DNA from: an uncultured Muribaculaceae bacterium
GTDB lineage: Bacteria > Bacillota_I > Bacilli_A > RF39 > UBA660
Reading direction: 5' to 3'
Assembly (NCBI GenBank): GCA_964370755.1
Contig: CAYJKL010000002.1
Location: forward strand, 7,712 to 71,711
DNA: 64,000 nucleotides
Shown: positions 1 through 64,000 of the stretch, one piece after another
Numbering within the stretch: position 1 is the first letter of the stretch
Layout: each line of letters opens with the position of its first letter
The notes under the pieces: generated by a model
The model's input: the letters and a program-made list of their open reading frames with translations, nothing else
What the model was told of the DNA's origin: nothing
The model's database searches: none
Position numbers and translations under genes: made by a program

Positions 1-1481
1 TCTTTTTTAGCCATTTCTAAGCCATCAATATTATCTTTGTAATATTTTTTTAAAAGTTTAGTGTATTCATTATCTAAATATTCAGAAGTAAGCATTACAC
101 CTGATGCATTAGTTTCATGAATTATTTTTTCAAACTCAGCAAACATAGTTGCTTTTCTTATTACAAATTCAAAGTCTTTTAATCTGTCTTCTAAAAGTGT
201 TAATTTTTCTTCTTTGCTTTTAGCTAGTTTATGCATATATTTATTTAAGAGTAACTCATTTACTTGACTTGCTACTTCTAAAACAAATATAGATGGTTCA
301 TAATTTACAAATTCGTTGTTTTCTTTCGAATAATCAAAATGTACTGCATGACCAATTTCATGAGCAAGTGTAGATAAGTCTTTAAGAGTATTTTTATAAT
401 TTAAAAACACATAAGATTTATCACTATAAATGCTTGTTGTGTACGCAATTTCCTTTTTATTATTTTTAGGAAATGCATCTATTCTATTTTCACTAAATAT
501 TTTATTAGCTTTGGCACTATATTCTCCGCCAAAGTTTAAAAATGTTGCAAGTACTAAATCCCTTGCTTCTGCAAATGTATATTCTTTTTCATTTACATTA
601 GTTAGAGGTGCACTAGTATCATATAATTTTAAATCTTTTATTCCCATTAATTTACTTCTAAGATTCCAATATTTATCGAATGTAGGTAAATTAAGTTTTA
701 TGTTTTTAATTAACGAATCGTAAACACCGTATTCTAAATTATTTTTATCAAGTGTCATTTCTAAAGCATTTTTATATTTTTTAACACTACTAACTTTATT
801 ATTATGAGAAATAATCCCATCTAGTAAACTAGCACTTGTAGCTGATACTTTTTCTAAAGTTTCATACATTGTTACAAACGCTTTTTTTCTAATATCTCTA
901 TCATTATTAAGCATAAAAAGTTCGTAGTTATTAATTGTTAACTCTTCTCCATTTACTTCTCCAAAATTTGTTTCAACATGAAGTAAGTTAGTAAATGCAT
1001 CAACGTATCTTTTGCTACTATCTGAAAATATAGCTAAAATATTTTCGCATTCACTACTTAAAGTATGCCTTTTGTTTAAGTAAATGTTTTTAAGACTCTT
1101 TTCATATACTTTCAAATTTTCGTTTGAATCTATATAATTTTTAACGAATTTATAATCACTTTCTAATAGCTCAGGGATTAAAAATGAAGCAAGAGATGCA
1201 TATTTAACATATAAAGATACAACTTTAGCAAAATTTTTACTAGATGCTGAACTTGTTAAGTTTAAATCACTTAAAAATTTACTGTAAACATAAAGTTTTT
1301 CAAGATAAATACTTATTGTTTCATCTAACTTTAATACATCATAAAGTTTTTCGTCACTATCAAGTATATGATTTTTATATCTTTTGATTTTTTCCATATA
1401 CTTACTTACTCTAGCGCACTCCACTAAAAATTCTTTTTCGCTTTCAAAAAGCTTACTTAAATCTGCAACTTGTTTTTCCAT
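1..1481 (-). CDS. pepF: Oligoendopeptidase F (M3B family), N-terminal ~490 aa; C-terminus lies beyond the window start
   Basis: Manual minus-strand translation from the ATG at 1479-1481 (RBS GAAAGGGA) gives MEKQVADLSKLFESEKEF... with the zinc-binding LAHEIGHAVH motif. No stop codon occurs down to nt 1. Not in the ORF track because it is truncated by the window edge. Confidence 0.8.
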   Translation of the reverse strand, partial: MEKQVADLSKLFESEKEFLVECARVSKYMEKIKRYKNHILDSDEKLYDVLKLDETISIYLEKLYVYSKFLSDLNLTSSASSKNFAKVVSLYVKYASLASFLIPELLESDYKFVKNYIDSNENLKVYEKSLKNIYLNKRHTLSSECENILAIFSDSSKRYVDAFTNLLHVETNFGEVNGEELTINNYELFMLNNDRDIRKKAFVTMYETLEKVSATSASLLDGIISHNNKVSSVKKYKNALEMTLDKNNLEYGVYDSLIKNIKLNLPTFDKYWNLRSKLMGIKDLKLYDTSAPLTNVNEKEYTFAEARDLVLATFLNFGGEYSAKANKIFSENRIDAFPKNNKKEIAYTTSIYSDKSYVFLNYKNTLKDLSTLAHEIGHAVHFDYSKENNEFVNYEPSIFVLEVASQVNELLLNKYMHKLAKSKEEKLTLLEDRLKDFEFVIRKATMFAEFEKIIHETNASGVMLTSEYLDNEYTKLLKKYYKDNIDGLEMAKK

Positions 1482-1500
1482 TGTAATCCCTTTCACCGTA

Positions 1501-1524
1501 GAAAGGTTCTTATAAAAAGAACCT
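1501..1524. other. 10-bp perfect inverted repeat (AAAGGTTCTT-ATAA-AAGAACCTTT) in the 36-bp dnaK-pepF gap
   Basis: Read directly from the sequence. On the plus strand a T-run follows; on the minus (dnaK) transcript no U-run follows. Confidence 0.5.
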
Positions 1525-1528
1525 TTTA

Positions 1529-3352
1529 TTATTTTTCTTCAAATTTAGCTTCTTCTACACCATCATCAGTCTTTACTTCTTCAGACGCAGCATCATCTTC
1601 ACTAGGAGCAGCGTTTTTTGCAGCTTCTTCATAAACTTTAGCAGCTAAATCCATAGCAAGTTTATTAAGTTCCTCAGCTTTAGTTTTAATTAATTCATAA
1701 TCTTCACCTTCTAAAGCTTTTTTAACTTCTTCTATTTTTTCTGTAGCACTTGTTTTTTCTTCTTCACTAATTTTACCTTCTAAATCTTCTAGAGCTTTTT
1801 CAGTAGTAAATACAGCACTATCAGCTTCGTTTCTTACTTCAGCATTTTTCTTTTTAGCTTCATCAGCTTCTTTATTAGCTTCAGCTTCTTTCATCATAGT
1901 TTCAATTTCTTCTTCACTTAAATTAGTTGAAGCTGTAATTGTAATTGATTGTTCTTTATTAGTTCCTAAATCTTTAGCTCTAACATTAACGATACCATTA
2001 GCATCAATATCAAATGTAACTTCGATTTGTGGTACTCCACGTCTAGCTGGTAAGATATTAGACAATTGGAAATTACCAAGTGTTTTATTATCAGCAGCCA
2101 TTGGTCTTTCACCTTGAAGTACATGTATGTCTACTGCTGGTTGATTATCAACTGCTGTTGAGAATACTTGACTTTTACTTGTTGGTATAGTTGTATTTCT
2201 AGGTATTAAAACTGTCATAACGTTACCAAGTGTTTCAAGTCCAAGTGATAAAGGAGTAACATCTAAAAGTACGATATCATCAACTTCACCAGTTAATACT
2301 CCACCTTGAATAGCAGCACCCATAGCAACTACTTCATCAGGGTTAACTCCTTTAGAAGGTTCTTGTCCAAGTTCTTTTTTAACAAGTTCTTGAACGTAAG
2401 GTATTCTCGTAGATCCACCTACTAAGATAACTTTATCAATATCTTTTTTGTCCATTTTAGCATCTTTAAGTGCTTGTTTAACAGGTTCTAAAGTTTTATC
2501 AAATAAATCTTTACATAAACTTTCAAACTTAGCTTTAGTTAAATTGATATCCATATGAACTGGAGCTCCATCAACTTGAGTTAAGAATGGTAAACTAATT
2601 TGTGTTGAAGTTGTACTAGATAACTCTTTTTTAGCTTTTTCAGCAGCATCTTTAATTCTTTGCATTGCCATAGCGTCTTTACTAAGGTCTGTTCCATGTT
2701 CTTTTTTGAATTCTTCTACTAAGTAATCACTTACTTTATTATCAAAGTCATCTCCACCAAGTTTGTTATTACCACTTGTTGATTTAACTTCTACAATTCC
2801 GTCTCCTAAATCTAGAATAGATACGTCAAACGTTCCTCCTCCTAAATCGTATACAAGAACTGTTTGATTTTCATTTTGCTTATCAAGTCCATATGCAAGC
2901 GCTGCTGCAGTTGGCTCATTTATAATTCTTTCAACTTCAAGACCAGCAATTTTACCAGCATCTTTTGTAGCTTGACGTTCAGCATCGTTAAAGTATGCTG
3001 GAACTGTAATTACAGCTTTAGTTACTTTTTCTCCTAAATAAGCCTCTGCATCTGCTTTAAGTTTTGAAAGTATTTTTGCACTAATTTCTTGTGGTGTATA
3101 TTTTTTACCATTAATTTCAACTTTGTAATCAGTACCCATATGTCTTTTAATTGAAGACACTGTTCCTTTAACATTTGTTACAGCTTGACGTTTAGCAGTT
3201 TCCCCTATTAAAACATCATCACCTTTAAATCCTACTACTGATGGAGTTGTTCTATTTCCTTCAGCGTTTGCGATAACTACTGTATCGCTACCTTCACGTA
3301 CACTAACACAAGAGTTAGTTGTACCTAAGTCTATTCCTATAATTTTACTCAT
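1529..3352 (-). CDS. dnaK: Molecular chaperone DnaK (Hsp70)
   Basis: 607 aa starting [18 protein letters not shown], the canonical Hsp70 N-terminus, followed by [10 protein letters not shown] and an EEVD-like acidic tail. Confidence 0.97.
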
Positions 3353-3854
3353 ATTTTATATTCCTCTTTCTTTCATTTTCATTTATTTTTGGCAACTTTT
3401 TTGCCCATGTAAGTAAGTTTTCTCTTGCCTTAATAATACTTAACCTAGTTTCTTCATCACTTGTGTTGTTATAATCAAAAGTTTTGCTTATTTTAGTATA
3501 TTTTTTATCACAACCTATTAATTCAACTTGTTTAAGTTCAAATCCTTCTGGTAAGTCACCAAAACTATAATCTTCTTCAAACATAATATATATTTCAGTC
3601 ATAAACTGCATTACTAGTACTATTTTAAACTCAGAATCACTACTAACTAATATAATGTTTGCTTCATTTTTATATCTTTCATATTCTTCTAAAGTTAATT
3701 TAATTGTATATGCCTTATTAAATCTATCATGACCTGCACAACTAAATTTAGTTTGATAACCACTTTTCCAAAGAACATCTAAAATTGGATAAATATTATC
3801 ATCTACCTCAATAGTATCATATATAGGTTCAAGATTATTTTTACTTACTATCAT
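3345..3854 (-). CDS. Hypothetical 169-aa protein inserted between grpE and dnaK; its stop overlaps the dnaK start by 8 nt and it begins 2 nt after the grpE stop
   Basis: Intact ORF on the same strand and frame-packed within the hrcA-grpE-dnaK operon. I recognise no family (contains FSCAGHDRF and a KR-rich C-terminus). Confidence 0.55.
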
Positions 3855-3856
3855 AG

Positions 3857-4372
3857 TTATTCACTTACTTTAACCATTGCTGGTCTAATTACTTTTCCGT
3901 TATAAATATATCCTTTTTGAAGAACATCTATAACTATACCTTCTTTTTTATCTTCTAACTTTTCAGTTAAAACAGCCTGCGCTATTTCTGGGTTAAATTC
4001 TTCATCTAAACAAATAATTTCAGTTACGCCTTGAGCATGAATTATACCAATTAATGCAGCATATATCATTTCAAATCCATCCATGAATTTTTTTGTATCA
4101 AGATTATCACTTTTAACACTTATAGCTCTTTCGAAGTCATCCACTATATCTAATAGTTTAACAATAAAACCTTCGGCTTCATATCTTCTAACTCTAGATA
4201 TTTCTTCTTCACTTCTTCTTTTTACATTTTGCATTTCTGCAAAGGTTCTTAAAAACTTATCGTTTAAAAGATTATATTCATTTTGAAGTTTTTCAAAATC
4301 AGCATTTTTGCTTTTTTTTGCTTTTACTTTTTCTTCTTTTTTAACTTCTTTTAAAGTTTCTTCTTTTTCCAA
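3857..4372 (-). CDS. grpE: Nucleotide exchange factor GrpE
   Basis: 171 aa with a K/E-rich N-terminus and a C-terminal GrpE core (FLRTFAEMQNVKRRSEEE...). Lies between hrcA and dnaK. Confidence 0.93.
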   Translation of the reverse strand: MEKEETLKEVKKEEKVKAKKSKNADFEKLQNEYNLLNDKFLRTFAEMQNVKRRSEEEISRVRRYEAEGFIVKLLDIVDDFERAISVKSDNLDTKKFMDGFEMIYAALIGIIHAQGVTEIICLDEEFNPEIAQAVLTEKLEDKKEGIVIDVLQKGYIYNGKVIRPAMVKVSE

Positions 4373-4375
4373 CTT

Positions 4376-5380
4376 TTAATCTTCCTTCCCGTCTAGATTA
4401 TCGTCTACATATTTTAGTAAACTTACTATTTTTTTATAATCCATTCTTTTAGGTCCAATAACTGCAATAGTTCCTTCTTCCCCACCTGCTTTATATTTTT
4501 TCTTAACAACAGTAAGATTTGGATCAAGTTTATTTTCTTCTCCGATGAATATTTTAATATCTTCAGTACTAGATTTATCTGTAAGTTTTTTTAGTTCACT
4601 TACATTTTCAAGTTTCGTAGATATTTCTTTTATTTCATCTATACTTTGGTATTCAGGTTGACTAATAATTTTAGACTTACCTGCCACATGAATACTTGAA
4701 TTACTATTAACAAAATCATTAAAAGCCTTATAAAATATTCCATATACTGCTTCATACTGATTTATTTCTTTCATAATGATCGGTTTTATTTCAAACTCTA
4801 GTCTTTCACTCACACTACTAATCGGAGTTCCTATTAAGAGTTTATTTATAATTTCACTAGCTTTTATAATTTCACTTATAAACGCACCTTCTGGTAAGCT
4901 GAACTTCTTATTTTCAACTATTCCTTTATCCGTACATACTAGCGCTACTATATGCGTCTCATCAAGCGCAATAATATCAACTTTTTGAAGTAAATTATCA
5001 CCAGCTGTTTTACCAAGTACTACACTTGCATAATTAGTTAAGTCGCTAATTATTTCCATACACTGAGTAATTGTATCACTTATAACTAGATCGTTGTTCG
5101 AAAATATTTTTTGTAATTTTAAAACATCTTTCCCAGTTAAATCTTCTGGTACCATTAGGTTTTCAACATAGTATCTGTAACCTCTTTCCGAAGGTATTCT
5201 ACCTGAAGAAATATGATTCTTTTCTATGTATCCTAAATTTTCTAAAACTTTCATTTCATTACGAATAGTCGCTGATGATAGTCCTAGTTTTGTACAAAGA
5301 GATTTACTTCCTACTGGTTTAACTGTCTTAATATATATCTCAACAATCTCCTTTAAAAGTTCTTCACTTCTTTTATCCAT
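4376..5380 (-). CDS. hrcA: Heat-inducible transcription repressor HrcA
   Basis: N-terminal winged helix (IVEIYIKTVKPVGSKSL) and typical length. The real start is probably the ATG at 5378-5380 (MDKRSEELL) with RBS AAAGGTGGTGA. The ORF-track N-terminal extension MLKVVKH lacks an RBS. Confidence 0.9.
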   Translation of the reverse strand: MDKRSEELLKEIVEIYIKTVKPVGSKSLCTKLGLSSATIRNEMKVLENLGYIEKNHISSGRIPSERGYRYYVENLMVPEDLTGKDVLKLQKIFSNNDLVISDTITQCMEIISDLTNYASVVLGKTAGDNLLQKVDIIALDETHIVALVCTDKGIVENKKFSLPEGAFISEIIKASEIINKLLIGTPISSVSERLEFEIKPIIMKEINQYEAVYGIFYKAFNDFVNSNSSIHVAGKSKIISQPEYQSIDEIKEISTKLENVSELKKLTDKSSTEDIKIFIGEENKLDPNLTVVKKKYKAGGEEGTIAVIGPKRMDYKKIVSLLKYVDDNLDGKED

Positions 5381-5394
5381 GTGTTTCACCACCT

Positions 5395-5422
5395 TTAGCA
5401 CTCAACACTTCTTAAGTGCTAA
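5395..5422. promoter_or_regulatory. CIRCE operator (TTAGCACTC-N9-TAAGTGCTAA), the HrcA binding site
   Basis: ttagcactcaacacttcttaagtgctaa is a near-perfect match to the CIRCE consensus TTAGCACTC-N9-GAGTGCTAA. It lies between the promoter and the hrcA RBS. Confidence 0.88.
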
Positions 5423-5426
5423 ATCT

Positions 5427-5455
5427 ATTATAATAGTATGCTTAGCACTTGTCAA
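5427..5455 (-). promoter_or_regulatory. Sigma-A type promoter for hrcA-grpE-orf169-dnaK (TTGACA-17nt-TATAAT)
   Basis: The minus strand reads TTGACAagtgctaagcatactatTATAAT, 4 nt upstream of CIRCE. The spacer contains an extra CIRCE half-site (agtgctaa). Confidence 0.7.
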
Positions 5456-5494
5456 TATATAACTGCTAATTTCACAAAACATTCACAAAAAAAA

Positions 5495-6385
5495 CTAACT
5501 CACATTAGTTTTCCTTATTTTTTCATAAAATGTTCTATTTAAAAATTCTTCGCTATTACATAAACTAGTTTCTTTAAAGTATATTTTAAATGCTTCTTCG
5601 TAACTTAAGTGCGGATTCCTATTAGTGAATTCTATGAAGTCGGTAAAATAAGAATATCCTGCTGCTCTTGAATTAAAATTTAGTAGTGACCATTCTGGAT
5701 TTATATCATAGTACTCTGATTTTATAAACTCTTTTACATAATCTGCTAAATCATAACTTTGCATTCTATGCTCAATGTCAATACGTTTTGATGTGCAAAT
5801 ATGCATTACCATATAATCTATCGCCATTGGTAAACCGTTACTTACACCAAACGATCCTGGGTTCACAAAGTATTTTCCATTTATTTTATCACTAAAAGCA
5901 CTGTGTGTGTGCCCTGTAATAAATACATCATTTGATAAACTTGTACTTATACTTTGTCTTAAAATATAGTCCTCTGGCCAAATACTTTGTTTACTACCGA
6001 GAGGATTATGATGATCTACTAAAAAAGATATATCATCAATTTTAAAACTTAACTGATCAGGTAATGATTTTATATAATCATAGTTATTACCATTTACTAT
6101 ATTTCTATAGGTGGTGTCTACTGACTTTGTATCTTTTAAATGTTGTAGTTTACCTTCTTCATACAAACTTATATATCTTTCCCTATTTCCAGCTACTACA
6201 TAAGTAGATAAGCCACTTTCCTTTAACCATTTTATTAAATTTATTACTTCATTATCTTGATATCCATCTGTAATCATATCTCCTGCAAAAATAAAATGTT
6301 CAATTCCTTCATTTAGTAATTTTTTTATTATTTTTTCAAGCATGAAATAATTAGAATGTATATCACTTAATACTGCTACTTTCAT
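5495..6385 (-). CDS. Calcineurin-like metallophosphoesterase with a ~100-aa C-terminal extension
   Basis: MKVAVLSDIHSN, GDMITDG, GNRE and GHTHS motifs match the D-x-H / GD / GNH[DE] / GH signature. The C-terminal 100 aa is unassigned. Confidence 0.8.
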   Translation of the reverse strand: MKVAVLSDIHSNYFMLEKIIKKLLNEGIEHFIFAGDMITDGYQDNEVINLIKWLKESGLSTYVVAGNRERYISLYEEGKLQHLKDTKSVDTTYRNIVNGNNYDYIKSLPDQLSFKIDDISFLVDHHNPLGSKQSIWPEDYILRQSISTSLSNDVFITGHTHSAFSDKINGKYFVNPGSFGVSNGLPMAIDYMVMHICTSKRIDIEHRMQSYDLADYVKEFIKSEYYDINPEWSLLNFNSRAAGYSYFTDFIEFTNRNPHLSYEEAFKIYFKETSLCNSEEFLNRTFYEKIRKTNVS

Positions 6386-6412
6386 TTGATACTCCCCGTA
6401 ATATTATACTAT

Positions 6413-9202
6413 TTACAGAACTAATTGTAAATTATTTTTTTCACTTGCAATTAAGTTTTTAAACTCTTCTACTGAATAATAATATTTATCTTTGTATTTA
6501 ACACAATTAGTAAACTTAAAATCTTCTGGCCAAACAAACTCACTTAAGCTACTGAGCATATTTATATCAAGTATTCCATCTATAAACTTTGGCATTCTTT
6601 TATTATTACCATGTTCTAGTGAACTTAAAATTAAGTCTCCCCATACTTCGTTAGGCATTTTGAAATTTTCTATATCTATACATCTTTTCATATATAGCCC
6701 ACCTTTAAATCTAGAAGACACTTCTAAATTTGATGCACTTTTTAAACTACTTAAATAACATATTCCAGTAAAATCATCAGGTATTTTTAAATATTTTGTT
6801 TCTGTTAGACTACTTAGATCTAAATAGTAACATATTCCACTAGGTAATGGAATGTTATCTATATTTTTGATATTTGTTAAAAATAAACTTCCATTTAGTT
6901 TTTCAGGTAACGAGTTATCTTCTAAGTATTCAACACTATTTAAATACAAAGAACCGTTTATATCAATAGGAAGGTTATAATACTTAAGAGTCTTTATTTT
7001 ATTTAATTTTAAATATCCACCTAATTTCTGTGGTAATGTTATATTATTTATAACTTTAACATTTTCAAGATTTATGTATCCTTTGAAACTTTTGTGAAAT
7101 GTAAAATCATTAAGTTCTTCTAAATCAGGAAAACTATAAAAATAATTAGTTCCAATTGGGACTGTTATATTACTTAAACTTTTGATACCTGATATTTTGA
7201 TACCGCCATGCACTTCTTTTGTTAATGTTCCTTTTTCTAAGTTTTGTGGATATTCGATTCTTAATTCTTGTTCTATTATTTCTGGTAAAATTACGCCTTC
7301 AAAATCGTTTGGATAAGTTATACTAAGCGAACCTCTTAGTATTTTAGGAAATACAATATTTTTTAAATCTACTTTATTATTAAATGTAATATTACCTTTA
7401 TAATCTTCGGGAAACACTAGTTTATTATCGTATTTAATTTTAGAAAAATATAAATCCCTTGTTTCAGTTGGTAATGGAAAATCTTTTAAATTATTTTCAT
7501 CTTTAAATATCATTTCGTTTTCTACGTATTTTGGTAACTCAAAAATGCTCATATCTGATATATTTTTAAATTCAAGGGCACTTTCCATAGCGTAATTAAG
7601 TTTTATTTTCTCTTTGCAACTAACATTATCAAAAGTGAAATTTATATCATTATATATAGAAAGGTCTAGTTCACTTTCGAAGTTACAGTTTTTAAACTCA
7701 ACACTATTATAATCTCTTAGTATTTCAATTTCATTTTCTATTTTTGCGCCAATTAATATTAATTTTCCACTGATCTCTTCAGGCAGAAGAAAGTCTTTAA
7801 ATGACTTATTTAAATTTAATGTTAAATCTCCTACTATTACTTTTGGAAACGTTACTGTTTTATAGTCAACATTTTCATCGTATATTAAGTTTCCATGAAA
7901 GTAATATGGTGCAATAAATCCAGCTGATACTTTAATAGGCCATCCGTATGTTTTGAAAAATTTTATTTTTTTACCACTTAAAAGTTCTTCTTCATTAAAA
8001 GTTATTTCATCTTCTGTACATGATAACGCATATGCTAAATCTTTTTTAGAGTCTCTATCCTTAATAATTTCATAAACTCTTTCATCTGGTTTTCCATTTA
8101 TAAACTTTAGTTTTCTTCTGACTTCGTGCAGAAACCGAATCTCTTCTTTATCTAAGTCTTCTTTATTTAAATGTTTTTCATATATTTTATCAATTATACT
8201 TTTATCATGAAAATACATAGAATATTCACTGTAATTTTTAAAATCTCTTAATTTAAAATTTAAAGTATCTAAGAATTCTTCTGCTACTTCTTGGTTTCCT
8301 GTTGTACCTCTAACTTCAACAATGCAGTTATTTACTACTCTTATTGAAATTTTTGGAAGACTAAAATATTTTTTTACATCTTTAGCATAATATACATAGA
8401 ACTGACCTTCTTTTAAGATGTTTGCTGCCATATTTTTATTAAGAACACACCAGTTAGTTCCTTTACCTTCTAAATCTTGCATTAAAAAATCTACATCATC
8501 TGCACCTTCATATAACATCCATTTTCCATTCGGTTTATAGACGTTTCTTTCATATAAATCAAAACTTCTATGATACATTATGTTTTTATAACAAAATTCA
8601 TATAACTTTCTAAAACTACCATTTTGAAGAAGTAATAAAGCTTCTGTATCATTTCCGGTAAATTTTCCTTCCGCATATTCTTGCATTAAATTAATTACGG
8701 CTTTGATTACGTCCCTATCAAACTCAACAAAAGGATTCGTGGTTTTCGTTGTTCTTCTTGTAAATTTATTATTTTTTCCATCATATGAGCCAATTGATGT
8801 TATACCTACAAATGCCCAGTACAATAGCCAATCTGGATATTTTTGCATTTCTGTACTTAAGAAAAAATCTATAAACTTTCTTAATGATTCTTCTTGATCC
8901 ATTATTACGTTAATTCTGTCTTGTAATCTTTCAAAATAACAATATTCGTCTGAGTCTCCTCTAGCAAGAAGTAGTTTTTCTCTTTTTTTAAAGTATTCTT
9001 CAGGAATATCTCTCATTACATATCTATCAATTAGTAAGTTTTTGATTTTTTCTTTTCTATCAGTTTCAATAGTTTTACTAACAACTCTTTGTAATTTTTC
9101 TAAATATTTCCTTATTTTTTCTGGTGGAGTTAATGATAAATTCCCATTATAAAGCAAGTATAAATCTTTATAAATAATATTTAAAAATTCGTATCCGTTC
9201 AT
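6413..9202 (-). CDS. Large (929 aa) cytoplasmic protein: unknown N-terminal ~430-aa domain plus ~500 aa of ~21-23-aa LRR-like repeats (xLPxxIxGxLxLxx...)
   Basis: No signal peptide. Repeats such as ITLPQKLGGYLKLNKIKTLKYYNLPIDINGSLYLNSVEYLEDNSLPEKLNGSLFLTNIKNI are visible by eye. It has its own promoter-like TTTACT-17-TAATAT after the upstream terminator and is co-directional with the phosphoesterase. Confidence 0.7.
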   Translation of the reverse strand: MNGYEFLNIIYKDLYLLYNGNLSLTPPEKIRKYLEKLQRVVSKTIETDRKEKIKNLLIDRYVMRDIPEEYFKKREKLLLARGDSDEYCYFERLQDRINVIMDQEESLRKFIDFFLSTEMQKYPDWLLYWAFVGITSIGSYDGKNNKFTRRTTKTTNPFVEFDRDVIKAVINLMQEYAEGKFTGNDTEALLLLQNGSFRKLYEFCYKNIMYHRSFDLYERNVYKPNGKWMLYEGADDVDFLMQDLEGKGTNWCVLNKNMAANILKEGQFYVYYAKDVKKYFSLPKISIRVVNNCIVEVRGTTGNQEVAEEFLDTLNFKLRDFKNYSEYSMYFHDKSIIDKIYEKHLNKEDLDKEEIRFLHEVRRKLKFINGKPDERVYEIIKDRDSKKDLAYALSCTEDEITFNEEELLSGKKIKFFKTYGWPIKVSAGFIAPYYFHGNLIYDENVDYKTVTFPKVIVGDLTLNLNKSFKDFLLPEEISGKLILIGAKIENEIEILRDYNSVEFKNCNFESELDLSIYNDINFTFDNVSCKEKIKLNYAMESALEFKNISDMSIFELPKYVENEMIFKDENNLKDFPLPTETRDLYFSKIKYDNKLVFPEDYKGNITFNNKVDLKNIVFPKILRGSLSITYPNDFEGVILPEIIEQELRIEYPQNLEKGTLTKEVHGGIKISGIKSLSNITVPIGTNYFYSFPDLEELNDFTFHKSFKGYINLENVKVINNITLPQKLGGYLKLNKIKTLKYYNLPIDINGSLYLNSVEYLEDNSLPEKLNGSLFLTNIKNIDNIPLPSGICYYLDLSSLTETKYLKIPDDFTGICYLSSLKSASNLEVSSRFKGGLYMKRCIDIENFKMPNEVWGDLILSSLEHGNNKRMPKFIDGILDINMLSSLSEFVWPEDFKFTNCVKYKDKYYYSVEEFKNLIASEKNNLQLVL

Positions 9203-9251
9203 AAACCCCTCCGTAATGTATTACTATATTAATAAATTATTGCTTATAAGT

Positions 9252-9275
9252 AAAGAAAAAACGCTTAATTGCGTT
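9252..9275 (-). terminator. Rho-independent terminator after the 218-aa gene (AACGC-AATTAA-GCGTT + T-run)
   Basis: The minus strand reads AACGCAATTAAGCGTTTTTTCTTT; the stop codon is embedded in the stem. Confidence 0.6.
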
Positions 9276-9930
9276 ATTCTTCTTTTGGTATTTCATCTAA
9301 TGTAACTTCTTTTACTTCTATATTATATACATCACTGCTTTTTGTATATAAATTTACTTCAATATAATAATTTGTATATGTTGATGCGTAGTAGAATTTT
9401 TCAACTGACCCACTAGTTTTCATTGCCATATAAACATAACTATGTTTTGGGTCATTTTTAGTTTCTTCATAACTTGGATTAAAATATTCTTCTAAAATGT
9501 CTACTTTATAACCATCACAAACTAGTGTATCAATTGCGTCTCCTGAATCTTCGTGAGCTATCTCATTATCATTTCCTTCATCTTCTTCAAATGCAAAACT
9601 CAATTCATTATAGTATATGTAGCACTCTCCATCTTTTTTATAGATATTACTACTATTAGGTTCTGTTGTTTCATATATTTTATTTTTTACAATAAATTCA
9701 CTTATATTTATTTCCTCGTTTTCATGAGTTAATGTACTTAGATAAGTATTTAACGCTTCTTTTTCGGTATCGTTATATAACTCTTCATCAAAACTGCTAC
9801 TTGTAAAAAAACTTACAACTGTATCAGCTATTTCTTTATTAGTTACTTCATCTTTTCTAAAGGCATTAGCAACGAATACTATTATTATTAATGACAGAAA
9901 AATCCCTATTATAATAATATATTTTTTCAT
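9274..9930 (-). CDS. Membrane-anchored (N-terminal TM/signal anchor) acidic protein, hypothetical
   Basis: MKKYIIIIGIFLSLIIIVFVANAF hydrophobic N-terminus. ATGA overlap with the upstream M23 peptidase gene indicates translational coupling. Confidence 0.6.
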   Translation of the reverse strand: MKKYIIIIGIFLSLIIIVFVANAFRKDEVTNKEIADTVVSFFTSSSFDEELYNDTEKEALNTYLSTLTHENEEINISEFIVKNKIYETTEPNSSNIYKKDGECYIYYNELSFAFEEDEGNDNEIAHEDSGDAIDTLVCDGYKVDILEEYFNPSYEETKNDPKHSYVYMAMKTSGSVEKFYYASTYTNYYIEVNLYTKSSDVYNIEVKEVTLDEIPKEE

Positions 9931-11204
9931 TATTCACCAGCCTTCCTTGCAGTTCCACTACTAATTTCAAATGCATCTTCTATAATACTTGTTGTTATTC
10001 CTGTTCCACATCCACTATTTAAACAAACTGTAATATGTAAATGAGGAGCCCAACCAAGTGATTCTGCTGTACCTGCTGCATTTCCAACAAAACCAATAAG
10101 TTCTCCTTTTTGTATTGTTCTATTACAATTTTCTACCGAGCTACAGTTATATACTAAACCAGAGAAGTGTGTCATAAATACATTTTGAATTGTACTTCCA
10201 CCAATAGTAATTGCCTCATCAAGAGTTATTTTTATTGAATATGGCGTTTCTTCAAATCCTGTGTTTCCTGTATGACCATACTCAGAGTATACAAGAGTTC
10301 CACTTACTGGAGAATATACAGGAGATCCAAATGGGGCCATAATATCAAGACTTCCATGTTCATATACAAAATTATAAACTCCGTCTACTGGAGTAAGTGG
10401 CCAAATAAAATCTCCTACTGTATTACTAGAAAAAGTTGTGCCACCAAAACTTGTGCTTTTTGGATAAGTTTTAACTGAGGATAAACCAGTTGGTATTTCG
10501 TTATAATTTTTAGGCCAAATTCCCAAATCTTTTCCATTTTCATCTGACATATATGTAAAATTTGATTCACTTACAATTGATGAATAATATCTTACAGTTT
10601 GCATCGGATCTCTTTGAGCTGAAGTACTCATACTTGGACTTATATCGCCATACTCTGCAGTAACGCTTGTTGAAGGCACTATATAATAGTAATCTTCCAT
10701 ATTTTCAATTCTCTCTATTTGCACAAGTGCTTTATCAAGCCTTGCTCTTAGTTCTTCTTTACTTGGAGTGTCTGCAAGACGTTCTACAATTAGATTTGCC
10801 TCTTCATAATCTTGTCTTGACAAGCTCGCTTCTGTGTACGAAACTGCTGTTAATGCATCCAAAATACTCGCTGAAGAACTAAGTGCTGCTATTGTTTCAG
10901 GATTAGAATTAGTGAAGCAATCTGTGTACGCTTCATCTCCTATGCTAGCAAACTCTAAAATTCCATTATATAAAGGAATAAATAATATCATTATGGCAAG
11001 TGCAATAAATCTTAGTACCATACCTTTAATTGTTTTTCCAAAATCTTCACCTTTATTTATCACTTCTTTAAATACATCTATAGAAATTCTTACAACTAAT
11101 ATTATTGGGGCTATTATATATGCTATTTTAATTAACTCTCTAACAACGTATATTCCTTGTAAAACTCCTGGGTCATTACATACAAAATCCATTTTTATCA
11201 CCAA
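9930..11204 (-). CDS. Membrane-anchored M23 (LytM/lysostaphin-type) metallopeptidase
   Basis: N-terminal TM helices. The C-terminal domain has motif 1 EHGSLDIMAPFGSPVYSPVSGTLV (HxxxD...G.PV) and motif 2 PHLHITV (HxH). Confidence 0.85.
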   Translation of the reverse strand: MVIKMDFVCNDPGVLQGIYVVRELIKIAYIIAPIILVVRISIDVFKEVINKGEDFGKTIKGMVLRFIALAIMILFIPLYNGILEFASIGDEAYTDCFTNSNPETIAALSSSASILDALTAVSYTEASLSRQDYEEANLIVERLADTPSKEELRARLDKALVQIERIENMEDYYYIVPSTSVTAEYGDISPSMSTSAQRDPMQTVRYYSSIVSESNFTYMSDENGKDLGIWPKNYNEIPTGLSSVKTYPKSTSFGGTTFSSNTVGDFIWPLTPVDGVYNFVYEHGSLDIMAPFGSPVYSPVSGTLVYSEYGHTGNTGFEETPYSIKITLDEAITIGGSTIQNVFMTHFSGLVYNCSSVENCNRTIQKGELIGFVGNAAGTAESLGWAPHLHITVCLNSGCGTGITTSIIEDAFEISSGTARKAGE

Positions 11205-11237
11205 ATATATTTTATCAAATTAAAAAGGATTTGTCTA

Positions 11238-12293
11238 TCAATCCTTTTTTATTTTTACTTTTCTATATACATCACTACCAAGCGCTGTATATATTCTACT
11301 TATTGGGTTTGTAAAAGTAATGTTTTTATATGAAAGAGATGGTTCCATCAACAATATTTCACCTGGCTTGTTACTCTTTGTTACTACACATAACTTAGAT
11401 ACATCTTTATTTAATACTCTACCAATATTTTCATCATGATTAAGTAAGTAATAATCTTTTGTATTTGTTTTATAAGGTGTTAAGCCGTGTGCTTCTATTA
11501 TTTCTGGAAAATATGTAAACACTTTTGATATATCATAATCATCAAACAAATATCTATTTGTAAAACTATATCTAGCAGATTCTAGTTTAGACATAACTTT
11601 ATTAAACGCTTTTTGAACATTGTATCTATCAAAATTTTCATTTTGTCTTTTCCAGTAGTAGTCACTTAATTCTTTTAATTGATGAGGTCTTAAAAATGTT
11701 GTATAGTCTTCTAATACTTCGCTATAATTTTTTATATCATCAACTTTTATATAGTAGTACAATAAAGACAATACATTTTTAGGATCCATCGCTGTTGCTT
11801 CTTCTGCGTACTCTTCTGCTTCTTTATAGTTACCTATTCTAAGATTATAATGAGAATGCGCTACGTACGATAAATCAGTTTCTAATTTAAATCCTTGTTC
11901 ATTAAATTGTCCATATTCCTCGTTACAAACATAATGCTCAGCAAGTTCATATTCAGCTTTTACTGAGATTGCTTTTAGATTTGATAATACTTTTACTCCA
12001 GCTTCATAAAAACCTAGAGTTAGACATGTTTCAGCATAAACTAAAAGCGCTCTTTCGTGCTCATATAAAAATACTGATAATTCAACATCTCCTAAACTTC
12101 CACTAAAATAGCCAGGAAATTTTTCCTCGACACTTCTTTTAACAAATCCTAACATTTTAGCATCAAGTTTTAATAATCTTATATACTTTGTGTAAATATC
12201 TAGATTATCTGGATGCTCACTATATAACTTAGCATAATACTTAGTTACTCCTTTTATTCCTTCTTCTTTAATTAAATCTTTTATAAGTTCCAT
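11238..12293 (-). CDS. Hypothetical cytoplasmic protein, helical/TPR-like
   Basis: 351-aa ORF with no recognisable catalytic motifs and a helical repeat-like composition. Confidence 0.5.
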   Translation of the reverse strand: MELIKDLIKEEGIKGVTKYYAKLYSEHPDNLDIYTKYIRLLKLDAKMLGFVKRSVEEKFPGYFSGSLGDVELSVFLYEHERALLVYAETCLTLGFYEAGVKVLSNLKAISVKAEYELAEHYVCNEEYGQFNEQGFKLETDLSYVAHSHYNLRIGNYKEAEEYAEEATAMDPKNVLSLLYYYIKVDDIKNYSEVLEDYTTFLRPHQLKELSDYYWKRQNENFDRYNVQKAFNKVMSKLESARYSFTNRYLFDDYDISKVFTYFPEIIEAHGLTPYKTNTKDYYLLNHDENIGRVLNKDVSKLCVVTKSNKPGEILLMEPSLSYKNITFTNPISRIYTALGSDVYRKVKIKKD

Positions 12294-12302
12294 AAAACCT
12301 CC

Positions 12303-12920
12303 CTATTTTAATTTTTTATAGTTACTATTTTTATTTTTTTCATAATACTCATTACTAAACCATTTACTTTCACTTATATTACTTTTGTTTTTTTCAAAAT
12401 CTTTTAGATTTTTTATAAAATGTACTAAATAACTAATAAATGTAAATATTTCAAATATAATTAATACTGAAAATAAATATATAAATGGGTAAATACTTTC
12501 AAAATTATATATATCACTTAATAAAAATGCAAGTACTACTGTTATTCCTAGAATAACCATTTTTATTCTTCCTATATTTTTTACCTTTACATTTTGACTA
12601 GCTTTATAACGAAGTATATTTATTATTATAATTAGTACTTCAAATATAAGCGGTATTACTGCTAAGTATGTTATTTCAAGTAGTATTAAGAAACACGCAA
12701 TGTTTAAAAGTTTGTCTGCAAGTGTATCATATAAACTACCAAAAAATGTTGTAGCTTTTAACTTTCTCGCTAAATAACCGTCCAATGCATCTGATAGATA
12801 ACATATTGCAGTTAACATAGCTGCATCGTATCCTCCATATTTTAAATAAACTGGATAAAGAAAAACTATACCAATTATTCTTATTGTTGTGATTGCATTT
12901 ACTAAAATTATACTTCCCAT
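12303..12920 (-). CDS. CDP-alcohol phosphatidyltransferase family protein (PgsA-like)
   Basis: DALDGYLARKLKATTFFGSLYDTLADKL fits D-G-x2-A-R-x8-G-x3-D-x3-D exactly. Polytopic membrane protein. Confidence 0.8.
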   Translation of the reverse strand: MGSIILVNAITTIRIIGIVFLYPVYLKYGGYDAAMLTAICYLSDALDGYLARKLKATTFFGSLYDTLADKLLNIACFLILLEITYLAVIPLIFEVLIIIINILRYKASQNVKVKNIGRIKMVILGITVVLAFLLSDIYNFESIYPFIYLFSVLIIFEIFTFISYLVHFIKNLKDFEKNKSNISESKWFSNEYYEKNKNSNYKKLK

Positions 12921-12921
12921 A

Positions 12922-13866
12922 TTATTTTCCTACTTCTAAGTTTTTTAGTTTATCCTTATCTACTCCATTTAAGTAACTTTTAATATCCATTTCTTTTTTA
13001 CCAAAAGGTTTAACTATTTGAGGATATATAACACCATCTTTAGTACTTATTCCAAGTTTATCTTTACTTACTTCAACAATAATACTTGATTTAGCTATTT
13101 TTTTAGATTCGTAGCTAGCTTCAATAATTTTTAAAATTTCACCACTTACTACAGTATAACTATTTGGGTACATTCCTCTTATTTGATTAAATACTGTTTT
13201 TGTATCTTTAGAAAAATCAATTAATTCATCTTCTCTAGTTAGCATTCTTGCATACGTTGCATCACTTTCATTTTGTTTAACTCTATTATTTGTACCTAAA
13301 ACTATGCTTTCTAGGTTTTCTTCTAAAAGGTTTGCTCCTAAAATACTTAATTTTTCATATAACATTTTAACATTGTCAGTTTCTAGTATATCAGTACTTA
13401 CACTATCTATCATGTCTCCTGTATCCATTGATACATCCATATACATAAGTGTTATTCCAGCCTCTTTATCACCATTTAACATACTCCACTGTATTGGTGC
13501 TGCTCCCCTATATTTAGGTAAGAGTGATCCATGTATATTTAAACAACCAAGTCTTGGAATGTCTAAAACTCCTTTTGGAACTATTTGTCCGTATGCTGCA
13601 GTTACTATTATATCTGGTTTTGCTTCTTCTATTTTTTTATAATCTTCTCTTATTTTAGTAGGCTGAAATACTTCAAGTCCATTTGATAAAGCAAACTCTT
13701 TAGTGGCTGATGCTTTAAGTTCTTTTTTTCTACCTACTATTTTATCTGGCTGAGTTACTACCATTACCACATTTGTTTTTTCATAAAGCATTTTAAGTGT
13801 TGGCATAGCAAACTCTGGTGTTCCCATAAATACTACTTTTAAATCTTTAAACATATTTTCCTCCAT
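12922..13866 (-). CDS. fmt: Methionyl-tRNA formyltransferase
   Basis: KVVFMGTPEFA..., the HGSLLPKYRGAAPIQW formyltransferase motif and the C-terminal Fmt domain. Confidence 0.93.
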   Translation of the reverse strand: MEENMFKDLKVVFMGTPEFAMPTLKMLYEKTNVVMVVTQPDKIVGRKKELKASATKEFALSNGLEVFQPTKIREDYKKIEEAKPDIIVTAAYGQIVPKGVLDIPRLGCLNIHGSLLPKYRGAAPIQWSMLNGDKEAGITLMYMDVSMDTGDMIDSVSTDILETDNVKMLYEKLSILGANLLEENLESIVLGTNNRVKQNESDATYARMLTREDELIDFSKDTKTVFNQIRGMYPNSYTVVSGEILKIIEASYESKKIAKSSIIVEVSKDKLGISTKDGVIYPQIVKPFGKKEMDIKSYLNGVDKDKLKNLEVGK

Positions 13867-13879
13867 ATATTAAAAGAAC

Positions 13880-14410
13880 TTATACAGCCATAAGTTCTTT
13901 TTCTTTATTTGCAATTTCTTCTTCAACTGTTTTATTATATTTATTCACAAGATCTTGTAATGATTCTAAAAGTCTTTTTTCTTCATCTTCTGGATACTTG
14001 TCTTTTAAAATTGCATCTTTTACTTCTTGTCTTACATTTCTAATAGCAACTTTGCCTTCTTCTCCAATAGATTTAGCAGTTTTAACATACTCGCGTCTTC
14101 TATCTTCAGTAAGTTCAGGTACTGTTAAAATAATTGCGTCTCCATTATTGTTTGGTGTAATACCAATATTTGCTTCTATAATTCCTCTTTCAATATCTTT
14201 TAAAATACTTTTATCAAAAGGTTTTATAAATATACTTCTTGCATCAGGCACTGTAATATTTGCAATACTTTGGATAGGAGTTGGTGCTCCATAACAAACA
14301 ATATTAACACCATTTAAAAGTGATGGATTAGCTCTACCTGCTCTAATAGTCATTAGTTTATCCTTCATATTTAAAATTGCTTTTTTCATTTTTTCTTCTT
14401 CATTATACAT
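13880..14410 (-). CDS. frr: Ribosome recycling factor
   Basis: LMTIRAGRANPSLLNGVNIVCYGAPTPIQSIANITVPDARSIFIKPFD is a canonical RRF sequence. Confidence 0.93.
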   Translation of the reverse strand: MYNEEEKMKKAILNMKDKLMTIRAGRANPSLLNGVNIVCYGAPTPIQSIANITVPDARSIFIKPFDKSILKDIERGIIEANIGITPNNNGDAIILTVPELTEDRRREYVKTAKSIGEEGKVAIRNVRQEVKDAILKDKYPEDEEKRLLESLQDLVNKYNKTVEEEIANKEKELMAV

Positions 14411-14426
14411 ATAAATTATCTCCTCA

Positions 14427-15182
14427 TTAATTAATTACTAGTGTATCATAATAATTTTGATTTGTCGACCTAACTAAATAAATTACTTCAAGTTTTCCTA
14501 TTCTATTTAAATACACTCCGTAATCAAAATCATTTATTGTTCCATCTACATCTATTCCGGCACCATCTAAGTTGAGTGTCGTAAGTTTAGTTCTTACTGC
14601 ATTTTTTATATCTTCTAAAGTTTTTCCAGAGTCTTCTAATATTTGAATTTCTGAAACTACACTTCCTGAAGCTTTACTAAATATATTTGTTTCAACTCCA
14701 GTTGCAGTTATTAAATTTACTATATCATAGTTATAATTTTTATCTATTAAAGTTACGTAATCACTATACTCTATTATTTCATAATCTTTGTAACTTACTG
14801 AGTATATACCTTCTGTGTTTGGTAGTGTCTCTGTGCCTTCTGGAATTTCAACAGTATCAGCCATTACAACAGTTTCTGAAAATGCTGCAACTTCATTATT
14901 TATTCTTGTTTCAATATCTTTAGCACTACTTAAATTTATATTCACTTTAGCAAAACTTATACCATAGTGCGCAATAACTATATCAGTCTCACTTAAATAT
15001 ATGTAATCTTTCGTTTTATCTAATCTGTAATCAACACTCTCATTAATTAAAGGCGATTCTGTTTCCTTTGGGTTATCACTTAAATTTATGAAATAGTCCA
15101 TAAAGAAAAAACCACCTACTAAAAATAATAATAATATAATTATGAAACTAATAAATGCTGCCTTATTTTTAAATGTATCCAT
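14427..15182 (-). CDS. Hypothetical membrane-anchored protein
   Basis: 251 aa with one N-terminal TM helix; no family recognised. Confidence 0.5.
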   Translation of the reverse strand: MDTFKNKAAFISFIIILLLFLVGGFFFMDYFINLSDNPKETESPLINESVDYRLDKTKDYIYLSETDIVIAHYGISFAKVNINLSSAKDIETRINNEVAAFSETVVMADTVEIPEGTETLPNTEGIYSVSYKDYEIIEYSDYVTLIDKNYNYDIVNLITATGVETNIFSKASGSVVSEIQILEDSGKTLEDIKNAVRTKLTTLNLDGAGIDVDGTINDFDYGVYLNRIGKLEVIYLVRSTNQNYYDTLVIN

Positions 15183-15184
15183 TT

Positions 15185-15790
15185 TTACTCTCCTAAATAA
15201 ATTTTAAAAGCCGCTTCTAAATTAGCTTTAAATTCATACTTCTTATTTTCAGACCAATATTTATCAGGCGTGATGTCACCTCTCATATAACCAGTCTCAT
15301 CATTATAATAAATTATATCTCCGTCTTTAACAATTATTACTGTTGGAGCTAAAAGTTCTTTAGTTCCATCATCAAGAGTATATAGTTCATTACTAAGTTT
15401 TTCTACAACAAGTTCATAATTACCATTATTTTTATTTCTGTCATCAAAAAAATCATAATACATTATTTCTTCGATATCATTTTCAATGCAAACTTCATTT
15501 AAAAGTATCGCCACATCTTCTGTCCAATCATTTAGTTTACTACCAAGTAGTATTACATTAGTTTCATCTAAAGCTGCATATATTTCTCTAGCACTAGCAT
15601 AATCAAACACATTATCTAGAGGCACATTTTTAAATTCACTTACAAAGATTTCATTTTGATCTAAATTTTCATCAAAATTAAGTGTTCCTAAATATATAAA
15701 TCCTCCAAGGACTATAACAAATAACACTAAATGAATTATCATTCCTTTTTTGCTTTTAAACATATTTTTATTTTTTATTTCCAACTTCAA
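15185..15790 (-). CDS. Hypothetical membrane-anchored protein
   Basis: 201 aa with one N-terminal TM helix; no family recognised. Confidence 0.5.
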   Translation of the reverse strand: MKLEIKNKNMFKSKKGMIIHLVLFVIVLGGFIYLGTLNFDENLDQNEIFVSEFKNVPLDNVFDYASAREIYAALDETNVILLGSKLNDWTEDVAILLNEVCIENDIEEIMYYDFFDDRNKNNGNYELVVEKLSNELYTLDDGTKELLAPTVIIVKDGDIIYYNDETGYMRGDITPDKYWSENKKYEFKANLEAAFKIYLGE

Positions 15791-15918
15791 TCACCTTTTC
15801 TAAATTATGAAAATCAACTAACTACTTTAAATAATAGTGTGTTAAATCTTATACATATCATACCACAAAGAAATAAAAATCACAATAAAAAAACAGCATT
15901 TTTATATGCTATTTCTTA

Positions 15919-16191
15919 TTAGTTTAAAGCTTCTTTTAATTTGCTTCCAGCTTTGAATGAAGCAACTGTTTTTGCAGGAATTTTAAGTGGTTCTTTAGTA
16001 AGTGGATTAATTCCTTCTCTTGCAGCTCTTGTTTTTGCTGAGAAAGTTCCGAATCCTACTAATGCAACTTTTCCTTCTTTTTTAAGTCCTTCAGTAATTC
16101 CAGCTATCATAGCATCTACTGCTTTAGCAGCGTCAACTTTAGATAAACCAGCTTCACTTGCTACTTTTTCTACTAAATCTGTTTTAGACAT
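15919..16191 (-). CDS. hup: DNA-binding protein HU
   Basis: MSKTDLVEKVASEAGLSKVDAAKAVDAMIAGITEGLKKEGKVALVGFGTF... is a canonical 90-aa HU. RBS GGGAGG. Confidence 0.95.
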   Translation of the reverse strand: MSKTDLVEKVASEAGLSKVDAAKAVDAMIAGITEGLKKEGKVALVGFGTFSAKTRAAREGINPLTKEPLKIPAKTVASFKAGSKLKEALN

Positions 16192-16532
16192 GTTTTTACC
16201 TCCCGTACATTCTAAACGTAAGCACTTATATTGTTCTTACACAATAAATGTATCAAATATAAAATCATAAATCAATAGAATTTGCCTAATTTATGGTATT
16301 TTTTTAACATTTTCATGAATGTTTACTATATTTTTACTACAAAAACTGTCTATTTTACACTATTTTAACTTACTTATAACTAGTTTTTATTTCTGTAGAC
16401 TTTTTCAAATCATTTCTTTTTTTATAACTTATTTTGTATTCTACACTATATATTTCTTACATATTAGTGCGATCTACTATTTACAAATATTTTATTATTT
16501 GATAAAATTAATGTAGGAAGTGCTATACCAGT

Positions 16533-16557
16533 AGTACTTACCGTGGTGATAAGTACT
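16533..16557. other. Perfect inverted repeat AGTACTTA-N9-TAAGTACT in the spoIVA-hup intergenic region
   Basis: Read directly from the sequence; there is no adjacent U-run on the minus transcript. Confidence 0.5.
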
Positions 16558-16588
16558 GAATTCATTTTGAATTTAGTACCTTTTTTTA

Positions 16589-16669
16589 TTATATAGCTTT
16601 ATATAAAGAGGCTATTAATAAAATGATAATAACAAATAAAAATTCTATTAAAATGTCCTTCTTATTCAT
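16589..16669 (-). CDS. Candidate 26-aa hydrophobic small protein (MNKKDILIEFLFVIIILLIASLYKAI) with a strong SD (AAAGGAGG)
   Basis: ATG preceded by AAAGGAGGCTTGATTATTT. One predicted TM helix. Not in the ORF track (below 60 aa). Confidence 0.3.
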   Translation of the reverse strand: MNKKDILIEFLFVIIILLIASLYKAI

Positions 16670-16790
16670 AAATAATCAAGCCTCCTTTCTAGGACCCCCT
16701 GAAAGTAAGGCAAATACTAAAATGCACTTCCTGGGGATGTATTATATATTAAAGATAATAAATAATTTGTCGAATTATATCTTGTAAATT

Positions 16791-16813
16791 AAAAAACGCA
16801 CTTTCATGCGCTT
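16791..16813 (-). terminator. Probable terminator of spoIVA (GCGCA-TGAAAG-TGCG + T6)
   Basis: The minus strand reads AAAGCGCATGAAAGTGCGTTTTTT, overlapping the stop codon. Confidence 0.55.
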
Positions 16814-18291
16814 TATATAACAAATGCAATTAATGTATTTGATCCTTTATTAACTATTTTAGTTATAGTATCTCCAAGTTTAAATCTTGTATTATCTGGC
16901 ATCATACTTAGTTTTGCTTTTATACCTTCTCCCACTACACTTTCAAGACTTCTTCCAAATATTTCACTTTTCCAAATATTGCTTGGATCTGTTTCATAGT
17001 CTTTCATCAAATAATCAATAAGTTCTTTTGACTGAATTTCTGAACCTATAATAGGTTCAAAAGTTGATTCCACATCTACTCTTACTAAATGCACACTGCT
17101 CGCTACTGCTTTGAGTTTAATACCATACCTTGTTCCTTGCTTAATTATTTCAGGTGGTGTAAGTTTCATATCACGGGTACCTGGGTACATAATTCCGTAA
17201 CCTGTTGCTTTAGCCATTTTTAGAGCACTTTTTATAGTCTCGTATTCTTCTTTTCCTTCATTGTATCCAGAAAACATTTTTAGAATACTTGCTTTTGTCA
17301 TTACAGCTTCACCTAGTGTTTCTTTAAGAATTATATTATATAACTCTTCAGAACTTTCTAAATTAACTGTAATTGTACCTGTTGAAGCATCAAGTTGGCT
17401 AATATATGATTTATTTATATATTCGCTACTTTCAAAATAAGTTATAATGGTTTCTATATCTTTTACTTTAGTAACACTTACTACACTTTCTCTCATTATA
17501 CTTAGATAATGACTTTTTACGTAGTGGTCATTAGATAATATGTGTACCCACTCCGGCATCGAAAATTTAATATCAAGCACTGGAAACTCATATAGTGCTT
17601 TTTTTAATACTTCCATTATTTCTTTTTCATTCATTTTATCTACGGCAAGTGGCATAACTGGTACACTGTAACGCTCTTCAAGTTCGTTTGCAAGTTTAAT
17701 TGTCGTATCACTTCCTGGGTTATTTGAGTTTAATACTACTATAAATGGTTTTCCTATCTCTTGAAGTTCTTCTACTACTTTTACTTCTGCATCTACATAT
17801 GCATCACGATTAATATCACCAAATGAACCGTCTGTAGTTACTACTATTCCAATAGTTGCATGATCTTTTATAACCTTCTCAGTACCAAGTGAAGCAGCCA
17901 TTTCAAAAGAAATACTTTCCTCATTCCAAGGACTTTTGACCATGCGAGGGTTACCTTCTTCATCTTTAAAACCAGTTGCCTCTGGTATAACATAACCAAC
18001 ACAATCTACTAGTTTAATATTCGTTTTAAAATCATCTACTTTAATAACTGCTCCACTTGATGGAACAAATTTAGGTTCAGTAGTCATGATTGCTTTACCT
18101 TCAGCACTTTGAGGTATTTCATCTAAACATTTTTTTGCCTCATATTCATCTTCAATATTTGGTACTACTAAATTCTCAATAAACCTTTTGATAAACGTTG
18201 ATTTACCTGTTCTTACTGCTCCTACTACTCCTAAATATATTTCTCCATTACCTTTTTTAGCAATCGATGAAATTATTTCTTTTTTATCCAT
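16813..18291 (-). CDS. spoIVA: Stage IV sporulation protein A (spore coat morphogenetic ATPase)
   Basis: IYLGVVGAVRTGKSTFIKRF Walker A, and end-to-end similarity to B. subtilis SpoIVA (MTTEPKFVP..., DCVGY..., FGRSL..., LIA-I). The ORF-track start is TTG; the ATG at codon 4 (MDKKEII) is the likelier start. Confidence 0.95.
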   Translation of the reverse strand: MDKKEIISSIAKKGNGEIYLGVVGAVRTGKSTFIKRFIENLVVPNIEDEYEAKKCLDEIPQSAEGKAIMTTEPKFVPSSGAVIKVDDFKTNIKLVDCVGYVIPEATGFKDEEGNPRMVKSPWNEESISFEMAASLGTEKVIKDHATIGIVVTTDGSFGDINRDAYVDAEVKVVEELQEIGKPFIVVLNSNNPGSDTTIKLANELEERYSVPVMPLAVDKMNEKEIMEVLKKALYEFPVLDIKFSMPEWVHILSNDHYVKSHYLSIMRESVVSVTKVKDIETIITYFESSEYINKSYISQLDASTGTITVNLESSEELYNIILKETLGEAVMTKASILKMFSGYNEGKEEYETIKSALKMAKATGYGIMYPGTRDMKLTPPEIIKQGTRYGIKLKAVASSVHLVRVDVESTFEPIIGSEIQSKELIDYLMKDYETDPSNIWKSEIFGRSLESVVGEGIKAKLSMMPDNTRFKLGDTITKIVNKGSNTLIAFVI

Positions 18292-18366
18292 AAACACCAA
18301 CTCTTTCTTTTACTACTTAAATATACTCATAAAAAAAAGAATATATTACATATTCTCTTTAATTTA

Positions 18367-20967
18367 TTATGGAATGTTACTTACTATTGATTCGTACATT
18401 GTGATTGCAAACCTTGATGAATGGTGACCATCAGCTTGTCCCGTAAATAGTGTATATGAGAAAACTCCATTTGCATCTGTATTTGAGAAGAATAAGCTTC
18501 CACCTCTATATATCCAGTGGTATCCATAGTAGGATGCTGAAAATCTTGGATCTCCTAAATATCTATCTTCATAATAATAAATCGTTTCAGTAAGTGCATC
18601 ACCTTTAATTGGTGAAACATCTCCTAATGTATATTTTCCACTAGGGTATACATTTATATATCTTCCTTCTGGCATTGTTGTAAACCCTGATTGATCTGGA
18701 ATAAATTGACCACTTGAATCTAATAATATTCCCATTACCCTATCAAATGTTCCACCTACCATATCATATACTCCGTAAATATTACCTGTTGTTGATGCTC
18801 CCATTCCGTAATATGTATCGTATTTATTAGTGTAACATGTTGCTGTTGTACTTCCTTGATGTGGTGTTGATCCACCAATACCTGTTATATATGTACTACA
18901 GTTGTTAATATAAATTTCTTTATTTGCACCTGTATAATCAGTATTACCATATTTACCATATTTAGATTGTGATAAATACGCTATTGCTCCCCACTCAGTA
19001 TTTTTAATAAGGTGGGCATCTACGTATCCAACATAACCATAGTTATTATATCCATTAACTCCATTCATTAAATCTTGAACATAATTAAATGTTGCTGAAA
19101 TACTCATATTTATCATTGGTCTTACATTTGGTTTAGAATACAGTATATCCCCTACTTTAGATGCTTCGAATTTTGCAACCCAGAAACCTTTTGTTTCAGT
19201 ATTTTCAGAGTTTCCTCTTGTTGCTGGATCGTCACATGAATTACCCCAACAAAATGCTGATGATGTATAATAATTTTCTGCATAGTTTCCAGTATATGTT
19301 CCTGAGCCATTATCTATTTGATCTGGACCAATAAATTTAATATCCATAGCTCCAGGAGTCACTGTACTTACTGAGCTACCACCATATCCTTGTACTCCAT
19401 ATTGATCTTTAATCGTATATGAATACCTTGGAATCCAAACTAGCATAGATGTCATATGATTCATCTCTACTGGTGTCCCTGGTTCTGCATCTACATAAAA
19501 ATCTTTCATAGAATTTATAACTGATGCTGCATTTGCCCATTTTATTTCTGAGTAATCATACCACTCACCATTAACTACATCTGCTTTTTCCCATTTATCT
19601 ATGTAGTCATTGTAAGATATTGGAATTAAACCATCAATAATTTCTGGAGTTGAACCATTAAGAGTTTCATCTTTGTATAATTCGCCTTCTTGATATATAT
19701 ATTCAAGATTAAATATAAGTTCATTACTCGTTATAGTACTATCACCATTATATTCTATATAAAATGTTGACACTGTACCAGGTTCAAATTCGTGATATAA
19801 ACTCATTCCTGTTGTAAGAATTTTTATACCTAGCGTATTTGCTAGTTCTTCCATATTTTTCAAATAATAATAATTTGCTGTTGTATTTTCAATTGTTACT
19901 TCATATCTAAATGTTGAAACTCCAGCTGGTAAATTTAAGTGTACATTAGTTGATGTATCTGTAAATGATGCAGGTGATACTTCGGTTACACCACTTGAAT
20001 TTCCCACTAAGTTTATTGCAGTTACTTTAATTCCTTCTGCTTCTGGTTTTTCTACTAAGATAAAGTCATCAATAGTAATTACGTCACTAGGGTTAGTTTT
20101 ATAGAAAATATATGTTATTGTTTCGTTTTTTTCTACTTTGAACTCAATTTCATTTATATAACCATTACTTCCAACACTTTCATTATAGTAATCACCTTTA
20201 GCAATATGAAGTTTATCTGAGTTCCATCTTAAGAAAAAACTTTTTGCTCTATAAGAATAGTTACTAACTACTATTTTTTCATAATCTGCGTATGATTCAT
20301 GAGTTATTACTACATCTTCTTCTGATAATTCGCCTTTTTTCAGATGAAATTCTCCAGTTAAAGTTTTTTCGTATGGAGATGATGACTTAGCAGTTATACT
20401 TACATCTACATTATCAGGTATTACACCATCTGCTGCCTCAATTAGAAAGAAATGATTTAAACTAGTGTTTCCATTAACCCATGTATAACCTCTATTATTA
20501 CAAGTGTCTTCATCAAGTAAACTTGTGTCTACTCCATCAGTTGTATCATTTCTACACACAAGAATTTTTTCAAGACTTCCAGAATATTTATTACTTCCAC
20601 TTGCATTTACATTACAAGATAAATTACCTGTTGAGTCGCTTGTTACAGTACACTCAATGTTGTAATTTATTGCTTCTTCTGAAACTGATAGTTCATCTTT
20701 GAAGTTTGATAACTCAAAGTATACTGCTCCACCATCCCAGTTATTATCTACATTTACTCCGTCATCAAGATGAGCACTTGTAAAATAGAAGTTTTGGGAT
20801 TCTAGATACTGCTCCCAAACTATATTTCCTACGTATTTAGCAAAAGAAAAGACAGATACGCCAATAAATATTATTGCTATTATCATTAAGAATAATACGT
20901 TCGCTTTTCTTAAATTTAAATTTTTAAAGATTTTATTGTTTTTGAATTTTAATTTAAACTTCTTCAT
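18367..20967 (-). CDS. 866-aa secreted/surface protein: SipW-cognate-like N-terminal signal (…VSVFSFAKYVGN) and C-terminal FGE-sulfatase (SUMF1)-like domain
   Basis: Basic N-terminus, hydrophobic core, then an S-F-A-x-Y motif as in TasA/camelysin signals. The C-terminal region has FWVAKFE(ASK), NTEWGAIAY, GVYDMVGGTFDRV and YRGGSLFF, resembling the FGE-domain motifs FxMGKYEVT / PTEAEWEYA / GLYDMSGNVWEW / LRGGSW. Confidence 0.7.
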   Translation of the reverse strand: MKKFKLKFKNNKIFKNLNLRKANVLFLMIIAIIFIGVSVFSFAKYVGNIVWEQYLESQNFYFTSAHLDDGVNVDNNWDGGAVYFELSNFKDELSVSEEAINYNIECTVTSDSTGNLSCNVNASGSNKYSGSLEKILVCRNDTTDGVDTSLLDEDTCNNRGYTWVNGNTSLNHFFLIEAADGVIPDNVDVSITAKSSSPYEKTLTGEFHLKKGELSEEDVVITHESYADYEKIVVSNYSYRAKSFFLRWNSDKLHIAKGDYYNESVGSNGYINEIEFKVEKNETITYIFYKTNPSDVITIDDFILVEKPEAEGIKVTAINLVGNSSGVTEVSPASFTDTSTNVHLNLPAGVSTFRYEVTIENTTANYYYLKNMEELANTLGIKILTTGMSLYHEFEPGTVSTFYIEYNGDSTITSNELIFNLEYIYQEGELYKDETLNGSTPEIIDGLIPISYNDYIDKWEKADVVNGEWYDYSEIKWANAASVINSMKDFYVDAEPGTPVEMNHMTSMLVWIPRYSYTIKDQYGVQGYGGSSVSTVTPGAMDIKFIGPDQIDNGSGTYTGNYAENYYTSSAFCWGNSCDDPATRGNSENTETKGFWVAKFEASKVGDILYSKPNVRPMINMSISATFNYVQDLMNGVNGYNNYGYVGYVDAHLIKNTEWGAIAYLSQSKYGKYGNTDYTGANKEIYINNCSTYITGIGGSTPHQGSTTATCYTNKYDTYYGMGASTTGNIYGVYDMVGGTFDRVMGILLDSSGQFIPDQSGFTTMPEGRYINVYPSGKYTLGDVSPIKGDALTETIYYYEDRYLGDPRFSASYYGYHWIYRGGSLFFSNTDANGVFSYTLFTGQADGHHSSRFAITMYESIVSNIP

Positions 20968-20978
20968 ATCTGTCCTCT

Positions 20979-23900
20979 CTACTTAACTACGAAATTTTTC
21001 TCTATTGATGATATTAATGTATCTCCATCATAACTATCAATAATGAATTTATAACCTTGCTTTTCTAAACTAGTTAAATCTAGTTCAAAATTAAAGTTAT
21101 TTGAATCTACTAAGTATTTATTTGCTTCACTTGTAGTGTCTAAACTTCCTACTATGTAATCATTTAAATTAATAAGTGAATATGTTTGACTAGCTGCATT
21201 AAATTCATCTTTTTTATAAAGTGATATTCTAACATTTGATGTCGTTAGACCAGTTACTGCTGATGAAATATTTATTATTTCTGTTTCATTTTCACTATTT
21301 AAAATTGGATCATTATTTATAATTGCTCTAAATGAGTAATTACTACTTTCTGCACTTTTAGTTACTGTAAGTGGAATACTATCTTCTGCTAAGTAATTCC
21401 CCATATGCTCTGTATATGAAATATAACTTGTCATTACTAAATTATATCTTCCTTCTTCTAAAAACGAGTCTGTTTTATATGCATGTAGCTCAATATTTTT
21501 ATTTATCTCTTGTATACCTGTATTTAGGTTTACTATAAATTCTCCATTTTCATTTGGATAATATGATTCTCCATCTATTTTTAATATTAAATTATTAAGC
21601 TTAGCTCTAGGAACTGTTTCGTCATAATCATCGTATAACTTAAATTTTAAATATATGTCCTGTTCTTCAATAAATGTATCAAATATATTATAACTTCCAT
21701 TTGCTTTGTAAGTTACTCCTGTATTTACATTTATATTAGTTATTGAATCAGAATTATATTTTAAATATACACTACTAGTTGCGCTTCCTATAAACATACT
21801 TGCATCAGTATTATGATATACATTAAATGGTTTAACACTTGATGCTGCGGTTTCCCTAATTGCAGTATCTGATGCATCAATTGCTTCTAGCCATACTCTA
21901 ATGTCTGTTAAATGTGATGTCATTAGTGCTGCATCAAAATTTATTGTTATTGTAAAGTTTTCTACAATATTAGTACCATTATCATAGTCTCTTTCAGCGT
22001 AATATTCACCTTTTGTACCTAGTTTATTAAACTGTGTAAACATTATACTCTCGCCATCACTTGATTTAATTTTATAATCATACTTACTTCCTGTTATGTT
22101 ATCAGTAATAATTATTACAGTTCCTCCTGGAAGTTGTTTATTAAAATTAATTGTGTGTCTTATAGCTGGAAGGGATTCAGTTGGTATATTATATAAATAA
22201 TTTAATCTAACTGATGAATTACTTGTTACATTTAGTATATCACCAACAGTATAAGCTCCGTTTAAACCAGCGTCAATTGAATTTAAAAAGTATCCTTCAA
22301 ATGTGATCATATCACTATTTAAAAATGATATGTTTCCACTTCTATCCATTGCTCTTGCATATAATATATTATTTCCTACCGGACTTATAGAAAAGTCTCC
22401 AGTATAATTTATCCAGCTTGCTTCATTTAAATTACTTAATTCATCTTTACTCATTGTATCATTACTTAAATAGTAAGATATTTCATCAATGCCTGAATTT
22501 TCATCAGTTGCTGTAATTTTAAAATCAGCGTTATCTTCCATATATATTTCAGTTACATCTTTTCTGTAACTATCCCATACATTACCACTAAATTCTAAAC
22601 TAGCTGTAGGAGCATTTTTGTCAATAACGATTCTATCAGTACTCATATATTTAATATCACCACTATACGTAGTAAGTTTTACATATACAGTATACGCACC
22701 TTCATCACTTAATTTAAGTGATGCCTCATAAGGCAACCATGAAGCTGCCTCTAACATTGTTTCATCATAATTAATATCTTCATAACTTATAAAGTACTCA
22801 ACATTTTCAAGTGTATAAACATAAGCTGAAGAAGTTACCGCAACTGTTATTTCATCATTATAATATACAAAATCATTATTAGATGCAAGTTTATTCCAAG
22901 ACTTACTACCAATTCTTATATCAACTAAATTTACTTCATTTACAAAATATAGTTCTGGAAGTAAGTTTTCATTATATACCCAAACATCTTCAGTTTTATC
23001 TACTACTTTATTAAAGTCTCCAAACATTAAACTATCAAAATTTTCTCTCGTGAATGTTGTATCTAATAATAATATATTTTCATTTTCCTCAGTACTGCTA
23101 TTATATACGTTTTCTAGTGTTGTGTCTTCATAATTGTTTAAAACTATAACTCCGTCACTTTTATTAAATGAATTACTTACCGTTACTACACTATCTTCGT
23201 TAACTGTACCTATAAATGAACTTTCATTTACAAGTGTTCCACTGTTATATGTATTATCTATAGTTACTGTTCCTTTTGAAACACTTCCTACTATTGCATT
23301 TGAGTAAACATCTCCACTAACACTACCTGTGTTATATGAATTTTTTATACTTACATCACCAGTAACATTACCAATAAATCCACTTGATGATATAATATTA
23401 TCTACTTTTACATCAGTAACTACATTTCTTATATCAGTGTTTTTTGCAGTATTTAAAAGTCCACTTGATGATGATAATTTATATACTGTTTCATATTCTA
23501 AATTAATTAAAGATATATTTCTTTCTTTTGTATCTGCTCCAATATAAAGGGTCGTTTCATTAATTTGTGTATTACCTAAATCTACACTAAAAGCTCCAAG
23601 AGGAACACTTATATCATTTATTTTTATTTCATAATTTAATTCTTCTTTATCACTAACTACATAATCACCACTTATACTTGATGAGATTATATCTTCATTT
23701 AAATAACTATTGTCAAATATTTTAATTGTTCTTTCTTCTAAACCAGTTGTTAAATTTATATTTTCATGTTTCTTAACATCAGTTTTATTTTCAACGGCAC
23801 CACTAGATACTGCATATCCATTAATAAATACATCTTCAATTTTACTATCACTACTATTTATTGCAAGTCCTGCTACATTGTCTTTACCAAGTACAAGCAT

Positions 23901-24479
23901 ATTTTCAATAAATATATTTTCAATTGTACCACTTAGATTATCAAAAAGTGCTAAAGATTCGTTACTTGCACTTGTTATATACATTCCGTAAATTGAGTAA
24001 AAAGATCCATCTAGGTTACCTTTGAAATTTTCAATGCTTCCTTCAAAAGAATTTACTACTACCTCGCTTGATGCACTATACTCTTTATCTGTATATACCT
24101 CATTTGTATATTTTTTTATATAGTATTCTTCTTCTAAAGACATGTATTTAACACCTGAATTTTCATAAACGAAATATCCGTTGTTAAGTATAATATCATT
24201 ACCTAGTTTAAAATATACTCCACTGTAATCAGTTGATTTTAGTTCTTCTGCAAAATACGCAAATTCTGCTCCACTAGTAATCATATATGGATCATCTTTT
24301 GACCCTGTTCCTGAATTATAACTTTCTGCAATTGAACCATCCCATACGGGTAGATTTCCTGGAAGTGCCCACTGATTGGCAAACCTTGATAACGTCGGTG
24401 TTGCAAATGATACAATCGCAACAAGTACTAAAACACTAATTAAAACTTTTTTTCTATTTAATTTCTTTAATTTTCTCAC
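20979..24479 (-). CDS. 1166-aa secreted/surface protein: SipW-cognate-like signal (…TLSRFANQW), G(S/T)xxDPYxI cap and beta-helix/GLUG-like repetitive core
   Basis: Apparent GTG start with RBS AGGAG. Repeats such as GNVTGDVSIKNSYNTGSVSGDVYSNAIVGSVSKGTVTIDNTYNSGTLVN. Promoter-like TTGTCA-18-TATTAA upstream, preceded by a T9 tract. Confidence 0.7.
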   Translation of the reverse strand: MRKLKKLNRKKVLISVLVLVAIVSFATPTLSRFANQWALPGNLPVWDGSIAESYNSGTGSKDDPYMITSGAEFAYFAEELKSTDYSGVYFKLGNDIILNNGYFVYENSGVKYMSLEEEYYIKKYTNEVYTDKEYSASSEVVVNSFEGSIENFKGNLDGSFYSIYGMYITSASNESLALFDNLSGTIENIFIENMLVLGKDNVAGLAINSSDSKIEDVFINGYAVSSGAVENKTDVKKHENINLTTGLEERTIKIFDNSYLNEDIISSSISGDYVVSDKEELNYEIKINDISVPLGAFSVDLGNTQINETTLYIGADTKERNISLINLEYETVYKLSSSSGLLNTAKNTDIRNVVTDVKVDNIISSSGFIGNVTGDVSIKNSYNTGSVSGDVYSNAIVGSVSKGTVTIDNTYNSGTLVNESSFIGTVNEDSVVTVSNSFNKSDGVIVLNNYEDTTLENVYNSSTEENENILLLDTTFTRENFDSLMFGDFNKVVDKTEDVWVYNENLLPELYFVNEVNLVDIRIGSKSWNKLASNNDFVYYNDEITVAVTSSAYVYTLENVEYFISYEDINYDETMLEAASWLPYEASLKLSDEGAYTVYVKLTTYSGDIKYMSTDRIVIDKNAPTASLEFSGNVWDSYRKDVTEIYMEDNADFKITATDENSGIDEISYYLSNDTMSKDELSNLNEASWINYTGDFSISPVGNNILYARAMDRSGNISFLNSDMITFEGYFLNSIDAGLNGAYTVGDILNVTSNSSVRLNYLYNIPTESLPAIRHTINFNKQLPGGTVIIITDNITGSKYDYKIKSSDGESIMFTQFNKLGTKGEYYAERDYDNGTNIVENFTITINFDAALMTSHLTDIRVWLEAIDASDTAIRETAASSVKPFNVYHNTDASMFIGSATSSVYLKYNSDSITNINVNTGVTYKANGSYNIFDTFIEEQDIYLKFKLYDDYDETVPRAKLNNLILKIDGESYYPNENGEFIVNLNTGIQEINKNIELHAYKTDSFLEEGRYNLVMTSYISYTEHMGNYLAEDSIPLTVTKSAESSNYSFRAIINNDPILNSENETEIINISSAVTGLTTSNVRISLYKKDEFNAASQTYSLINLNDYIVGSLDTTSEANKYLVDSNNFNFELDLTSLEKQGYKFIIDSYDGDTLISSIEKNFVVK

Positions 24480-24607
24480 AATAGCCTACTCCTATAATTA
24501 ATATAATTGTATCACACTTTTTGACAAAAAAAAACAAATTAATTGAAATTAATTCATCTTTTACAAATATGCTATGATTATTTACATTTATTATGTTAAC
24601 AACTGCG

Positions 24608-24644
24608 GGTGGCGGCCAGACATTCGCCTGGCAAGTTCGCCACC
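24608..24644 (-). other. GC-rich nested hairpin (GGTGGCG-GCCAG-loop-CTGGC-AAGTT-CGCCACC) immediately 3' of the 470-aa gene
   Basis: Two nested perfect stems (7 bp and 5 bp) in a ~65% GC patch within a ~28% GC genome. There is no U-run after it on the minus transcript. Confidence 0.6.
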
Positions 24645-24655
24645 TTGCTCCGGTT

Positions 24656-26068
24656 TTAGCCTACGATGAACGGATCAGCAGAGCTTCCCGTTCCACCTAA
24701 AATTTTTGTAGAAGAGCTCAGATACATGACAGGGAGAACCACATAGCCAAATCCCACTTCGTTGTTAATCGCATAGCCGCTATAGTTCACATACCACGAA
24801 GACGAAGAAGTAGACGCTCTATGCGAAATTGTCCAGCAATTACTTCCTAAAAACATCCAATTGTTAGCTGGAATATTGTATGTTTTATAATCATATAAAT
24901 CTGTTGTCCAAGCGATACTATAAGCTGCGTACCCATAATCACTCGGGTACATTAAACCAATATTTTCTACTGTAGTTGTTGCATATAAATTATTATAACT
25001 TGTATTACTTTTTTCTGCTGTTAAGTGCTCTTTTGCTGTCATTCGATAATCACTTGTACTACCCAAATTCCAAGTAGTTTCCATTATCATACTTTGATAA
25101 CTTGCTGGTATTGTATTATAAAAATCATTATTAAGGTACGTATTTAAACTTGAATTTACCCAATCATTCACATCGCCACTATCCCAAGCCATATTCGCTA
25201 TAAACGTGTTTCTAATAAGTTTCATTTCATAACCATTTCCATTATCAAAGTAACCTATTATTCTGTATATATTATCTGCAGGACATGGTGATACATCACT
25301 TCCAAAACACACGTAGTTATTTGCTACTACTGCGTTTGACCCTGAATATCTATAACTATTATCATTTGCTCCATTTTCGAGATTTGAATCGTGATAAAAT
25401 AAACCATTTGTATCATTGTGAGATGCGATTAAAGTTTCTGCTCCAGTTAATTCTATTTTTTCATTTTGAAGTATAAACTCTGCATCAAGTGTCTTTCCTT
25501 CATTAAGAGCTTGATTAGTTGTTAGGTTTACGAATGTGATTTCTGCTTCCCACTCTTGCGTAGTTGTTGTGTTTCCGCTTATTTCGTAGTCTTCAGATAC
25601 TTTTATTAGACCTTTATATTCAGTTATGTCATATATTCCAGGAGATACTGCGGTAAGACCTGATAGAGTTACTGCTGCACCATCTGGGTCTGTAATACTT
25701 AAAAGTATTTCCGGTGTTTTAGCAGCTGTTGTATAAACAAATGTGTTTGCCGCTATATCAAAATATATATTGTAGTTGTCTGTTGCGTTTGCTACATTAG
25801 TTCCAAGTGTAAGCGTTGCGCTTGATGTAGTAGACCCTGATACATTACCTCCACCTTCAGCAAGTGTTGTTTCATTTAGTTCTAAGTTAATTGCTGTTCC
25901 TTCAGTAAATGTAAGTTTAGTAGTCTGCCCACTTGCTACATTTACATCAGTGTTTGCTGCAGGTCCTGCTCCTCCTGCGAAAAAAGCGTATGATAAACTA
26001 GTTGTCAAAACTAATAGACTTGCTACTAGAACAATCATTCTTGTTTTTGATTTTCTTTTTAGTTCCAT
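24656..26068 (-). CDS. 470-aa secreted protein with a TasA/camelysin-like (SipW-cognate) N-terminus (…SLSYAFFAGGAG) and an aromatic/Asn-rich C-terminal domain
   Basis: Signal ends in the AFF motif typical of camelysin/TasA. It is followed by a Gly/Ala/Thr-rich beta-type region. The 3' ~200 nt use GC-rich codons (GGC, CCG, ACG) atypical for the window. Confidence 0.65.
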   Translation of the reverse strand: MELKRKSKTRMIVLVASLLVLTTSLSYAFFAGGAGPAANTDVNVASGQTTKLTFTEGTAINLELNETTLAEGGGNVSGSTTSSATLTLGTNVANATDNYNIYFDIAANTFVYTTAAKTPEILLSITDPDGAAVTLSGLTAVSPGIYDITEYKGLIKVSEDYEISGNTTTTQEWEAEITFVNLTTNQALNEGKTLDAEFILQNEKIELTGAETLIASHNDTNGLFYHDSNLENGANDNSYRYSGSNAVVANNYVCFGSDVSPCPADNIYRIIGYFDNGNGYEMKLIRNTFIANMAWDSGDVNDWVNSSLNTYLNNDFYNTIPASYQSMIMETTWNLGSTSDYRMTAKEHLTAEKSNTSYNNLYATTTVENIGLMYPSDYGYAAYSIAWTTDLYDYKTYNIPANNWMFLGSNCWTISHRASTSSSSWYVNYSGYAINNEVGFGYVVLPVMYLSSSTKILGGTGSSADPFIVG

Positions 26069-26085
26069 TTTATATCTCCTTTACT

Positions 26086-26103
26086 ATGTTATAACTATAA
26101 CAT
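26086..26103. promoter_or_regulatory. 18-bp palindrome ATGTTATA-AC-TATAACAT in the 5' UTR, 4 nt upstream of the SD of the 470-aa gene
   Basis: Read directly from the sequence. It could be an operator or a 5'-UTR hairpin next to the RBS AAAGGAG. Confidence 0.45.
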
Positions 26104-26162
26104 TTAACTTTGTTTTTTTCAAGTATTTTACAAAAAAATAATACACATAACATGTATTATTT

Positions 26163-27146
26163 TCAACTTTTTATAGCAAGCACTATAAGTCCTACTAAGA
26201 TAAGTGCTGATACTCCTATGATAATATATTTAAGAGAACTATTTTCTTCTTTTTCCTCTTTTTCTTCGATTACTAGAGAGTCTGTGTTTTCTTCATTTTC
26301 ATTATTTTCTTCTGTTACTTCTTCTTCTGTTTCTATGTTTTGCTGCTCTCCAGCTGGCAAGTTTTTTTCTACTAAGGTGTAGATTCCAGGTTCGTTTACA
26401 GTAAATGCGTACATACCATTTTCATTTGTTACGTCAATATAATTCCCACTTACTAAATCATTATTTAGATTTATTGCTGCGATATTTTCTGAAACGGAAG
26501 ATGCGTTTAAATATACTTTAATATCATCGTGAAAATTATCTATTTTTTCATACTCTGTACTGTAATTATAATTATTATTTTCTATTACTGTGTATGTTGC
26601 ACTTATATCATATATATTGTTTGATGCAAGTGTTATGTTATTACTTGTTATAAAGCTTTGTTTATCGCTTGTTACATCGTTTACTTTTACATCATAATAT
26701 ATTTGCTCAGTGTACTGATTTTTATAGACTTGACCGCTTTTGTATGTTTCACTAAAACTTACTAAAAGCTTATAATTGTCACTTGATACTTCTAAAGCAT
26801 CAATGTTTTCAACTGTAACATCTACTTTACTTTCATCACCTTCAATAAGCGTTTCGTCTAAAAACCAATAATATGTTAAATAATCTTCATAGTCTTGCAC
26901 TACTGGAAAACTAAATGTTTCATCTATTAAATCATCTTCATTTGCTATAGCAAGATAATCTTGAACAGTCATTGTTGTTTTTCTTACATAAAGGTAACTA
27001 TCCATCGGATAAATCATATTAACTTCTGTGTAATCTTCATTATATGTTTGTAAATGAGGAGACCCGCCTTTATCTATGTGAGGACAAGCAAAAACATTAA
27101 GGGGAAGCATACATATACATATAATAATTTTAAATATTTTCTTCAT
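26163..27146 (-). CDS. 327-aa surface protein with a Sec signal (MLPLNVFA|C) and a C-terminal TM anchor preceded by an acidic E-rich linker
   Basis: Hydrophobic N- and C-termini. It shares the unusual LPLNVFA signal core with the upstream YibE/F-like protein and is coupled to it by a 17-nt overlap. Confidence 0.6.
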   Translation of the reverse strand: MKKIFKIIICICMLPLNVFACPHIDKGGSPHLQTYNEDYTEVNMIYPMDSYLYVRKTTMTVQDYLAIANEDDLIDETFSFPVVQDYEDYLTYYWFLDETLIEGDESKVDVTVENIDALEVSSDNYKLLVSFSETYKSGQVYKNQYTEQIYYDVKVNDVTSDKQSFITSNNITLASNNIYDISATYTVIENNNYNYSTEYEKIDNFHDDIKVYLNASSVSENIAAINLNNDLVSGNYIDVTNENGMYAFTVNEPGIYTLVEKNLPAGEQQNIETEEEVTEENNENEENTDSLVIEEKEEKEENSSLKYIIIGVSALILVGLIVLAIKS

Positions 27147-28242
27147 CTTTTGTTTTTCCTTTCTTGTTTATAAGTATAAATACAAATATCGTAATTGGTA
27201 TTGATGCAAGTAGACCAATGCTCCCTGCTATTGCCCTTATTATTTCTGTTGAAATTGATTCTAAGTTAATTATTTCACTAACACTTTTTTCAAAACCTAC
27301 GAATAATAGTATTGTAGATAAAGAACTTCCAGTATAAGCTAGTATTAATGTATTAACCATTGTACCCATAATGTCTTTACCTATATTAAATCCAGATTTA
27401 ATTAATTTTTTATCACTTATTTTTGGATTATGACTTTTAATTTCAGTAAGTGAGGAAGTAAGCTCCATCGCAACATCCATACATGCTCCGAGCGCTCCAA
27501 TTATTATACCTGCAAATAGTAAGCCTTTGAAATCAAACTCAAACTCTAACTGTAAGTAATATAGCATTTGCTCACTTTCTGATGCTACTCCAGTTAAGTG
27601 CATAATTGATGAGAAAATAGTAGCAATTAGTCCCGCTAAAACAAGGCCACCTACTACTCCTATTATTGCTACTAGAGTTTTTTTAGTAAATCCATTTGTA
27701 ATTACAAATGTTAGTACCGTTGATAATATACATGTTACTACTGATAATAATACCGGACTATATCCTTTAAGCAAAAGTGGTATTAAACCAAATAATATTA
27801 GAAGGATTGTAATTATAAGCGAGATAAGTGCTTTAAGTCCTTTTATTTTTCCAAGAATTATTACAAACAACATAAATATTATTATTAATAAAATTAGATA
27901 ATTTGATTTTTCGAAACTATGGAAGTAGAAAGATACTTCATCACCTTCGGTAGTTGCTACTACATTTATTTTATCACCTTCTGAAAGTTCTATATCATTA
28001 CTTCCTCCAGTAAGTGTATTAGTAATAGTGTCTTTTGAACCTTCGTACTTATCACTAAGTATTTCAATTTCTAAAGTTTGAATTTTCGTATCATTTATTT
28101 CTTTTATTTCTAGAACTTCTATAACTTTAGCAACGTATAAATCTGTTTGAAATTCTTCACTTAAATTTTCATTTGACGCAAAAACGTTAAGTGGTAATAT
28201 TAGAAATACTATTAAAAGGAGTAATTTACTCTTTATATTCAT
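27130..28242 (-). CDS. Polytopic membrane protein, probably YibE/F family, with an N-terminal ~95-aa extracytoplasmic domain
   Basis: Signal peptide (ILPLNVFA|S), then 6-7 TM helices with a GACMDVAMELTSS segment resembling the conserved YibE/F MDVAMS motif. Confidence 0.55.
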   Translation of the reverse strand: MNIKSKLLLLIVFLILPLNVFASNENLSEEFQTDLYVAKVIEVLEIKEINDTKIQTLEIEILSDKYEGSKDTITNTLTGGSNDIELSEGDKINVVATTEGDEVSFYFHSFEKSNYLILLIIIFMLFVIILGKIKGLKALISLIITILLILFGLIPLLLKGYSPVLLSVVTCILSTVLTFVITNGFTKKTLVAIIGVVGGLVLAGLIATIFSSIMHLTGVASESEQMLYYLQLEFEFDFKGLLFAGIIIGALGACMDVAMELTSSLTEIKSHNPKISDKKLIKSGFNIGKDIMGTMVNTLILAYTGSSLSTILLFVGFEKSVSEIINLESISTEIIRAIAGSIGLLASIPITIFVFILINKKGKTKDEENI

Positions 28243-28807
28243 AAGCTTCTAAAACCATTTCTTGATGTCTTTCATCTATTCTATTAATTCCTGGTATTAA
28301 ACTGTTATAAAAATATATATCAGTAACACCTATCATTCCATTATCTCTTATATAATCTAGGTTTATCCCAGAACCTGTTGCTCCGCTTCTGTTATCAATT
28401 ATTTCTCCGTATGGATAATTTTCATCACCAGAGTGTTCAAATGGCGCGATTGATGCAGCTATTTTTGTATCACCAATTGTAACTATAATAGGTCTTCTTA
28501 TAATAGACCAAACTCCGCCCGATGTACTTTTAAGTTTATCTGTATCTTCCTGCGTTAAAGTTTCAACGTCAGCAAGCGTATCAAATCCACCTTCAATTCT
28601 TCTAACGTTATATGTAGTTCCAGTTTCAATATCATAAACTTCTGCTTCCATTCCTTCTTCAAAAAGTTCTAAAGCATCTACATAATTCATTAACTCTGAA
28701 TAACTTGTTTCTTCCGGAGAAGTTGTTGTTTCTACTGGTTTTTCTTCCTCGCCGCATCCTGCAGTTAGTAGTACTAAACCCATTATCATAAATAATTTCT
28801 TTTTCAT
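28226..28807 (-). CDS. Lipoprotein (lipobox LTAGC) with a possible DPBB/3D-like beta-barrel domain
   Basis: MKKKLFMIMGLVLLTAGCG. The C-terminal IVTIGDTKIAASIAPF...EIIDNRSGATGSGINLDY loosely resembles RlpA/3D DPBB segments. 17-nt overlap with the next gene. Confidence 0.55.
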   Translation of the reverse strand: MKKKLFMIMGLVLLTAGCGEEEKPVETTTSPEETSYSELMNYVDALELFEEGMEAEVYDIETGTTYNVRRIEGGFDTLADVETLTQEDTDKLKSTSGGVWSIIRRPIIVTIGDTKIAASIAPFEHSGDENYPYGEIIDNRSGATGSGINLDYIRDNGMIGVTDIYFYNSLIPGINRIDERHQEMVLEAYEYKE

Positions 28808-28867
28808 TTTCTTTACCTCATAAGTAACTTTGTTACCATATAAATTATAACATACAAAAAGGTTTAA

Positions 28868-29326
28868 TTAAACCCTTTTTAACTCCATATTATTTTTATA
28901 GTAGTTTTCAAGTGCTTTGAATAAACCTGGTGATGCGTCTAAACACATTTCACTTTGTAGTGTACTAATGTTGTCAAATCCAACTTCATTTATTACTTCG
29001 AATGGATATATGTTAATTACATTTAATGCTTCACTATATAAAGCACAGTGATAAAAACCATTTAAGTCTTTAAACACTATATTTGCTCCTGTTTCAGTAA
29101 AATTAATAATTGTATAACAAATACCATTTTTTTCTAGAAGTGCTCCATAACTTTTTATAGACGCTCCATCATAAAATATTTCATATTTGCAGTTTCCACC
29201 GCAGTTGTGCATGCAAGATGCACAACCTTTAAATTCTTTTGTTTTAAAAATTATTCCTTCATTTGTACCTTTAAATATTTTAAGTTTAAAGTGTTTTATA
29301 ATTTCATCTAATAATATATTATTCAT
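28868..29326 (-). CDS. Hypothetical 152-aa Cys-rich protein (C-x2-C-x3-C-x3-C cluster: GCASCMHNCGGNCKY)
   Basis: The cysteine cluster is read from the ORF translation; no family recognised. Confidence 0.5.
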   Translation of the reverse strand: MNNILLDEIIKHFKLKIFKGTNEGIIFKTKEFKGCASCMHNCGGNCKYEIFYDGASIKSYGALLEKNGICYTIINFTETGANIVFKDLNGFYHCALYSEALNVINIYPFEVINEVGFDNISTLQSEMCLDASPGLFKALENYYKNNMELKRV

Positions 29327-29383
29327 TTTTCTCCTTTTTGTGTTTCTATATTATACTACAAAATGAAGAAAAATGAAGTTTTT

Positions 29384-29626
29384 TTAAAACATTTTATCTA
29401 TATTATTTGGAACCTGGTCTTTAGATATTTTCCCTACTATTTTGTTTACTTGCTCGTCGCTTACATTTTTACCAGTTGCTTTACTTAAAACATTTATTAC
29501 CTCTCTAATAGTTTTTTCATCTTTCATATTTCCATTTTGAAGTTTTTCTGCTAATCCTATAATAGTATTTTTATCAACGTTTGTCTTTTTTTCTATTTTC
29601 TTAAATAGATCATCATTTAGTTTCAT
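29384..29626 (-). CDS. spoVIF: Stage VI sporulation protein F-like (SpoVIF/YjcC)
   Basis: 80 aa. FKKIEKKTNV..LAEKLQNGNMKDEKTIREVINVLS...VSDEQVNKIV...KMF aligns with B. subtilis SpoVIF (FFKNIEKKTGV..LAGSLQNANFKDENTVRSVI...EDKIV...ISKM). Confidence 0.65.
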   Translation of the reverse strand: MKLNDDLFKKIEKKTNVDKNTIIGLAEKLQNGNMKDEKTIREVINVLSKATGKNVSDEQVNKIVGKISKDQVPNNIDKMF

Positions 29627-29752
29627 AAATCCCCCTACAATAGAGTATGTAATTAATACAAATTGGTTAATTTACACTAATAACGTATAGTAGAATACTT
29701 TTACTTGCTATTACAATTATATTATGGTAAGATTTTTTAAAGAGGTAAATTT

Positions 29753-29824
29753 ATGAAAAAAAATTGTGTGGGTAAATTCTTTTTTGTTAAAACTAACGAT
29801 CTTTTTTCTATTCTCATCATTTAA
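29753..29824 (+). CDS. Candidate 23-aa leader ORF (MKKNCVGKFFFVKTNDLFSILII) upstream of pyrP-upp
   Basis: RBS AAAGAGG 7 nt upstream. The stop codon lies inside the following hairpin. Confidence 0.25.
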   Translation: MKKNCVGKFFFVKTNDLFSILII

Positions 29825-29842
29825 TTGATGGGATTTTTTTTT
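29815..29842 (+). terminator. Weak hairpin (CATCA-TTTAAT-TGATG) plus T9: candidate attenuator/terminator ahead of pyrP
   Basis: Read directly from the sequence. It lies 32 nt upstream of the pyrP start and overlaps the leader ORF stop. Confidence 0.35.
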
Positions 29843-29873
29843 GCTTTTTTAGTTGTTTTAGAGGAGGAAAATT

Positions 29874-31160
29874 ATGAAAAAAAACAATGACTTAATTTTG
29901 GATGTCCACGAAAAGCCTAAGCTTTATAAATGGATTATCTTAGCATTCCAACATGTGTTTGCAATGTTTGGAGCAACAATACTTGTTCCGATACTAGTTA
30001 ATGGCGCTGCTGGCGCCGAGGTGTTATCAACATCTGTTACCTTAGTAGCATCTGGAGTTGGTACACTTATTTATATTTTATGTACTAAGGGTAAAAGTCC
30101 AGTTTACCTAGGTTCATCATTTGCATTTATTACTCCTATTATTGTTGCATATGCAGCAAGTGGTAGAGCTAGCGTATTTACTGCACTTATGGTAATAGGT
30201 CTTGTATATGTTCTTGTTGCACTTTTAATTAAATTTATTGGCAAAAATTGGATTGATAAAGTCCTGCCACCAATAATAGTTGGACCTATGATTATGATAA
30301 TTGGTTTATCACTAGCTCCTACTGCTGTTGCACAAATTGGACTTAACTCAGCAGAAATTCCTTGGGAAAATATAGTAGTTGCACTTACATCATTTTTAGT
30401 AACTGGGCTTCTTGCTATTAAAGGTAAAGGATTTTTAAAAATTATACCATTTTTACTAGGTATATCATCTGGGTACATTTTAGCAGTGATACTTGGTATG
30501 GTTGATTTTGATTTAATAACGTCTGCATCATTTTTTGAAACACCAGACTTTTATGTAGCGTTTGCTAGTTATAGTTTAGACTTTGCTGCACTTCTTACAA
30601 TTGTACCTATTGCTCTAGTTACTATTGCTGAGCATATTGGAGATCATAAAGTTTTAAGTGAAATTCTTGGTAGAGATTTAACTAAAGACCCTGGACTTGA
30701 TAGAACTCTTATGGGAGATGGTCTTGCAACACTTTTTGCTGGGTTCATAGGAGGTCCTGCTAATACTACATATGGAGAAAATACATCTGTTGTTGGAATG
30801 ACAAAAGTAGCATCTGTTTGGGTAATAGGACTTGCCGCTATAATAGCAATTTGCTTTGGTTTTTTAGGAAGCGTGTCTGCATTTATTGCATCAATTCCAT
30901 CAGCTGTACTTGGAGGAGTTTCAATACTACTTTATGGGTTTATAGCAGTAAATGGTCTTAAAATTATAGTTAATAACAAAATTAATTTTAATAATACTAA
31001 AAATATAGTAGTTGCTGCTACGATGCTTGTTTTAGGACTAGGTGGTGCTATGATAGCAATTAATACAAATGATATATCTCTTACTATTTCAGGTATGAGT
31101 TTAGCTGCTATAATTGGTGTACTTCTTAATATACTAATTCCAGAAGGTAAGAAAAAATGA
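29874..31160 (+). CDS. pyrP: Uracil permease (NCS2 family)
   Basis: 428 aa, 12+ TM helices, and [15 protein letters not shown], characteristic of UraA/PyrP. RBS AGAGGAGG. Confidence 0.9.
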
Positions 31161-31783
31161 AAGAAGTAGTACTTGATCATCCTCTTATTACTCATAAACT
31201 TTCTATTCTTAGAAATGTAAATACTTGTACTAAAGAGTTTAGAGAATTAATTAAAGAAATATCAGTTTTACTTTGTTATGAAGCCACTAAAGATATTAAT
31301 CTTAAGGACGTGACTATAAATACACCTATGGAAAAATATCATACAAAGATGCTTGTTTGTGATGATTTTGCTTTTGTTCCTATACTTAGAGCAGGACTTT
31401 CCATGGTAGATGGAATAATAAATATTATACCTAATGCTAGAGTTGGACATATTGGACTTTATAGAAATGAGGAAACCTTAAAACCTGTTGAGTACTATTA
31501 TAAAATGCCTAAAGACATCAATAGGAAAACAGTATTTTTATTAGATCCGATGCTTGCAACTGGAGGGTCTGCTATAGCTGCAGTAGATAAACTTAAAGAA
31601 AGCGGAGCTACTAAAATTAAATTTTTATGTATTATAGCTGCTCCTGAAGGTTTAGAAGCACTTAAAAAAGCACATCCTGATGTAGAAATATTTGCAGCTA
31701 CTGTAGATAGATGTCTTAGTAATATAGGTTATATAATGCCAGGTCTTGGAGATGCTGGAGATAGAGTTTATGGAACCAAATAA
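31157..31783 (+). CDS. upp: Uracil phosphoribosyltransferase
   Basis: [19 protein letters not shown]..., the PRPP-binding [14 protein letters not shown] motif, and an ATGA overlap with pyrP. Confidence 0.95.
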
Positions 31784-31810
31784 AAAAATAGTTTTTTAAA
31801 AGCTATTTTT

Positions 31811-32206
31811 TTATTTTACTAATTTTCCTGTGTAATCTAGTATTCCGCCTGCATCATATACATTTGTAAATCCCAGAGAGTCTAGTATACTTTTTGCATC
31901 AGAACTTCTTACACCACTTCTGCAGTATACAAAAATTTGTGTATCTTTATTATATAGTTCTTTAAAAGATTCATCAATTTCATCAAGTGGAATATTAACA
32001 CTTCCATCTATATGACCTTCATCAAACTCTTCTTTTGTTCTTACATCAATTATAACTCCATTATCTGTTATAATTTCATACATTTCATCAAAGGTAACTT
32101 TGTAACTAGTTTTAGTTTCTACAGTTTCTTTTTCTTTATCACTTACAACCACTATTACTCCTATTATTATACTTATTAGTAGTATAACTACTATAAATTT
32201 TTTCAT
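31811..32206 (-). CDS. Rhodanese-domain protein with an N-terminal signal/TM anchor
   Basis: Active-site loop FVYCRSGVRS and the conserved IDVR..EEF..GHI rhodanese fold residues. Confidence 0.8.
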   Translation of the reverse strand: MKKFIVVILLISIIIGVIVVVSDKEKETVETKTSYKVTFDEMYEIITDNGVIIDVRTKEEFDEGHIDGSVNIPLDEIDESFKELYNKDTQIFVYCRSGVRSSDAKSILDSLGFTNVYDAGGILDYTGKLVK

Positions 32207-34003
32207 TTATTTTTTTTCTCTCTTGTATCTTTGATATGCTTTTATATTTTCAAAGTATATACCATTAACTTCTAAATATTTATCTGCTTTTATATCTTCA
32301 TTTGATATTGATACAGTTACATAATCATAAGAATTTTTTTCTGTTAAAATATTAGGGTCAAATACTTCAAAAACATTATTTTCATCATAAACTACTAGTT
32401 TTAAGTTTTCATCAATGCAATAATTCGTAAAATTTTCTAGTACTGTTTCTCCAGTTTTTAATGATACTATTTTATACATATTATCTATTTTAATTAAAAT
32501 GTAGTTAACCATAAAGCATATAACTTCACTTACATTATCATGAAGTATTTCTCCTGTTATAACATCTCCTATTTCAAACGAATTATTTATATCTTCACTA
32601 ATTTCCCAGACACTAGATACTCCATTTTTTTGATTTTCTATGCGTTCACTTGGTGCCATAGTTACTAATTGTTTTGTAATTTTCTTTTCTTTATTTGCTA
32701 TGAATATTTTGTTTTTTAGTAATTCTAAATGCAAAGCGTCATCATAAATTTGTTCTTTTTTATTTGCGTCATAAATAAAGTATTTAAGTGTATTATCTTC
32801 ATCCCTTTTAGTACATAGAAATATGTTTGCATCTTTTACGTTTAATTTTTCTATTCGAAATAGAGGATTTTTAATTTCCATTTCTCCTGTTACAACATTA
32901 TATAAATACCATCCATCACCACATAATATTATTGAATGGGTATAACTTGCAGATTCATAACCTTTAACACCTGACTTTAATATACTTTCTTTCCCACTGC
33001 TATAGTTGAATAAATATTCTTCATTATTTTTATTTTTACAAATTGCAAATGTATCACTTATACTGTTTAATACTTCATCGCCCTCTTTTAGTATTATCTC
33101 GCCATTTGATGGATCTATAAGTGTTTTTTTGTTATCTATTTTGGCAAGTAATACAACCTTTTTTTGGTTTTTGACTTCTATAACCTTAATTAATTTAAAA
33201 CTTCCTATAAGTTCATCTATTCCATCTAGTAATGTTGTATTATTTTCATTTTCGTTGTCTATTAGTACATAAGAGTTATTTGATACGTATTTTATATAAT
33301 AAGAACCGTAAAATATTCTAGTCATTTTTGTTTTTCTATCGTATAGTTGTATTATTTTTTGATTTTTTGCTATCATTAAATCTCCAACACAAAGCATATC
33401 TTCTTTGTTTATAGAACCATCAAAAATATATTCTTCAGTTTCACCACAAAGTATGTTACAAAAGTCTTTTTTTTCTAATGTAAAATAATTATTGTGGCCA
33501 TGTTTATGCACAAGTTCTAAATCACTTTCTATTAAATCTCCAGAAAAATTGTAAATATCTGTATATGTTTTTTTCTTGTTTTCGCGAACATTAAGAAATA
33601 AACCACTTTCTTCGTAATATTCATCATCTTCTTCTGCTTTTTTCGAGTATACTATTTCTCCTTTTTTTGCGTTATAAATTTCTAAGTTTCCATCGATTGT
33701 ATCACATAAAAATACATATCCATGTCTTTGATTATGCAAATCTTGAATACACTTATATTCACAGTCAAATATTATTTTTCTTTTCTCTAAATCATAAAGT
33801 CCATCTAAGTTATTTTCCTCTGTCATTATTATGAATTTATCATCTATAATTAGAAATCCTTTTTTGTAATTACATGGAAAAATTTCTCTTTTATTACTAT
33901 CTAAAAGTCCATAGTTATTTCCTTTTTTAGTTAAGTAAAAATTTTCTCCATATTCGTATTTTTCTATTTTATCGTACTCTTTGTACATTATTACATTTGG
34001 CAT
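32207..34003 (-). CDS. WG-repeat (KWG-like) containing protein, 598 aa
   Basis: Repeats of the form NYGLLDSNKREIFPCNYKKGF... / DGLYDLEKRKIIFDCEYKCI match the WG beta-repeat pattern (GkwGlid.nGk.viPp.Yd). Confidence 0.6.
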   Translation of the reverse strand: MPNVIMYKEYDKIEKYEYGENFYLTKKGNNYGLLDSNKREIFPCNYKKGFLIIDDKFIIMTEENNLDGLYDLEKRKIIFDCEYKCIQDLHNQRHGYVFLCDTIDGNLEIYNAKKGEIVYSKKAEEDDEYYEESGLFLNVRENKKKTYTDIYNFSGDLIESDLELVHKHGHNNYFTLEKKDFCNILCGETEEYIFDGSINKEDMLCVGDLMIAKNQKIIQLYDRKTKMTRIFYGSYYIKYVSNNSYVLIDNENENNTTLLDGIDELIGSFKLIKVIEVKNQKKVVLLAKIDNKKTLIDPSNGEIILKEGDEVLNSISDTFAICKNKNNEEYLFNYSSGKESILKSGVKGYESASYTHSIILCGDGWYLYNVVTGEMEIKNPLFRIEKLNVKDANIFLCTKRDEDNTLKYFIYDANKKEQIYDDALHLELLKNKIFIANKEKKITKQLVTMAPSERIENQKNGVSSVWEISEDINNSFEIGDVITGEILHDNVSEVICFMVNYILIKIDNMYKIVSLKTGETVLENFTNYCIDENLKLVVYDENNVFEVFDPNILTEKNSYDYVTVSISNEDIKADKYLEVNGIYFENIKAYQRYKREKK

Positions 34004-34074
34004 AAACTACCCTCCTAGTTAAAGGATAATATATTTCAAACATATAGTCAATAAAAAAGCACTAAATAGTGCGA

Positions 34075-34647
34075 TTAAATTGTGGAATTTTTTGTTTTTT
34101 TATGTATATTGTTTAATATCGGAGTGATAATTGTTCCTAAGACTATTAAAATTATAATTATTAATATTATTCTTATAAAAAATCCGCTATAGTCTATGAT
34201 TTCCCAATATGTAGTAAGTAATATAAAGTTTAAAACTATTGATAAATATATTGTATAATTTCTGATTTTGTTTACTAATGAGTTATTGTTAATCAACAAC
34301 ATAAGTGATATATGACCCGTAGAAATTGCTATAGTTATCAATGATACTAGTATTTTTATTGTGTATTCGAAGGAAGTACTAATTATATCTATTAATCCCC
34401 ATATAATTAAAATCAAAAAAATTGATCCTACTAGTGATGATAGTATACCGAACGTAGAAAACTTTTTATGTTTATCATAAATGGCAGAGCAACAAAGTCC
34501 AGGTATGCTGAATGCAAATATACTTGATGTAGTGCTTATTATTTTTGTCGTTAAGGAGTTTGATTCTCCAGCTATAATAATGTATATTCCGATTAAAGCA
34601 CTGATTGTTAGTGTTGATATTAATAATTTTAGTATTTTATTTTTCAT
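34075..34647 (-). CDS. Hypothetical polytopic membrane protein (190 aa)
   Basis: Five or more hydrophobic helices; no motif recognised. Confidence 0.5.
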   Translation of the reverse strand: MKNKILKLLISTLTISALIGIYIIIAGESNSLTTKIISTTSSIFAFSIPGLCCSAIYDKHKKFSTFGILSSLVGSIFLILIIWGLIDIISTSFEYTIKILVSLITIAISTGHISLMLLINNNSLVNKIRNYTIYLSIVLNFILLTTYWEIIDYSGFFIRIILIIIILIVLGTIITPILNNIHKKTKNSTI

Positions 34648-34844
34648 GTAAATTATCTCCTTTTTATATTTTTATATTTTTATTGTATCATAATTAGCGG
34701 CAAAATTCTAGTGATATAGATTTTTTTTCTAATAAATATTTCTGAAATTTATACAAAAGAAGATACTTTTAATAAAACACCGATTTTCATCAGTGCTAAA
34801 ATAAACATTCTTAGTTATATATTAATTTTATAATTTAATCTTGA

Positions 34845-35630
34845 CTAAATTATTAATAAACTTAGTGCCATAACCATCATTCCTAAAATCATTCCGTATG
34901 TAACAAGACTGTGTTTTCCGTATTTTCTTGCTGCAGGGAGGAGTTCATCTATACTTATAAATACCATAATACCTGCAACTGATGCAAATATGAAGCCAAA
35001 TACAATGTCGCTCATAAATTCTTTTAGCAAGAGATAACCTAGTACTGCTCCTACTGGTTCTACGATTCCTGATAAAAATGAGTATTTAAATGCTTTAAGT
35101 CTTGAACCTGTTGCATAATATATTGGCATTGATACTGCTATTCCTTCTGGTATGTTATGTATCGCTATTGCAAGGGCTATCGCTACTCCAAGTGACGGAT
35201 CTTCAAGCGCTGATATAAATGTTGCAAGACCTTCTGGAAAGTTATGAATCGCTATTGCGAGCGCTGTAAACATTCCCATTTTAAGTAAACTTTTTTTATC
35301 ATTTTTTTTGTTTTTATTTATATTTGCATTGTGTTTTTCTGGTGATATAAATTTATCAATAAGCGCTATTAAGAGTATTCCTGCGAAAAAACCTCCTGCA
35401 GTAAGCCATGCTCCAGTATATTCATTTGTTGCAACACTAAGAGATTCTAGTGCTTTAACTAGTATTTCAGTAAATGATACATATATCATAACTCCTGCTG
35501 AAAACCCTAGTGCTCCCGCTAAGAAACTATAGCTTGTTTTTTTTGCAAATAAACTTATTAAACTTCCTACTCCTGTTGCAAGACCTGCAAAAAGTGTTAA
35601 GCAAAATGCAAATATTATATTATTTTCCAA
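34845..35630 (-). CDS. zupT: ZIP-family zinc transporter (ZupT-like)
   Basis: [48 protein letters not shown] is the ZIP signature. An AATTAA-N11-TTAATT dyad lies in its promoter region at ~35660-35690, but its AT-richness makes it uninformative. Confidence 0.85.
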
Positions 35631-35691
35631 ATTAATTCACTTCCTTTAATCAAATAATCACAGTGTATTATATGAATTAATTTAAAAGTCG

Positions 35692-36198
35692 TTAATTTTC
35701 TAAAATTATTTTGGTAACTTCTTTGATACTTTTATTACTAGTGTCTATTATGTATTTTTTATCATAGTTATAATTTTTAATTTCATTTAAAAGTATAATA
35801 GATCTTTCACCCATTTGACAATCTATAGGTCTTTCTTTATCTCTTTTTATTAAAGTTTCTTCACTGCATAGTAATACTTTAAAAATTATTTTTGAATTTG
35901 TAAACTCTTTAAATAATCTTTCTTTATCTTTTGGATTTATTATATAGTTAAATACTACATCATAACCATTTTCTAAGTAGTTATTAATTAGTATAATAAT
36001 ATTTTTCCAAAATAAGTCTAGGGGAGCATTTTCCATCCACGGACTAATTCTTCCGCCTACAAAAAAGTTATAAACATCATCACCTTCTATTAAGACTGAT
36101 TTTGTTAGAGAACTAGCTAGGTTTTTACTAATTGTACTTTTCCCTACTCCAGCGGGTCCTGTTATTATATATAATTTATTCTTCTTTTGTTTCCTCAC
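35692..36198 (-). CDS. P-loop NTPase / small-molecule kinase-like protein (AAA_33 / chloramphenicol-phosphotransferase-like fold)
   Basis: Walker A ITGPAGVGKST. 168 aa. The ORF-track start overlaps the histidine-kinase stop by 23 nt. Confidence 0.55.
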   Translation of the reverse strand: MRKQKKNKLYIITGPAGVGKSTISKNLASSLTKSVLIEGDDVYNFFVGGRISPWMENAPLDLFWKNIIILINNYLENGYDVVFNYIINPKDKERLFKEFTNSKIIFKVLLCSEETLIKRDKERPIDCQMGERSIILLNEIKNYNYDKKYIIDTSNKSIKEVTKIILEN

Positions 36199-37384
36199 TT
36201 TTAAAGTATTTTATGGTAAATACTGTTTTTACTTCTTTTTCTGATTCTACACTTATTATTCCATCTTCTTTTAAAATAATTGTTTTTGCTAAATTTAAGC
36301 CTACTCCAATACTGTTTTCGCTACTGTTTTTATCTTTGTAAAATCTATTAAATATTTTAGTTATTTTTTCTTTTTCAATACCTTTTCCGTAATCTATAAT
36401 ATTTATTTCAGTGTAAAAATTATTACTTTTAAACTCTATATCTATATTGCTATTTTTATAGCTATGTTCTGCTGCATTTTTTATAATATTTGCAATTGCT
36501 TCGCTTTGCCATTTTTTATCAACGTATAAAAATACATCTTTACTACCACTTATGTTTATGTTGATTTTTTTCTTTTCTAATATTTGTCTTACTTTATCAA
36601 TTGATAAATCTATTAGTTCTTTAACTTTAATTTTATCTTTTTTAAACTCAATAACATCTGCATCAAATTTACTAAGTTTGAGTAAGTTATATATTAAAAA
36701 CTCCATATTATTTAGTTCTACTCTGATGTCTTTAATAAATTCATTTTTTGTTTTTTCATCCATGTTTGGATTATCTAAAATATTATCTACTAAGATACTT
36801 ATTCCACTCATTGGTGTTTTTAATTGATGTGATAAATCTACAATATTATCTTTAATACTTATTTTTTCTTTTTTGTTATTTTCAGCGTGCTCTTTTAAAG
36901 ATATGGCTAGTTTGTATACTTCACTTTTAAATATTGATAAATCATTTAAACTATTATCGTATGGTTCTAATTTGTAGTTTAGATTACTTAATTCACTAAA
37001 ATAATTTATCATTTTGTTATATTCTATTTTTCTTTTCTTTTCATGTATTATATACATAATGAATACTATAATTATAAGTAAATTTACTATTACTATATTC
37101 CTTATTATATTAGAGTAGTATATGTCTTTAAAATTATCATTTAGAAATTTATCTGTAGTGTCATAACCATATTTTGTTAGATTATTTTCATTAAAATCAT
37201 TACCTTTTAAAATATTAAGTATTTCTTCTTCTGTAACATCGTTACTAATTACACTAAATAATATTTTATTATAGTATAAGTTATTTTTTTTATAACTTAA
37301 ATCAGTAAGTACATAAGTTACTAGCGAGAAAAATATCATAGCTGAAATTAATATTATTACCTTTTTAATCATTTTCATTCTCAC
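36176..37384 (-). CDS. Sensor histidine kinase (2 TM, HisKA + HATPase_c)
   Basis: H-box LSHQLKTPMSGISILVDNI, N-box IIKNAAEHS, and G-boxes DYGKGI / GVGLNLAKTIIL. Confidence 0.85.
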   Translation of the reverse strand: MRMKMIKKVIILISAMIFFSLVTYVLTDLSYKKNNLYYNKILFSVISNDVTEEEILNILKGNDFNENNLTKYGYDTTDKFLNDNFKDIYYSNIIRNIVIVNLLIIIVFIMYIIHEKKRKIEYNKMINYFSELSNLNYKLEPYDNSLNDLSIFKSEVYKLAISLKEHAENNKKEKISIKDNIVDLSHQLKTPMSGISILVDNILDNPNMDEKTKNEFIKDIRVELNNMEFLIYNLLKLSKFDADVIEFKKDKIKVKELIDLSIDKVRQILEKKKININISGSKDVFLYVDKKWQSEAIANIIKNAAEHSYKNSNIDIEFKSNNFYTEINIIDYGKGIEKEKITKIFNRFYKDKNSSENSIGVGLNLAKTIILKEDGIISVESEKEVKTVFTIKYFKSEETKEE

Positions 37385-38009
37385 TTAACATGTAACCTAG
37401 ACCTTTAATTGTTTTAATATATGGTACATTTAATTTTTCTCTTATTCTTTTAATATAAACTGATAATGTATTATCGTTTACAAATTTACCATTATCATCC
37501 CATATAATTGATAATATTTTGTCTCTAGTTACTAGTTTTTCATTATTTATAATTAGTGTATACATGATGTTGTATTCAAGTGGAGTGAAATCAATAAGTT
37601 TATTATCCACAAAAATCTTTTGTTTTAAAATATCTACTGTTATGTTTTTGAAGTAAATATATTCTTTGCTAGAACGATTTAAAACTTTAGATATTCTAGC
37701 TAGAAGTTCTCCATTTCTAAATGGTTTTAAAATGTACTCATCAGCAAGAGATAAACCTTTTATTATATTTTCTTCTTCATCATTAGCAGTTAAAAATATT
37801 ATTGGTGTATCTTTTATAGTTTTAGCTATATCAAAACCATTTCCATCTGGAAGTGTTAGGTCTAAAATTACTAAATCATAAATGTTTTTTAATTTAGTTA
37901 ATGCAGTTTCTTTGTTTTCTGCATAATCAAATATATATTCTTTTTCAAGTAAATATTTAAGTCCCTTTATAATTAGTTTATTATCTTCGATAAGAAGTAT
38001 TTTTTTCAT
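37365..38009 (-). CDS. OmpR-family response regulator
   Basis: MKKILLIEDN...ILDLTLPDGNGFDI receiver domain plus a winged-helix C-terminus (LVTRDKILSIIWDD...TLSVYIKRIREKL). Confidence 0.9.
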   Translation of the reverse strand: MKKILLIEDNKLIIKGLKYLLEKEYIFDYAENKETALTKLKNIYDLVILDLTLPDGNGFDIAKTIKDTPIIFLTANDEEENIIKGLSLADEYILKPFRNGELLARISKVLNRSSKEYIYFKNITVDILKQKIFVDNKLIDFTPLEYNIMYTLIINNEKLVTRDKILSIIWDDNGKFVNDNTLSVYIKRIREKLNVPYIKTIKGLGYMLSENEND

Positions 38010-38047
38010 TATGTTTCTCCTATAGAAAAAGGCTTTAAAGCCCTTTA

Positions 38048-38674
38048 TTATTTTATGTCAATTCCGCCGAAGGCACATATACAGTCAATTGTTATAACTT
38101 TGCCTTTTGATGCTGTAGTAGTATTATCTATTCCTCCGAATATTGGAGTTCCTTTAACTTTTACAACTACATCTTCCGGTACTAATATTTCGATTCCTGC
38201 AAATAAACATGTACAAGTTATCGTAACATCTTCTTTGATAGTTGCTTTTCTAAGGTCAAGATCTACTGAACCAAATACACTTGTTATATTTAAATTCTCA
38301 AGTGTATCATTTACTGTGTTTGATGAACCAGAAAATACTGCAAGATAATCACTATTTTTTATATTTTTTGTATTAGGTTTGTTCCCGAATAATACTGAAA
38401 AACCAATTAATATGATTACTATAGGCCAAATTAGACTCCAGTTTAATACATCGTTTGATGCTAGAAGTAAGAATACTCCTATAATTATAGTAATTAGAGC
38501 TCCTTTAATTTCACCTTTTAATAAACTTACAATTCCTGGTACTATTATAAATAGTGTCCACCATCCATCAAAAAATACATCTAAATCCCAAATGTCTATT
38601 TGATTTCCTAAAAATATAACCCCTACTACAATTATTAGCAAACCTACTAACGTATTACTTTTCATAAACATCAC
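38048..38674 (-). CDS. LiaF-like membrane protein (N-terminal TMs + C-terminal DUF2154-type domain), putative cell-envelope stress sensor-accessory protein
   Basis: 4 TM helices, then VFGSVDLDL...AGIEILVPEDVVVKVKGTPIFGGID...CAFGGIDIK, typical of the LiaF/YvqF C-terminal domain. Confidence 0.6.
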   Translation of the reverse strand: MMFMKSNTLVGLLIIVVGVIFLGNQIDIWDLDVFFDGWWTLFIIVPGIVSLLKGEIKGALITIIIGVFLLLASNDVLNWSLIWPIVIILIGFSVLFGNKPNTKNIKNSDYLAVFSGSSNTVNDTLENLNITSVFGSVDLDLRKATIKEDVTITCTCLFAGIEILVPEDVVVKVKGTPIFGGIDNTTTASKGKVITIDCICAFGGIDIK

Positions 38675-38709
38675 TTCCTTTGTAACTATTATAACATAAA
38701 AAATGAAAA

Positions 38710-41247
38710 TTATATATTCTCATTTTTTATAGTTTCTAATATGTTTTGTTTATTTATTTTAGAAAGTGAAGTTCTCATAATTAAATTTATTATTAAAAAT
38801 ACAAATGTTACTGCTATAATTATGTATATCCAAGGAATATTGAAGTTACCTAGTAACTCTGATTTTCCAAGCATTTCGTATTTTTTCATTAAGTAGTATA
38901 GTAAGTATGCAAGCATTAAACCGATACTAAGTCCCCAAAATAATGCTTTTGTTCCGTAGAATATGCTTTCAAGTCGTATCATATTAATAAACTCTTTGTT
39001 TGTCATACCAATTGATTTTAACATAGCAAATTCTTTACTTCTAAGTTTCATGTTTGTTGTAATAGTGTTGAATATATTTGTTAGACTTATAAGTATTATT
39101 ACACCTATAAATCCGTATAAAAATATTCCGATTAATATAAGCATATTTTCTTGCATTTCGATGTACTCTTCCATGTTGTGAGTGTAGAAATTAACTGAAT
39201 TTTTTGTGTCATAATCAACAATTTCATTGTGTAATTCTTGAATGTTATTTGCTTTTAAATATAAGTATGTTACGTTACCGCTTGTACTTATTTCTTCAAA
39301 ATATTCATTTGATACGATAATTACTGGATATGAAGAGTAGTAATTTTCTCCGCCAAGTACTACACTATCTATTTCAATTAAATCTATATCAGTAATATAG
39401 GTATTATAATAATCGTAAATATTTATATTAGTGATATTTTCTTTTAGCAAATTAACCATTTCGGAATCGCCGTCTGTATTTACTATTTCATATGTGTTAT
39501 TTAAAATTATACCTTTATTATATACATCATGGTAATTTAGGTCATTGTCTTTTAGTATTTTTTGATACTCTTCTTCTCCTATTGATATTATTTCTACATT
39601 TGTCTCTTCCCTGAAATATTCATTATTTACACGACTATTTATGTTTTGTTCATCAGTTAAGAAAGTTTCTGTTGTATGTACTGAGTATCTATCTACATAT
39701 TTTGAATCTGCTAAATCTTTGAAAATATCTAGTTGTTCTTCATTAGTTATAGAAGTACCATTTACACTAACTACTAAGTCATATGTTGTTACTTTGTAAA
39801 TTTCTTCAGTTAAATCAAAGCCTATTTGCATAAAATATGATAATGAGATAAATATTGCAACACTTACAGCAAGTGATATTATTGTTGTTCTATATTTACT
39901 TTTATTTCTTTTCATATTTTTGTAGGCAAATACTCCTCCAATTTTAAATATTTTATTTATTATTTTTGGAACTTTTAATTTACTATTTTTTATTTTTATA
40001 TCTCTTTGATTTTTAATTGCTTCTATTTCAGTAATTTTACTTGCTTTTCTTGCGCTTCCTAGTGCAGAAAAATATATTGTTATACTTGCAAGTATTATAC
40101 TTATTATAATTGATGGTATTGAAATACTTACAATAAACTCAAATCCATCAAGTGTTGGAAGCAGTACATTTACAACATTTACTAGTGCATATGTTGCTAT
40201 AATTCCAAATATTATTCCTAGTGGTATTCCTACTAATCCTAGGTAAAAACCTTCTTTTAAAACTGATTTTTTTATTTGTTTTGGAGTTGCTCCTACACTT
40301 GATAACATACCATACATTTTTGTTTTTTCTGTTGTTGAAATTGCGAATGAATTTCTTATACAAAATATTGATGTTGCCATTATAATAAATGAGATTACTG
40401 CTGCAATTATGTAAAGAAATTCTCTAGTCATATCATCTGTGATATAACCACTCCATCTTAAATATTCTGAGTTATATGATATATTATATTTTCCATAACT
40501 ATTATCTGTTGTTACATCATTTATTTCATTTGTAATTGTTTCGAAATTACTAGGATCTTTGTATGTAACATGTACATTAATATTATTTGTAATATTTTCT
40601 TCATATGTATATACATTATAATAATAGTCTGTACTTAAAAATGTGTAATAGTTTGAAATACCTACTATTTTATAGTTTTTTGTTTCATTGATTTCAAAAG
40701 TTTCAAGTAAGTTTCCGTTTTCATCATAATTAGCTGGGTTGTGTTCATTTAATAATTCTCCATCTATATATCTGTTCCCAATATCTAGTGATATAGTATC
40801 TCCAATAGATACATTATACATATCAGAATAATATAAATCGATTACTATTTCATTTTCATTTTTTGGTACTCTACCCTCTGATATTATATTTTCCAAATCT
40901 AATAGTGCTTTATCATCTAAAGCTACTACACCTATATGTGATATATCTTCTTTTTGAGTTTTTAACGCTGTTTTATATCCAGTTATATAATGTGATTCAA
41001 TATCTTTGTGATTTTCAAATAAATTTAAGTCTTCTTTTGATACATCTTCAAAAGTTACATGTCTATTTCCATAACTTTTTAACGACTCTACCATAAGTGT
41101 TTCTTGGAAAGATATTATTAAACTCATAAGCGCTGTTATAAGTGCACATGATAACATTATACCAATTATTGTAACTATTGATCTTTGTCTATTAAGAAAT
41201 AAATTTTTCTTAGTTAATTTATTTAGTATATTCATAAGACTTTTCAT
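38710..41247 (-). CDS. ABC transporter permease, FtsX/MacB-BceB type (845 aa, two FtsX modules with a large extracytoplasmic domain)
   Basis: N- and C-terminal 4-TM FtsX-like blocks (…GMLSSVGATPKQIKKSVLKEGFYLG… and …LKSIGMTNKEFINMIRLESIFYG…). Overlaps the ATPase gene. Confidence 0.85.
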   Translation of the reverse strand: MKSLMNILNKLTKKNLFLNRQRSIVTIIGIMLSCALITALMSLIISFQETLMVESLKSYGNRHVTFEDVSKEDLNLFENHKDIESHYITGYKTALKTQKEDISHIGVVALDDKALLDLENIISEGRVPKNENEIVIDLYYSDMYNVSIGDTISLDIGNRYIDGELLNEHNPANYDENGNLLETFEINETKNYKIVGISNYYTFLSTDYYYNVYTYEENITNNINVHVTYKDPSNFETITNEINDVTTDNSYGKYNISYNSEYLRWSGYITDDMTREFLYIIAAVISFIIMATSIFCIRNSFAISTTEKTKMYGMLSSVGATPKQIKKSVLKEGFYLGLVGIPLGIIFGIIATYALVNVVNVLLPTLDGFEFIVSISIPSIIISIILASITIYFSALGSARKASKITEIEAIKNQRDIKIKNSKLKVPKIINKIFKIGGVFAYKNMKRNKSKYRTTIISLAVSVAIFISLSYFMQIGFDLTEEIYKVTTYDLVVSVNGTSITNEEQLDIFKDLADSKYVDRYSVHTTETFLTDEQNINSRVNNEYFREETNVEIISIGEEEYQKILKDNDLNYHDVYNKGIILNNTYEIVNTDGDSEMVNLLKENITNINIYDYYNTYITDIDLIEIDSVVLGGENYYSSYPVIIVSNEYFEEISTSGNVTYLYLKANNIQELHNEIVDYDTKNSVNFYTHNMEEYIEMQENMLILIGIFLYGFIGVIILISLTNIFNTITTNMKLRSKEFAMLKSIGMTNKEFINMIRLESIFYGTKALFWGLSIGLMLAYLLYYLMKKYEMLGKSELLGNFNIPWIYIIIAVTFVFLIINLIMRTSLSKINKQNILETIKNENI

Positions 41248-41911
41248 CCTTTATTATTTTACCATCTGATATAGTAATAATTCTGTCAGCGCTTTTTGCT
41301 ATTTCTAAATCATGTGTAATCATGATAATTGTTTGTTTATACTTTTCATTTGATAGTCTTAATAGAGATATTATTTCTTCACTATTTTTTTTATCTAGAT
41401 TTCCAGTTGGTTCGTCCGCTAAAATTATAGCAGGTGTATTAATAAGAGCTCTACCTATTGATACTCTTTGTTGCTCTCCTCCTGATAACTCATTTGGTAA
41501 ATGATTTAATCTTTTACTCAGTCCAAGTGTAGATATAAGTTCTTCTAACTTTTTATTATCAGGTTTAATATTATCTAAATCCCTTGGAAGTGTGATATTT
41601 TCTTTAACTGTTAATATAGGAAGTAAATTATAAAACTGATAAATAAGTCCTATTTGTCTTCTTCTAAATATTGATAATTTTTCTCTTGATAAAGAGTATA
41701 TATCAGTTCCATCTATAAACACCTTTCCACTTGTTGGTTTATCCACTCCTCCAAGCAAATGCAGTAGTGTTGATTTTCCTGAACCAGATGAACCGACTAT
41801 CGCAACAAACTCTCCTTGTGTTACACTAAAACTTGTATTGTTTACTGCTTTGATTTTATTATCTCCAGTAACATACTCTTTTACTAAATTTTCTACTTTA
41901 AGTATTTCCAT
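41219..41911 (-). CDS. ABC transporter ATP-binding protein (MacB/BceA type)
   Basis: Walker A GSSGSGKST, Q-loop, signature LSGGEQQRVSIGRAL, and Walker B ILADEPTGNLD. The likely true start is MEILKV with RBS AGAGGG. The ORF-track 5' extension is unsupported. Confidence 0.9.
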   Translation of the reverse strand: MEILKVENLVKEYVTGDNKIKAVNNTSFSVTQGEFVAIVGSSGSGKSTLLHLLGGVDKPTSGKVFIDGTDIYSLSREKLSIFRRRQIGLIYQFYNLLPILTVKENITLPRDLDNIKPDNKKLEELISTLGLSKRLNHLPNELSGGEQQRVSIGRALINTPAIILADEPTGNLDKKNSEEIISLLRLSNEKYKQTIIMITHDLEIAKSADRIITISDGKIIKDEKSYEYTK

Positions 41912-41984
41912 ATAAATCCCTCTTTCATAATTAGTATAGCAAACTAAAGTGACTTTATAGTGACTTTTGTAAAAAAAGAGAAAA

Positions 41985-42545
41985 TTAATTCTCTCTTTCA
42001 ATTCTTTCTCTTACTGGGTTATCTTCAAAGTTATTTATTCTTAAGTTTACGTTATCCAGAAGTTCATTTGCAAGTGTAAGATATTTAGCATGATAACTAA
42101 ACTGTTCTTTTGCCATTTCTGATTCTATCATATATCTTATTAAATTTTCTAGCGCTTGTTTTAACATTATTAAACTAAGTATATAAATTGGTGAAGTAAC
42201 TACATAAGTTAATATTTTTAACCACTCATATTGTAATTCTCTTGTTATTAAATATAATACTGCTGATACTCCTACTGATTTAGCTGCAAGTGGAAAATAG
42301 AACTCCATTCCTTTTTCTTTTCTTTTTACTAAATTATATTGCTCATTATTAGCGTAATCTATATCTTTTTTCGAGTTTGAAACAACCTCTTTTATAAGTT
42401 CTAAATTTTCTTTTGTAAATTCAACTTCTTCCATCATGTTATTGTCATATATTATTTTTATTTTTTCATTTCCATATCTTATTTTCTTTATAAATATATT
42501 AGGTTCCACAAAATTCACTTCCTTTTGAGAAGTATTATAGCACAT
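41985..42545 (-). CDS. Hypothetical 186-aa protein with 2 TM helices
   Basis: ORF only; no family recognised. Confidence 0.45.
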   Translation of the reverse strand: MCYNTSQKEVNFVEPNIFIKKIRYGNEKIKIIYDNNMMEEVEFTKENLELIKEVVSNSKKDIDYANNEQYNLVKRKEKGMEFYFPLAAKSVGVSAVLYLITRELQYEWLKILTYVVTSPIYILSLIMLKQALENLIRYMIESEMAKEQFSYHAKYLTLANELLDNVNLRINNFEDNPVRERIEREN

Positions 42546-42581
42546 ATATCACAAAAAAACTAATTTAATTTCTTAAACTAG

Positions 42582-43883
42582 TTAATCATTTTTATTTTCA
42601 AACTTAATTATTATTGGTGTTCCAGTTAAATCAAAACTTTCTCTGATTTTGTTTTCTAAGTATCTTTCATAACTAAAATGTACTAAACCTTTTGAGTTAA
42701 CATCTAAAACAAGTTTAGGTGGTGCGCTTGATACTTGCTTAACAAAATATATTTTAAGTCTTTTACCTTTATAAGATGGAGCTGGATGTAAATCGTATGC
42801 TTCATTTATAACATTATTTATAGTACTTGTTTTTAATACTTTATTATGATTTTCATATGCTCTTATTATTTCAGGCATAAGTGTATGCATTCTTTTTTTA
42901 GTAAGTGCTGATAAGTATACTTTTTTAGCATATGGAGCAAATTTAAATTCTTCATCAAGTAACATATTCCATCTTCTAAGTTCGGAATTAGGATCGTTTA
43001 TAGTGTCCCATTTATTTACACATATTACTACTGCTTTACCAGCTTCTATTGCATAAGATAAAATATGTTTATCATGTTCTATAACGCCTTCTTCAGCATT
43101 TATAATAAGTACACAAACATTACTTCTTTCAATAGCTTTCATACTACGTATTAAACTATATTTTTCTATGTTTTCGTAAATTTTTCCTTTTTTACGCATT
43201 CCTGCTGTATCTATTATAGTGTACTCTTCATTATTATATTTAAATTTGGTATCTATTGCGTCTCTTGTTGTTCCTGCAACATCAGATACGATTACTCTAT
43301 CTTCTCCAAGCATTGCATTAACAAGACTTGATTTACCTACATTTGGTCTTCCGATAAAACAAAATTTAAGTGTTCCATCATCTTCCGGAATATATTTTTC
43401 TGCACCTTCTGTAATTTCTTTTAAAAGTTCATCAAAACCTATATTATGCTCTGCAGATACACCAAATACTTTAGCAAATCCAAGTTCATAATAATTATAA
43501 ATATTTTCATTTCTTCTGGCATTATCCATTTTATTTACGATTATTATAACTTCTTTATTCGCTTTTCTAAGTAAGTCTCTTACAAAGTAATCACTTGCAT
43601 CAAGGTCTTCTAAACCATCTACTACAAATAAAATTTTATCTGCTTCATTTATAGCAATTTCTGCTTGCATTACGATATTTTTATTTACTTCTTCACCACT
43701 TACTTCGATACCACCTGTATCAACTAAATTAAATGATTTTTCATCATAAGTAACCATTCCATATACTCTATCACGAGTTATACCTGGAGTATCTAAGATT
43801 ATTGATTTTTTTTCTTTAATTAATCTATTAAAAATTGTAGATTTACCTACATTAGGTTTTCCTATTAAACATGCAGTTAACAT
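42582..43883 (-). CDS. der: Ribosome-biogenesis GTPase Der (EngA), tandem GTPase domains + KH
   Basis: GKPNVGKSTIFNRL and a second GRPNVGKSSLVNAM P-loop, with DTPG/DTAG motifs. Confidence 0.95.
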   Translation of the reverse strand: MLTACLIGKPNVGKSTIFNRLIKEKKSIILDTPGITRDRVYGMVTYDEKSFNLVDTGGIEVSGEEVNKNIVMQAEIAINEADKILFVVDGLEDLDASDYFVRDLLRKANKEVIIIVNKMDNARRNENIYNYYELGFAKVFGVSAEHNIGFDELLKEITEGAEKYIPEDDGTLKFCFIGRPNVGKSSLVNAMLGEDRVIVSDVAGTTRDAIDTKFKYNNEEYTIIDTAGMRKKGKIYENIEKYSLIRSMKAIERSNVCVLIINAEEGVIEHDKHILSYAIEAGKAVVICVNKWDTINDPNSELRRWNMLLDEEFKFAPYAKKVYLSALTKKRMHTLMPEIIRAYENHNKVLKTSTINNVINEAYDLHPAPSYKGKRLKIYFVKQVSSAPPKLVLDVNSKGLVHFSYERYLENKIRESFDLTGTPIIIKFENKND

Positions 43884-43910
43884 ATTATCCCCTCCTTCTT
43901 TCTTATTTTT

Positions 43911-44483
43911 TTATAAAAAACTTTCTATTATATCGTGAACTTCAGCTTTGCCTTTTTTACTTATTGTTGAAAATGGAACGAAATCTTCTATACCAAGAGT
44001 TTCTCTTATCATTTTATCATGCTTTAGTCTGTTATTTTTAGTAACTTTATCATATTTAGTTGCTATTACTGTAATATCTTTTTCGTAAAACTTTAAAAAA
44101 TTATACATTAGTCTGTCATCTTCAGTTGGTTTGTGACGATAATCAACAAGTAAAAATACTTTTCTTAAACTTTCTCTATTTTTAAGATAATCTTCGATCA
44201 TTAAACCATATTTTTTTTGAGAATCTTTACCTGTTGCAGCATAACCATATCCTGGTACGTCTACTAAGTAAAACTCTTTATTAATTTCATAAAAATTAAG
44301 TGTTTGTGTTTTACCAGGTTTTGAAGATGTTCTGGCAAAGTTTTTTCTTTCCATTAATATATTAATGAAACTACTTTTACCTACATTACTTCTTCCTACT
44401 AATAAAAACTCAGGCTTTATATCTTCTGGATATTGACTAAGTCTAACGGCAATTACCGGTTCTTCAACATTTTTAATTTGCAT
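43911..44483 (-). CDS. engB: Ribosome-biogenesis GTPase YsxC/EngB
   Basis: VGRSNVGKSSFIN P-loop and VDVPGYGYA switch. 190 aa. Confidence 0.9.
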   Translation of the reverse strand: MQIKNVEEPVIAVRLSQYPEDIKPEFLLVGRSNVGKSSFINILMERKNFARTSSKPGKTQTLNFYEINKEFYLVDVPGYGYAATGKDSQKKYGLMIEDYLKNRESLRKVFLLVDYRHKPTEDDRLMYNFLKFYEKDITVIATKYDKVTKNNRLKHDKMIRETLGIEDFVPFSTISKKGKAEVHDIIESFL

Positions 44484-44563
44484 AAATGCACCTCACAACA
44501 CATATTATAAGATAAAAACATAAAAAAAGCAAATTTTTAATTCAAAATGTGCTTTATTTGTTA

Positions 44564-45181
44564 CTATTTTTCTTTTATTCTTTCCCATGCTCCTAATGCA
44601 TTATCTTTTATATCTGTTGCTGTGTCAATTCCAAATTCTGTAATTGCGTCTATATCATCTTGATGCTCGTAGTAAAAGTCTTTCATAGATTCTTTTACCG
44701 CTTGTTCTTTTTCATATAGATAATAGCCGAAATCTTCGATTGCCTGCGCAGGGTCTTCTTTTACGGCATTGTATGCATTCATGATTGCTTCAATTACTTC
44801 GCTTGCTTTTTCTTTAGCAGCATCTGTTAAGTCACTAAAGTAATATCCATTAATTTCTGTTTTTCCTGCAAAAAAGTCTAAGACAAATATTAAATCTTCT
44901 TCTGCTGAATCTAAGAATGATTCAGTTCCGTCTGCTAGAGCTTCTGTGATTTGATTTTCTTTTTCACGCAACGTTTCTAAAACACTTTCTTCTGGAGATA
45001 CGGTTTCTGTTGGTACTGGAAATGGTGTTTCGATTGTAACTGGAGTTTCAACTGCAATACTTGGTGTATTTACTGGAGTACTTTCTTCTTTAGTACACCC
45101 CGTTGCTAAACTTATTATATTAACTACTACAAGATATAAGGCTATTCTACATTTATTTATTTCTATTAATTTTTTTGACAT
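44564..45181 (-). CDS. Acidic lipoprotein (lipobox LATGC), hypothetical
   Basis: Start reassigned to MSKKLIEINKC... with RBS AAAGGGGA. Lipobox at residues ~25-29. Confidence 0.55.
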   Translation of the reverse strand: MSKKLIEINKCRIALYLVVVNIISLATGCTKEESTPVNTPSIAVETPVTIETPFPVPTETVSPEESVLETLREKENQITEALADGTESFLDSAEEDLIFVLDFFAGKTEINGYYFSDLTDAAKEKASEVIEAIMNAYNAVKEDPAQAIEDFGYYLYEKEQAVKESMKDFYYEHQDDIDAITEFGIDTATDIKDNALGAWERIKEK

Positions 45182-45246
45182 AATTTCCCCTTTCAGAGTT
45201 AGTCTATTATATATCATTTTAGCGTAAAAGTCTACTATAAATATAT

Positions 45247-45693
45247 CTAATTTAATTTTGCTTTTAATTCATTAATTCTACTTAATGATAGTCTTTTTTT
45301 ATCGCTTAATGAGTCATATCTTCTGTCATATGAATCACTTTCTTTATCTAGACTACTTATATCACTTCTAATGTTTGAATAATTTTGTTCTTCATTAATT
45401 AAACTTTCTATATTATTTAATACTTCTTGATATTCAGTTATTGCACTTTTTAACTCTACATATCTTTCATTAACCATTTTTCCTAGAGCATCAGAAAAAG
45501 GTTTACTTACAAGTCCTGTATTTCCGATAACTGTCCAATCTTGTGATGAATTTACCAAAGTATATAAATTATTTAATTTTATTGATGTACAGTTATTGTC
45601 TATTTCTATTATCCTATTTCTAAGAGTGTTTACTTCATTTATGTCCATAATTATTTTCTTACCTTCCTTATGTATTAATTCACTTTCTATCAA
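45247..45693 (-). CDS. Hypothetical coiled-coil protein (148 aa)
   Basis: ORF only. Confidence 0.45.
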   Translation of the reverse strand: MIESELIHKEGKKIIMDINEVNTLRNRIIEIDNNCTSIKLNNLYTLVNSSQDWTVIGNTGLVSKPFSDALGKMVNERYVELKSAITEYQEVLNNIESLINEEQNYSNIRSDISSLDKESDSYDRRYDSLSDKKRLSLSRINELKAKLN

Positions 45694-45736
45694 TTAATTG
45701 TTGTCTATTCTTTTTAATTATACCACTTTCGTTTTT

Positions 45737-45762
45737 TGATATCAATAACAATTTTGTTATTG
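45737..45762. promoter_or_regulatory. Overlapping perfect palindromes TTGATATCAA and CAATAACAA-TT-TTGTTATTG in a divergent intergenic region
   Basis: Read directly from the sequence. Candidate operator between the divergent 148-aa and 134-aa genes. Confidence 0.4.
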
Positions 45763-45834
45763 CATACTTTCTTGTAATAATTTGTGCAAAAGTCTAGGAT
45801 GCATGTTATAATAGTTTAGAAAGAAGATGATTAT

Positions 45835-46239
45835 ATGCTAAGTTTATTTACTCCTCCAACTGGAATAGATTTAATTTTTTTAATTTTGTTTTATTTGGTT
45901 ACTATTGGGTTAATATATTTTTTTCAAGTAAAAGTTTTGAAAGATAGATGTAAAAAGAATTTTGTGATTTTATTGTCTATTGAAATTTTGGTACTACTTG
46001 TACATATAATGCTTTTTAATTTCGATAACTTACCATTGTTTATTAAAGAAAATTCGCCTGAAGTTATATTTTTATATTTGTTTTTACTTTCATATTATAC
46101 ATTTTTTATGTATGGATTGTTTTTTATAACTTCGTTAGTGATTTATTTTAGAAAACCCTTTGGCTTTGATTTTAAGAAAAACATTATTTTATTTTCTGTA
46201 GCTGGTTTGATTGGTTTATTTTTTGGAATTCTGTCTTGA
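45835..46239 (+). CDS. Hypothetical membrane protein (4 TM, 134 aa)
   Basis: ORF with hydrophobic helices. Confidence 0.45.
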   Translation: MLSLFTPPTGIDLIFLILFYLVTIGLIYFFQVKVLKDRCKKNFVILLSIEILVLLVHIMLFNFDNLPLFIKENSPEVIFLYLFLLSYYTFFMYGLFFITSLVIYFRKPFGFDFKKNIILFSVAGLIGLFFGILS

Positions 46240-46240
46240 C

Positions 46241-46570
46241 TTAAGTAAATAAATATTTAAATACATTTACAAGTTCTAAAGCTCCATCTGTTATTATTGT
46301 GATTACTCCGTTATTTATTTTCTCACCTGCTTTTGTGAATCCATTTGAGTAATCTTTTATTTCTTTTTCAACGTAGTTTTTTACATCTACTTCTTCTCCA
46401 TTTAGTACATCCTCTTCAAATCTATTAATTGCTTCTTCTGTAAGGATTGTATCGTTTCTGATACTTGCTTCATGATACCCACTTTCTCCTATAATATATA
46501 CAAATATAAAAATTATAAATAAGAGTTTTACTGTTATCATAAAGTAATTTCTCTTTTTTTTATTATCCAC
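46241..46570 (-). CDS. Small membrane-anchored protein, possibly YqxA-like (DUF3679) by synteny downstream of spoIIP
   Basis: 109 aa with an N-terminal TM. 8-nt overlap with the spoIIP stop. B. subtilis has yqxA immediately downstream of spoIIP. Confidence 0.4.
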   Translation of the reverse strand: MDNKKKRNYFMITVKLLFIIFIFVYIIGESGYHEASIRNDTILTEEAINRFEEDVLNGEEVDVKNYVEKEIKDYSNGFTKAGEKINNGVITIITDGALELVNVFKYLFT

Positions 46571-47459
46571 TGTTAACCACCTTTCTAAAACTTTCTGCTA
46601 GATATGCTAAAGAGCAATTTACTTCTTCAATACTGTTATACTGACCACCTACTTCAATTAATATTGCATTTAGGTGTAAATCTTGATTGTATATTCCGTT
46701 TACGTTGCTTCCGCTTTTACCCAATACTCCTCTTGTGAAGTTCGGATGTATTTTATTAAGTTCATCATTTAATTTATTTGAAAGTTCTAAGTTAGTACTA
46801 AATGTTGGATTATCTTCTCCTACTATAAACATAAATCTTGCACACTGTTTTCCGTCAATATTTACTGTAGTAATATCATAACTTGCTGAATCTCTATGTA
46901 TATCAATATAGTAGTTTATCGTTGGATAGTTTGTTATAGCGTCTTCTAGTAAGAATCTACTTGCATCATAACTTTTAGAATAACTCCAAGAGTTTGCTCT
47001 TAGAATGTCTACTGGATTATTTTCTTCTACTACTGCGTATATTTCTTCATCTTTTAAATATTCTTTAAAAATGTATGAAGCAGTTATTACTGTTGGGTTT
47101 ATATTAAATGCTTCAAATGATTCATAAGTATACTCTTCTGTTGTATGTGTGTTATATATGTATACAAGTGGGTTATTTATTACTATAGGGGTATCTTCTT
47201 CTTTAATTACAGGCTCACTTTCTAAAAATTCATAACCAAAGGCATAACTAAATATAAATTCAGGAGTATTTAGTTTATCTAGATTTATTTCATTATTATT
47301 TAGAATGTATGAAACTACTTTTTCATTATTTAAGTTTATTACTAATTTGTCTAATAGAAATATAACTATAAAAGAAAATGTAAAACAAAAAATTATTACT
47401 GTACTTAGTAATTTTAAGAATATTTTTTTTCTTTTTTTTGCTTTAAAACGTCTTCTCAT
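46563..47459 (-). CDS. spoIIP: Stage II sporulation protein P (SpoIIP-family cell wall amidase/endopeptidase)
   Basis: N-terminal TM. IYNTHTTEEY (SpoIIP IYHTHT motif), YIDIHRD, and GIYNQDLHLNAILIEVGG. Confidence 0.78.
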   Translation of the reverse strand: MRRRFKAKKRKKIFLKLLSTVIIFCFTFSFIVIFLLDKLVINLNNEKVVSYILNNNEINLDKLNTPEFIFSYAFGYEFLESEPVIKEEDTPIVINNPLVYIYNTHTTEEYTYESFEAFNINPTVITASYIFKEYLKDEEIYAVVEENNPVDILRANSWSYSKSYDASRFLLEDAITNYPTINYYIDIHRDSASYDITTVNIDGKQCARFMFIVGEDNPTFSTNLELSNKLNDELNKIHPNFTRGVLGKSGSNVNGIYNQDLHLNAILIEVGGQYNSIEEVNCSLAYLAESFRKVVNSG

Positions 47460-47580
47460 ATACCCTCTTTTATCAAATTATACATAAAATAGTATAAAAA
47501 TTATGTCATTTTAACTGTTTTACTTGAAAATTGTTTAAAAGTTTGATAAAATTAATTGACACGAAGGAAGGAGATTAAGT

Positions 47581-47847
47581 ATGGCTAATATTAAAAGTTC
47601 TAAAAAAGCTATAAAAGTTATTGCGAAAAAAACTCAAAATAACCATGAAGCTAAAGCTAGAGTGCACAACTTAATTAAGAACTTAGAAAAAGCTATTGCT
47701 GCTAAAGATAGCGAAAAAGCAAATAGTTTATTAAAAGATTTACAAAAATATACTGATAAAGCAGTTTCAAAAGGTTTAATATCTAAAAACACTGGAGCTC
47801 GTCAAAAATCAAGATTAAATAATAAAGTAAAAAATATAAATAACTAA
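47581..47847 (+). CDS. rpsT: 30S ribosomal protein S20
   Basis: MANIKSSKKAIKVIAKKTQNNHEAKARV... is a canonical S20. RBS GGAAGGAG. Confidence 0.95.
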   Translation: MANIKSSKKAIKVIAKKTQNNHEAKARVHNLIKNLEKAIAAKDSEKANSLLKDLQKYTDKAVSKGLISKNTGARQKSRLNNKVKNINN

Positions 47848-47848
47848 G

Positions 47849-47871
47849 ACCAATCACTAATTGGTTTTTTT
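47849..47871 (+). terminator. Rho-independent terminator of rpsT (ACCAAT-CACTA-ATTGGT + T7)
   Basis: Read directly from the sequence. Confidence 0.7.
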
Positions 47872-47961
47872 ATTTGCAAAATTTTAGTAAATAAGCATTT
47901 AATCTTGTTATATTAATTGCGTGCATTAATTATATTTGATATTATATATAAGGAGATGCTT

Positions 47962-48912
47962 ATGAAAAAATTTATTATACCTACTATTTGTGTTATAACA
48001 CTTGCTTTAACAATTGTGTTTTTAAATCCTATTGTTAATTCTTTGACAAGTTTCTTTTTGATAACTGAACCTACTACTCCAGAAGAAGTTAGTGAATATT
48101 TTAAAGATGAAAGTTATGAGTATGTGCAAAATGTAGAGTCTTTTATTCCCTATTCTAAGCAAGATCTTAAAAATATTTTATATACTACTATTAATAGTGG
48201 ATGGGATCAAGTTACGTTTTACTGTCCACCTGAATATGATGATTGTAAAATAGATATGGAGAATGTAAGTAGCGACAGTGGCGTTTTAACTCATATAAAT
48301 AATTTTGTACATCCATATAACAGTTTTACAAATATAACAATGACTGTGTCTGAGTCTGGTGAGATATCTTTTAAAATTATATATTTATATACTGATGAAC
48401 AAATATTAAAGATTGAAGAAGAAGTTGACAGATTAATGGTTGAACTTTTAAATGATACTATGAGTGATGAAGAAAAAATTAAAATACTTCATGATCACAT
48501 AATTAATAATTCTAAATATGATATTTTAATTAATAAGAATGAAGAAAGTCCTTATCAATCACATCTTGCATACGGACCTTTATTTGATAAATTTGCTACT
48601 TGTAATGGTTATACTGATTTAATGGCTATTTTTTTAGAAAAGCTTGATATCAATAATTTTAAAGTTGCTACTACACCAGAAGAAATTAGTTATGAATCTA
48701 CTGGTCATGTATGGAATGCGGTTTATATTAATAATGAGTGGAAGCATTTAGACCTTACTTGGGACGACCCTGTAGATGAGACCGGTAATAAAGATTATCT
48801 TTTAGATACTTATTTTTTAATTACTAGTGAAGAGTTAAAACTTGCTGATGAAGGTGAACAAAATATAGAAGAACATAATTTTAATAGTTCTATATATTAT
48901 GAAATGAAATAA
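47962..48912 (+). CDS. Secreted transglutaminase-like (papain-fold Cys-His-Asp) protein
   Basis: Start at MKKFIIPTICVITLALT (RBS AAGGAG). Catalytic core FATCNGYTDLMAIFL ... GHVWNAVYI ... LDLTWDD. Confidence 0.75.
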   Translation: MKKFIIPTICVITLALTIVFLNPIVNSLTSFFLITEPTTPEEVSEYFKDESYEYVQNVESFIPYSKQDLKNILYTTINSGWDQVTFYCPPEYDDCKIDMENVSSDSGVLTHINNFVHPYNSFTNITMTVSESGEISFKIIYLYTDEQILKIEEEVDRLMVELLNDTMSDEEKIKILHDHIINNSKYDILINKNEESPYQSHLAYGPLFDKFATCNGYTDLMAIFLEKLDINNFKVATTPEEISYESTGHVWNAVYINNEWKHLDLTWDDPVDETGNKDYLLDTYFLITSEELKLADEGEQNIEEHNFNSSIYYEMK

Positions 48913-49019
48913 TTACTTATTAAAGTGATTTTTTTATGTAAATTTTCGGTAAATTATTTATTTCATTATATACAATTTATTATTTTAATGATATCATTTT
49001 ATTAGAAAAGAGGATTATA

Positions 49020-50531
49020 ATGGAAGAAAAAATTAAAGAGTTTACTCTAAACAATGAGATAATTAAACCTAATGCTGATCAAATATCATTATTAGATTTA
49101 GTTGAAAGTGTTAATATCAAATCAGGCGTTGATTCTGCAAATAAGGAATTAATCGCACTATTTAATTCAATTAAGTTTGATTCAAAGATGATGGAATTTA
49201 CTAAGAAGCAAGCTAGAAACTTATACAAAAATATTAATAGTGTTAGTTATAGTTTTGAAGACAGTATTGGTAGTATTAGATTTTTATTAAATGGTAAAAG
49301 TATTACATTAATTGAAAAAGATGGAGTTTTGACAACTTTACCTAATGAAGGTTCACAAACTAAGGCACTTGCTAACCAATTGATTGTAGATCACGGAAAA
49401 AATATTCTTGATTTTATAAAATCATTTGAAGTTTTAAGAATTAATAATTTAGAATTTAACTATGACAAACATGAAGGTTTAAAATTAGATAAAGAAACTA
49501 ATAAAGACTTATTTAATAGTGTTAGTGTTGCTTCTAAAGATAATGTATTTAGTGCAAATTTTGAATTAAGTGAAGCAGGTACTATAAAAGTTTCTAATCC
49601 CAACTTACCTACTGATAAAAATCAATTAAAAGAAATTATGAAAAGATTGCCTATTTCAGTTAAAGAACTTGATGCTGTTAGTAAATTTTATGTTGAACGA
49701 AACATGAGTGGTTTAAAGAAACAATATGAAAATGAGATAGACTTTAATAAAACGCTATATAACGGAGAGCGCCCTGTTACTAACTCTGATAACTTACTAG
49801 ATTTTATTAATGAATGCGAAATGGATTTTAAAGAACTTAATACACTTACTAATAATGTACTAAGTTCTATAAATAGTCATGAAGATACTAAAATATATAA
49901 TATAGAAGGTATAAATTATAGTATTGATAAAAATGGAAAAGTGAATTTTAATATAGTTCATAAAAATGATCACCCTAATAACGCTAGAGTGTCTATAGAA
50001 ATAGTTAAACCTCTTTTTGAAAAAGAGTTTGCTAATATTAAAACGCAACTTGAAATTATATATAATAAGTATAGAATAGCAATTAAAGATAATGTTTTAG
50101 ATTTTGATAAACAAAATATCATTGACGATATTGATAATCAAATAAGTAAAAGTGAAGATGAATTCGATAGTTATGTAAAAATGGAAACTGAATCTGCTGA
50201 AAAGAAGAATGATCCAGAAATTGATGCTCTTAAAATGCAGTCTTTAAATAATAGAGCTAATTTACATTTAATAAAAAGTAATATAGACAGTAATAGATTT
50301 CCTGTTGCGAGTTATGAAAATGGAGAGTATATAGTTGAAGTTTATTTAACTAAAGATTTAAAAATTCAAACTGAAATTAAGCCTAGCAAAGAATTACTTC
50401 AAAGTAAATCTATAGAGGAAATTAATAGTTATATTGAAAGTAATAGAAATGATATCTTAGCTAGTATTACTACTCCAAAACAACAAGACAAAACTACTTC
50501 GTTAGAAAATGAATCTTCATTTCAAAGATAA
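49020..50531 (+). CDS. Hypothetical 503-aa cytoplasmic protein
   Basis: ORF with RBS AAGAGGA; no family recognised. Confidence 0.5.
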   Translation: MEEKIKEFTLNNEIIKPNADQISLLDLVESVNIKSGVDSANKELIALFNSIKFDSKMMEFTKKQARNLYKNINSVSYSFEDSIGSIRFLLNGKSITLIEKDGVLTTLPNEGSQTKALANQLIVDHGKNILDFIKSFEVLRINNLEFNYDKHEGLKLDKETNKDLFNSVSVASKDNVFSANFELSEAGTIKVSNPNLPTDKNQLKEIMKRLPISVKELDAVSKFYVERNMSGLKKQYENEIDFNKTLYNGERPVTNSDNLLDFINECEMDFKELNTLTNNVLSSINSHEDTKIYNIEGINYSIDKNGKVNFNIVHKNDHPNNARVSIEIVKPLFEKEFANIKTQLEIIYNKYRIAIKDNVLDFDKQNIIDDIDNQISKSEDEFDSYVKMETESAEKKNDPEIDALKMQSLNNRANLHLIKSNIDSNRFPVASYENGEYIVEVYLTKDLKIQTEIKPSKELLQSKSIEEINSYIESNRNDILASITTPKQQDKTTSLENESSFQR

Positions 50532-50555
50532 ATAATTGAGTATATAAAAAAGTGT

Positions 50556-51545
50556 TTATTTCAACACTTTTTTTCTTGTATTTGCAATTATATTTGTAGC
50601 CTCTTCATATAATTCTTTATGTTCAGTGTAAAATTGTTCTAGTAAGTCCATATTATTTTGAATTACTGATTTTGTATCTAAATATAATTTTCCTGCTTCA
50701 AAATAATTTTCTACTTCCATTTCAATTACTTCTTTATTCGTTATATTAGGAGAAAAATAACTATACTTTTTATTTGTTTTTCCTATTATCATGGGTGTAC
50801 CTGTCTCATATAATTTACCTTCACTTCTTAATAAAATAGCGTTAGCTGTTGGATCAAAAAAATGAAGTTTATCATTTTCTTTGGATACCGTAACAGCGTG
50901 AATACTTATAGTTTTATTTAGAGTTTTTTTGTATTTCCACTTAGAATTGTCTTCAATTAATCTACCCATATCTACTAGTTCATTACTTTGACTTTTTTGC
51001 ATAAATGCATCACATAAATTCACAATATCAATAAATTTATCAGGTGATGAAACTTCTAATAAAGATGCTTCAATATTTCTTTTATTAAGTATATCAGCTA
51101 GAAGTGAAGATGTATGTCTACAAACTCCGTTTCCAGAAAATATTGTGCTTCCATATAACTTAGAAACATCTAAGATTAAATCATAACCATAATTATAACT
51201 TTTATCTTTGGAAATATAGCCACTATTTAACATTTCACTAAACAGTGCAAATATTTCTTCTGATTTGTCAAATTCAAATGCTGCTATTAAAGCTGAATAA
51301 TCCTTTAGAAATTCATCATATAGCATTCTCAAATTGGAACAATCTTTGGTAAACGACGCTCTGTAATTTAATTTACTGTCTAAATAAAACATAAAAAATG
51401 ATGTCCCAAATAAATTACAAATAGGTTCGTTACTTGCTAATCCATATATATTTAAAAAATTTGCAGTATTGAAGTAAACATCTTCTAATTTTAAATAGTT
51501 TCTATAATTCACATTTGAAACTAATTTATTAACCATATTATGCAC
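50556..51545 (-). CDS. Transglutaminase-like / papain-fold cysteine protease superfamily protein (cytoplasmic)
   Basis: GNGVCRHTSSLLADIL (G-x-C-R-H core) and ISIHAVTV...FFDPT (His...Asp-Pro-Thr). Confidence 0.55.
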   Translation of the reverse strand: MHNMVNKLVSNVNYRNYLKLEDVYFNTANFLNIYGLASNEPICNLFGTSFFMFYLDSKLNYRASFTKDCSNLRMLYDEFLKDYSALIAAFEFDKSEEIFALFSEMLNSGYISKDKSYNYGYDLILDVSKLYGSTIFSGNGVCRHTSSLLADILNKRNIEASLLEVSSPDKFIDIVNLCDAFMQKSQSNELVDMGRLIEDNSKWKYKKTLNKTISIHAVTVSKENDKLHFFDPTANAILLRSEGKLYETGTPMIIGKTNKKYSYFSPNITNKEVIEMEVENYFEAGKLYLDTKSVIQNNMDLLEQFYTEHKELYEEATNIIANTRKKVLK

Positions 51546-51604
51546 TTTTAATTCCCCCTTTTTAAAGTTATCATATTATAGCATTTGAAACTTATTTAAG
51601 TCAA

Positions 51605-52834
51605 TTATTTAATATAAAACATAGATGCTATTGGTCTTGTTTGATGTTTTAAGTCACTGTCTATTGGTTCATTTATTATTTGGTAGTCTTCTACCATAAC
51701 ACTTGATGTTCCTCCATCAAGGTTAGCTGCATTTACTGCTCCATAGTTTTCCATAATGCGTGTTAAGTCTGCCATGTCTGCTCCGCCCGTTCTAAATTCG
51801 TTTGAATCTACAACTAGGAAAAGTACTATCCCATCTTCTCTTTGGCCGATTGCAGTTCTTGCTGCTCTACCCCAGCCACCGTTACCACCAATGAATGCTG
51901 ACTTTCCGTTTACTATTAAAAATGGGCCCATTGATACTGCATCAGTTATTCCATGTGATGCTGCTTCATCTGCTGTTGCATCATGAAGTAACATAAGAAT
52001 ATTATCATCAGTAAAACCTATTACATCATCCGTTATTCCACTTTGACCAGTTATAACACTTCCGCTTGCAAATGTGACTCCTCTTGGAGTTCCACCTGCA
52101 CTATTATGGTTAGGGTCATAAAACCCACCGCCGTTTATTGCAAGTGGTGAACTCTTATCTTCAGCCATATCTGTTACATACTGACCTCTTACGTCTAAAT
52201 ATTTTGTAACACCAACATGAACCATACTTGGCTCATATATAGCTGCTAAATATGCATTAGCACCGTTTACTTCAAATTCAATAATTTTATATTCCTCATT
52301 ATCGTCTCTTTCTAGTATTTGTTTTTCATATTCATTTTTATAAGTTACTTCTTTTTCCACATCTATTAATTCTTTATCTGTGTTTTCAGATGGCTCTATT
52401 ATAAAGTTTCTACTCATGACATCTATTATGTCACTTTCACTATAAAACCAATTTGCATAGTATTGATGAGATTTTGTTTGCATAGCTGTTGTTATATACC
52501 AATCTCTAAAACCATTATAAGGAGAATATAATAAGAATATAGAAGTAACTGCCCCTAGTATGTATAAACTGATTATTATTCTATAAAGTATTGTTCCTTT
52601 TGTAAGTTTAAGTTTTTTTTCTTTTTTTAATTTTAAAGAAAATAGTATTATAAAAATAATTAGTATAACACTAAAGATTATTAAAATATTTCTAAGTAAA
52701 TTAGTTATAAGATAATCACTATTAAAACCTACTATCGTTAAAGATAAAAATAATGGCAGCATAAATAACATTATCCTGCGCATTACTATATAGCCTTTTA
52801 TATTTTTATTTTTCATATTCTCACCACTATGCAA
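51605..52834 (-). CDS. Phosphodiester glycosidase family protein (DUF2233 / NAGPA-like), membrane-anchored
   Basis: N-terminal TM helices. The C-terminal domain has AINGGGFYD...GTPRG and ANLDGGTSSVM, typical of the family. Confidence 0.7.
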   Translation of the reverse strand: MHSGENMKNKNIKGYIVMRRIMLFMLPLFLSLTIVGFNSDYLITNLLRNILIIFSVILIIFIILFSLKLKKEKKLKLTKGTILYRIIISLYILGAVTSIFLLYSPYNGFRDWYITTAMQTKSHQYYANWFYSESDIIDVMSRNFIIEPSENTDKELIDVEKEVTYKNEYEKQILERDDNEEYKIIEFEVNGANAYLAAIYEPSMVHVGVTKYLDVRGQYVTDMAEDKSSPLAINGGGFYDPNHNSAGGTPRGVTFASGSVITGQSGITDDVIGFTDDNILMLLHDATADEAASHGITDAVSMGPFLIVNGKSAFIGGNGGWGRAARTAIGQREDGIVLFLVVDSNEFRTGGADMADLTRIMENYGAVNAANLDGGTSSVMVEDYQIINEPIDSDLKHQTRPIASMFYIK

Positions 52835-52845
52835 TTATATCAAAC

Positions 52846-53712
52846 TTATTTTCTAGTATCAATAAAATTACTTACTAATTTCATTGTTTCATCAAAGTTA
52901 TCATAATTTGTGTCAAACCAATTTACATTTATTTTATTGTTGAACCATGTATATTGTCTTTTTGCATAGTTTCTTGAATTTTTCTTAATAAGTTCTAGCA
53001 TTTCATCATAAGAAATTTTACTATCTAAGTAACTTATTACTTCTTTATAACCTATTGCACTATTTAATACTTTGGAGTTATCTTTATATGGCAATAATGA
53101 CTTAACTTCTTCTAAAAGTCCTTCCTCGAACATTTTATCTACTCTATTATTTATTATATTATAAAGGTTTTCTCTTGGAGTAGTTAACCCTATAAATGTA
53201 GCATCGTATAATAGTTTTGATCCATTATTATTACTTTCTTTAGTTTTATTTAATTCTCGTATTAATCTTTGTCTATTATTTGGATGTGTGTCTGATTCTT
53301 TATTTTTTTCAAGAACTAGTTTGTATATTTCCTCTGTAGTGTAATCTTCATACATATTAGACTCTTCTTCTTCATAAAAATTATAATCATATAAAGCCGC
53401 TGATATATATAAACCTGTTCCACCTACTATAAAAATATTTTCGTCTTTATTATCGTTTATTAACTTTCTAACATCTTCTTGATAGTTTTTTACATTGTAC
53501 TCTTCTGTTACTTCTTTTACATCAAAAAGATAATGTGGTTTTGCAGACATTTCTTCTTTTTTTATTTTTGCACTTCCTATATCTAATTTTTTATATACTT
53601 GAACTGCATCTGCATTAATTATAATACCACTGTATTTCTCTACTAGAAATTCGCTTAATTTGGTTTTTCCTACTCCGGTAGGTCCAACAATAACATAAAT
53701 CATAAAAATCAC
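52846..53712 (-). CDS. miaA: tRNA dimethylallyltransferase
   Basis: VIVGPTGVGKTKLS P-loop, INADAVQVYK, FIVGGTGLY. Confidence 0.9.
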   Translation of the reverse strand: MIFMIYVIVGPTGVGKTKLSEFLVEKYSGIIINADAVQVYKKLDIGSAKIKKEEMSAKPHYLFDVKEVTEEYNVKNYQEDVRKLINDNKDENIFIVGGTGLYISAALYDYNFYEEEESNMYEDYTTEEIYKLVLEKNKESDTHPNNRQRLIRELNKTKESNNNGSKLLYDATFIGLTTPRENLYNIINNRVDKMFEEGLLEEVKSLLPYKDNSKVLNSAIGYKEVISYLDSKISYDEMLELIKKNSRNYAKRQYTWFNNKINVNWFDTNYDNFDETMKLVSNFIDTRK

Positions 53713-53788
53713 CTAAATTTATTATAATATATAATTTATAAATTGACAAATTAAGTTTGTAATGCTATATTAAAATTAGGTGATAGAT

Positions 53789-54928
53789 ATGAGAGCAAAA
53801 GGAATTGGAATAATTTGTGAGTTTAACCCACTTCATAATGGGCATATTCATTTTATAAATGAAGTTAAGAGTAGATACCCTGATCATGTGATTATATTAA
53901 TACTTAATGGTTATTTTTTACAACGTGGTGAGATATCTATTATGACTAAGGAAGATAAGACTAGACTTGCTTTAAAGTATGGTATTGATATAGTTGTTGA
54001 GCATCCTGCTTATTATGCAACTCAAAGTGCTGATACTTTTGCAGATTCTGCAATGAGGATTCTTAATCAATTTGAAATTGAGAAACTAATATTTGGTAGT
54101 GAAAGTGATGATATAGAGCTTATCAAAAAAGTTGCTTCTATTCAAATTGATAATCCTGAATTTGATTTAAAACTAAAAGAAGCAATGAGAGAAGGAATTA
54201 GTTACCCTGCTGCTATTGCTAGAGCGCTTGAGATGGATAATTTTTCTTTTAGTCCTAATGATGTTTTAGGAGTTGCTTATACAAAGTCTATTTTAAGACA
54301 TAAGTTTAATATAGAAATAGAAACTATTAAAAGAACTAATGATTTTCATGATAATATTCTTGATAGTGATATAGTTAGTGCATCAAATATTAGAGAGCGT
54401 ATTAAAAATGGTGAAGATATTTCTAAATATGTTCCTGAAGGTGTTAAAGAGTGTATTTTAGATTATGATTATACTCCGCTATATGCTGTTCTTAAAATGA
54501 AAATTTTAGAAGAGCGTCATACTGGTCATTATTTAGATGTTACCGAAGGTATTCATAATAGATTATATTGTCATAGTTATACAAGTCATAATTATTTTGA
54601 TTTTATAGAGAAAGTTAAAAATAAAAGAATTACTTATACAAGACTTAATAGAATGTGTCTTCATATTATTTTAGGAATGACAAAAAAAGATGCTAAACAA
54701 GAGCATTTGAGATATTTTAGAATTTTAGGTTTTAATAAAAAAGGAAGACATTATATTAGACTTACTAAAAGAAGATTTAGAATGACTCATTTTCCTGTAA
54801 AATCATATATTCAGTATAATATAGAATATAGATCGTCTGTTTTATTTGAACTTATGACTGGTAAAAATGTATATAAATTTGAGAAAAGTGAAAAACCTAT
54901 TTTATACGATGAGACTAAAGAACAATAG
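53789..54928 (+). CDS. tmcAL: tRNA(Met) cytidine acetate ligase (UPF0348/YlbM family nucleotidyltransferase)
   Basis: GIGIICEFNPLHNGH HIGH-like motif and DUF795 architecture. Start reassigned to ATG (MRAKGIGI) with RBS TAGGTGA. Confidence 0.8.
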   Translation: MRAKGIGIICEFNPLHNGHIHFINEVKSRYPDHVIILILNGYFLQRGEISIMTKEDKTRLALKYGIDIVVEHPAYYATQSADTFADSAMRILNQFEIEKLIFGSESDDIELIKKVASIQIDNPEFDLKLKEAMREGISYPAAIARALEMDNFSFSPNDVLGVAYTKSILRHKFNIEIETIKRTNDFHDNILDSDIVSASNIRERIKNGEDISKYVPEGVKECILDYDYTPLYAVLKMKILEERHTGHYLDVTEGIHNRLYCHSYTSHNYFDFIEKVKNKRITYTRLNRMCLHIILGMTKKDAKQEHLRYFRILGFNKKGRHYIRLTKRRFRMTHFPVKSYIQYNIEYRSSVLFELMTGKNVYKFEKSEKPILYDETKEQ

Positions 54929-54937
54929 TTCTTTTTT

Positions 54938-55612
54938 TTATGGTAAAGTTCTGGTAATGTTTATATCTTTTAACTTTTTATTGTTTATAATTTGTTTTCT
55001 TACGTAACCTGCTATAAAGTCTGATGCTTGCACACCTACGTCTTTTTTTGAGTCAACATATTTTATACTTACAGTTAGCTCGTTTTTGATAACGCTTTTG
55101 AATTTTAAATTATACTTACTATTTATAAAACCTATTTTAAGTTCTTTATAAATATCGTCTGTTAAAAGTCTATTTACTCCTGATTTTAAATTATCATTAT
55201 CTATTGTTATAAATAAATTTATTTTTTCTTCATTTATTAATTTATTTGATTTTAAATAAATAAATATATCTTTTATAACCCTTCTTAATGCATATTCTTT
55301 AAATCTTCCTCTTGATGATTTTGTATTTAGTATATCATCGCATACATTATATATTTTAATATATAAACCAAATGTTATATACTGGTTTAAAAACTTGATT
55401 ATTTTATCTTTTTCAATATTATTACAAATATAATTTTTAACTTCTTTTCCCATGTATTTTATTTTGTATTTAAACATAAACTTATTATATTTTTTAATAA
55501 ATACTTTATAGTCAGATTCACTTGTAAATACTATTCCACCAAAAAAAGACTTAGTTTCATTTTTATGAAATACTCCAGAGTCGTCTATAAAAATATAAAT
55601 ATTTGTTTCCAT
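54938..55612 (-). CDS. DUF3800-family protein
   Basis: N-terminal IYIFIDDSGVFHK... matches the DUF3800 start (YIF.DESG). No SD; a TATAAT lies 8 nt upstream of the ATG, abutting the tRNA terminator. Confidence 0.65.
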   Translation of the reverse strand: METNIYIFIDDSGVFHKNETKSFFGGIVFTSESDYKVFIKKYNKFMFKYKIKYMGKEVKNYICNNIEKDKIIKFLNQYITFGLYIKIYNVCDDILNTKSSRGRFKEYALRRVIKDIFIYLKSNKLINEEKINLFITIDNDNLKSGVNRLLTDDIYKELKIGFINSKYNLKFKSVIKNELTVSIKYVDSKKDVGVQASDFIAGYVRKQIINNKKLKDINITRTLP

Positions 55613-55628
55613 GTGCTTTATTATAATA

Positions 55629-55657
55629 AAAAAAATTCGATTAATTTGTCGAATTTT
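55629..55657 (-). terminator. Rho-independent terminator downstream of tRNA-Arg (AATTCGA-CAAATTAA-TCGAATT + T8)
   Basis: Minus strand read directly from the sequence. Confidence 0.7.
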
Positions 55658-55672
55658 GTGATTATTTAAAAT

Positions 55673-55749
55673 TGGCGTCCTTGTAGGGACTTAAACCCCA
55701 GACCTAATGCGCCGGAAGCATTTGCTCTATTCAACTGAGCTACAAGGAC
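55673..55749 (-). tRNA. tRNA-Arg (anticodon CCG) with encoded CCA; non-canonical D-loop (no G18G19) and T-loop (U56)
   Basis: Hand-folded: acceptor GTCCTTG/CAAGGAC, D-stem GCTC/GAGC, anticodon stem AATGC/GCATT, loop TTCCGGC (U33, CCG, G37), T-stem TGGGG/CCCTA, discriminator G, CCA. Confidence 0.85.
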
Positions 55750-55791
55750 ATATATATATTATACTACAAAAAAAGTACCTTTTAAAGGGTA

Positions 55792-56844
55792 CTAAAATAA
55801 TCTTATAATATCTTGCACTGCTACATATATTGTTAATAGCATTAATAGTGCAAATCCAACTAAATGGAATATATTTTCTATTTTTGAATTTATTGGACTT
55901 CCTTTTATTTTTTCTATTATTAAGAATACTATTCTTCCACCATCAAATGCTGGGAAAGGTAAAATATTTAAGAATCCTACATTTATTGATAAGAACGCTG
56001 TTAAGCTTACTAATGAAGCAAAACCAAGTGCTGCTGATGCATCTACTACTTCATACATTCCAATCGGTCCTGATAAAGCACTAAGTGATATACTACCAGT
56101 AAATAAACTTGCTATAGTAAGTATCATAACTTCAACAATTGAACCGAATTTAACAAATGCATATTCTAAACTACCTAGAAAACCACTTGTTTCTTCTACT
56201 TTTATTCCTACACCAAATGTTTTAGTTTCGACACCATCATCATTTTTTTCTACTTTAGGTTCTACGTCATATGTTTTAGTTTTACCATCTTCATTTTCAA
56301 TTACAAATTCGTATACTCCATCTTTATCTTCCATGTGAAGTACTATTTGAGCAACATCCCAAGAACTAATATCATATCCATTAATTTCTTTAATTGTTCC
56401 ACCTGCTACTACTCCAGCATCTTCCATAGCAGAACCTTCTACTACACTATCAATCTTTGGAGTTAAAAGTGTACCACCCCATATAAGTGATATAAAGAAT
56501 AATATTACAAACGCCATTATGAAATTATTTACAACACCTGCTACAAGTATAATTACTCTTTGATGCCATTTTTTGTTGCACATATATTTTTCTTTTGGTA
56601 TTTTTTCTTCATCGTCTGCATCTTCATAAACTTCACCAGCCATTGATACAAACCCACCTATTGGTACTGCTCTTACATTATATTTAATTTTGTCTTTACC
56701 CATCTTAGAGTAAATAACTGGACCCATACCTATTGAAAATTCATAGATATGTACCCCAAATTTCTTTGCCCAGAAAAAGTGTCCAAGCTCATGTACTAGT
56801 ATAATTATTCCTAGTATAAGTATTAATATTATTAATGAAACCAT
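55792..56844 (-). CDS. rseP: RIP metalloprotease RseP (site-2 protease)
   Basis: HELGHFFWAKKFGV HExxH motif, a PDZ region, and the LDG motif FPAFDGGRIVF. Confidence 0.92.
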   Translation of the reverse strand: MVSLIILILILGIIILVHELGHFFWAKKFGVHIYEFSIGMGPVIYSKMGKDKIKYNVRAVPIGGFVSMAGEVYEDADDEEKIPKEKYMCNKKWHQRVIILVAGVVNNFIMAFVILFFISLIWGGTLLTPKIDSVVEGSAMEDAGVVAGGTIKEINGYDISSWDVAQIVLHMEDKDGVYEFVIENEDGKTKTYDVEPKVEKNDDGVETKTFGVGIKVEETSGFLGSLEYAFVKFGSIVEVMILTIASLFTGSISLSALSGPIGMYEVVDASAALGFASLVSLTAFLSINVGFLNILPFPAFDGGRIVFLIIEKIKGSPINSKIENIFHLVGFALLMLLTIYVAVQDIIRLF

Positions 56845-56855
56845 TTTTACCTCCC

Positions 56856-57638
56856 TTAAAGTAATCCACTAAGCATTAAGTATGCAAGTGATATTATTAG
56901 TATACTATCTAATCTGTCAAGTATTCCTCCGTGTCCCGGAATTAGATTAGAAAAGTCTTTTGCGTCATTTTCTCTTTTTATTTTACTAAATATTAAATCC
57001 CCAAATTGTTCTAGCACTGCTAAAACTGCTGTAATTAATATTATGTTTATTGTTAAATCAGTTATTAAGTAATTGTATATAATTAGTGGAACTGCTGTTG
57101 CTACTATAAATCCACCAATACTTCCTTCTATTGTTTTTTTAGGGCTTACTGCTGGTATTAATTTGTGTTTTCCAATAAGCATACCTGTAAACATAGCAAA
57201 CATATCACCAAATATGGCAATTGATATTAAATATACAAGCGTGAATATATTTTCTCTAGCAAGTATTAAACCACTAAAACCAAAACCTATTATATAGATA
57301 AGTGCTATTAAATAACAAGCCTTTGTCGTATCATATTTATCTTCTTTACAAAATAGCGATGGCAATATAAGCGCTAGTAGTGGTGCAAATAAATAAATAT
57401 ATTCTACTGAACCAAAATATCCTGCTAGATACTGAGATAATACTATTCCGATAAATGATATTAATCCTAGTATTTTTACTATAACCGGTATATCTTTTAA
57501 TTTTTTTAAACTTACTATTTCGTTATAAGCAAATATAGATATAACTGAAATACCCACTAAGTATGGGTAACCTCCTACATATATAAGTGGAATTATGATA
57601 GCCAGCATAATAACTGCGCTAATAACTCTTTTTTTCAT
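56856..57638 (-). CDS. cdsA: Phosphatidate cytidylyltransferase
   Basis: C-terminal signature FSKIKRENDAKDFSNLIPGHGGILDRLDS. Confidence 0.9.
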   Translation of the reverse strand: MKKRVISAVIMLAIIIPLIYVGGYPYLVGISVISIFAYNEIVSLKKLKDIPVIVKILGLISFIGIVLSQYLAGYFGSVEYIYLFAPLLALILPSLFCKEDKYDTTKACYLIALIYIIGFGFSGLILARENIFTLVYLISIAIFGDMFAMFTGMLIGKHKLIPAVSPKKTIEGSIGGFIVATAVPLIIYNYLITDLTINIILITAVLAVLEQFGDLIFSKIKRENDAKDFSNLIPGHGGILDRLDSILIISLAYLMLSGLL

Positions 57639-57684
57639 TTAACCTCCTAGATAAAAAAAGCATATACATGCTCTTAAAAATCAA

Positions 57685-58110
57685 TTATAAAGTATCATCA
57701 AATTTCTCAACTTCGTCAAGACTTTCTTCAACCATATTTCTAAATCTTTTCTTAAACACGAAAACTTTTCTTCTTAAATTTTCAGCATCTTCTTCTATTC
57801 TTTCTGCTCTAATTAAAGCGTTATTTAGTATCCGTGAAGCATTTTGCTTAGCTTCTTCAACCACAAGTTTAGATTCATCAAAAGCTGCTCTTCTAATATT
57901 ATTAGTACTTTCTTCTGCTAAAAGTATTGCTCTATTAAATGTACTTTCTAAGTTTTTATACTTAATAAGATCATTTTCAAGTGCTATATTTTTTTGGTCG
58001 CTTTCTTTTAATCTATTTAATAAATCTTCATATTCTTTTATAACTTCGCTTACGAACTTATTAACTTCTTTTTTAGAGTATCCAGGAACGCTAGTAGTGA
58101 ATTTTTGCAT
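57685..58110 (-). CDS. divIVA: DivIVA-domain cell division protein
   Basis: FTTSVPGYSKKEVNKFVSEVIKEYEDL matches the DivIVA N-terminal F-x-x-x-x-R/G-Y-x-x-x-E-V-D/N-x-F motif, followed by coiled coil. Confidence 0.85.
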   Translation of the reverse strand: MQKFTTSVPGYSKKEVNKFVSEVIKEYEDLLNRLKESDQKNIALENDLIKYKNLESTFNRAILLAEESTNNIRRAAFDESKLVVEEAKQNASRILNNALIRAERIEEDAENLRRKVFVFKKRFRNMVEESLDEVEKFDDTL

Positions 58111-58126
58111 ACACTTACTCCCTTTC

Positions 58127-58543
58127 TTACCAGTTTAAATCTTCATCCATATTATTTTTTTTACTATTTTTGTCCGTTTCTTCAGTAATTTTACCTTGAA
58201 CACTTACATTTTTAGGAGCACAGATATAGATACCTACACCAATTTTTTGCATAGATCCGCCTATTGAATATATACACCCACTCAAAAAGTCAATGATTCT
58301 TTTGGCTTGATCAGAAGTAACACGTTTTAAATTCACTACAACACTGTTTCTATTTTTAAGGTGATCTGCTATTTGTTGTGCTTCTGAAAATGCTCTTGGT
58401 TCTAGTAAAATCATCTTATTACCAGTCTTATTAGCTTCTTTTATAGCATCTGATTCACTCATATTGTAAAATTCTTCTTCACTTCCAACTTGAGTTTCGT
58501 CGTCTTCCTCACTGAACATTTTTTTTAAACTTTTTAAGGCCAT
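58127..58543 (-). CDS. sepF: Cell division protein SepF
   Basis: C-terminal SepF domain (LLEPRAFSEAQQIADHLKNRNSVVVNLKRV...DFLSGCIYSIGGSMQKIG). Confidence 0.85.
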   Translation of the reverse strand: MALKSLKKMFSEEDDETQVGSEEEFYNMSESDAIKEANKTGNKMILLEPRAFSEAQQIADHLKNRNSVVVNLKRVTSDQAKRIIDFLSGCIYSIGGSMQKIGVGIYICAPKNVSVQGKITEETDKNSKKNNMDEDLNW

Positions 58544-58701
58544 AATCTATCTCCTATCATCTTACTATATTATCATATCAAAAAAAGGAGCGAAATACAA
58601 CTCATTTTATATTATTTTTTAAAATAATCACTTTTTTCTAAATTAAATATTTTTTTTGTACGTTATATTTATTAATTAGAACAAAAAAAGCCGAACATCA
58701 A

Positions 58702-58998
58702 CTATTTTTGATAGTTAAGTTCAGACCTTCTTTCTATTAATATTTTATATCTTTCATCACAATGCCTAATTTGAGTCATGAAAAGTTCTAATATTGTTTC
58801 AAACTCTTCCTTTTCTTGAAATTCATCAGCGCTTATTTCAGAGCATAATTTCAAATTATATTGTAGTATTTTTTTTCTATACTCTACAATACTTTTACAC
58901 AAATAATGAATTTTAAAACTAATGTTTACAATTTCTCCATCAATTTTTTCTATATCCTTATTTATTTTATAATCATTAAAATCTATTACTCTTTTCAT
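58702..58998 (-). CDS. Hypothetical 98-aa protein
   Basis: ORF only. Confidence 0.4.
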   Translation of the reverse strand: MKRVIDFNDYKINKDIEKIDGEIVNISFKIHYLCKSIVEYRKKILQYNLKLCSEISADEFQEKEEFETILELFMTQIRHCDERYKILIERRSELNYQK

Positions 58999-59013
58999 AT
59001 ATATTATATTTCC

Positions 59014-59355
59014 TTATTTATTTCTACTTGCAATACGTTCTTGATTAGCTCTTAATTTTGCAGTTTCATTTATTTTTATAGCTTCCATTATAATTTTTAC
59101 CATGTTGTTCTTTTTTTCAACACTAACATTTCTATAAATCGCTGGCAATAAATAAACTGTACCCTGCAAATTATTACTTGATGACCTTATGTTATTTCCT
59201 AGAACTTGTGCATGTGGTATTTTATTTTTTTCTGATTTTACTTCTGCATATATAGAATTTAAAGCTTGCATACCTATTTCATTAATAACATACTGAAATT
59301 TGGAATGCACTAAACGCTCAAAATTTTCTTCACTTACTACTGTTTTGTTTTCCAT
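59014..59355 (-). CDS. Hypothetical 113-aa protein
   Basis: ORF only; 2-nt gap to the upstream SPFH gene. Confidence 0.4.
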   Translation of the reverse strand: MENKTVVSEENFERLVHSKFQYVINEIGMQALNSIYAEVKSEKNKIPHAQVLGNNIRSSSNNLQGTVYLLPAIYRNVSVEKKNNMVKIIMEAIKINETAKLRANQERIASRNK

Positions 59356-59358
59356 TTT

Positions 59359-60135
59359 TTATTTCTTTACTACTGTGTCCACTATTTTTTTAGCTACTGC
59401 TTGTCCACTAGAATTTTCAAATGCTCTTAATACTTCAATTGGAATTGCAAATATAACTGTATTTGATTGATCGCTTGATAAATCATTAAGTGTTGCAAGT
59501 GTTCTAAGGTGTAGTGCTCCTGGAGTAGATCCCATTATATTTGCAGCATTAGCTAAGTTTTCAGATGCTTCAACTTCACCTTGTGCTTTAGTAATAATTG
59601 CAGCTTTTTCTCTTTCTGCTTCAGCCACTTTAGCAATAACTCTTTTCATCTCTTCTGGAAGAGAAATATCTTTAAGTTCAACGTTTTCTACTTTTACTCC
59701 CCATGGGTCTGTAGCAGCATCGATAATTGCACAAATTTCTGTTGAAATTTTTTGTCTTTCACTAAGTAACTCATCTAAAGATACAGAACCTACTGCATTT
59801 CTCATTGTTGTTTGTGCAAGTTGTGATACTGCATGAAAGAAGTTTTCTACCGCTAGTATTGATTTACTTGCATCAGTAACTTTAAAGTAAATTACTGCGT
59901 TTATTTTAACTGATACATTATCTTTTGTAATAGCTTCTTGCTCAGGCACGTCAACTGCTTTAGTTCTGATATCAACTTTACTGTAACTTTGAATTACCGG
60001 TAAGATTATTCTCCAACCTGGTTCCATAATCGAACTAAACTTACCAAACGTAAATTTAACTCCTCTTTCATATTCATTAATTTGTCTAATTGATGTTAAG
60101 ATAATAATAATTATCCCTATAATAATAATTTCCAT
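59359..60135 (-). CDS. SPFH/band-7 (stomatin/prohibitin-like) membrane protein
   Basis: N-terminal TM, then RQINEYERGVKFTFGKF...IDIRTKAVDVPEQEAITKDNVSVKINAVIYFKV, an SPFH core. Confidence 0.85.
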   Translation of the reverse strand: MEIIIIGIIIIILTSIRQINEYERGVKFTFGKFSSIMEPGWRIILPVIQSYSKVDIRTKAVDVPEQEAITKDNVSVKINAVIYFKVTDASKSILAVENFFHAVSQLAQTTMRNAVGSVSLDELLSERQKISTEICAIIDAATDPWGVKVENVELKDISLPEEMKRVIAKVAEAEREKAAIITKAQGEVEASENLANAANIMGSTPGALHLRTLATLNDLSSDQSNTVIFAIPIEVLRAFENSSGQAVAKKIVDTVVKK

Positions 60136-60152
60136 TTTTTACCTCTTTCTTT

Positions 60153-61529
60153 CTAAATTTCTATTTTTTTACTAATATATGCTTCAAGCTCATTAATATT
60201 AAGTTTAATTTGCTCCATTGTATCTCTATCTCTAATAGTTACAATGTCATGTTCAAGCGTTTCATCATCTATTGTTATTGCAAACGGAGTCCCAACTGCA
60301 TCACTTCTTCTGTATCTTTTACCTATAGAACCAGCCTCATCATATGAACACATAAACTTTTTACAAAGAATAGCGTATACATCATTTGCTTTTTCTGAAT
60401 GATACTTTTTAACAAGTGGAAGAATTGTTACTTTGTAAGGTGCAAGTGCTGGATGAAGTTTTAATATTTCACGCTCTTCACCATTTTCAAGTTCTTCTTT
60501 ATTATATGCATCAGTAAGTACTGCTAAAAGTAATCTATCAAGTCCTACTGATGGTTCAATAACAAATGGCAAATATTTTTCCTTAGTTTCTTCATCTAAA
60601 ACTCTTAAGTCTTGACCTGAGTGTTTCATATGTACATCTAGGTCATAATCAGTTCTATCTGCAATACCCCAAAGTTCTCCCCATCCATTTGGATAACGAT
60701 ACTCTATATCTGTTGTTGCTTTACTATAAAATGATAATTCATCTTCTTTATGATCACGAAGTTTAATATTCTCACTTCTAATACCTAAAGTTTTTAAGAA
60801 ATCTACACAATAATTTTTCCAGTAACCAAACCATTCTAAATCTGTATTGGGTTTACAAAAAAATTCCATTTCCATTTGCTCAAATTCTCTAGTTCTAAAA
60901 ATAAAGTTCCCTGGAGTAATTTCATTTCTAAATGATTTACCTGTTTGACAAACACCAAATGGTAATTTAAGTCTCATAGATCTTTCAATATTTTTGAAAT
61001 TTACAAATATACCTTGTGCAGTTTCCCCTCTAAGATAAACTGTATTTTTACTTTCTTCAGTAACACCAATGCTAGTTTCAAATAAAAGATTAAATTTTCT
61101 GATTTCTGTATAATCAAGTTTACCACATTTAGGACACACTATATTATTTTCGCTTATATATTTTTCAAGTCTTTCATTGTCCCAGCCGTCACCTGTTTCA
61201 GCACCTTCGCTATGCTCTTCAACTAGTTTATCTGCTCTATGTCTTGACTTACAAGCTTTACAATCTATAAGTGGGTCTGCAAATGATGCAACATGACCAG
61301 ATGCAACCCAAACATTTGGATTCATAAGTATTGCAGCATCAAGTCCATAGTTAAATGGGTTTTCTTGAATAAACTTTTTCTTCCAAGTATTTCTAATATT
61401 TTCTTTTAGAAGTGTTCCAAGAGGTCCGTAATCCCACGTATTAGATAAACCACCGTAAATTTCACTTCCTTGAAAAATATAACCATACTGTTTACAATAA
61501 TTAGTTAATTCATCCATTGTTAATTTCAT
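60153..61529 (-). CDS. glyQS: Glycine--tRNA ligase, dimeric (alpha2) type
   Basis: YGYIFQGSEIYGGLSNTWDYGPLG is the hallmark N-terminus of dimeric GlyRS, with class II motifs. Probable start MKLTMDEL with RBS GAGGAGTGAG. The ORF-track TTG extension is unsupported. Confidence 0.9.
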   Translation of the reverse strand: MKLTMDELTNYCKQYGYIFQGSEIYGGLSNTWDYGPLGTLLKENIRNTWKKKFIQENPFNYGLDAAILMNPNVWVASGHVASFADPLIDCKACKSRHRADKLVEEHSEGAETGDGWDNERLEKYISENNIVCPKCGKLDYTEIRKFNLLFETSIGVTEESKNTVYLRGETAQGIFVNFKNIERSMRLKLPFGVCQTGKSFRNEITPGNFIFRTREFEQMEMEFFCKPNTDLEWFGYWKNYCVDFLKTLGIRSENIKLRDHKEDELSFYSKATTDIEYRYPNGWGELWGIADRTDYDLDVHMKHSGQDLRVLDEETKEKYLPFVIEPSVGLDRLLLAVLTDAYNKEELENGEEREILKLHPALAPYKVTILPLVKKYHSEKANDVYAILCKKFMCSYDEAGSIGKRYRRSDAVGTPFAITIDDETLEHDIVTIRDRDTMEQIKLNINELEAYISKKIEI

Positions 61530-61556
61530 TTTCTCACTCCTCATATAAATATTATA

Positions 61557-61580
61557 CAAAAAAACTGCACAAATGTACAG
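61557..61580 (-). terminator. Terminator of the Fic-like gene (ACTGTACA-TTTG-TGCAGT + T7) abutting the glyQS -10/RBS
   Basis: Minus strand reads AAAACTGTACATTTGTGCAGTTTTTTTGTATAAT. Confidence 0.6.
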
Positions 61581-61595
61581 TTTTAAATACGTAAA

Positions 61596-62258
61596 TTAGT
61601 TTAATTTTATTAAACACTCTTCTAAAAATTTTATAATGTCTTTACTATCATCTGTTTCATAATAATTAATTAGTAAATCTCTAAAGTAATCTATCTTATC
61701 TTTACTTAGTATTAAGATACCTAAAGAATTTGATACAAAATAATGATTAGCAAATATTACCGCAGTTCTTTTATTACCATCTAAAAATATTTGTTTTTTC
61801 ATCACATATAATAAAAGCATAATTCCTTTTTCTACGCTTGCCACTCCATCTGTAATAATACTTAAATCTTCTTTAATTTGACTTTCAATTGGAATAGGTG
61901 GAATATAACTACTGCCTCCTATTTTTACAGGCACACTTCTAAGTCTTCCTGCATTATAATAAAATCCACCCTCAACAAATTTATTTATAGCCATAAGCAT
62001 ACTTATATTACTTTTCTCAAGTACTATATTTTCATCAAGTATATATTCCCATGCTCTTTTTAAATTTATTATTTTCATGACATCTATTGCAGTTATATTT
62101 TTTACCTTTGCGCCCATTATAATATCTTCTGTGTCTTTGTATGTTACTGATATTCCTTCAAGTACTGCTTGACTATAAATACTATCAATTAAATACTTAT
62201 TAGCAATATCAATATTTAATTTTATTAATTCTTCATTTTCTTCTTTATCACTTATCAT
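61596..62258 (-). CDS. Fic/Doc-fold protein with a degenerate active-site motif (QIFLDGNKRTA instead of HxFx[DE]GN[GK]R)
   Basis: The FLDGNKRTAVIFANHYF segment is the Fic/Doc core; the catalytic His position is Gln. Confidence 0.6.
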   Translation of the reverse strand: MISDKEENEELIKLNIDIANKYLIDSIYSQAVLEGISVTYKDTEDIIMGAKVKNITAIDVMKIINLKRAWEYILDENIVLEKSNISMLMAINKFVEGGFYYNAGRLRSVPVKIGGSSYIPPIPIESQIKEDLSIITDGVASVEKGIMLLLYVMKKQIFLDGNKRTAVIFANHYFVSNSLGILILSKDKIDYFRDLLINYYETDDSKDIIKFLEECLIKLN

Positions 62259-62293
62259 AGTCTAACCTTTCTATATATTTTATAAAATAAAAA

Positions 62294-62333
62294 TGTGAAC
62301 TTTTTTATTGTTTTTTGTCATAAAAAGTTCACA
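62294..62333 (-). terminator. Terminator of the AAA/DUF4143 gene (12-bp stems TGTGAACTTTTT / AAAAAGTTCACA + U-run)
   Basis: Read directly from the sequence. Confidence 0.6.
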
Positions 62334-62339
62334 CTTTAC

Positions 62340-63665
62340 TTAATAATTATTTTTAACTATATCATCTACTAAACAAAACACTGCGTAAAGAGGTATGCTT
62401 TTAATGTTGTTTTCAAATCCAAAATTTTTAGTAGATATTCTAATACTGTAAGCTGGGTTATATTTATTTATGTATTCATTTAAACTTTTTGATTTAGTAT
62501 TATCTTTACTTTTAACCTCAACTGGTATCACCTTGTTTTGATCCGTTAATATAAAATCAACTTCTGCTGTTCTTTCGCTTGACCAGTAATATAGTTTAAG
62601 ACCTTTATTTACAAACTCATTTGCTACATAATTTTCTGTTATAGCACCTTTATACATAAACTCATCATCTAGTAAAATATTTGAAAAGTTTAAATTACTA
62701 ATTCTTGTTAATATTCCAACATCACTTAAATACATTTTAAAGTTATATTCATCTTTATATACCTCAACTGGTATATTTGGAACTTTTATATTATTACTTT
62801 TTAGTACTAAGTTTGATGAGATTAGCCAATCTAATGATGATTCATATTTACTTTTCTTAGAGCCTTCTTCAACTTCAGAATATTTAAACTTGTTATTTTC
62901 ATTACCAAGTTGCAAGTTTATACTTCTATAAACTTTTTCGTTTTTTATACTTTCATTTTTATTTAGAGTGTATTTGCTCATATCAGCTATGTACATATCA
63001 ATTATATTTGATAGAATACTTTTATCATATAAAAGTATGTCTTTTTCTTTATTAATGTAATCACTAACTGACTCTGGCATTCCACCTATACAAAGATAGT
63101 TTCTATATATGTTTATAGCTTTTTCGTGTAAAAATTTTTCAAGTGGTTCGTTTTTGGCAAAACAATTTTTAATTTTATCTACTAATAGTTCTTCTCCTGT
63201 TGCTAGTAAAAACTCTTCAAAATTCATCGGATACATATATTCCATTTGAACTTTACCAACTGGAAAAGAATTATTAAATCTATTTATTTTAACTCCAAGT
63301 AAACTTCCCGCACATATAATATTTATTTTTTTATTATATTCACAAAAATATTTAAGTGCCATTATAAATCTTTCACTAACTTGCACTTCATCAAAGAAAA
63401 ACACACTTTTATCTAAATCTATCTTTTTAGCAAGTTTTAACTCTAGTAGTTCTAATACTTCTTCTATATTAATAGTTTTTTCAAAGATTTCCCTAAGCCA
63501 AGTTTCTTGTTCTATATTAAAGTAATAATAATCTTCATAATTTTCCTTACAAAATTTATTGATTAAATATGTTTTTCCGATTTGTCTAACCCCAATAACC
63601 ATTAAAGGTTTATGATTTGTATTATTTTTCCATGCATACAATTTTTCTTCAAATAATCTTTTCAT
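62340..63665 (-). CDS. AAA+ ATPase with C-terminal DUF4143 (AAA_14 + DUF4143 family)
   Basis: Walker A GVRQIGKTYL, Walker B VFFFDEVQ, and the typical family N-terminus MKRLFEEKLYAW. Confidence 0.75.
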   Translation of the reverse strand: MKRLFEEKLYAWKNNTNHKPLMVIGVRQIGKTYLINKFCKENYEDYYYFNIEQETWLREIFEKTINIEEVLELLELKLAKKIDLDKSVFFFDEVQVSERFIMALKYFCEYNKKINIICAGSLLGVKINRFNNSFPVGKVQMEYMYPMNFEEFLLATGEELLVDKIKNCFAKNEPLEKFLHEKAINIYRNYLCIGGMPESVSDYINKEKDILLYDKSILSNIIDMYIADMSKYTLNKNESIKNEKVYRSINLQLGNENNKFKYSEVEEGSKKSKYESSLDWLISSNLVLKSNNIKVPNIPVEVYKDEYNFKMYLSDVGILTRISNLNFSNILLDDEFMYKGAITENYVANEFVNKGLKLYYWSSERTAEVDFILTDQNKVIPVEVKSKDNTKSKSLNEYINKYNPAYSIRISTKNFGFENNIKSIPLYAVFCLVDDIVKNNY

Positions 63666-63720
63666 ATTTCCTCCACAATAATAATATACTACATTTTTCA
63701 GTAAAAATCAACTTTTTTTG

Positions 63721-63819
63721 TTAAAAATTACTATTTTTGCAACGAATAATTTGTTAAAAATTACTATTTTTGCAACGAATAATTTGTTGAAAATTACTAT
63801 TTTCGCAACGAATGTTAGT
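63721..63819. repeat. Three tandem direct repeats of 33 bp (TTAAAAATTACTATTTTTGCAACGAATAATTTG x2, third copy degenerate) immediately upstream of the AAA-ATPase promoter
   Basis: Copies 1 and 2 are identical; copy 3 has ~5 mismatches and overlaps the stop of the upstream deacetylase-like gene. A TTGATT-18-TATATT promoter and a GGAGG RBS follow. Confidence 0.8.
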
Positions 63820-64000
63820 TTATGTAGTTAATAAATTCATTCATAGTAGTGTAACTAAACATAGTTATTCTTGGAATTTTAAACTTATCTACTCCACGTG
63901 TTACACTTGTCATGCTGCCTCTATAAGCTGTTTTAAAACCAGCTTCTTTAAGAACTTCTATTGTATAATCATTGTACTCAAAAAATGGATAAGCAAATGA
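63815..64000 (-). CDS. C-terminal 61 aa of a polysaccharide-deacetylase-like protein (N-terminus beyond the window end)
   Basis: Minus-strand translation …SFAYPFFEYNDYTIEVLKEAGFKTAYRGSMTSVTRGVDKFKIPRITMFSYTT…* resembles carbohydrate-esterase-4 C-termini. Partial, so not in the ORF track. Confidence 0.4.
   Translation of the reverse strand, partial: SFAYPFFEYNDYTIEVLKEAGFKTAYRGSMTSVTRGVDKFKIPRITMFSYTTMNEFINYIN

Follow-up and report, generated by a model that had tools for sequence, protein, structure and literature searches.

The hrcA-grpE-dnaK core is among the most stereotyped operons of the Firmicutes, and the locus analyzed here raises the question of what an additional reading frame wedged between grpE and dnaK encodes, and whether its product has anything to do with the chaperone genes on either side. 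The window (the whole 64,000-nucleotide stretch of contig CAYJKL010000002.1 that was analyzed) carries on its minus strand the order hrcA, grpE, ORF169 and dnaK (Table 1); we refer to the product of ORF169 as X. The frame consists of 169 intact codons from an ATG at 3854 to a stop codon ending at 3345. The grpE stop codon TAA (3859-3857) is followed by two nucleotides (CT) and then by the ATG of ORF169; at the other end, the last 8 nt of ORF169 (ATGAGTAA) are shared with dnaK, which starts at 3352. These coordinates agree with the original prediction, which had described an intact frame 2 nt after the grpE stop and overlapping the dnaK start by 8 nt; its observation is confirmed, and its interpretation is partly supported.

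Table 1. Features of the dnaK locus in the window, in order of position.
Feature	Position	Strand	Remarks
pepF (M3 oligoendopeptidase F)	1..1481	-	Incomplete at window edge; 84% identity with PepF of L001
Hairpin, 11-bp stem	1501..1527		Between dnaK and pepF; coding strand without T-run
dnaK	1529..3352	-	607 aa; 95% identity with L001
ORF169 (X)	3345..3854	-	Belongs, as a stand-alone protein, to an undescribed domain family
dnaK Shine-Dalgarno, AAGAGGAA	3361..3368	-	Strong; 8 nt 5' of the dnaK ATG; encoded inside the 3' end of X
X residues 93-146, hypervariable	3417..3578	-	Loop, beta-hairpin and start of long C-terminal helix; 37% identity with the L001 ortholog
X residues 12-49, TYW3/Taw3-like element	3708..3821	-	Helix, strand, SCAGH; from hhalign and conservation
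grpE	3857..4372	-	171 aa; 87% identity with the Pfam-GrpE gene of L001
hrcA	4376..5380	-	334 aa from the ATG at 5380; 97.9% identity with the Pfam-HrcA gene of L001
CIRCE-like inverted repeat 2, TTAGCACTT-N10-GAGTGCTAA (coding strand)	5395..5422		Between -10 box and hrcA Shine-Dalgarno
Sigma-70-type operon promoter, TTGACA-17-TATAAT	5427..5455	-	12/12 matches; upstream of hrcA
CIRCE-like inverted repeat 1, TTAGCAGT-N12-AGTGCTAA	5442..5469		Overlaps -35 box

In the open reading frame listing, the hrcA frame is extended upstream to a GTG at 5401. Two CIRCE-like repeats flank the operon promoter and are conserved in four relatives, the element of repeat 1 being kept in L001, L011, L039, and L040. 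Textbook CIRCE is 9-N9-9, and a search for this strict pattern with up to three mismatches gave no match here; the repeats have arms of 8-9 bp and spacers of 10-12 nt. No terminator-like site was found from hrcA to the end of dnaK. With hrcA, a promoter bearing CIRCE-like repeats (of non-canonical spacing) and no intervening terminator, X is embedded and tightly coupled in an HrcA/CIRCE-type operon, as had been proposed, and is probably co-transcribed with hrcA, grpE, and dnaK. An internal dnaK promoter inside X was rejected, because promoter-like matches there are no commoner than in shuffled sequence.

At the level of translation, the Shine-Dalgarno sequence before ORF169 in the window is weak or absent, and X would probably be translated by re-initiation after grpE, in a putative coupling of the two genes. 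DnaK would start from its own Shine-Dalgarno sequence, sited in the putatively disordered basic C-terminal tail of X (ERKRNIKYE), which is kept in the subclade and has low pLDDT. The earlier claim of stoichiometric co-expression goes beyond this evidence. The remark that dnaJ is not downstream turns out to be an effect of the window edge, because pepF runs off the window and dnaJ comes after pepF in relatives (dnaK-pepF-dnaJ); dnaJ is expected directly beyond the edge. In relatives, the junction between dnaK and dnaJ holds variable cargo, either pepF or tldD/pmbA.

The hrcA-grpE-X-dnaK order recurs in five other genomes (L001, L009, L011, L036, and L039), whose HrcA proteins are 49-98% identical to that of the window, and the grpE-X and X-dnaK junctions are tight in all five. 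The original prediction had proposed checking whether related genomes carry the same insertion, and they do: it is present in 6 of 12 sampled long-contig contexts (a sample that includes L040 twice, first as L038 and then with longer flanks). L040 also has X at its dnaK locus, but 2.6 kb downstream of dnaJ, and the slot between grpE and dnaK is filled there by an unrelated 93-aa ORF, from which we conclude that the slot tolerates arbitrary cargo; this ORF was rejected as a degenerate X (hmmsearch E 0.12). GC content and skew of X match those of its flanks, and X diverges in step with its hosts, as expected under vertical descent; a recent horizontal insertion was rejected on both grounds. We read X as an old occupant of the dnaK locus, under HrcA/CIRCE control and passed on vertically, in a clade of uncultured Bacilli of low GC content. 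More than 24 contigs carry a separate group of the family (P0228) beside a gene for a 500-aa J-domain protein, in an island flanked by secA and prfB. Linkage to dnaK, dnaJ, or J-domain genes is recurrent.

ORF169 is a genuine and previously undescribed protein-coding gene. The chance of a 169-codon open frame in DNA of 26% GC is about 1e-7 per start (estimated from base composition), and six genomes, among which identity falls to about 30%, all keep X as an unbroken frame of comparable length. Its dN/dS is 0.42 overall (NG86) and 0.27 for residues 1-92, and values below 1 indicate purifying selection; the broken frames and the dN/dS near 1 that the original prediction had named as telling against the gene are not what the relatives display. 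X nevertheless evolves fast. It is 62% identical to its L001 ortholog, against 87-98% for its neighbors GrpE, DnaK, and HrcA (Table 1), and its dN in this comparison is 4-28 times that of the neighbor genes. Residues 93-146 reach a dN/dS of 0.83 and form a near-neutral or diversifying segment.

X had been described as having no recognizable family, which holds for Pfam and NCBIfam, where no curated model matches it as a single sequence and none covers it, and fails in sequence space, where the family comprises about 200 clusters at 50% identity. A single-sequence PDB search gave no match, a profile search of genome contigs and a first metagenome scan with a two-sequence alignment yielded nothing or just the relative already known, and a word-indexed homology search found only one relative, so that an exhaustive HMMER search was needed to expose the family (201 cluster representatives, 50%-identity clusters, E<=1e-3). 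Members are 140-190 aa long. With the family alignment, AlphaFold2 modeled X at a pLDDT of 91.9, and X is predicted to fold as one compact alpha/beta domain, whose family is undescribed and unnamed. Five residues (D18, T35, C39, G41, and H42) are near-invariant in an alignment of 87 sequences, and this cluster is homologous, as a motif, to the catalytic center of TYW3/Taw3. SycE, SycN-YscB, ExsC, SchA, and YbjN, which share the type III secretion chaperone/YbjN-like fold (alpha-beta3-alpha-beta2-alpha), recur among the top Foldseek PDB matches (E 0.1-0.7, probability <=0.35, TM <=0.35).

Our best guess, which we hold tentatively, is that X may be an accessory factor linked to Hsp70, its small pocket serving to bind a ligand or to catalyze a reaction; both a physical or functional link to DnaK and a catalytic activity of X are things we infer. 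The heat-shock promoter would drive X along with hrcA, grpE, and dnaK, and co-regulation with GrpE and DnaK would supply X as chaperone demand rises. The conserved pocket might bind a small ligand or metal, or catalyze a modification, and the variable face (the beta-hairpin region at 93-146) could select a lineage-specific partner or client. In favor of this proposal are the presence of X in the dnaK operon of the window and five other genomes with tight junctions, and the linkage outside the slot, to dnaJ in L040 and to the J-domain gene in the P0228 group; together, this retention suggests more than accidental parking. There is also a precedent in DafA of Thermus thermophilus, a small, lineage-restricted DnaK-DnaJ assembly factor encoded within the dnaK operon, which acts on the chaperone and is described as forming a DnaK3-DnaJ3-DafA3 complex; it demonstrates that such inserts can be true components of the Hsp70 system (PMC3727329). 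Compared by description only, X differs from DafA in its TYW3-like motif and its phage relatives, and in that its DnaK interaction is putative.

On the other side, an obligate partner would not usually have so elevated a dN as X, many members of the family are found in unrelated loci, the domain is also a module of large jumbo-phage-like proteins, and the L040 slot holds an unrelated ORF. Moreover, X carries no co-chaperone signature. It has no DnaJ match in Pfam and no HPD tripeptide; for GrpE-type or other known nucleotide-exchange factors (PF01025) there was no Pfam or NCBIfam match and no significant PDB sequence or fold match; TPR or other co-chaperone signatures were not found in Pfam or NCBIfam; and the structural search gave no significant match to chaperones or co-chaperones. 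The earlier suggestion of a co-chaperone or adaptor thus stands as a possibility favored by the linkage to dnaK, dnaJ, and J-domain genes, and is weakened by the missing signature, the fast dN, the majority of members elsewhere, and the L040 slot. A search of the accessible literature found no gene between grpE and dnaK, and a conserved gene wedged between the exchange factor and Hsp70 is without precedent there; if X does work with DnaK, it would represent a new class of Hsp70 accessory and offer a hint as to how jumbo phages engage host chaperones.

As the main rival reading, somewhat less likely, X may instead be a phage-related or phage-directed small effector that long ago settled in a junction tolerant of inserts, within an operon that is strongly expressed and stress-inducible. 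What X does (e.g., in phage-host conflict) would then be independent of DnaK, the operon would provide expression alone, and the location would persist because excision without damage to grpE or dnaK is difficult. The fast evolution of X and the near-neutral ratio at residues 93-146 fit such a history, as do the unrelated ORF in the L040 slot and the variable cargo between dnaK and dnaJ. Most family members lie outside chaperone loci. Neither grpE nor dnaK is nearby in 24 metagenome loci, and other members are wedged among housekeeping genes (e.g., smc-X-holA), in a resolvase/Schlafen island, or at further unrelated chromosomal places. Some lie within jumbo-phage proteins: on jumbo-phage-like contigs, the X domain is a module of 650-1476-aa multi-domain proteins adjoining phage RNA-polymerase-beta-like genes, with peptidase-like and GNAT modules in the same polypeptide or locus (in L021 these modules are transglutaminase-like and GNAT, L027 has an HExxH zincin-type motif, and a neighboring gene gives a weak PhageMetallopep match). 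The structural neighbors of X are uncharacterized jumbo-phage proteins (Bacillus phage G Gp650, E 5.7e-3, TM 0.48), and there were PHROG matches and Bacillus-phage motif matches.

Several results weigh against the phage-related reading. PADLOC defense families gave no match for the window X and only scattered single weak matches among 87 relatives, a plasmid search found no copies, and a viral-contig scan with the operon-subclade alignment found no relatives; the PADLOC, plasmid, and phage-record searches yielded no functional annotation for X. The composition of X bears no sign of recent transfer, X has been kept in the dnaK locus over deep divergence, even where, as in L040, it is displaced from the slot, and the P0228 group adjoins a J-domain gene. 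The occurrence of the X domain as one module in very large proteins of phage-like contigs resembles the polyvalent proteins of phages and conjugative elements (Iyer et al., 2017, PMC5512222), but the window X is a stand-alone chromosomal gene, and no LPD or other domain of that study matches X in Pfam. Even if X is a hitch-hiker, the stress operon of this clade has cargo slots at its grpE-dnaK and dnaK-dnaJ junctions.

We consider it unlikely, though worth weighing, that X is a divergent bacterial TYW3/Taw3-like enzyme, i.e., a SAM-dependent methyltransferase or related modifier acting on tRNA, rRNA, or a translation component. TYW3/Taw3 proteins (PF02676, UPF0130) are class IX SAM-dependent N4-methyltransferases of tRNA-yW in archaea and eukaryotes, about 200 aa long, whereas X is bacterial and phage-borne. 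Like them, X has an N-terminal Asp, an amphipathic helix (D-x-x-I-x-x-x-x-x-[LI]-N) and a strand ending in T-x-x-S-C-x-G, residues that in TYW3 are hallmarks forming the catalytic center (PMC5311493). Alignment of the D..T..SCxGH motif of X with the TYW3/Taw3 catalytic motif reached hhalign probabilities of 94% and 92% against alignments of the N-terminal halves only, D18 (at least 90% conserved) being aligned with the TYW3 Asp (Asp25 of SsTaw3) in both runs. There were weak Pfam TYW3 matches in 9 of 87 family members, weak NCBIfam Taw3 matches as well, and the best PDB sequence match is the Taw3 homolog PH1069.

X is not a demonstrated member of TYW3/Taw3. Only 34-38 columns align, with no extension beyond the motif, and the window X falls below every Pfam and NCBIfam threshold. 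Instead of the TYW3 signature (S/T)xSSCxGR, the X consensus is TxxSCxGH, in which Thr, Cys, and Gly are kept and the essential Arg is replaced by the near-invariant His. The invariant His73 of TYW3 (end of strand 3, SAM binding) has no counterpart, as no conserved His follows the motif in 87 X sequences and hhalign stops earlier. Taw3 structures are absent from the top 50 Foldseek PDB matches, and 62% identity for X beside 95% for DnaK is unusual for housekeeping RNA-modification enzymes.

The placement of such an enzyme would have a parallel in the heptacistronic dnaK operon of Bacillus subtilis, in which three enzymes modifying the translation machinery, methyltransferases of the PrmA (yqeT), RsmE (yqeU), and MtaB (yqeV) types, are co-transcribed with hrcA-grpE-dnaK-dnaJ (PMC2952846), and L001 has downstream of dnaJ a UPF0004/radical-SAM gene with the Pfam architecture common to MiaB/MtaB-type methylthiotransferases. 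X resembles the B. subtilis extra genes as a non-chaperone gene accompanying hrcA-grpE-dnaK, but those follow dnaJ and are widespread, slow-evolving, and of known folds; X, by contrast, is placed after grpE and ahead of dnaK, its evolution is rapid, and its family has no name. Should X prove to be a TYW3-related enzyme, a mainly archaeal and eukaryotic methyltransferase class would reach bacteria and phages.

A bolder proposal, to which we assign a rather low probability, would make the X domain a new Hsp70-system module on both the phage and the host side. In these Bacilli it would act as a partner of DnaK, GrpE, and DnaJ, co-expressed with them in heat shock, and in jumbo phages it would recruit or manipulate host DnaK; the TYW3-like Asp/Cys/His pocket would supply ligand binding or a modifying activity, and bacteria and phages would have, in this family, a branch related to the TYW3 catalytic core. 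That the phage X-domain proteins are delivered by the virion is assumed from their polyvalent-protein-like architecture. Iyer et al. (2017, PMC5512222) mention neither TYW3 nor DnaK, and the searchable literature held nothing relevant on TYW3-like domains in polyvalent proteins.

Finally, that ORF169 is a spurious frame, or one decaying without function between grpE and dnaK, is hardly credible: the lack of a curated family match, the weak or absent Shine-Dalgarno sequence and the elevated dN are outweighed by the intact frame of like length in six genomes, the dN/dS below 1, motifs kept over at least 87 diverse homologs, and the confident AlphaFold model, which together effectively refute it. 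The domain and motifs of this family, which has no name and comprises some 200 or more sequence clusters, are now defined, and its model is confident.

The original prediction placed a gene between grpE and dnaK, and this anatomy (hrcA-grpE-ORF169-dnaK, on the minus strand) is correct. The ATG of ORF169 comes 2 bases after the grpE stop, and the dnaK start codon lies within its final 8 bases (ATGAGTAA). No terminator-like site was found from hrcA to the end of dnaK in the window.

Coordinates of features in the window and in homologous loci of other assemblies or contigs (L numbers)
Feature	Sequence	Position	Strand	Remark
hrcA	window	5380..4376	minus	
grpE	window	4372..3857	minus	
ORF169	window	3854..3345	minus	169 codons
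dnaK Shine-Dalgarno	window	3368..3361		AAGAGGAA, within ORF169
dnaK	window	3352..1529	minus	
Hairpin	window	1501-1527		perfect 11-bp stem, between dnaK stop and pepF Shine-Dalgarno
pepF (M3 oligoendopeptidase)	window	starts 1481 (1-1481)	minus	runs past left edge
Promoter TTGACA-17-TATAAT	window	5455..5427		perfect; upstream of hrcA
CIRCE-like inverted repeat, upstream element	window	5442-5469		over -35 box
CIRCE-like inverted repeat, second element	window	5395-5422		after -10 box
CIRCE-like repeat region	L001	8401-8475		
CIRCE-like repeat region	L011	4390-4463		
CIRCE-like repeat region	L039	3389-3462		
CIRCE-like repeat region	L040	569-596		
ORFs upstream of hrcA	window	5495-9202	minus	296 and 929 aa
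ORFs upstream of hrcA	L001	5811-8342		539, 131 and 116 aa
dnaK-dnaJ junction cargo	window	1-1481	minus	
dnaK-dnaJ junction cargo	L001	12376-15257		
dnaK-dnaJ junction cargo	L039	7360-10003		
Split dnaK	L011	6492-7768		
93-aa ORF in grpE-dnaK slot	L040	2277-2558		
secA-prfB island	L006	2816-6480		also in L007, L008
Tandem large proteins	L020	130-10381		
Tandem large proteins	L021	2994-7424		
Tandem large proteins	L027	4401-7565		

Several independent lines of evidence agree that ORF169 is a real gene. Related genomes share the insertion: the same gene order is present in five other assemblies (L001, L009, L011, L036, and L039, whose HrcA proteins are 98, 49, 79, 56, and 64% identical to that of the window, respectively), in all of which the ORF is intact (138-169 aa) and the junctions are tight. 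Nor does it evolve at a dN/dS near 1; the value between the window and L001 (Nei-Gojobori) is 0.42, vs. 0.03-0.12 for the neighboring hrcA, grpE, and dnaK. Searched exhaustively with HMMER, 1.84 billion cluster representatives yielded 201 family proteins at E<=1e-3, and in an 87-sequence family alignment L28, Y33, F92, and W150 are invariant or nearly so, as are D18, G32, T35, C39, G41, H42, Y89, P102, and F105. The AlphaFold2 model based on this alignment is a confident single alpha/beta domain (mean pLDDT 91.9). The intact relatives, dN/dS, family, and model effectively exclude a spurious ORF. GC content and skew are those of the flanks, and the window contains no second copy.

Both CIRCE-like repeats upstream of hrcA are kept in related genomes, with the upstream element near-identical in four relatives. 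Their arms (8-9 bp) and spacers (10-12 nt) give a non-canonical spacing, and for this reason the strict pattern TTAGCACTC-N9-GAGTGCTAA (9-N9-9) did not match the repeats of the operon. Just upstream of hrcA, the window and L001 differ, yet the two genomes are otherwise near-identical: the window encodes a calcineurin-like phosphoesterase and a large repeat-rich protein without Pfam match, and L001 has three other ORFs instead.

The C-terminal tail of ORF169 is basic (ERKRNIKYE) and predicted to be disordered. It also encodes the Shine-Dalgarno sequence and start codon of dnaK, so its conservation is in part due to constraint at the DNA level. As no convincing Shine-Dalgarno sequence precedes ORF169 in the window, L001, or L009, the window gene is probably translated by re-initiation after grpE; the L011 homolog has a strong one with a 22-nt spacer. 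Because re-initiation is what we infer here, the stoichiometric co-expression with the chaperone system that had been claimed is doubtful.

ORF169 is a fast gene within a slow operon. Between the window and L001, it is 62% identical, vs. 97.9% for HrcA, 95.2% for DnaK, and 87% for GrpE, and its dN is 0.256, vs. 0.009-0.059 for the neighbors. Its dN/dS in the same comparison is 0.27 in residues 1-92, 0.83 in residues 93-146 (37% identity), and 0.25 in residues 147-169, the middle segment corresponding in the AlphaFold2 model to a loop, a beta-hairpin, and the start of the long C-terminal helix. Overall, purifying selection acts on the protein, one face of which is hypervariable. Its identities track host divergence, which fits a single old insertion followed by vertical descent, and the gene is a long-standing occupant of its tight slot in the heat-shock operon.

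None of the Pfam, NCBIfam, or PADLOC models covers ORF169, which is a member of a domain family without a curated entry. The sole recurring weak signal is TYW3/Taw3, the archaeal/eukaryotic tRNA-yW methyltransferase family: Pfam TYW3 matches 9 of the 87 relatives (E from 6e-4 up to the 0.01 reporting limit), one or two relatives match Taw3-type NCBIfam models, and the best PDB sequence match to the family profile is the Taw3 homolog PH1069, over EVDEDI...TTSSCSGR. In profile-profile comparison with two alignments built from N-terminal halves of TYW3, the family aligned with probabilities of 94% and 92% over 34-38 columns (residues 12-49 of ORF169), and nothing past the motif aligned to these halves. 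TYW3 is defined by the motif (S/T)xSSCxGR, an invariant N-terminal Asp, and an invariant His, which cluster into the catalytic center of a fold composed of an N-terminal extension, a RAGNYA domain, and an SHS2 domain (Currie et al., PMC5311493). Asp, Thr, Cys, and Gly are retained in ORF169, but a near-invariant His occupies the position of the essential Arg, and the second His of TYW3 has no counterpart. At the level of sequence, ORF169 thus carries a TYW3-like Asp/Cys/His motif. A Foldseek search of the PDB with the ORF169 model gave no significant match (best E 0.088), and Taw3 structures were absent from the top 50.

Twelve long-contig contexts were sampled (L040 twice, first as L038 and then re-fetched with longer flanks), and six of them, including the window, have grpE-ORF169-dnaK. 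The host of L040 is nested among the other hosts and closest to L009; here the slot holds a 93-aa ORF unrelated to ORF169 (hmmsearch E 0.12), and the ORF169 homolog is located farther along the same locus, 2.6 kb downstream of dnaJ. It seems that the grpE-dnaK slot can take up different small genes. The 93-aa ORF looks mostly helical and has no Pfam match. In the P0228 group, a subgroup found on more than 24 contigs, the family gene is divergent from an adjoining gene for a 500-aa J-domain protein, in an island flanked by secA and prfB. The J domain occupies only the N terminus of that protein, and the island also holds unknown ORFs of 169 and 67 aa, divergent from the family gene. Elsewhere, family members were seen between smc and holA, in an island that also encodes a resolvase and a Schlafen-type ATPase, and in one unremarkable context. 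We found no plasmid copies, and in 24 metagenome loci neither grpE nor dnaK lies nearby.

At several of these metagenome loci, large proteins (650-1476 aa) contain the domain as a core of ~115 residues, in which the variable insert that separates the motif from the "YIxF" strand is missing. One of these proteins combines a transglutaminase-like region at its N terminus with a GNAT domain at its C terminus, another bears an HExxH motif, and a gene adjoining one of them matches phage RNA-polymerase beta-subunit PHROGs (E 5e-24). The structural neighbors of ORF169 among viral models are uncharacterized jumbo-phage proteins (Bacillus phage G Gp650, E 5.7e-3, TM 0.48), and Bacillus phage hypothetical proteins carry the N-terminal motif alone. 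Relatives of ORF169 are found within jumbo-phage proteins and, repeatedly, in the vicinity of genes of the Hsp70 system. On jumbo-phage-like contigs (57-250 kb), paralogous large proteins with variable modules (ORF169-like domain, GNAT plus P-loop kinase, transglutaminase-like, HExxH) stand in tandem next to a phage RNA-polymerase-beta-like gene, resembling polyvalent proteins, in whose survey by Iyer et al. (PMC5512222) neither TYW3 nor DnaK is mentioned.

We tentatively propose that ORF169 serves the Hsp70 system as an accessory factor, because it is deeply retained in the dnaK locus, relocated within that locus in L040, and separately linked to a J-domain gene, with DafA of Thermus as a precedent (PMC3727329). 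In this model, its conserved pocket would either hold a ligand or metal or catalyze a modification, and its variable face would choose a partner specific to the lineage. Possible, if somewhat doubtful, is that ORF169 is a conflict-related hitch-hiker merely exploiting the expression of the operon, as its fast evolution, its phage relatives, the miscellaneous insertion sites of the family, and the replaceable grpE-dnaK slot would suggest. A divergent TYW3-like enzyme modifying RNA or protein is unlikely; its analogs would be the methyltransferases of the heptacistronic dnaK operon of B. subtilis (PMC2952846). The searchable literature yielded no report of a gene located between grpE and dnaK. 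Lineage-specific accessory genes of dnaK operons are a known phenomenon to which ORF169 belongs, its domain family being undescribed. The host organisms are uncultured.

The reported lack of dnaJ downstream is an edge artifact, since the pepF fragment of the window is 84% identical to pepF of L001, where dnaK is followed by pepF and then dnaJ, an order shared with other relatives. The dnaK-dnaJ junction of this clade also holds inserted cargo, which places dnaJ 1.8-2.7 kb from dnaK: pepF in most genomes, a tldD/pmbA pair in one, and an additional Bro-N gene in L009. The hairpin ahead of pepF has no U-run on the coding strand and may therefore be an mRNA-processing or stabilizing element rather than a terminator. 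In L011, residues 1-141 and 201-464 of DnaK match as separate pieces and only a downstream fragment is called as a gene, a pattern pointing to misassembly or gene disruption. The MAG of L001 and L002 (GCA_964369155.1, contig CAYJEI010000002.1) carries the Bacteroidota label "uncultured Muribaculaceae bacterium", which looks wrong: the HrcA/CIRCE operon of this MAG shares 95-98% identity with that of the window, and related proteins are named "Bacilli bacterium".

Follow-up and report, generated by a model that had tools for sequence, protein, structure and literature searches.

How three large secreted proteins could carry TasA-type signal peptides where no SipW-like signal peptidase is encoded is the question raised by a group of minus-strand genes lying between spoIVA and spoVIF, within the 64-kb stretch of DNA analysed here (the window). 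The layout read from the sequence in the earlier note holds: all six open reading frames (ORFs) are present (Table 1), the N-terminal strings quoted for the 470-, 1166- and 866-aa proteins (P3, P2 and P1, respectively) are found in the translations, and the flanking genes are recognized as SpoIVA (TIGR02836, E = 8e-181) and SpoVIF (PF14069, E = 1e-18). The window also lacks sipW, as claimed, both by a six-frame motif scan and by tblastn with ~120 SipW-type sequences from related loci as queries. The sizes of P1-P3 (470-1166 aa) are real, but the word 'giant' applied to them was generous. The reading we favor, at a probability of about 0.6, is that their TasA-type signals are probably cut off by a SipW-class (archaeal/ER-type) peptidase whose gene lies elsewhere in the genome, that the three proteins are accessories of a fibre system, and that the upstream lipoprotein-YibE/F-surface protein trio is unrelated to them.

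Table 1. Genes and predicted features of the cluster (window coordinates).
Feature	Position	Strand	Basis
P1 gene, 866-aa secreted protein	18367-20967	minus	ORF
P1 signal peptide, residues 1-43; predicted cleavage S41-F42-A43↓K44-Y45	20839..20967	minus	family logos
P1 N-terminal domain, counterpart of 'P1N294', a separate ~294-aa protein in the full locus	20038..20931	minus	tblastn + hhalign
P1 C-terminal FGE-subtype C-type-lectin-fold domain, about residues 440-866	18370..19650	minus	
P2 gene, 1166-aa secreted protein, GTG start	20979-24479	minus	ORF
P2 signal peptide, residues 1-31; predicted cleavage P28-T29-L30-S31↓R32-F33	24387..24479	minus	conservation + family logo
P2 GLUG-like repeat region, about residues 39-445	23145..24365	minus	pairwise BLASTP
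P2 OmpL47-type / Ig-like β-barrel domain, residues 650-719	22323..22532	minus	NF047446
P3 gene, 470-aa secreted protein	24656-26068	minus	ORF
P3 signal peptide, residues 1-28; predicted cleavage S26-Y27-A28↓F29-F30	25985..26068	minus	conservation + family logo
P3 N-terminal β-sandwich domain, about residues 48-205	25454..25927	minus	
P3 C-terminal DUF6273 / C-type-lectin-like domain, about residues 220-470	24659..25411	minus	
327-aa surface protein gene	26163-27146	minus	ORF
370-aa YibE/F-family protein gene	27130-28242	minus	ORF
193-aa lipoprotein gene	28226-28807	minus	ORF

The predicted signal peptides of P1-P3 all end in [TS]-[YFL]-[AS]↓x-[FY], with an aromatic P2′ residue as in TasA. Among the ORFs of the window, these proteins are the only carriers of the motif after a signal-like hydrophobic core (the automatic scan passed over P2 solely because the ORF caller had shortened its GTG start). 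Database homologues keep it in 120/120 members of the P3 family, 20/21 of the P2 family and 9/9 of the P1 family. Family logos read T/S 99%, Y/F 99%, A 99%, then Y/F and F 96% for P3, where A28 and F30 are each conserved to 90% or more; P 89%, T/S 99%, L/F 88%, A/S 93%, then R 76% and F/Y 84% for P2, where P28 is nearly invariant; and S/T 99%, F/Y/L, A 88-89%, then K/R 88-95% and Y/F 99% for P1. The T/S-x-A/S site taken by itself also fits ordinary SPase I.

The wider context of these signals is a previously undescribed, widely conserved SipW-class peptidase locus of uncultured small-genome gut Bacilli. P2, which has 21 full-length database homologues and relatives at 76 genome loci, is a core component of this locus; 76 genomes of uncultured Bacilli have its family and the P1 N-domain together there, among 15-18 genes. 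The gene order m232 - TYAWF×3-5 - ac54 - cyt543 - P2 - cam180 - P1N - S181A - SP697 - mem509 - c377 - S181B - LAWF406 - TYSRY209 repeats across dozens of loci. Encoded there are two archaeal/ER-type signal peptidases together with a paralogue that is catalytically dead, the camelysin/TasA-like protein cam180 and at least five more families bearing the same signal motif. SP697 and S181B pass TIGR02228 (71.8 and 74.5 bits, cutoff 51.85), match the Bacillus SipW model at about 1e-16 and bear SGSM, THR and TKGDAN motifs. Of the 39 loci whose downstream flank reaches 8.5 kb or more, 30 contain a TIGR02228-type peptidase. Peptidase_M73, the sole recurring Pfam family, is matched by 10 of 47 cam180 members. 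The window genes P3-P2-P1 are a reduced satellite of this parent locus, which the window lacks, and the cluster can no longer be taken for a self-contained system. In the closest clade (L006-L013) no peptidase lies near the P2-P1 modules; one MAG has the full locus (L071) in addition to a reduced module (L011), which supports peptidase service in trans.

Comparison across these families also connects the motif with TasA. Over the three families and five further ones of the parent locus, cleavage positions P3 and P1 (not the proteins) hold a small residue in 95% or more and P2′ is aromatic in 84-97%, so that [TS]-Φ-[AS]↓x-[FY] matches T-W-A↓A-F of TasA, aromatic P2′ included. The P2′ Phe of TasA has been tied to dedicated processing by the ER-type peptidase SipW (PMC10269814). 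Through cam180 the motif of the three proteins lines up in register with TasA: 'GITYS-x-F' aligns with 'GGTWA-A-F' (hhalign, 80.5% probability, E = 1.3e-5, 81 columns), and the same alignment matches an LxPGD...F.V.N block. The P3 signal falls in register with TWA↓AF at a non-significant profile score, and nothing significant follows past that register. The curated models give a different answer: TIGR04088, TIGR04089/90 and Peptidase_M73 find no match in P1-P3 or in nine family members with the threshold relaxed to E ≤ 10, although TIGR04088 does recognize a TasA control (38 bits). The proposal of SipW-type N-termini stands on the motif and comparative genomics but not on the SipW-cognate HMM, and the expected Peptidase_M73/TasA match fails.

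These negative searches, together with the missing sipW, would be expected if P1-P3 were ordinary Sec/SPase-I secreted or N-terminally membrane-anchored adhesins, acting as independent surface lectins or adhesins. In that case no dedicated peptidase would act on the motif, which would be a c-region or juxtamembrane feature typical of the lineage. Genes of the P3 family are orphans scattered in genomes, with no adjacent SipW in about 25 long loci, and the peptidase-free modules of the closest clade point the same way, as do the small residues at -3 and -1, which suit generic SPase I, and the N-termini, which come out as long helices in AF2 models. We nevertheless hold this reading to be unlikely. 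At least eight families with no other relationship, which cluster with two ER-type peptidases, have the same five-residue element and its near-invariant aromatic P2′, a kind of residue that LepB-type enzymes disfavour at this position (PMC10269814). Other exports of the window lack the element, the YibE/F protein for example ending its signal in VFA↓SN. GLUG-domain relatives of P2 outside the locus bear plain AxA signals (VSA↓), and the motif thus tracks the locus rather than the domain.

Behind their signals, the three proteins are multidomain. P3 combines a β-sandwich N-domain with a DUF6273 C-type-lectin-like domain, which is what the earlier note had called an aromatic/Asn-rich module (AF2 mean pLDDT 84). 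The family has more than 2000 homologues, and the N-domain is a module that paralogues pair with other C-termini. Its supposed TasA-like nature has indirect support in a profile link to cam180 (hhalign, 93.5% probability), but fold searches with this domain do not return TasA. In P1, the signal is followed by 'P1N', Ig-like β-sandwiches and an FGE-type C-type-lectin domain, with pLDDT of about 80-90 over residues 60-520 and poor values beyond. The N-domain corresponds to P1N294 (tblastn E = 6e-58 at 36% identity, with P1N294 covered over its full 306 residues; hhalign 100% probability, E = 3e-76), itself linked to cam180 at 96.4% probability (hhalign). The FGE-sulfatase-like domain suggested for P1 is supported at the level of the fold, but PF03781 matches none of the three proteins. 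In P2, the suggested GLUG-like repeats are supported by pairwise BLASTP against proteins annotated PF07581 GLUG (E = 1e-17 and 2e-19), although none of the 21 family members gives a Pfam match there; a profile match to 3n6z ('putative IgA1 protease', E = 1e-4) covers the same region, which probably folds as a β-helix. The domain at residues 650-719 scores 43.4 bits with NF047446 (cutoff 40) and recurs in family members.

In the favored fibre-accessory reading, the three genes would give Sec-exported surface or extracellular proteins, whose signals would probably be removed by the SipW-class peptidase encoded elsewhere. Once the signal is cut off, the exposed N-terminus (x-[FY]...) could, with the TasA-related N-domains, attach the proteins to a TasA-like fibre or matrix, or build them into it, conceivably by donor-strand exchange by analogy with TasA and BsaA. 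The C-terminal modules may act as interchangeable ligand-binding heads: DUF6273 C-type-lectin-like in P3, FGE-type C-type-lectin in P1, GLUG β-helix plus Ig-like domain in P2. If so, the three proteins would serve a SipW-dependent fibre system as accessories of adhesin or tip type, and would be neither enzymes nor spore parts.

A spore role was suggested by the position of the cluster: P1-P3, made in the mother cell, could help to assemble the spore surface or exosporium and decorate the coat. The spoIVA gene lies 66 nt downstream of the P1 gene on the same strand, with no terminator-like site between them, and some relatives have sporulation genes in their flanks (SpoIIR and SpoIID in L002, CotZ and YlbD in L001). 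Yet this position is not kept and the families never co-occur with spoIVA and spoVIF elsewhere: relatives adjoin ileS, murA, HU/ruvA or two-component genes, among others, and the L008 module abuts HU without spoIVA. Since relatives sit in such varied housekeeping contexts, a spore-surface role is without comparative support. N-terminal Sec signal peptides, moreover, fit export across the cytoplasmic membrane, while classical coat proteins reach the spore from the mother-cell cytoplasm. We judge this role very improbable.

Still less credible is a single six-gene system in which the trio would be dedicated export or anchoring machinery. The trio lies directly upstream of the P3 gene on the same strand (gap of 94 nt), and its internal coupling is confirmed by 17-nt overlaps at 28226-28242 and 27130-27146. 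The first gene encodes the lipoprotein (LTAGC lipobox; no family match by profile searches), the second the polytopic YibE/F protein (PF07907, E = 1e-81; a singleton in locus clustering), and the third a surface protein with LPLNVFA↓C, a possible lipobox, at its N-terminus, then an acidic linker and a C-terminal TM anchor; its only match is a weak SdrD_B-like one. The LPLNVFA core is indeed common to the last two, and suggests co-evolution within the trio. Against a joint system, trio homologues are found neither in the 76 loci of the P2 family nor in about 25 long loci of the P3 family, the parent locus brings its own membrane components, and a promoter-like site with a TG extension (weak evidence) precedes the P3 gene. 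As the trio never co-occurs with these families elsewhere, the export idea is unsupported, and the trio appears to be a neighbouring operon unrelated to P1-P3.

Receptor-binding proteins of phage origin and the targets of diversity-generating retroelements (DGRs) classically use DUF6273 and FGE-type C-type-lectin folds as scaffolds (PMC10743442; bioRxiv 10.1101/432187), and TaqVP is the best PDB sequence match of the P1 C-terminus. Either origin is scarcely tenable here: PHROG searches gave no significant match, the 14-34 kb interval has no pair of template and variable repeats, the ORFs of the window include neither phage genes nor a reverse transcriptase, and the context is chromosomal and housekeeping.

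As proposed fibre-system accessories, P1-P3 can be compared with several known systems. With tapA-sipW-tasA of Bacillus subtilis and sipW-tasA/calY of B. cereus they share an ER/archaeal-type peptidase dedicated to a set of secreted proteins, signals ending T-Φ-A↓x-F with aromatic P2′, a small camelysin/TasA-like protein (here cam180, in the parent locus) and an accessory protein with the shared signal type. They differ in that the window has no peptidase or TasA-like gene, and P1-P3 fail TIGR04088 and Peptidase_M73. Known SipW substrates are roughly 200-260 aa long (TasA, 261 aa), whereas P1-P3 are multidomain proteins with lectin-like or β-helix heads, and extend the TasA/SipW theme to large lectin-headed secreted proteins. 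The parent locus, for its part, differs in its size (15-18 genes) and in carrying two active peptidases, one of which has a ~500-aa extra region fused to it, along with a dead paralogue and a membrane AAA+ protein.

The sipW-bsaA-bsaB-bsaC operon of Clostridium perfringens likewise encodes remote homologues of TasA beside a large vWA-domain accessory protein (BsaC, about 70 kDa), and polymerisation by donor-strand exchange has been proposed for it (PMC11580942). A link to type IV pilus components is common to both, the P1 C-terminal domain being also found behind pilin-type N-termini; here, in contrast, there is no vWA domain or TIGR04090 match, and the parent locus is much larger and of different composition. 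Archaeal TasA-like filaments (the bundling pili AbpA (PMC9245690), cannulae and DUF1102 tubes) share an archaeal-type peptidase and β-sandwich subunits polymerising by donor-strand complementation, a likeness at the generic β-sandwich level only, with no sequence relationship detected. The closest C-type-lectin-fold domains are the DUF6273 N-terminal domain of Thomasclavelia ramosa IgA peptidase (9qa6) and the DGR variable proteins TaqVP/TvpA; in P1 and P3, by contrast, there is no M64 peptidase domain, DGR or FGE-sulfatase Pfam match, and the lectin domains follow TasA-signal N-terminal modules.

The window is AT-rich, with about 27% G+C, and its positions 18367-28807 hold six consecutive minus-strand ORFs, all of them as an earlier note had described them. 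Three encode the secreted proteins P1, P2 and P3, and the other three, directly upstream of the P3 gene, form a trio.

Minus-strand genes between positions 18367 and 28807 and their products
Gene product	Positions	Strand	Description
P1	18367-20967	-	866 aa ORF
P2	20979-24479	-	1166 aa ORF, GTG start
P3	24656-26068	-	470 aa ORF
Surface protein	26163-27146	-	327 aa, acidic linker and C-terminal TM segment
YibE/F protein		-	370 aa; PF07907, 274 bits, E = 1e-81, full-length model coverage
Lipoprotein		-	193 aa

The trio is a genuine, tightly coupled operon in which each overlap measures 17 nt, and the sequence LPLNVFA is common to the 370-aa and 327-aa proteins. The YibE/F identity claimed for the former is borne out by its PF07907 match. 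The N-terminus of the 327-aa protein, MLPLNVFA-C, may represent a lipobox (VFAC) instead of a site for SPase I; a lipid at this end and a TM helix at the other would then tether the protein, with its acidic, Glu/Asn-rich linker, at both ends. The gene spoIVA lies 66 nt downstream of the P1 gene (SpoIVA: TIGR02836, E = 8e-181), and SpoVIF (PF14069, E = 1e-18) is encoded upstream of the trio. A promoter and terminator scan is uninformative (85 sites versus 86 expected). Two large, cytoplasmic-looking repeat proteins with no obvious signal peptide are encoded on the minus strand at 6413-9202 (929 aa) and 32207-34003 (598 aa). The window is indeed without sipW: a six-frame scan finds neither SGSMxP nor KGDNN motifs in it, and tblastn with SipW-type sequences recovered from related loci gives no match.

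It is at their N-termini that P1, P2 and P3 resemble TasA, as had been claimed. In each of them a basic n-region and a hydrophobic core of 15-20 residues are directly followed by the motif [TS]-Φ-[AS]↓x-[FY], with predicted cleavage at S-F-A↓K-Y in P1, T-L-S↓R-F in P2 and S-Y-A↓F-F in P3. This is the pattern of TasA, T-W-A↓A-F, and all three proteins have the full organisation of an n-h-c signal with small-Φ-small, then x-aromatic. The putative TasA-type cleavage motif is conserved within each family, as [ST]-Φ-A-[KR]-[YF] in nine relatives of P1, P-[TS]-[LF]-[AS]-[RK]-[FY] in 21 full-length relatives of P2, and [AV]-[TS]-[YF]-A-[YF]-F in 120/120 among the relatives listed for P3, whose family exceeds 2000 members. 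Counted by position across the families, small residues make up at least 95% at the putative site positions P3 and P1, and F or Y 84-97% at P2′. According to PMC10269814, an aromatic P2′ goes with poor processing by LepB and with cleavage by a dedicated ER-type peptidase, SipW. No window ORF besides these three combines the hydrophobic core with the motif. That the motif is the organism's general signal type is rejected, as other exported proteins of the window are without it.

Curated models do not recognise these signals. The earlier note had proposed to judge membership by searches with TIGR04088 and Peptidase_M73; neither these nor TIGR04089/90 match P1-P3, their isolated N-termini (E ≤ 10) or nine family members, and Peptidase_M73 (PF12389) matches none of P1-P3 at its gathering score. 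The control, B. subtilis TasA, reaches 514 bits with the TasA equivalog model and 38 bits with TIGR04088, which has a curated cutoff of 19 bits. By that yardstick the outcome counts against membership. TIGR04088 also covers ~17 residues past the cleavage site, and those residues differ in the P1-P3 families. The unsuccessful scans with the TasA, TIGR04088 and FGE models are failures of membership, not disproof of the mechanism.

The setting in which this signal recurs emerges when the P2 alignment is searched against one genome for each GTDB species, with ORFs called and proteins clustered. This search yields 76 loci, all from uncultured Bacilli, 'Mollicutes' or Bacillota MAGs. Their shared, strongly conserved parent locus begins with m232, 3 to 5 'STYAWF' proteins (~425 aa), a 54-aa acidic protein, a 543-aa cytoplasmic protein and P2, and continues with cam180 (a camelysin/TasA-like family), P1N294 (a stand-alone equivalent of the P1 N-terminal domain), S181A, SP697, mem509, c377, S181B, LAWF406 and TYSRY209. 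At least eight families of this locus carry the signal motif. Judged from their sequences, S181B and the SP697 N-terminal domain are true signal peptidases of the archaeal/ER type: they contain SGSMEP or QTGSM, ITH(R/E)V and TKG(D/L)AN, score 74.5 and 71.8 bits, respectively, with TIGR02228 (cutoff 51.85), and match the Bacillus SipW model with E-values near 1e-17 and 1e-16. Of the 39 loci that extend 8.5 kb or more beyond P2 on its downstream side, 30 contain an active-type peptidase, and in several others, among them L037 and L068, the peptidase block is transposed upstream.

Known SipW enzymes have about 190 aa. The fused architecture of SP697 (L048:16028-18283; family in 37 loci), in which the TIGR02228-passing peptidase domain is followed by a C-terminal region of ~500-600 residues with no family match, is not seen among them. 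S181A (176-181 aa, beside P1N294) is rejected as an active SipW, being without Ser/His motifs and reaching only E = 0.11 with the SipW model. This SipW-fold paralogue, located directly after P1N294 (L048:15241-15774 and 49 other loci), retains the TM segments at both ends and the KGDLVLV region but not the SGSM Ser motif or THR/TKGDAN, and appears to be a conserved pseudo-peptidase beside putative substrates. Another unexpected component is a McrBC-like pair fixed between the two signal peptidase genes. Its membrane-anchored, McrB-like AAA+ protein (L048:18280-20959, JAEYYH010000032.1; same position in about 30 loci) has a Walker A motif GISGTGKTS and a Walker B motif IILDEMNiARVEYYF, matches the PADLOC candidate family PDC-M26A (E = 8e-33) and is always partnered by a DUF2357 protein (PF09823, E = 1.5e-11). 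The pair may drive assembly as a motor, or it may be a defence module embedded in the locus.

Only one family of the parent locus, cam180, has a recurring Pfam match, to Peptidase_M73; it is weak and occurs in 10 of 47 members (best E = 1e-5). Profile comparison relates cam180 to TasA with 80.5% probability over 81 columns, with T-Y-S-x-F and T-W-A-A-F in register and an LxPGD...F.V.N block also paired, and links it to the N-domain of P3 (93.5%) and to P1N294 (96.4%). A direct profile comparison of P3 with TasA is not significant, the cam180 profile does not find TasA in the PDB, and phmmer with each protein finds nothing among PDB sequences.

The first ~300 residues of P1 correspond to P1N294 (hhalign E = 3e-76; tblastn E = 6e-58), P2 corresponds to the 1166-aa core protein of the parent locus, and the P2→P1 order is retained in the window. 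P2 and the P1 N-terminal domain are orthologous to proteins of a locus that also encodes two SipW-class peptidases and a TasA/camelysin-like protein. By tblastn, the window lacks cam180, the peptidases and all other parent-locus components, and is for this reason read as a satellite and not as the locus itself. Its closest relatives (L006-L013, 33-54% identity) have only P2-(cam180)-P1, at differing housekeeping positions and with no peptidase near these modules, and a reduced module (L011) and a full locus (L071) coexist in a single MAG, CAYJHB01. Because components are missing from the window, the closest relatives are likewise reduced and CAYJHB01 has both forms, processing in trans is favoured. 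The reading of P1-P3 as putative SipW-class substrates in a satellite cluster is given a probability of about 0.6.

The family of P3 is another one and far larger, and its members usually stand as isolated genes, scattered over human-gut contigs. In about 25 long loci of this family there is no adjacent peptidase (0/~25), no parent-locus gene and no YibE/F gene, and only in the window, among the loci examined, does P3 stand beside P2. A 62%-identical paralogue of 473 aa (P0003; N-terminus ...TLTVSYSYFDS) is encoded on the same 78,234-bp contig, outside the window. Three further paralogues (P0005, P0012, P0013) share the P3 N-domain at 76-85% identity and differ in their C-termini, and two others, P0004 and P0007 (783 aa), have two DUF6273-like copies.

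Other explanations of the cluster fare less well. The trio had been proposed as part of the system, and its homologues occur in no related locus; no relatives turned up when metagenomes were searched with the YibE/F protein. The position between spoIVA and spoVIF, once regarded as a clue, is not conserved in related loci. A prophage or receptor-binding origin is rejected by negative PHROGs searches, and a DGR target by the lack of template/variable repeat pairs.

The C-terminal modules of these proteins are of the lectin or β-helix type. In P3 (mean pLDDT 84), DUF6273 (PF19789) is supported both by the fold and by an HMM score that reaches the gathering threshold. P1 consists of the P1N domain, Ig-like sandwiches and a C-terminal domain, and its model is reliable up to about residue 520 and poor for the remainder, residues 640-866 included. 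The FGE relationship suggested for P1 holds for the fold, the FGE subtype of the C-type lectins, but not for the family model, as PF03781 gives no match. TaqVP exemplifies this subtype (bioRxiv 10.1101/432187), and the best relatives of the P1 domain are non-enzymatic binding proteins. In other Bacillota the domain follows type IV pilin-like N-termini (GFTLIE, GITLVAL), and one binding head therefore occurs on two fibre-type N-terminal modules. The proteins concerned (P0161, P0164-P0175; ~540-560 aa) have type IV pilin or pseudopilin N-termini, and one is named PulG-like by one source. Type IV pilin-like genes (N_methyl, GFTLIELLAVIV; L001:6782-7300 and L008:6738-7166) also lie within a few kb of a P3-family gene in L001 and of a reduced P2-P1 module in L008, a proximity that is possibly coincidental and that recalls how the Bsa system of C. 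perfringens depends on type IV pili. For P2, the proposed GLUG likeness is upheld by homology of residues ~39-445 to proteins annotated PF07581 (BLASTP E = 1e-17, 2e-19), but not by the model: none of the 21 family members has any Pfam match, PF07581 included (E ≤ 0.01). Residues 650-719 form an OmpL47-type Ig-like barrel. The GLUG relatives carry ordinary VSA↓ signals, and the special signal therefore tracks the locus rather than the domain.

In the proposed mechanism, P1-P3 would be exported by Sec and then cleaved by a SipW-class peptidase encoded elsewhere. The new N-terminus and the N-domain may then join a TasA-like fibre or matrix, and the C-terminal domains would serve as binding heads. 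For fibre joining the analogy is the donor-strand exchange of TasA and BsaA (PMC9674648; PMC11580942); such incorporation is a tentative proposal, clearly less probable than the substrate and satellite reading. More speculative still, and on balance unlikely, is a new kind of surface filament system, built from many subunits, in gut Bacilli with small genomes and partly reduced walls. It would comprise at least eight TasA-signal proteins processed by two specialised ER-type peptidases, a dead paralogue as chaperone or dock, assembly possibly powered by the membrane-anchored McrB-like AAA+ protein together with the DUF2357 protein, and fibres with exchangeable C-type-lectin heads supplied by scattered satellite genes.

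SipW-dependent export is known from small Bacillus and Clostridium operons of three or four genes, which have small substrates and make TasA-type biofilm fibres. Here, in contrast, a 15-18-gene locus is accompanied by scattered satellites, with proteins of up to 1166 aa. This suggests that the signal logic of the small operons has here grown into a far larger system, which is conserved across about 70 species-level genomes of uncultured Bacilli from human and animal guts. A full-text literature search found SipW not linked to Mollicutes, Erysipelotrichia or RF39-type lineages, nor TIGR04088-type substrates described beyond Bacillus and Clostridium. The large lectin-headed proteins could attach to host glycans, mucus, immunoglobulins or other microbes. 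The motif [TS]-Φ-[AS]↓x-[FY] is a concrete substrate motif that curated TIGR04088 misses, and a revised model of this type could bring to light an entire surface-protein class in little-known gut lineages, including the DUF6273 family of more than 2000 members, whose domain also heads a Thomasclavelia IgA protease. Many of the source MAGs (L006-L013, L024-L028 and others) are titled 'uncultured Muribaculaceae bacterium', although their contigs are low in GC and Bacilli-like and include sporulation genes, such as those for SpoIIR and SpoIID in L002/L010; the taxonomy given by the submitters looks wrong for these MAGs.
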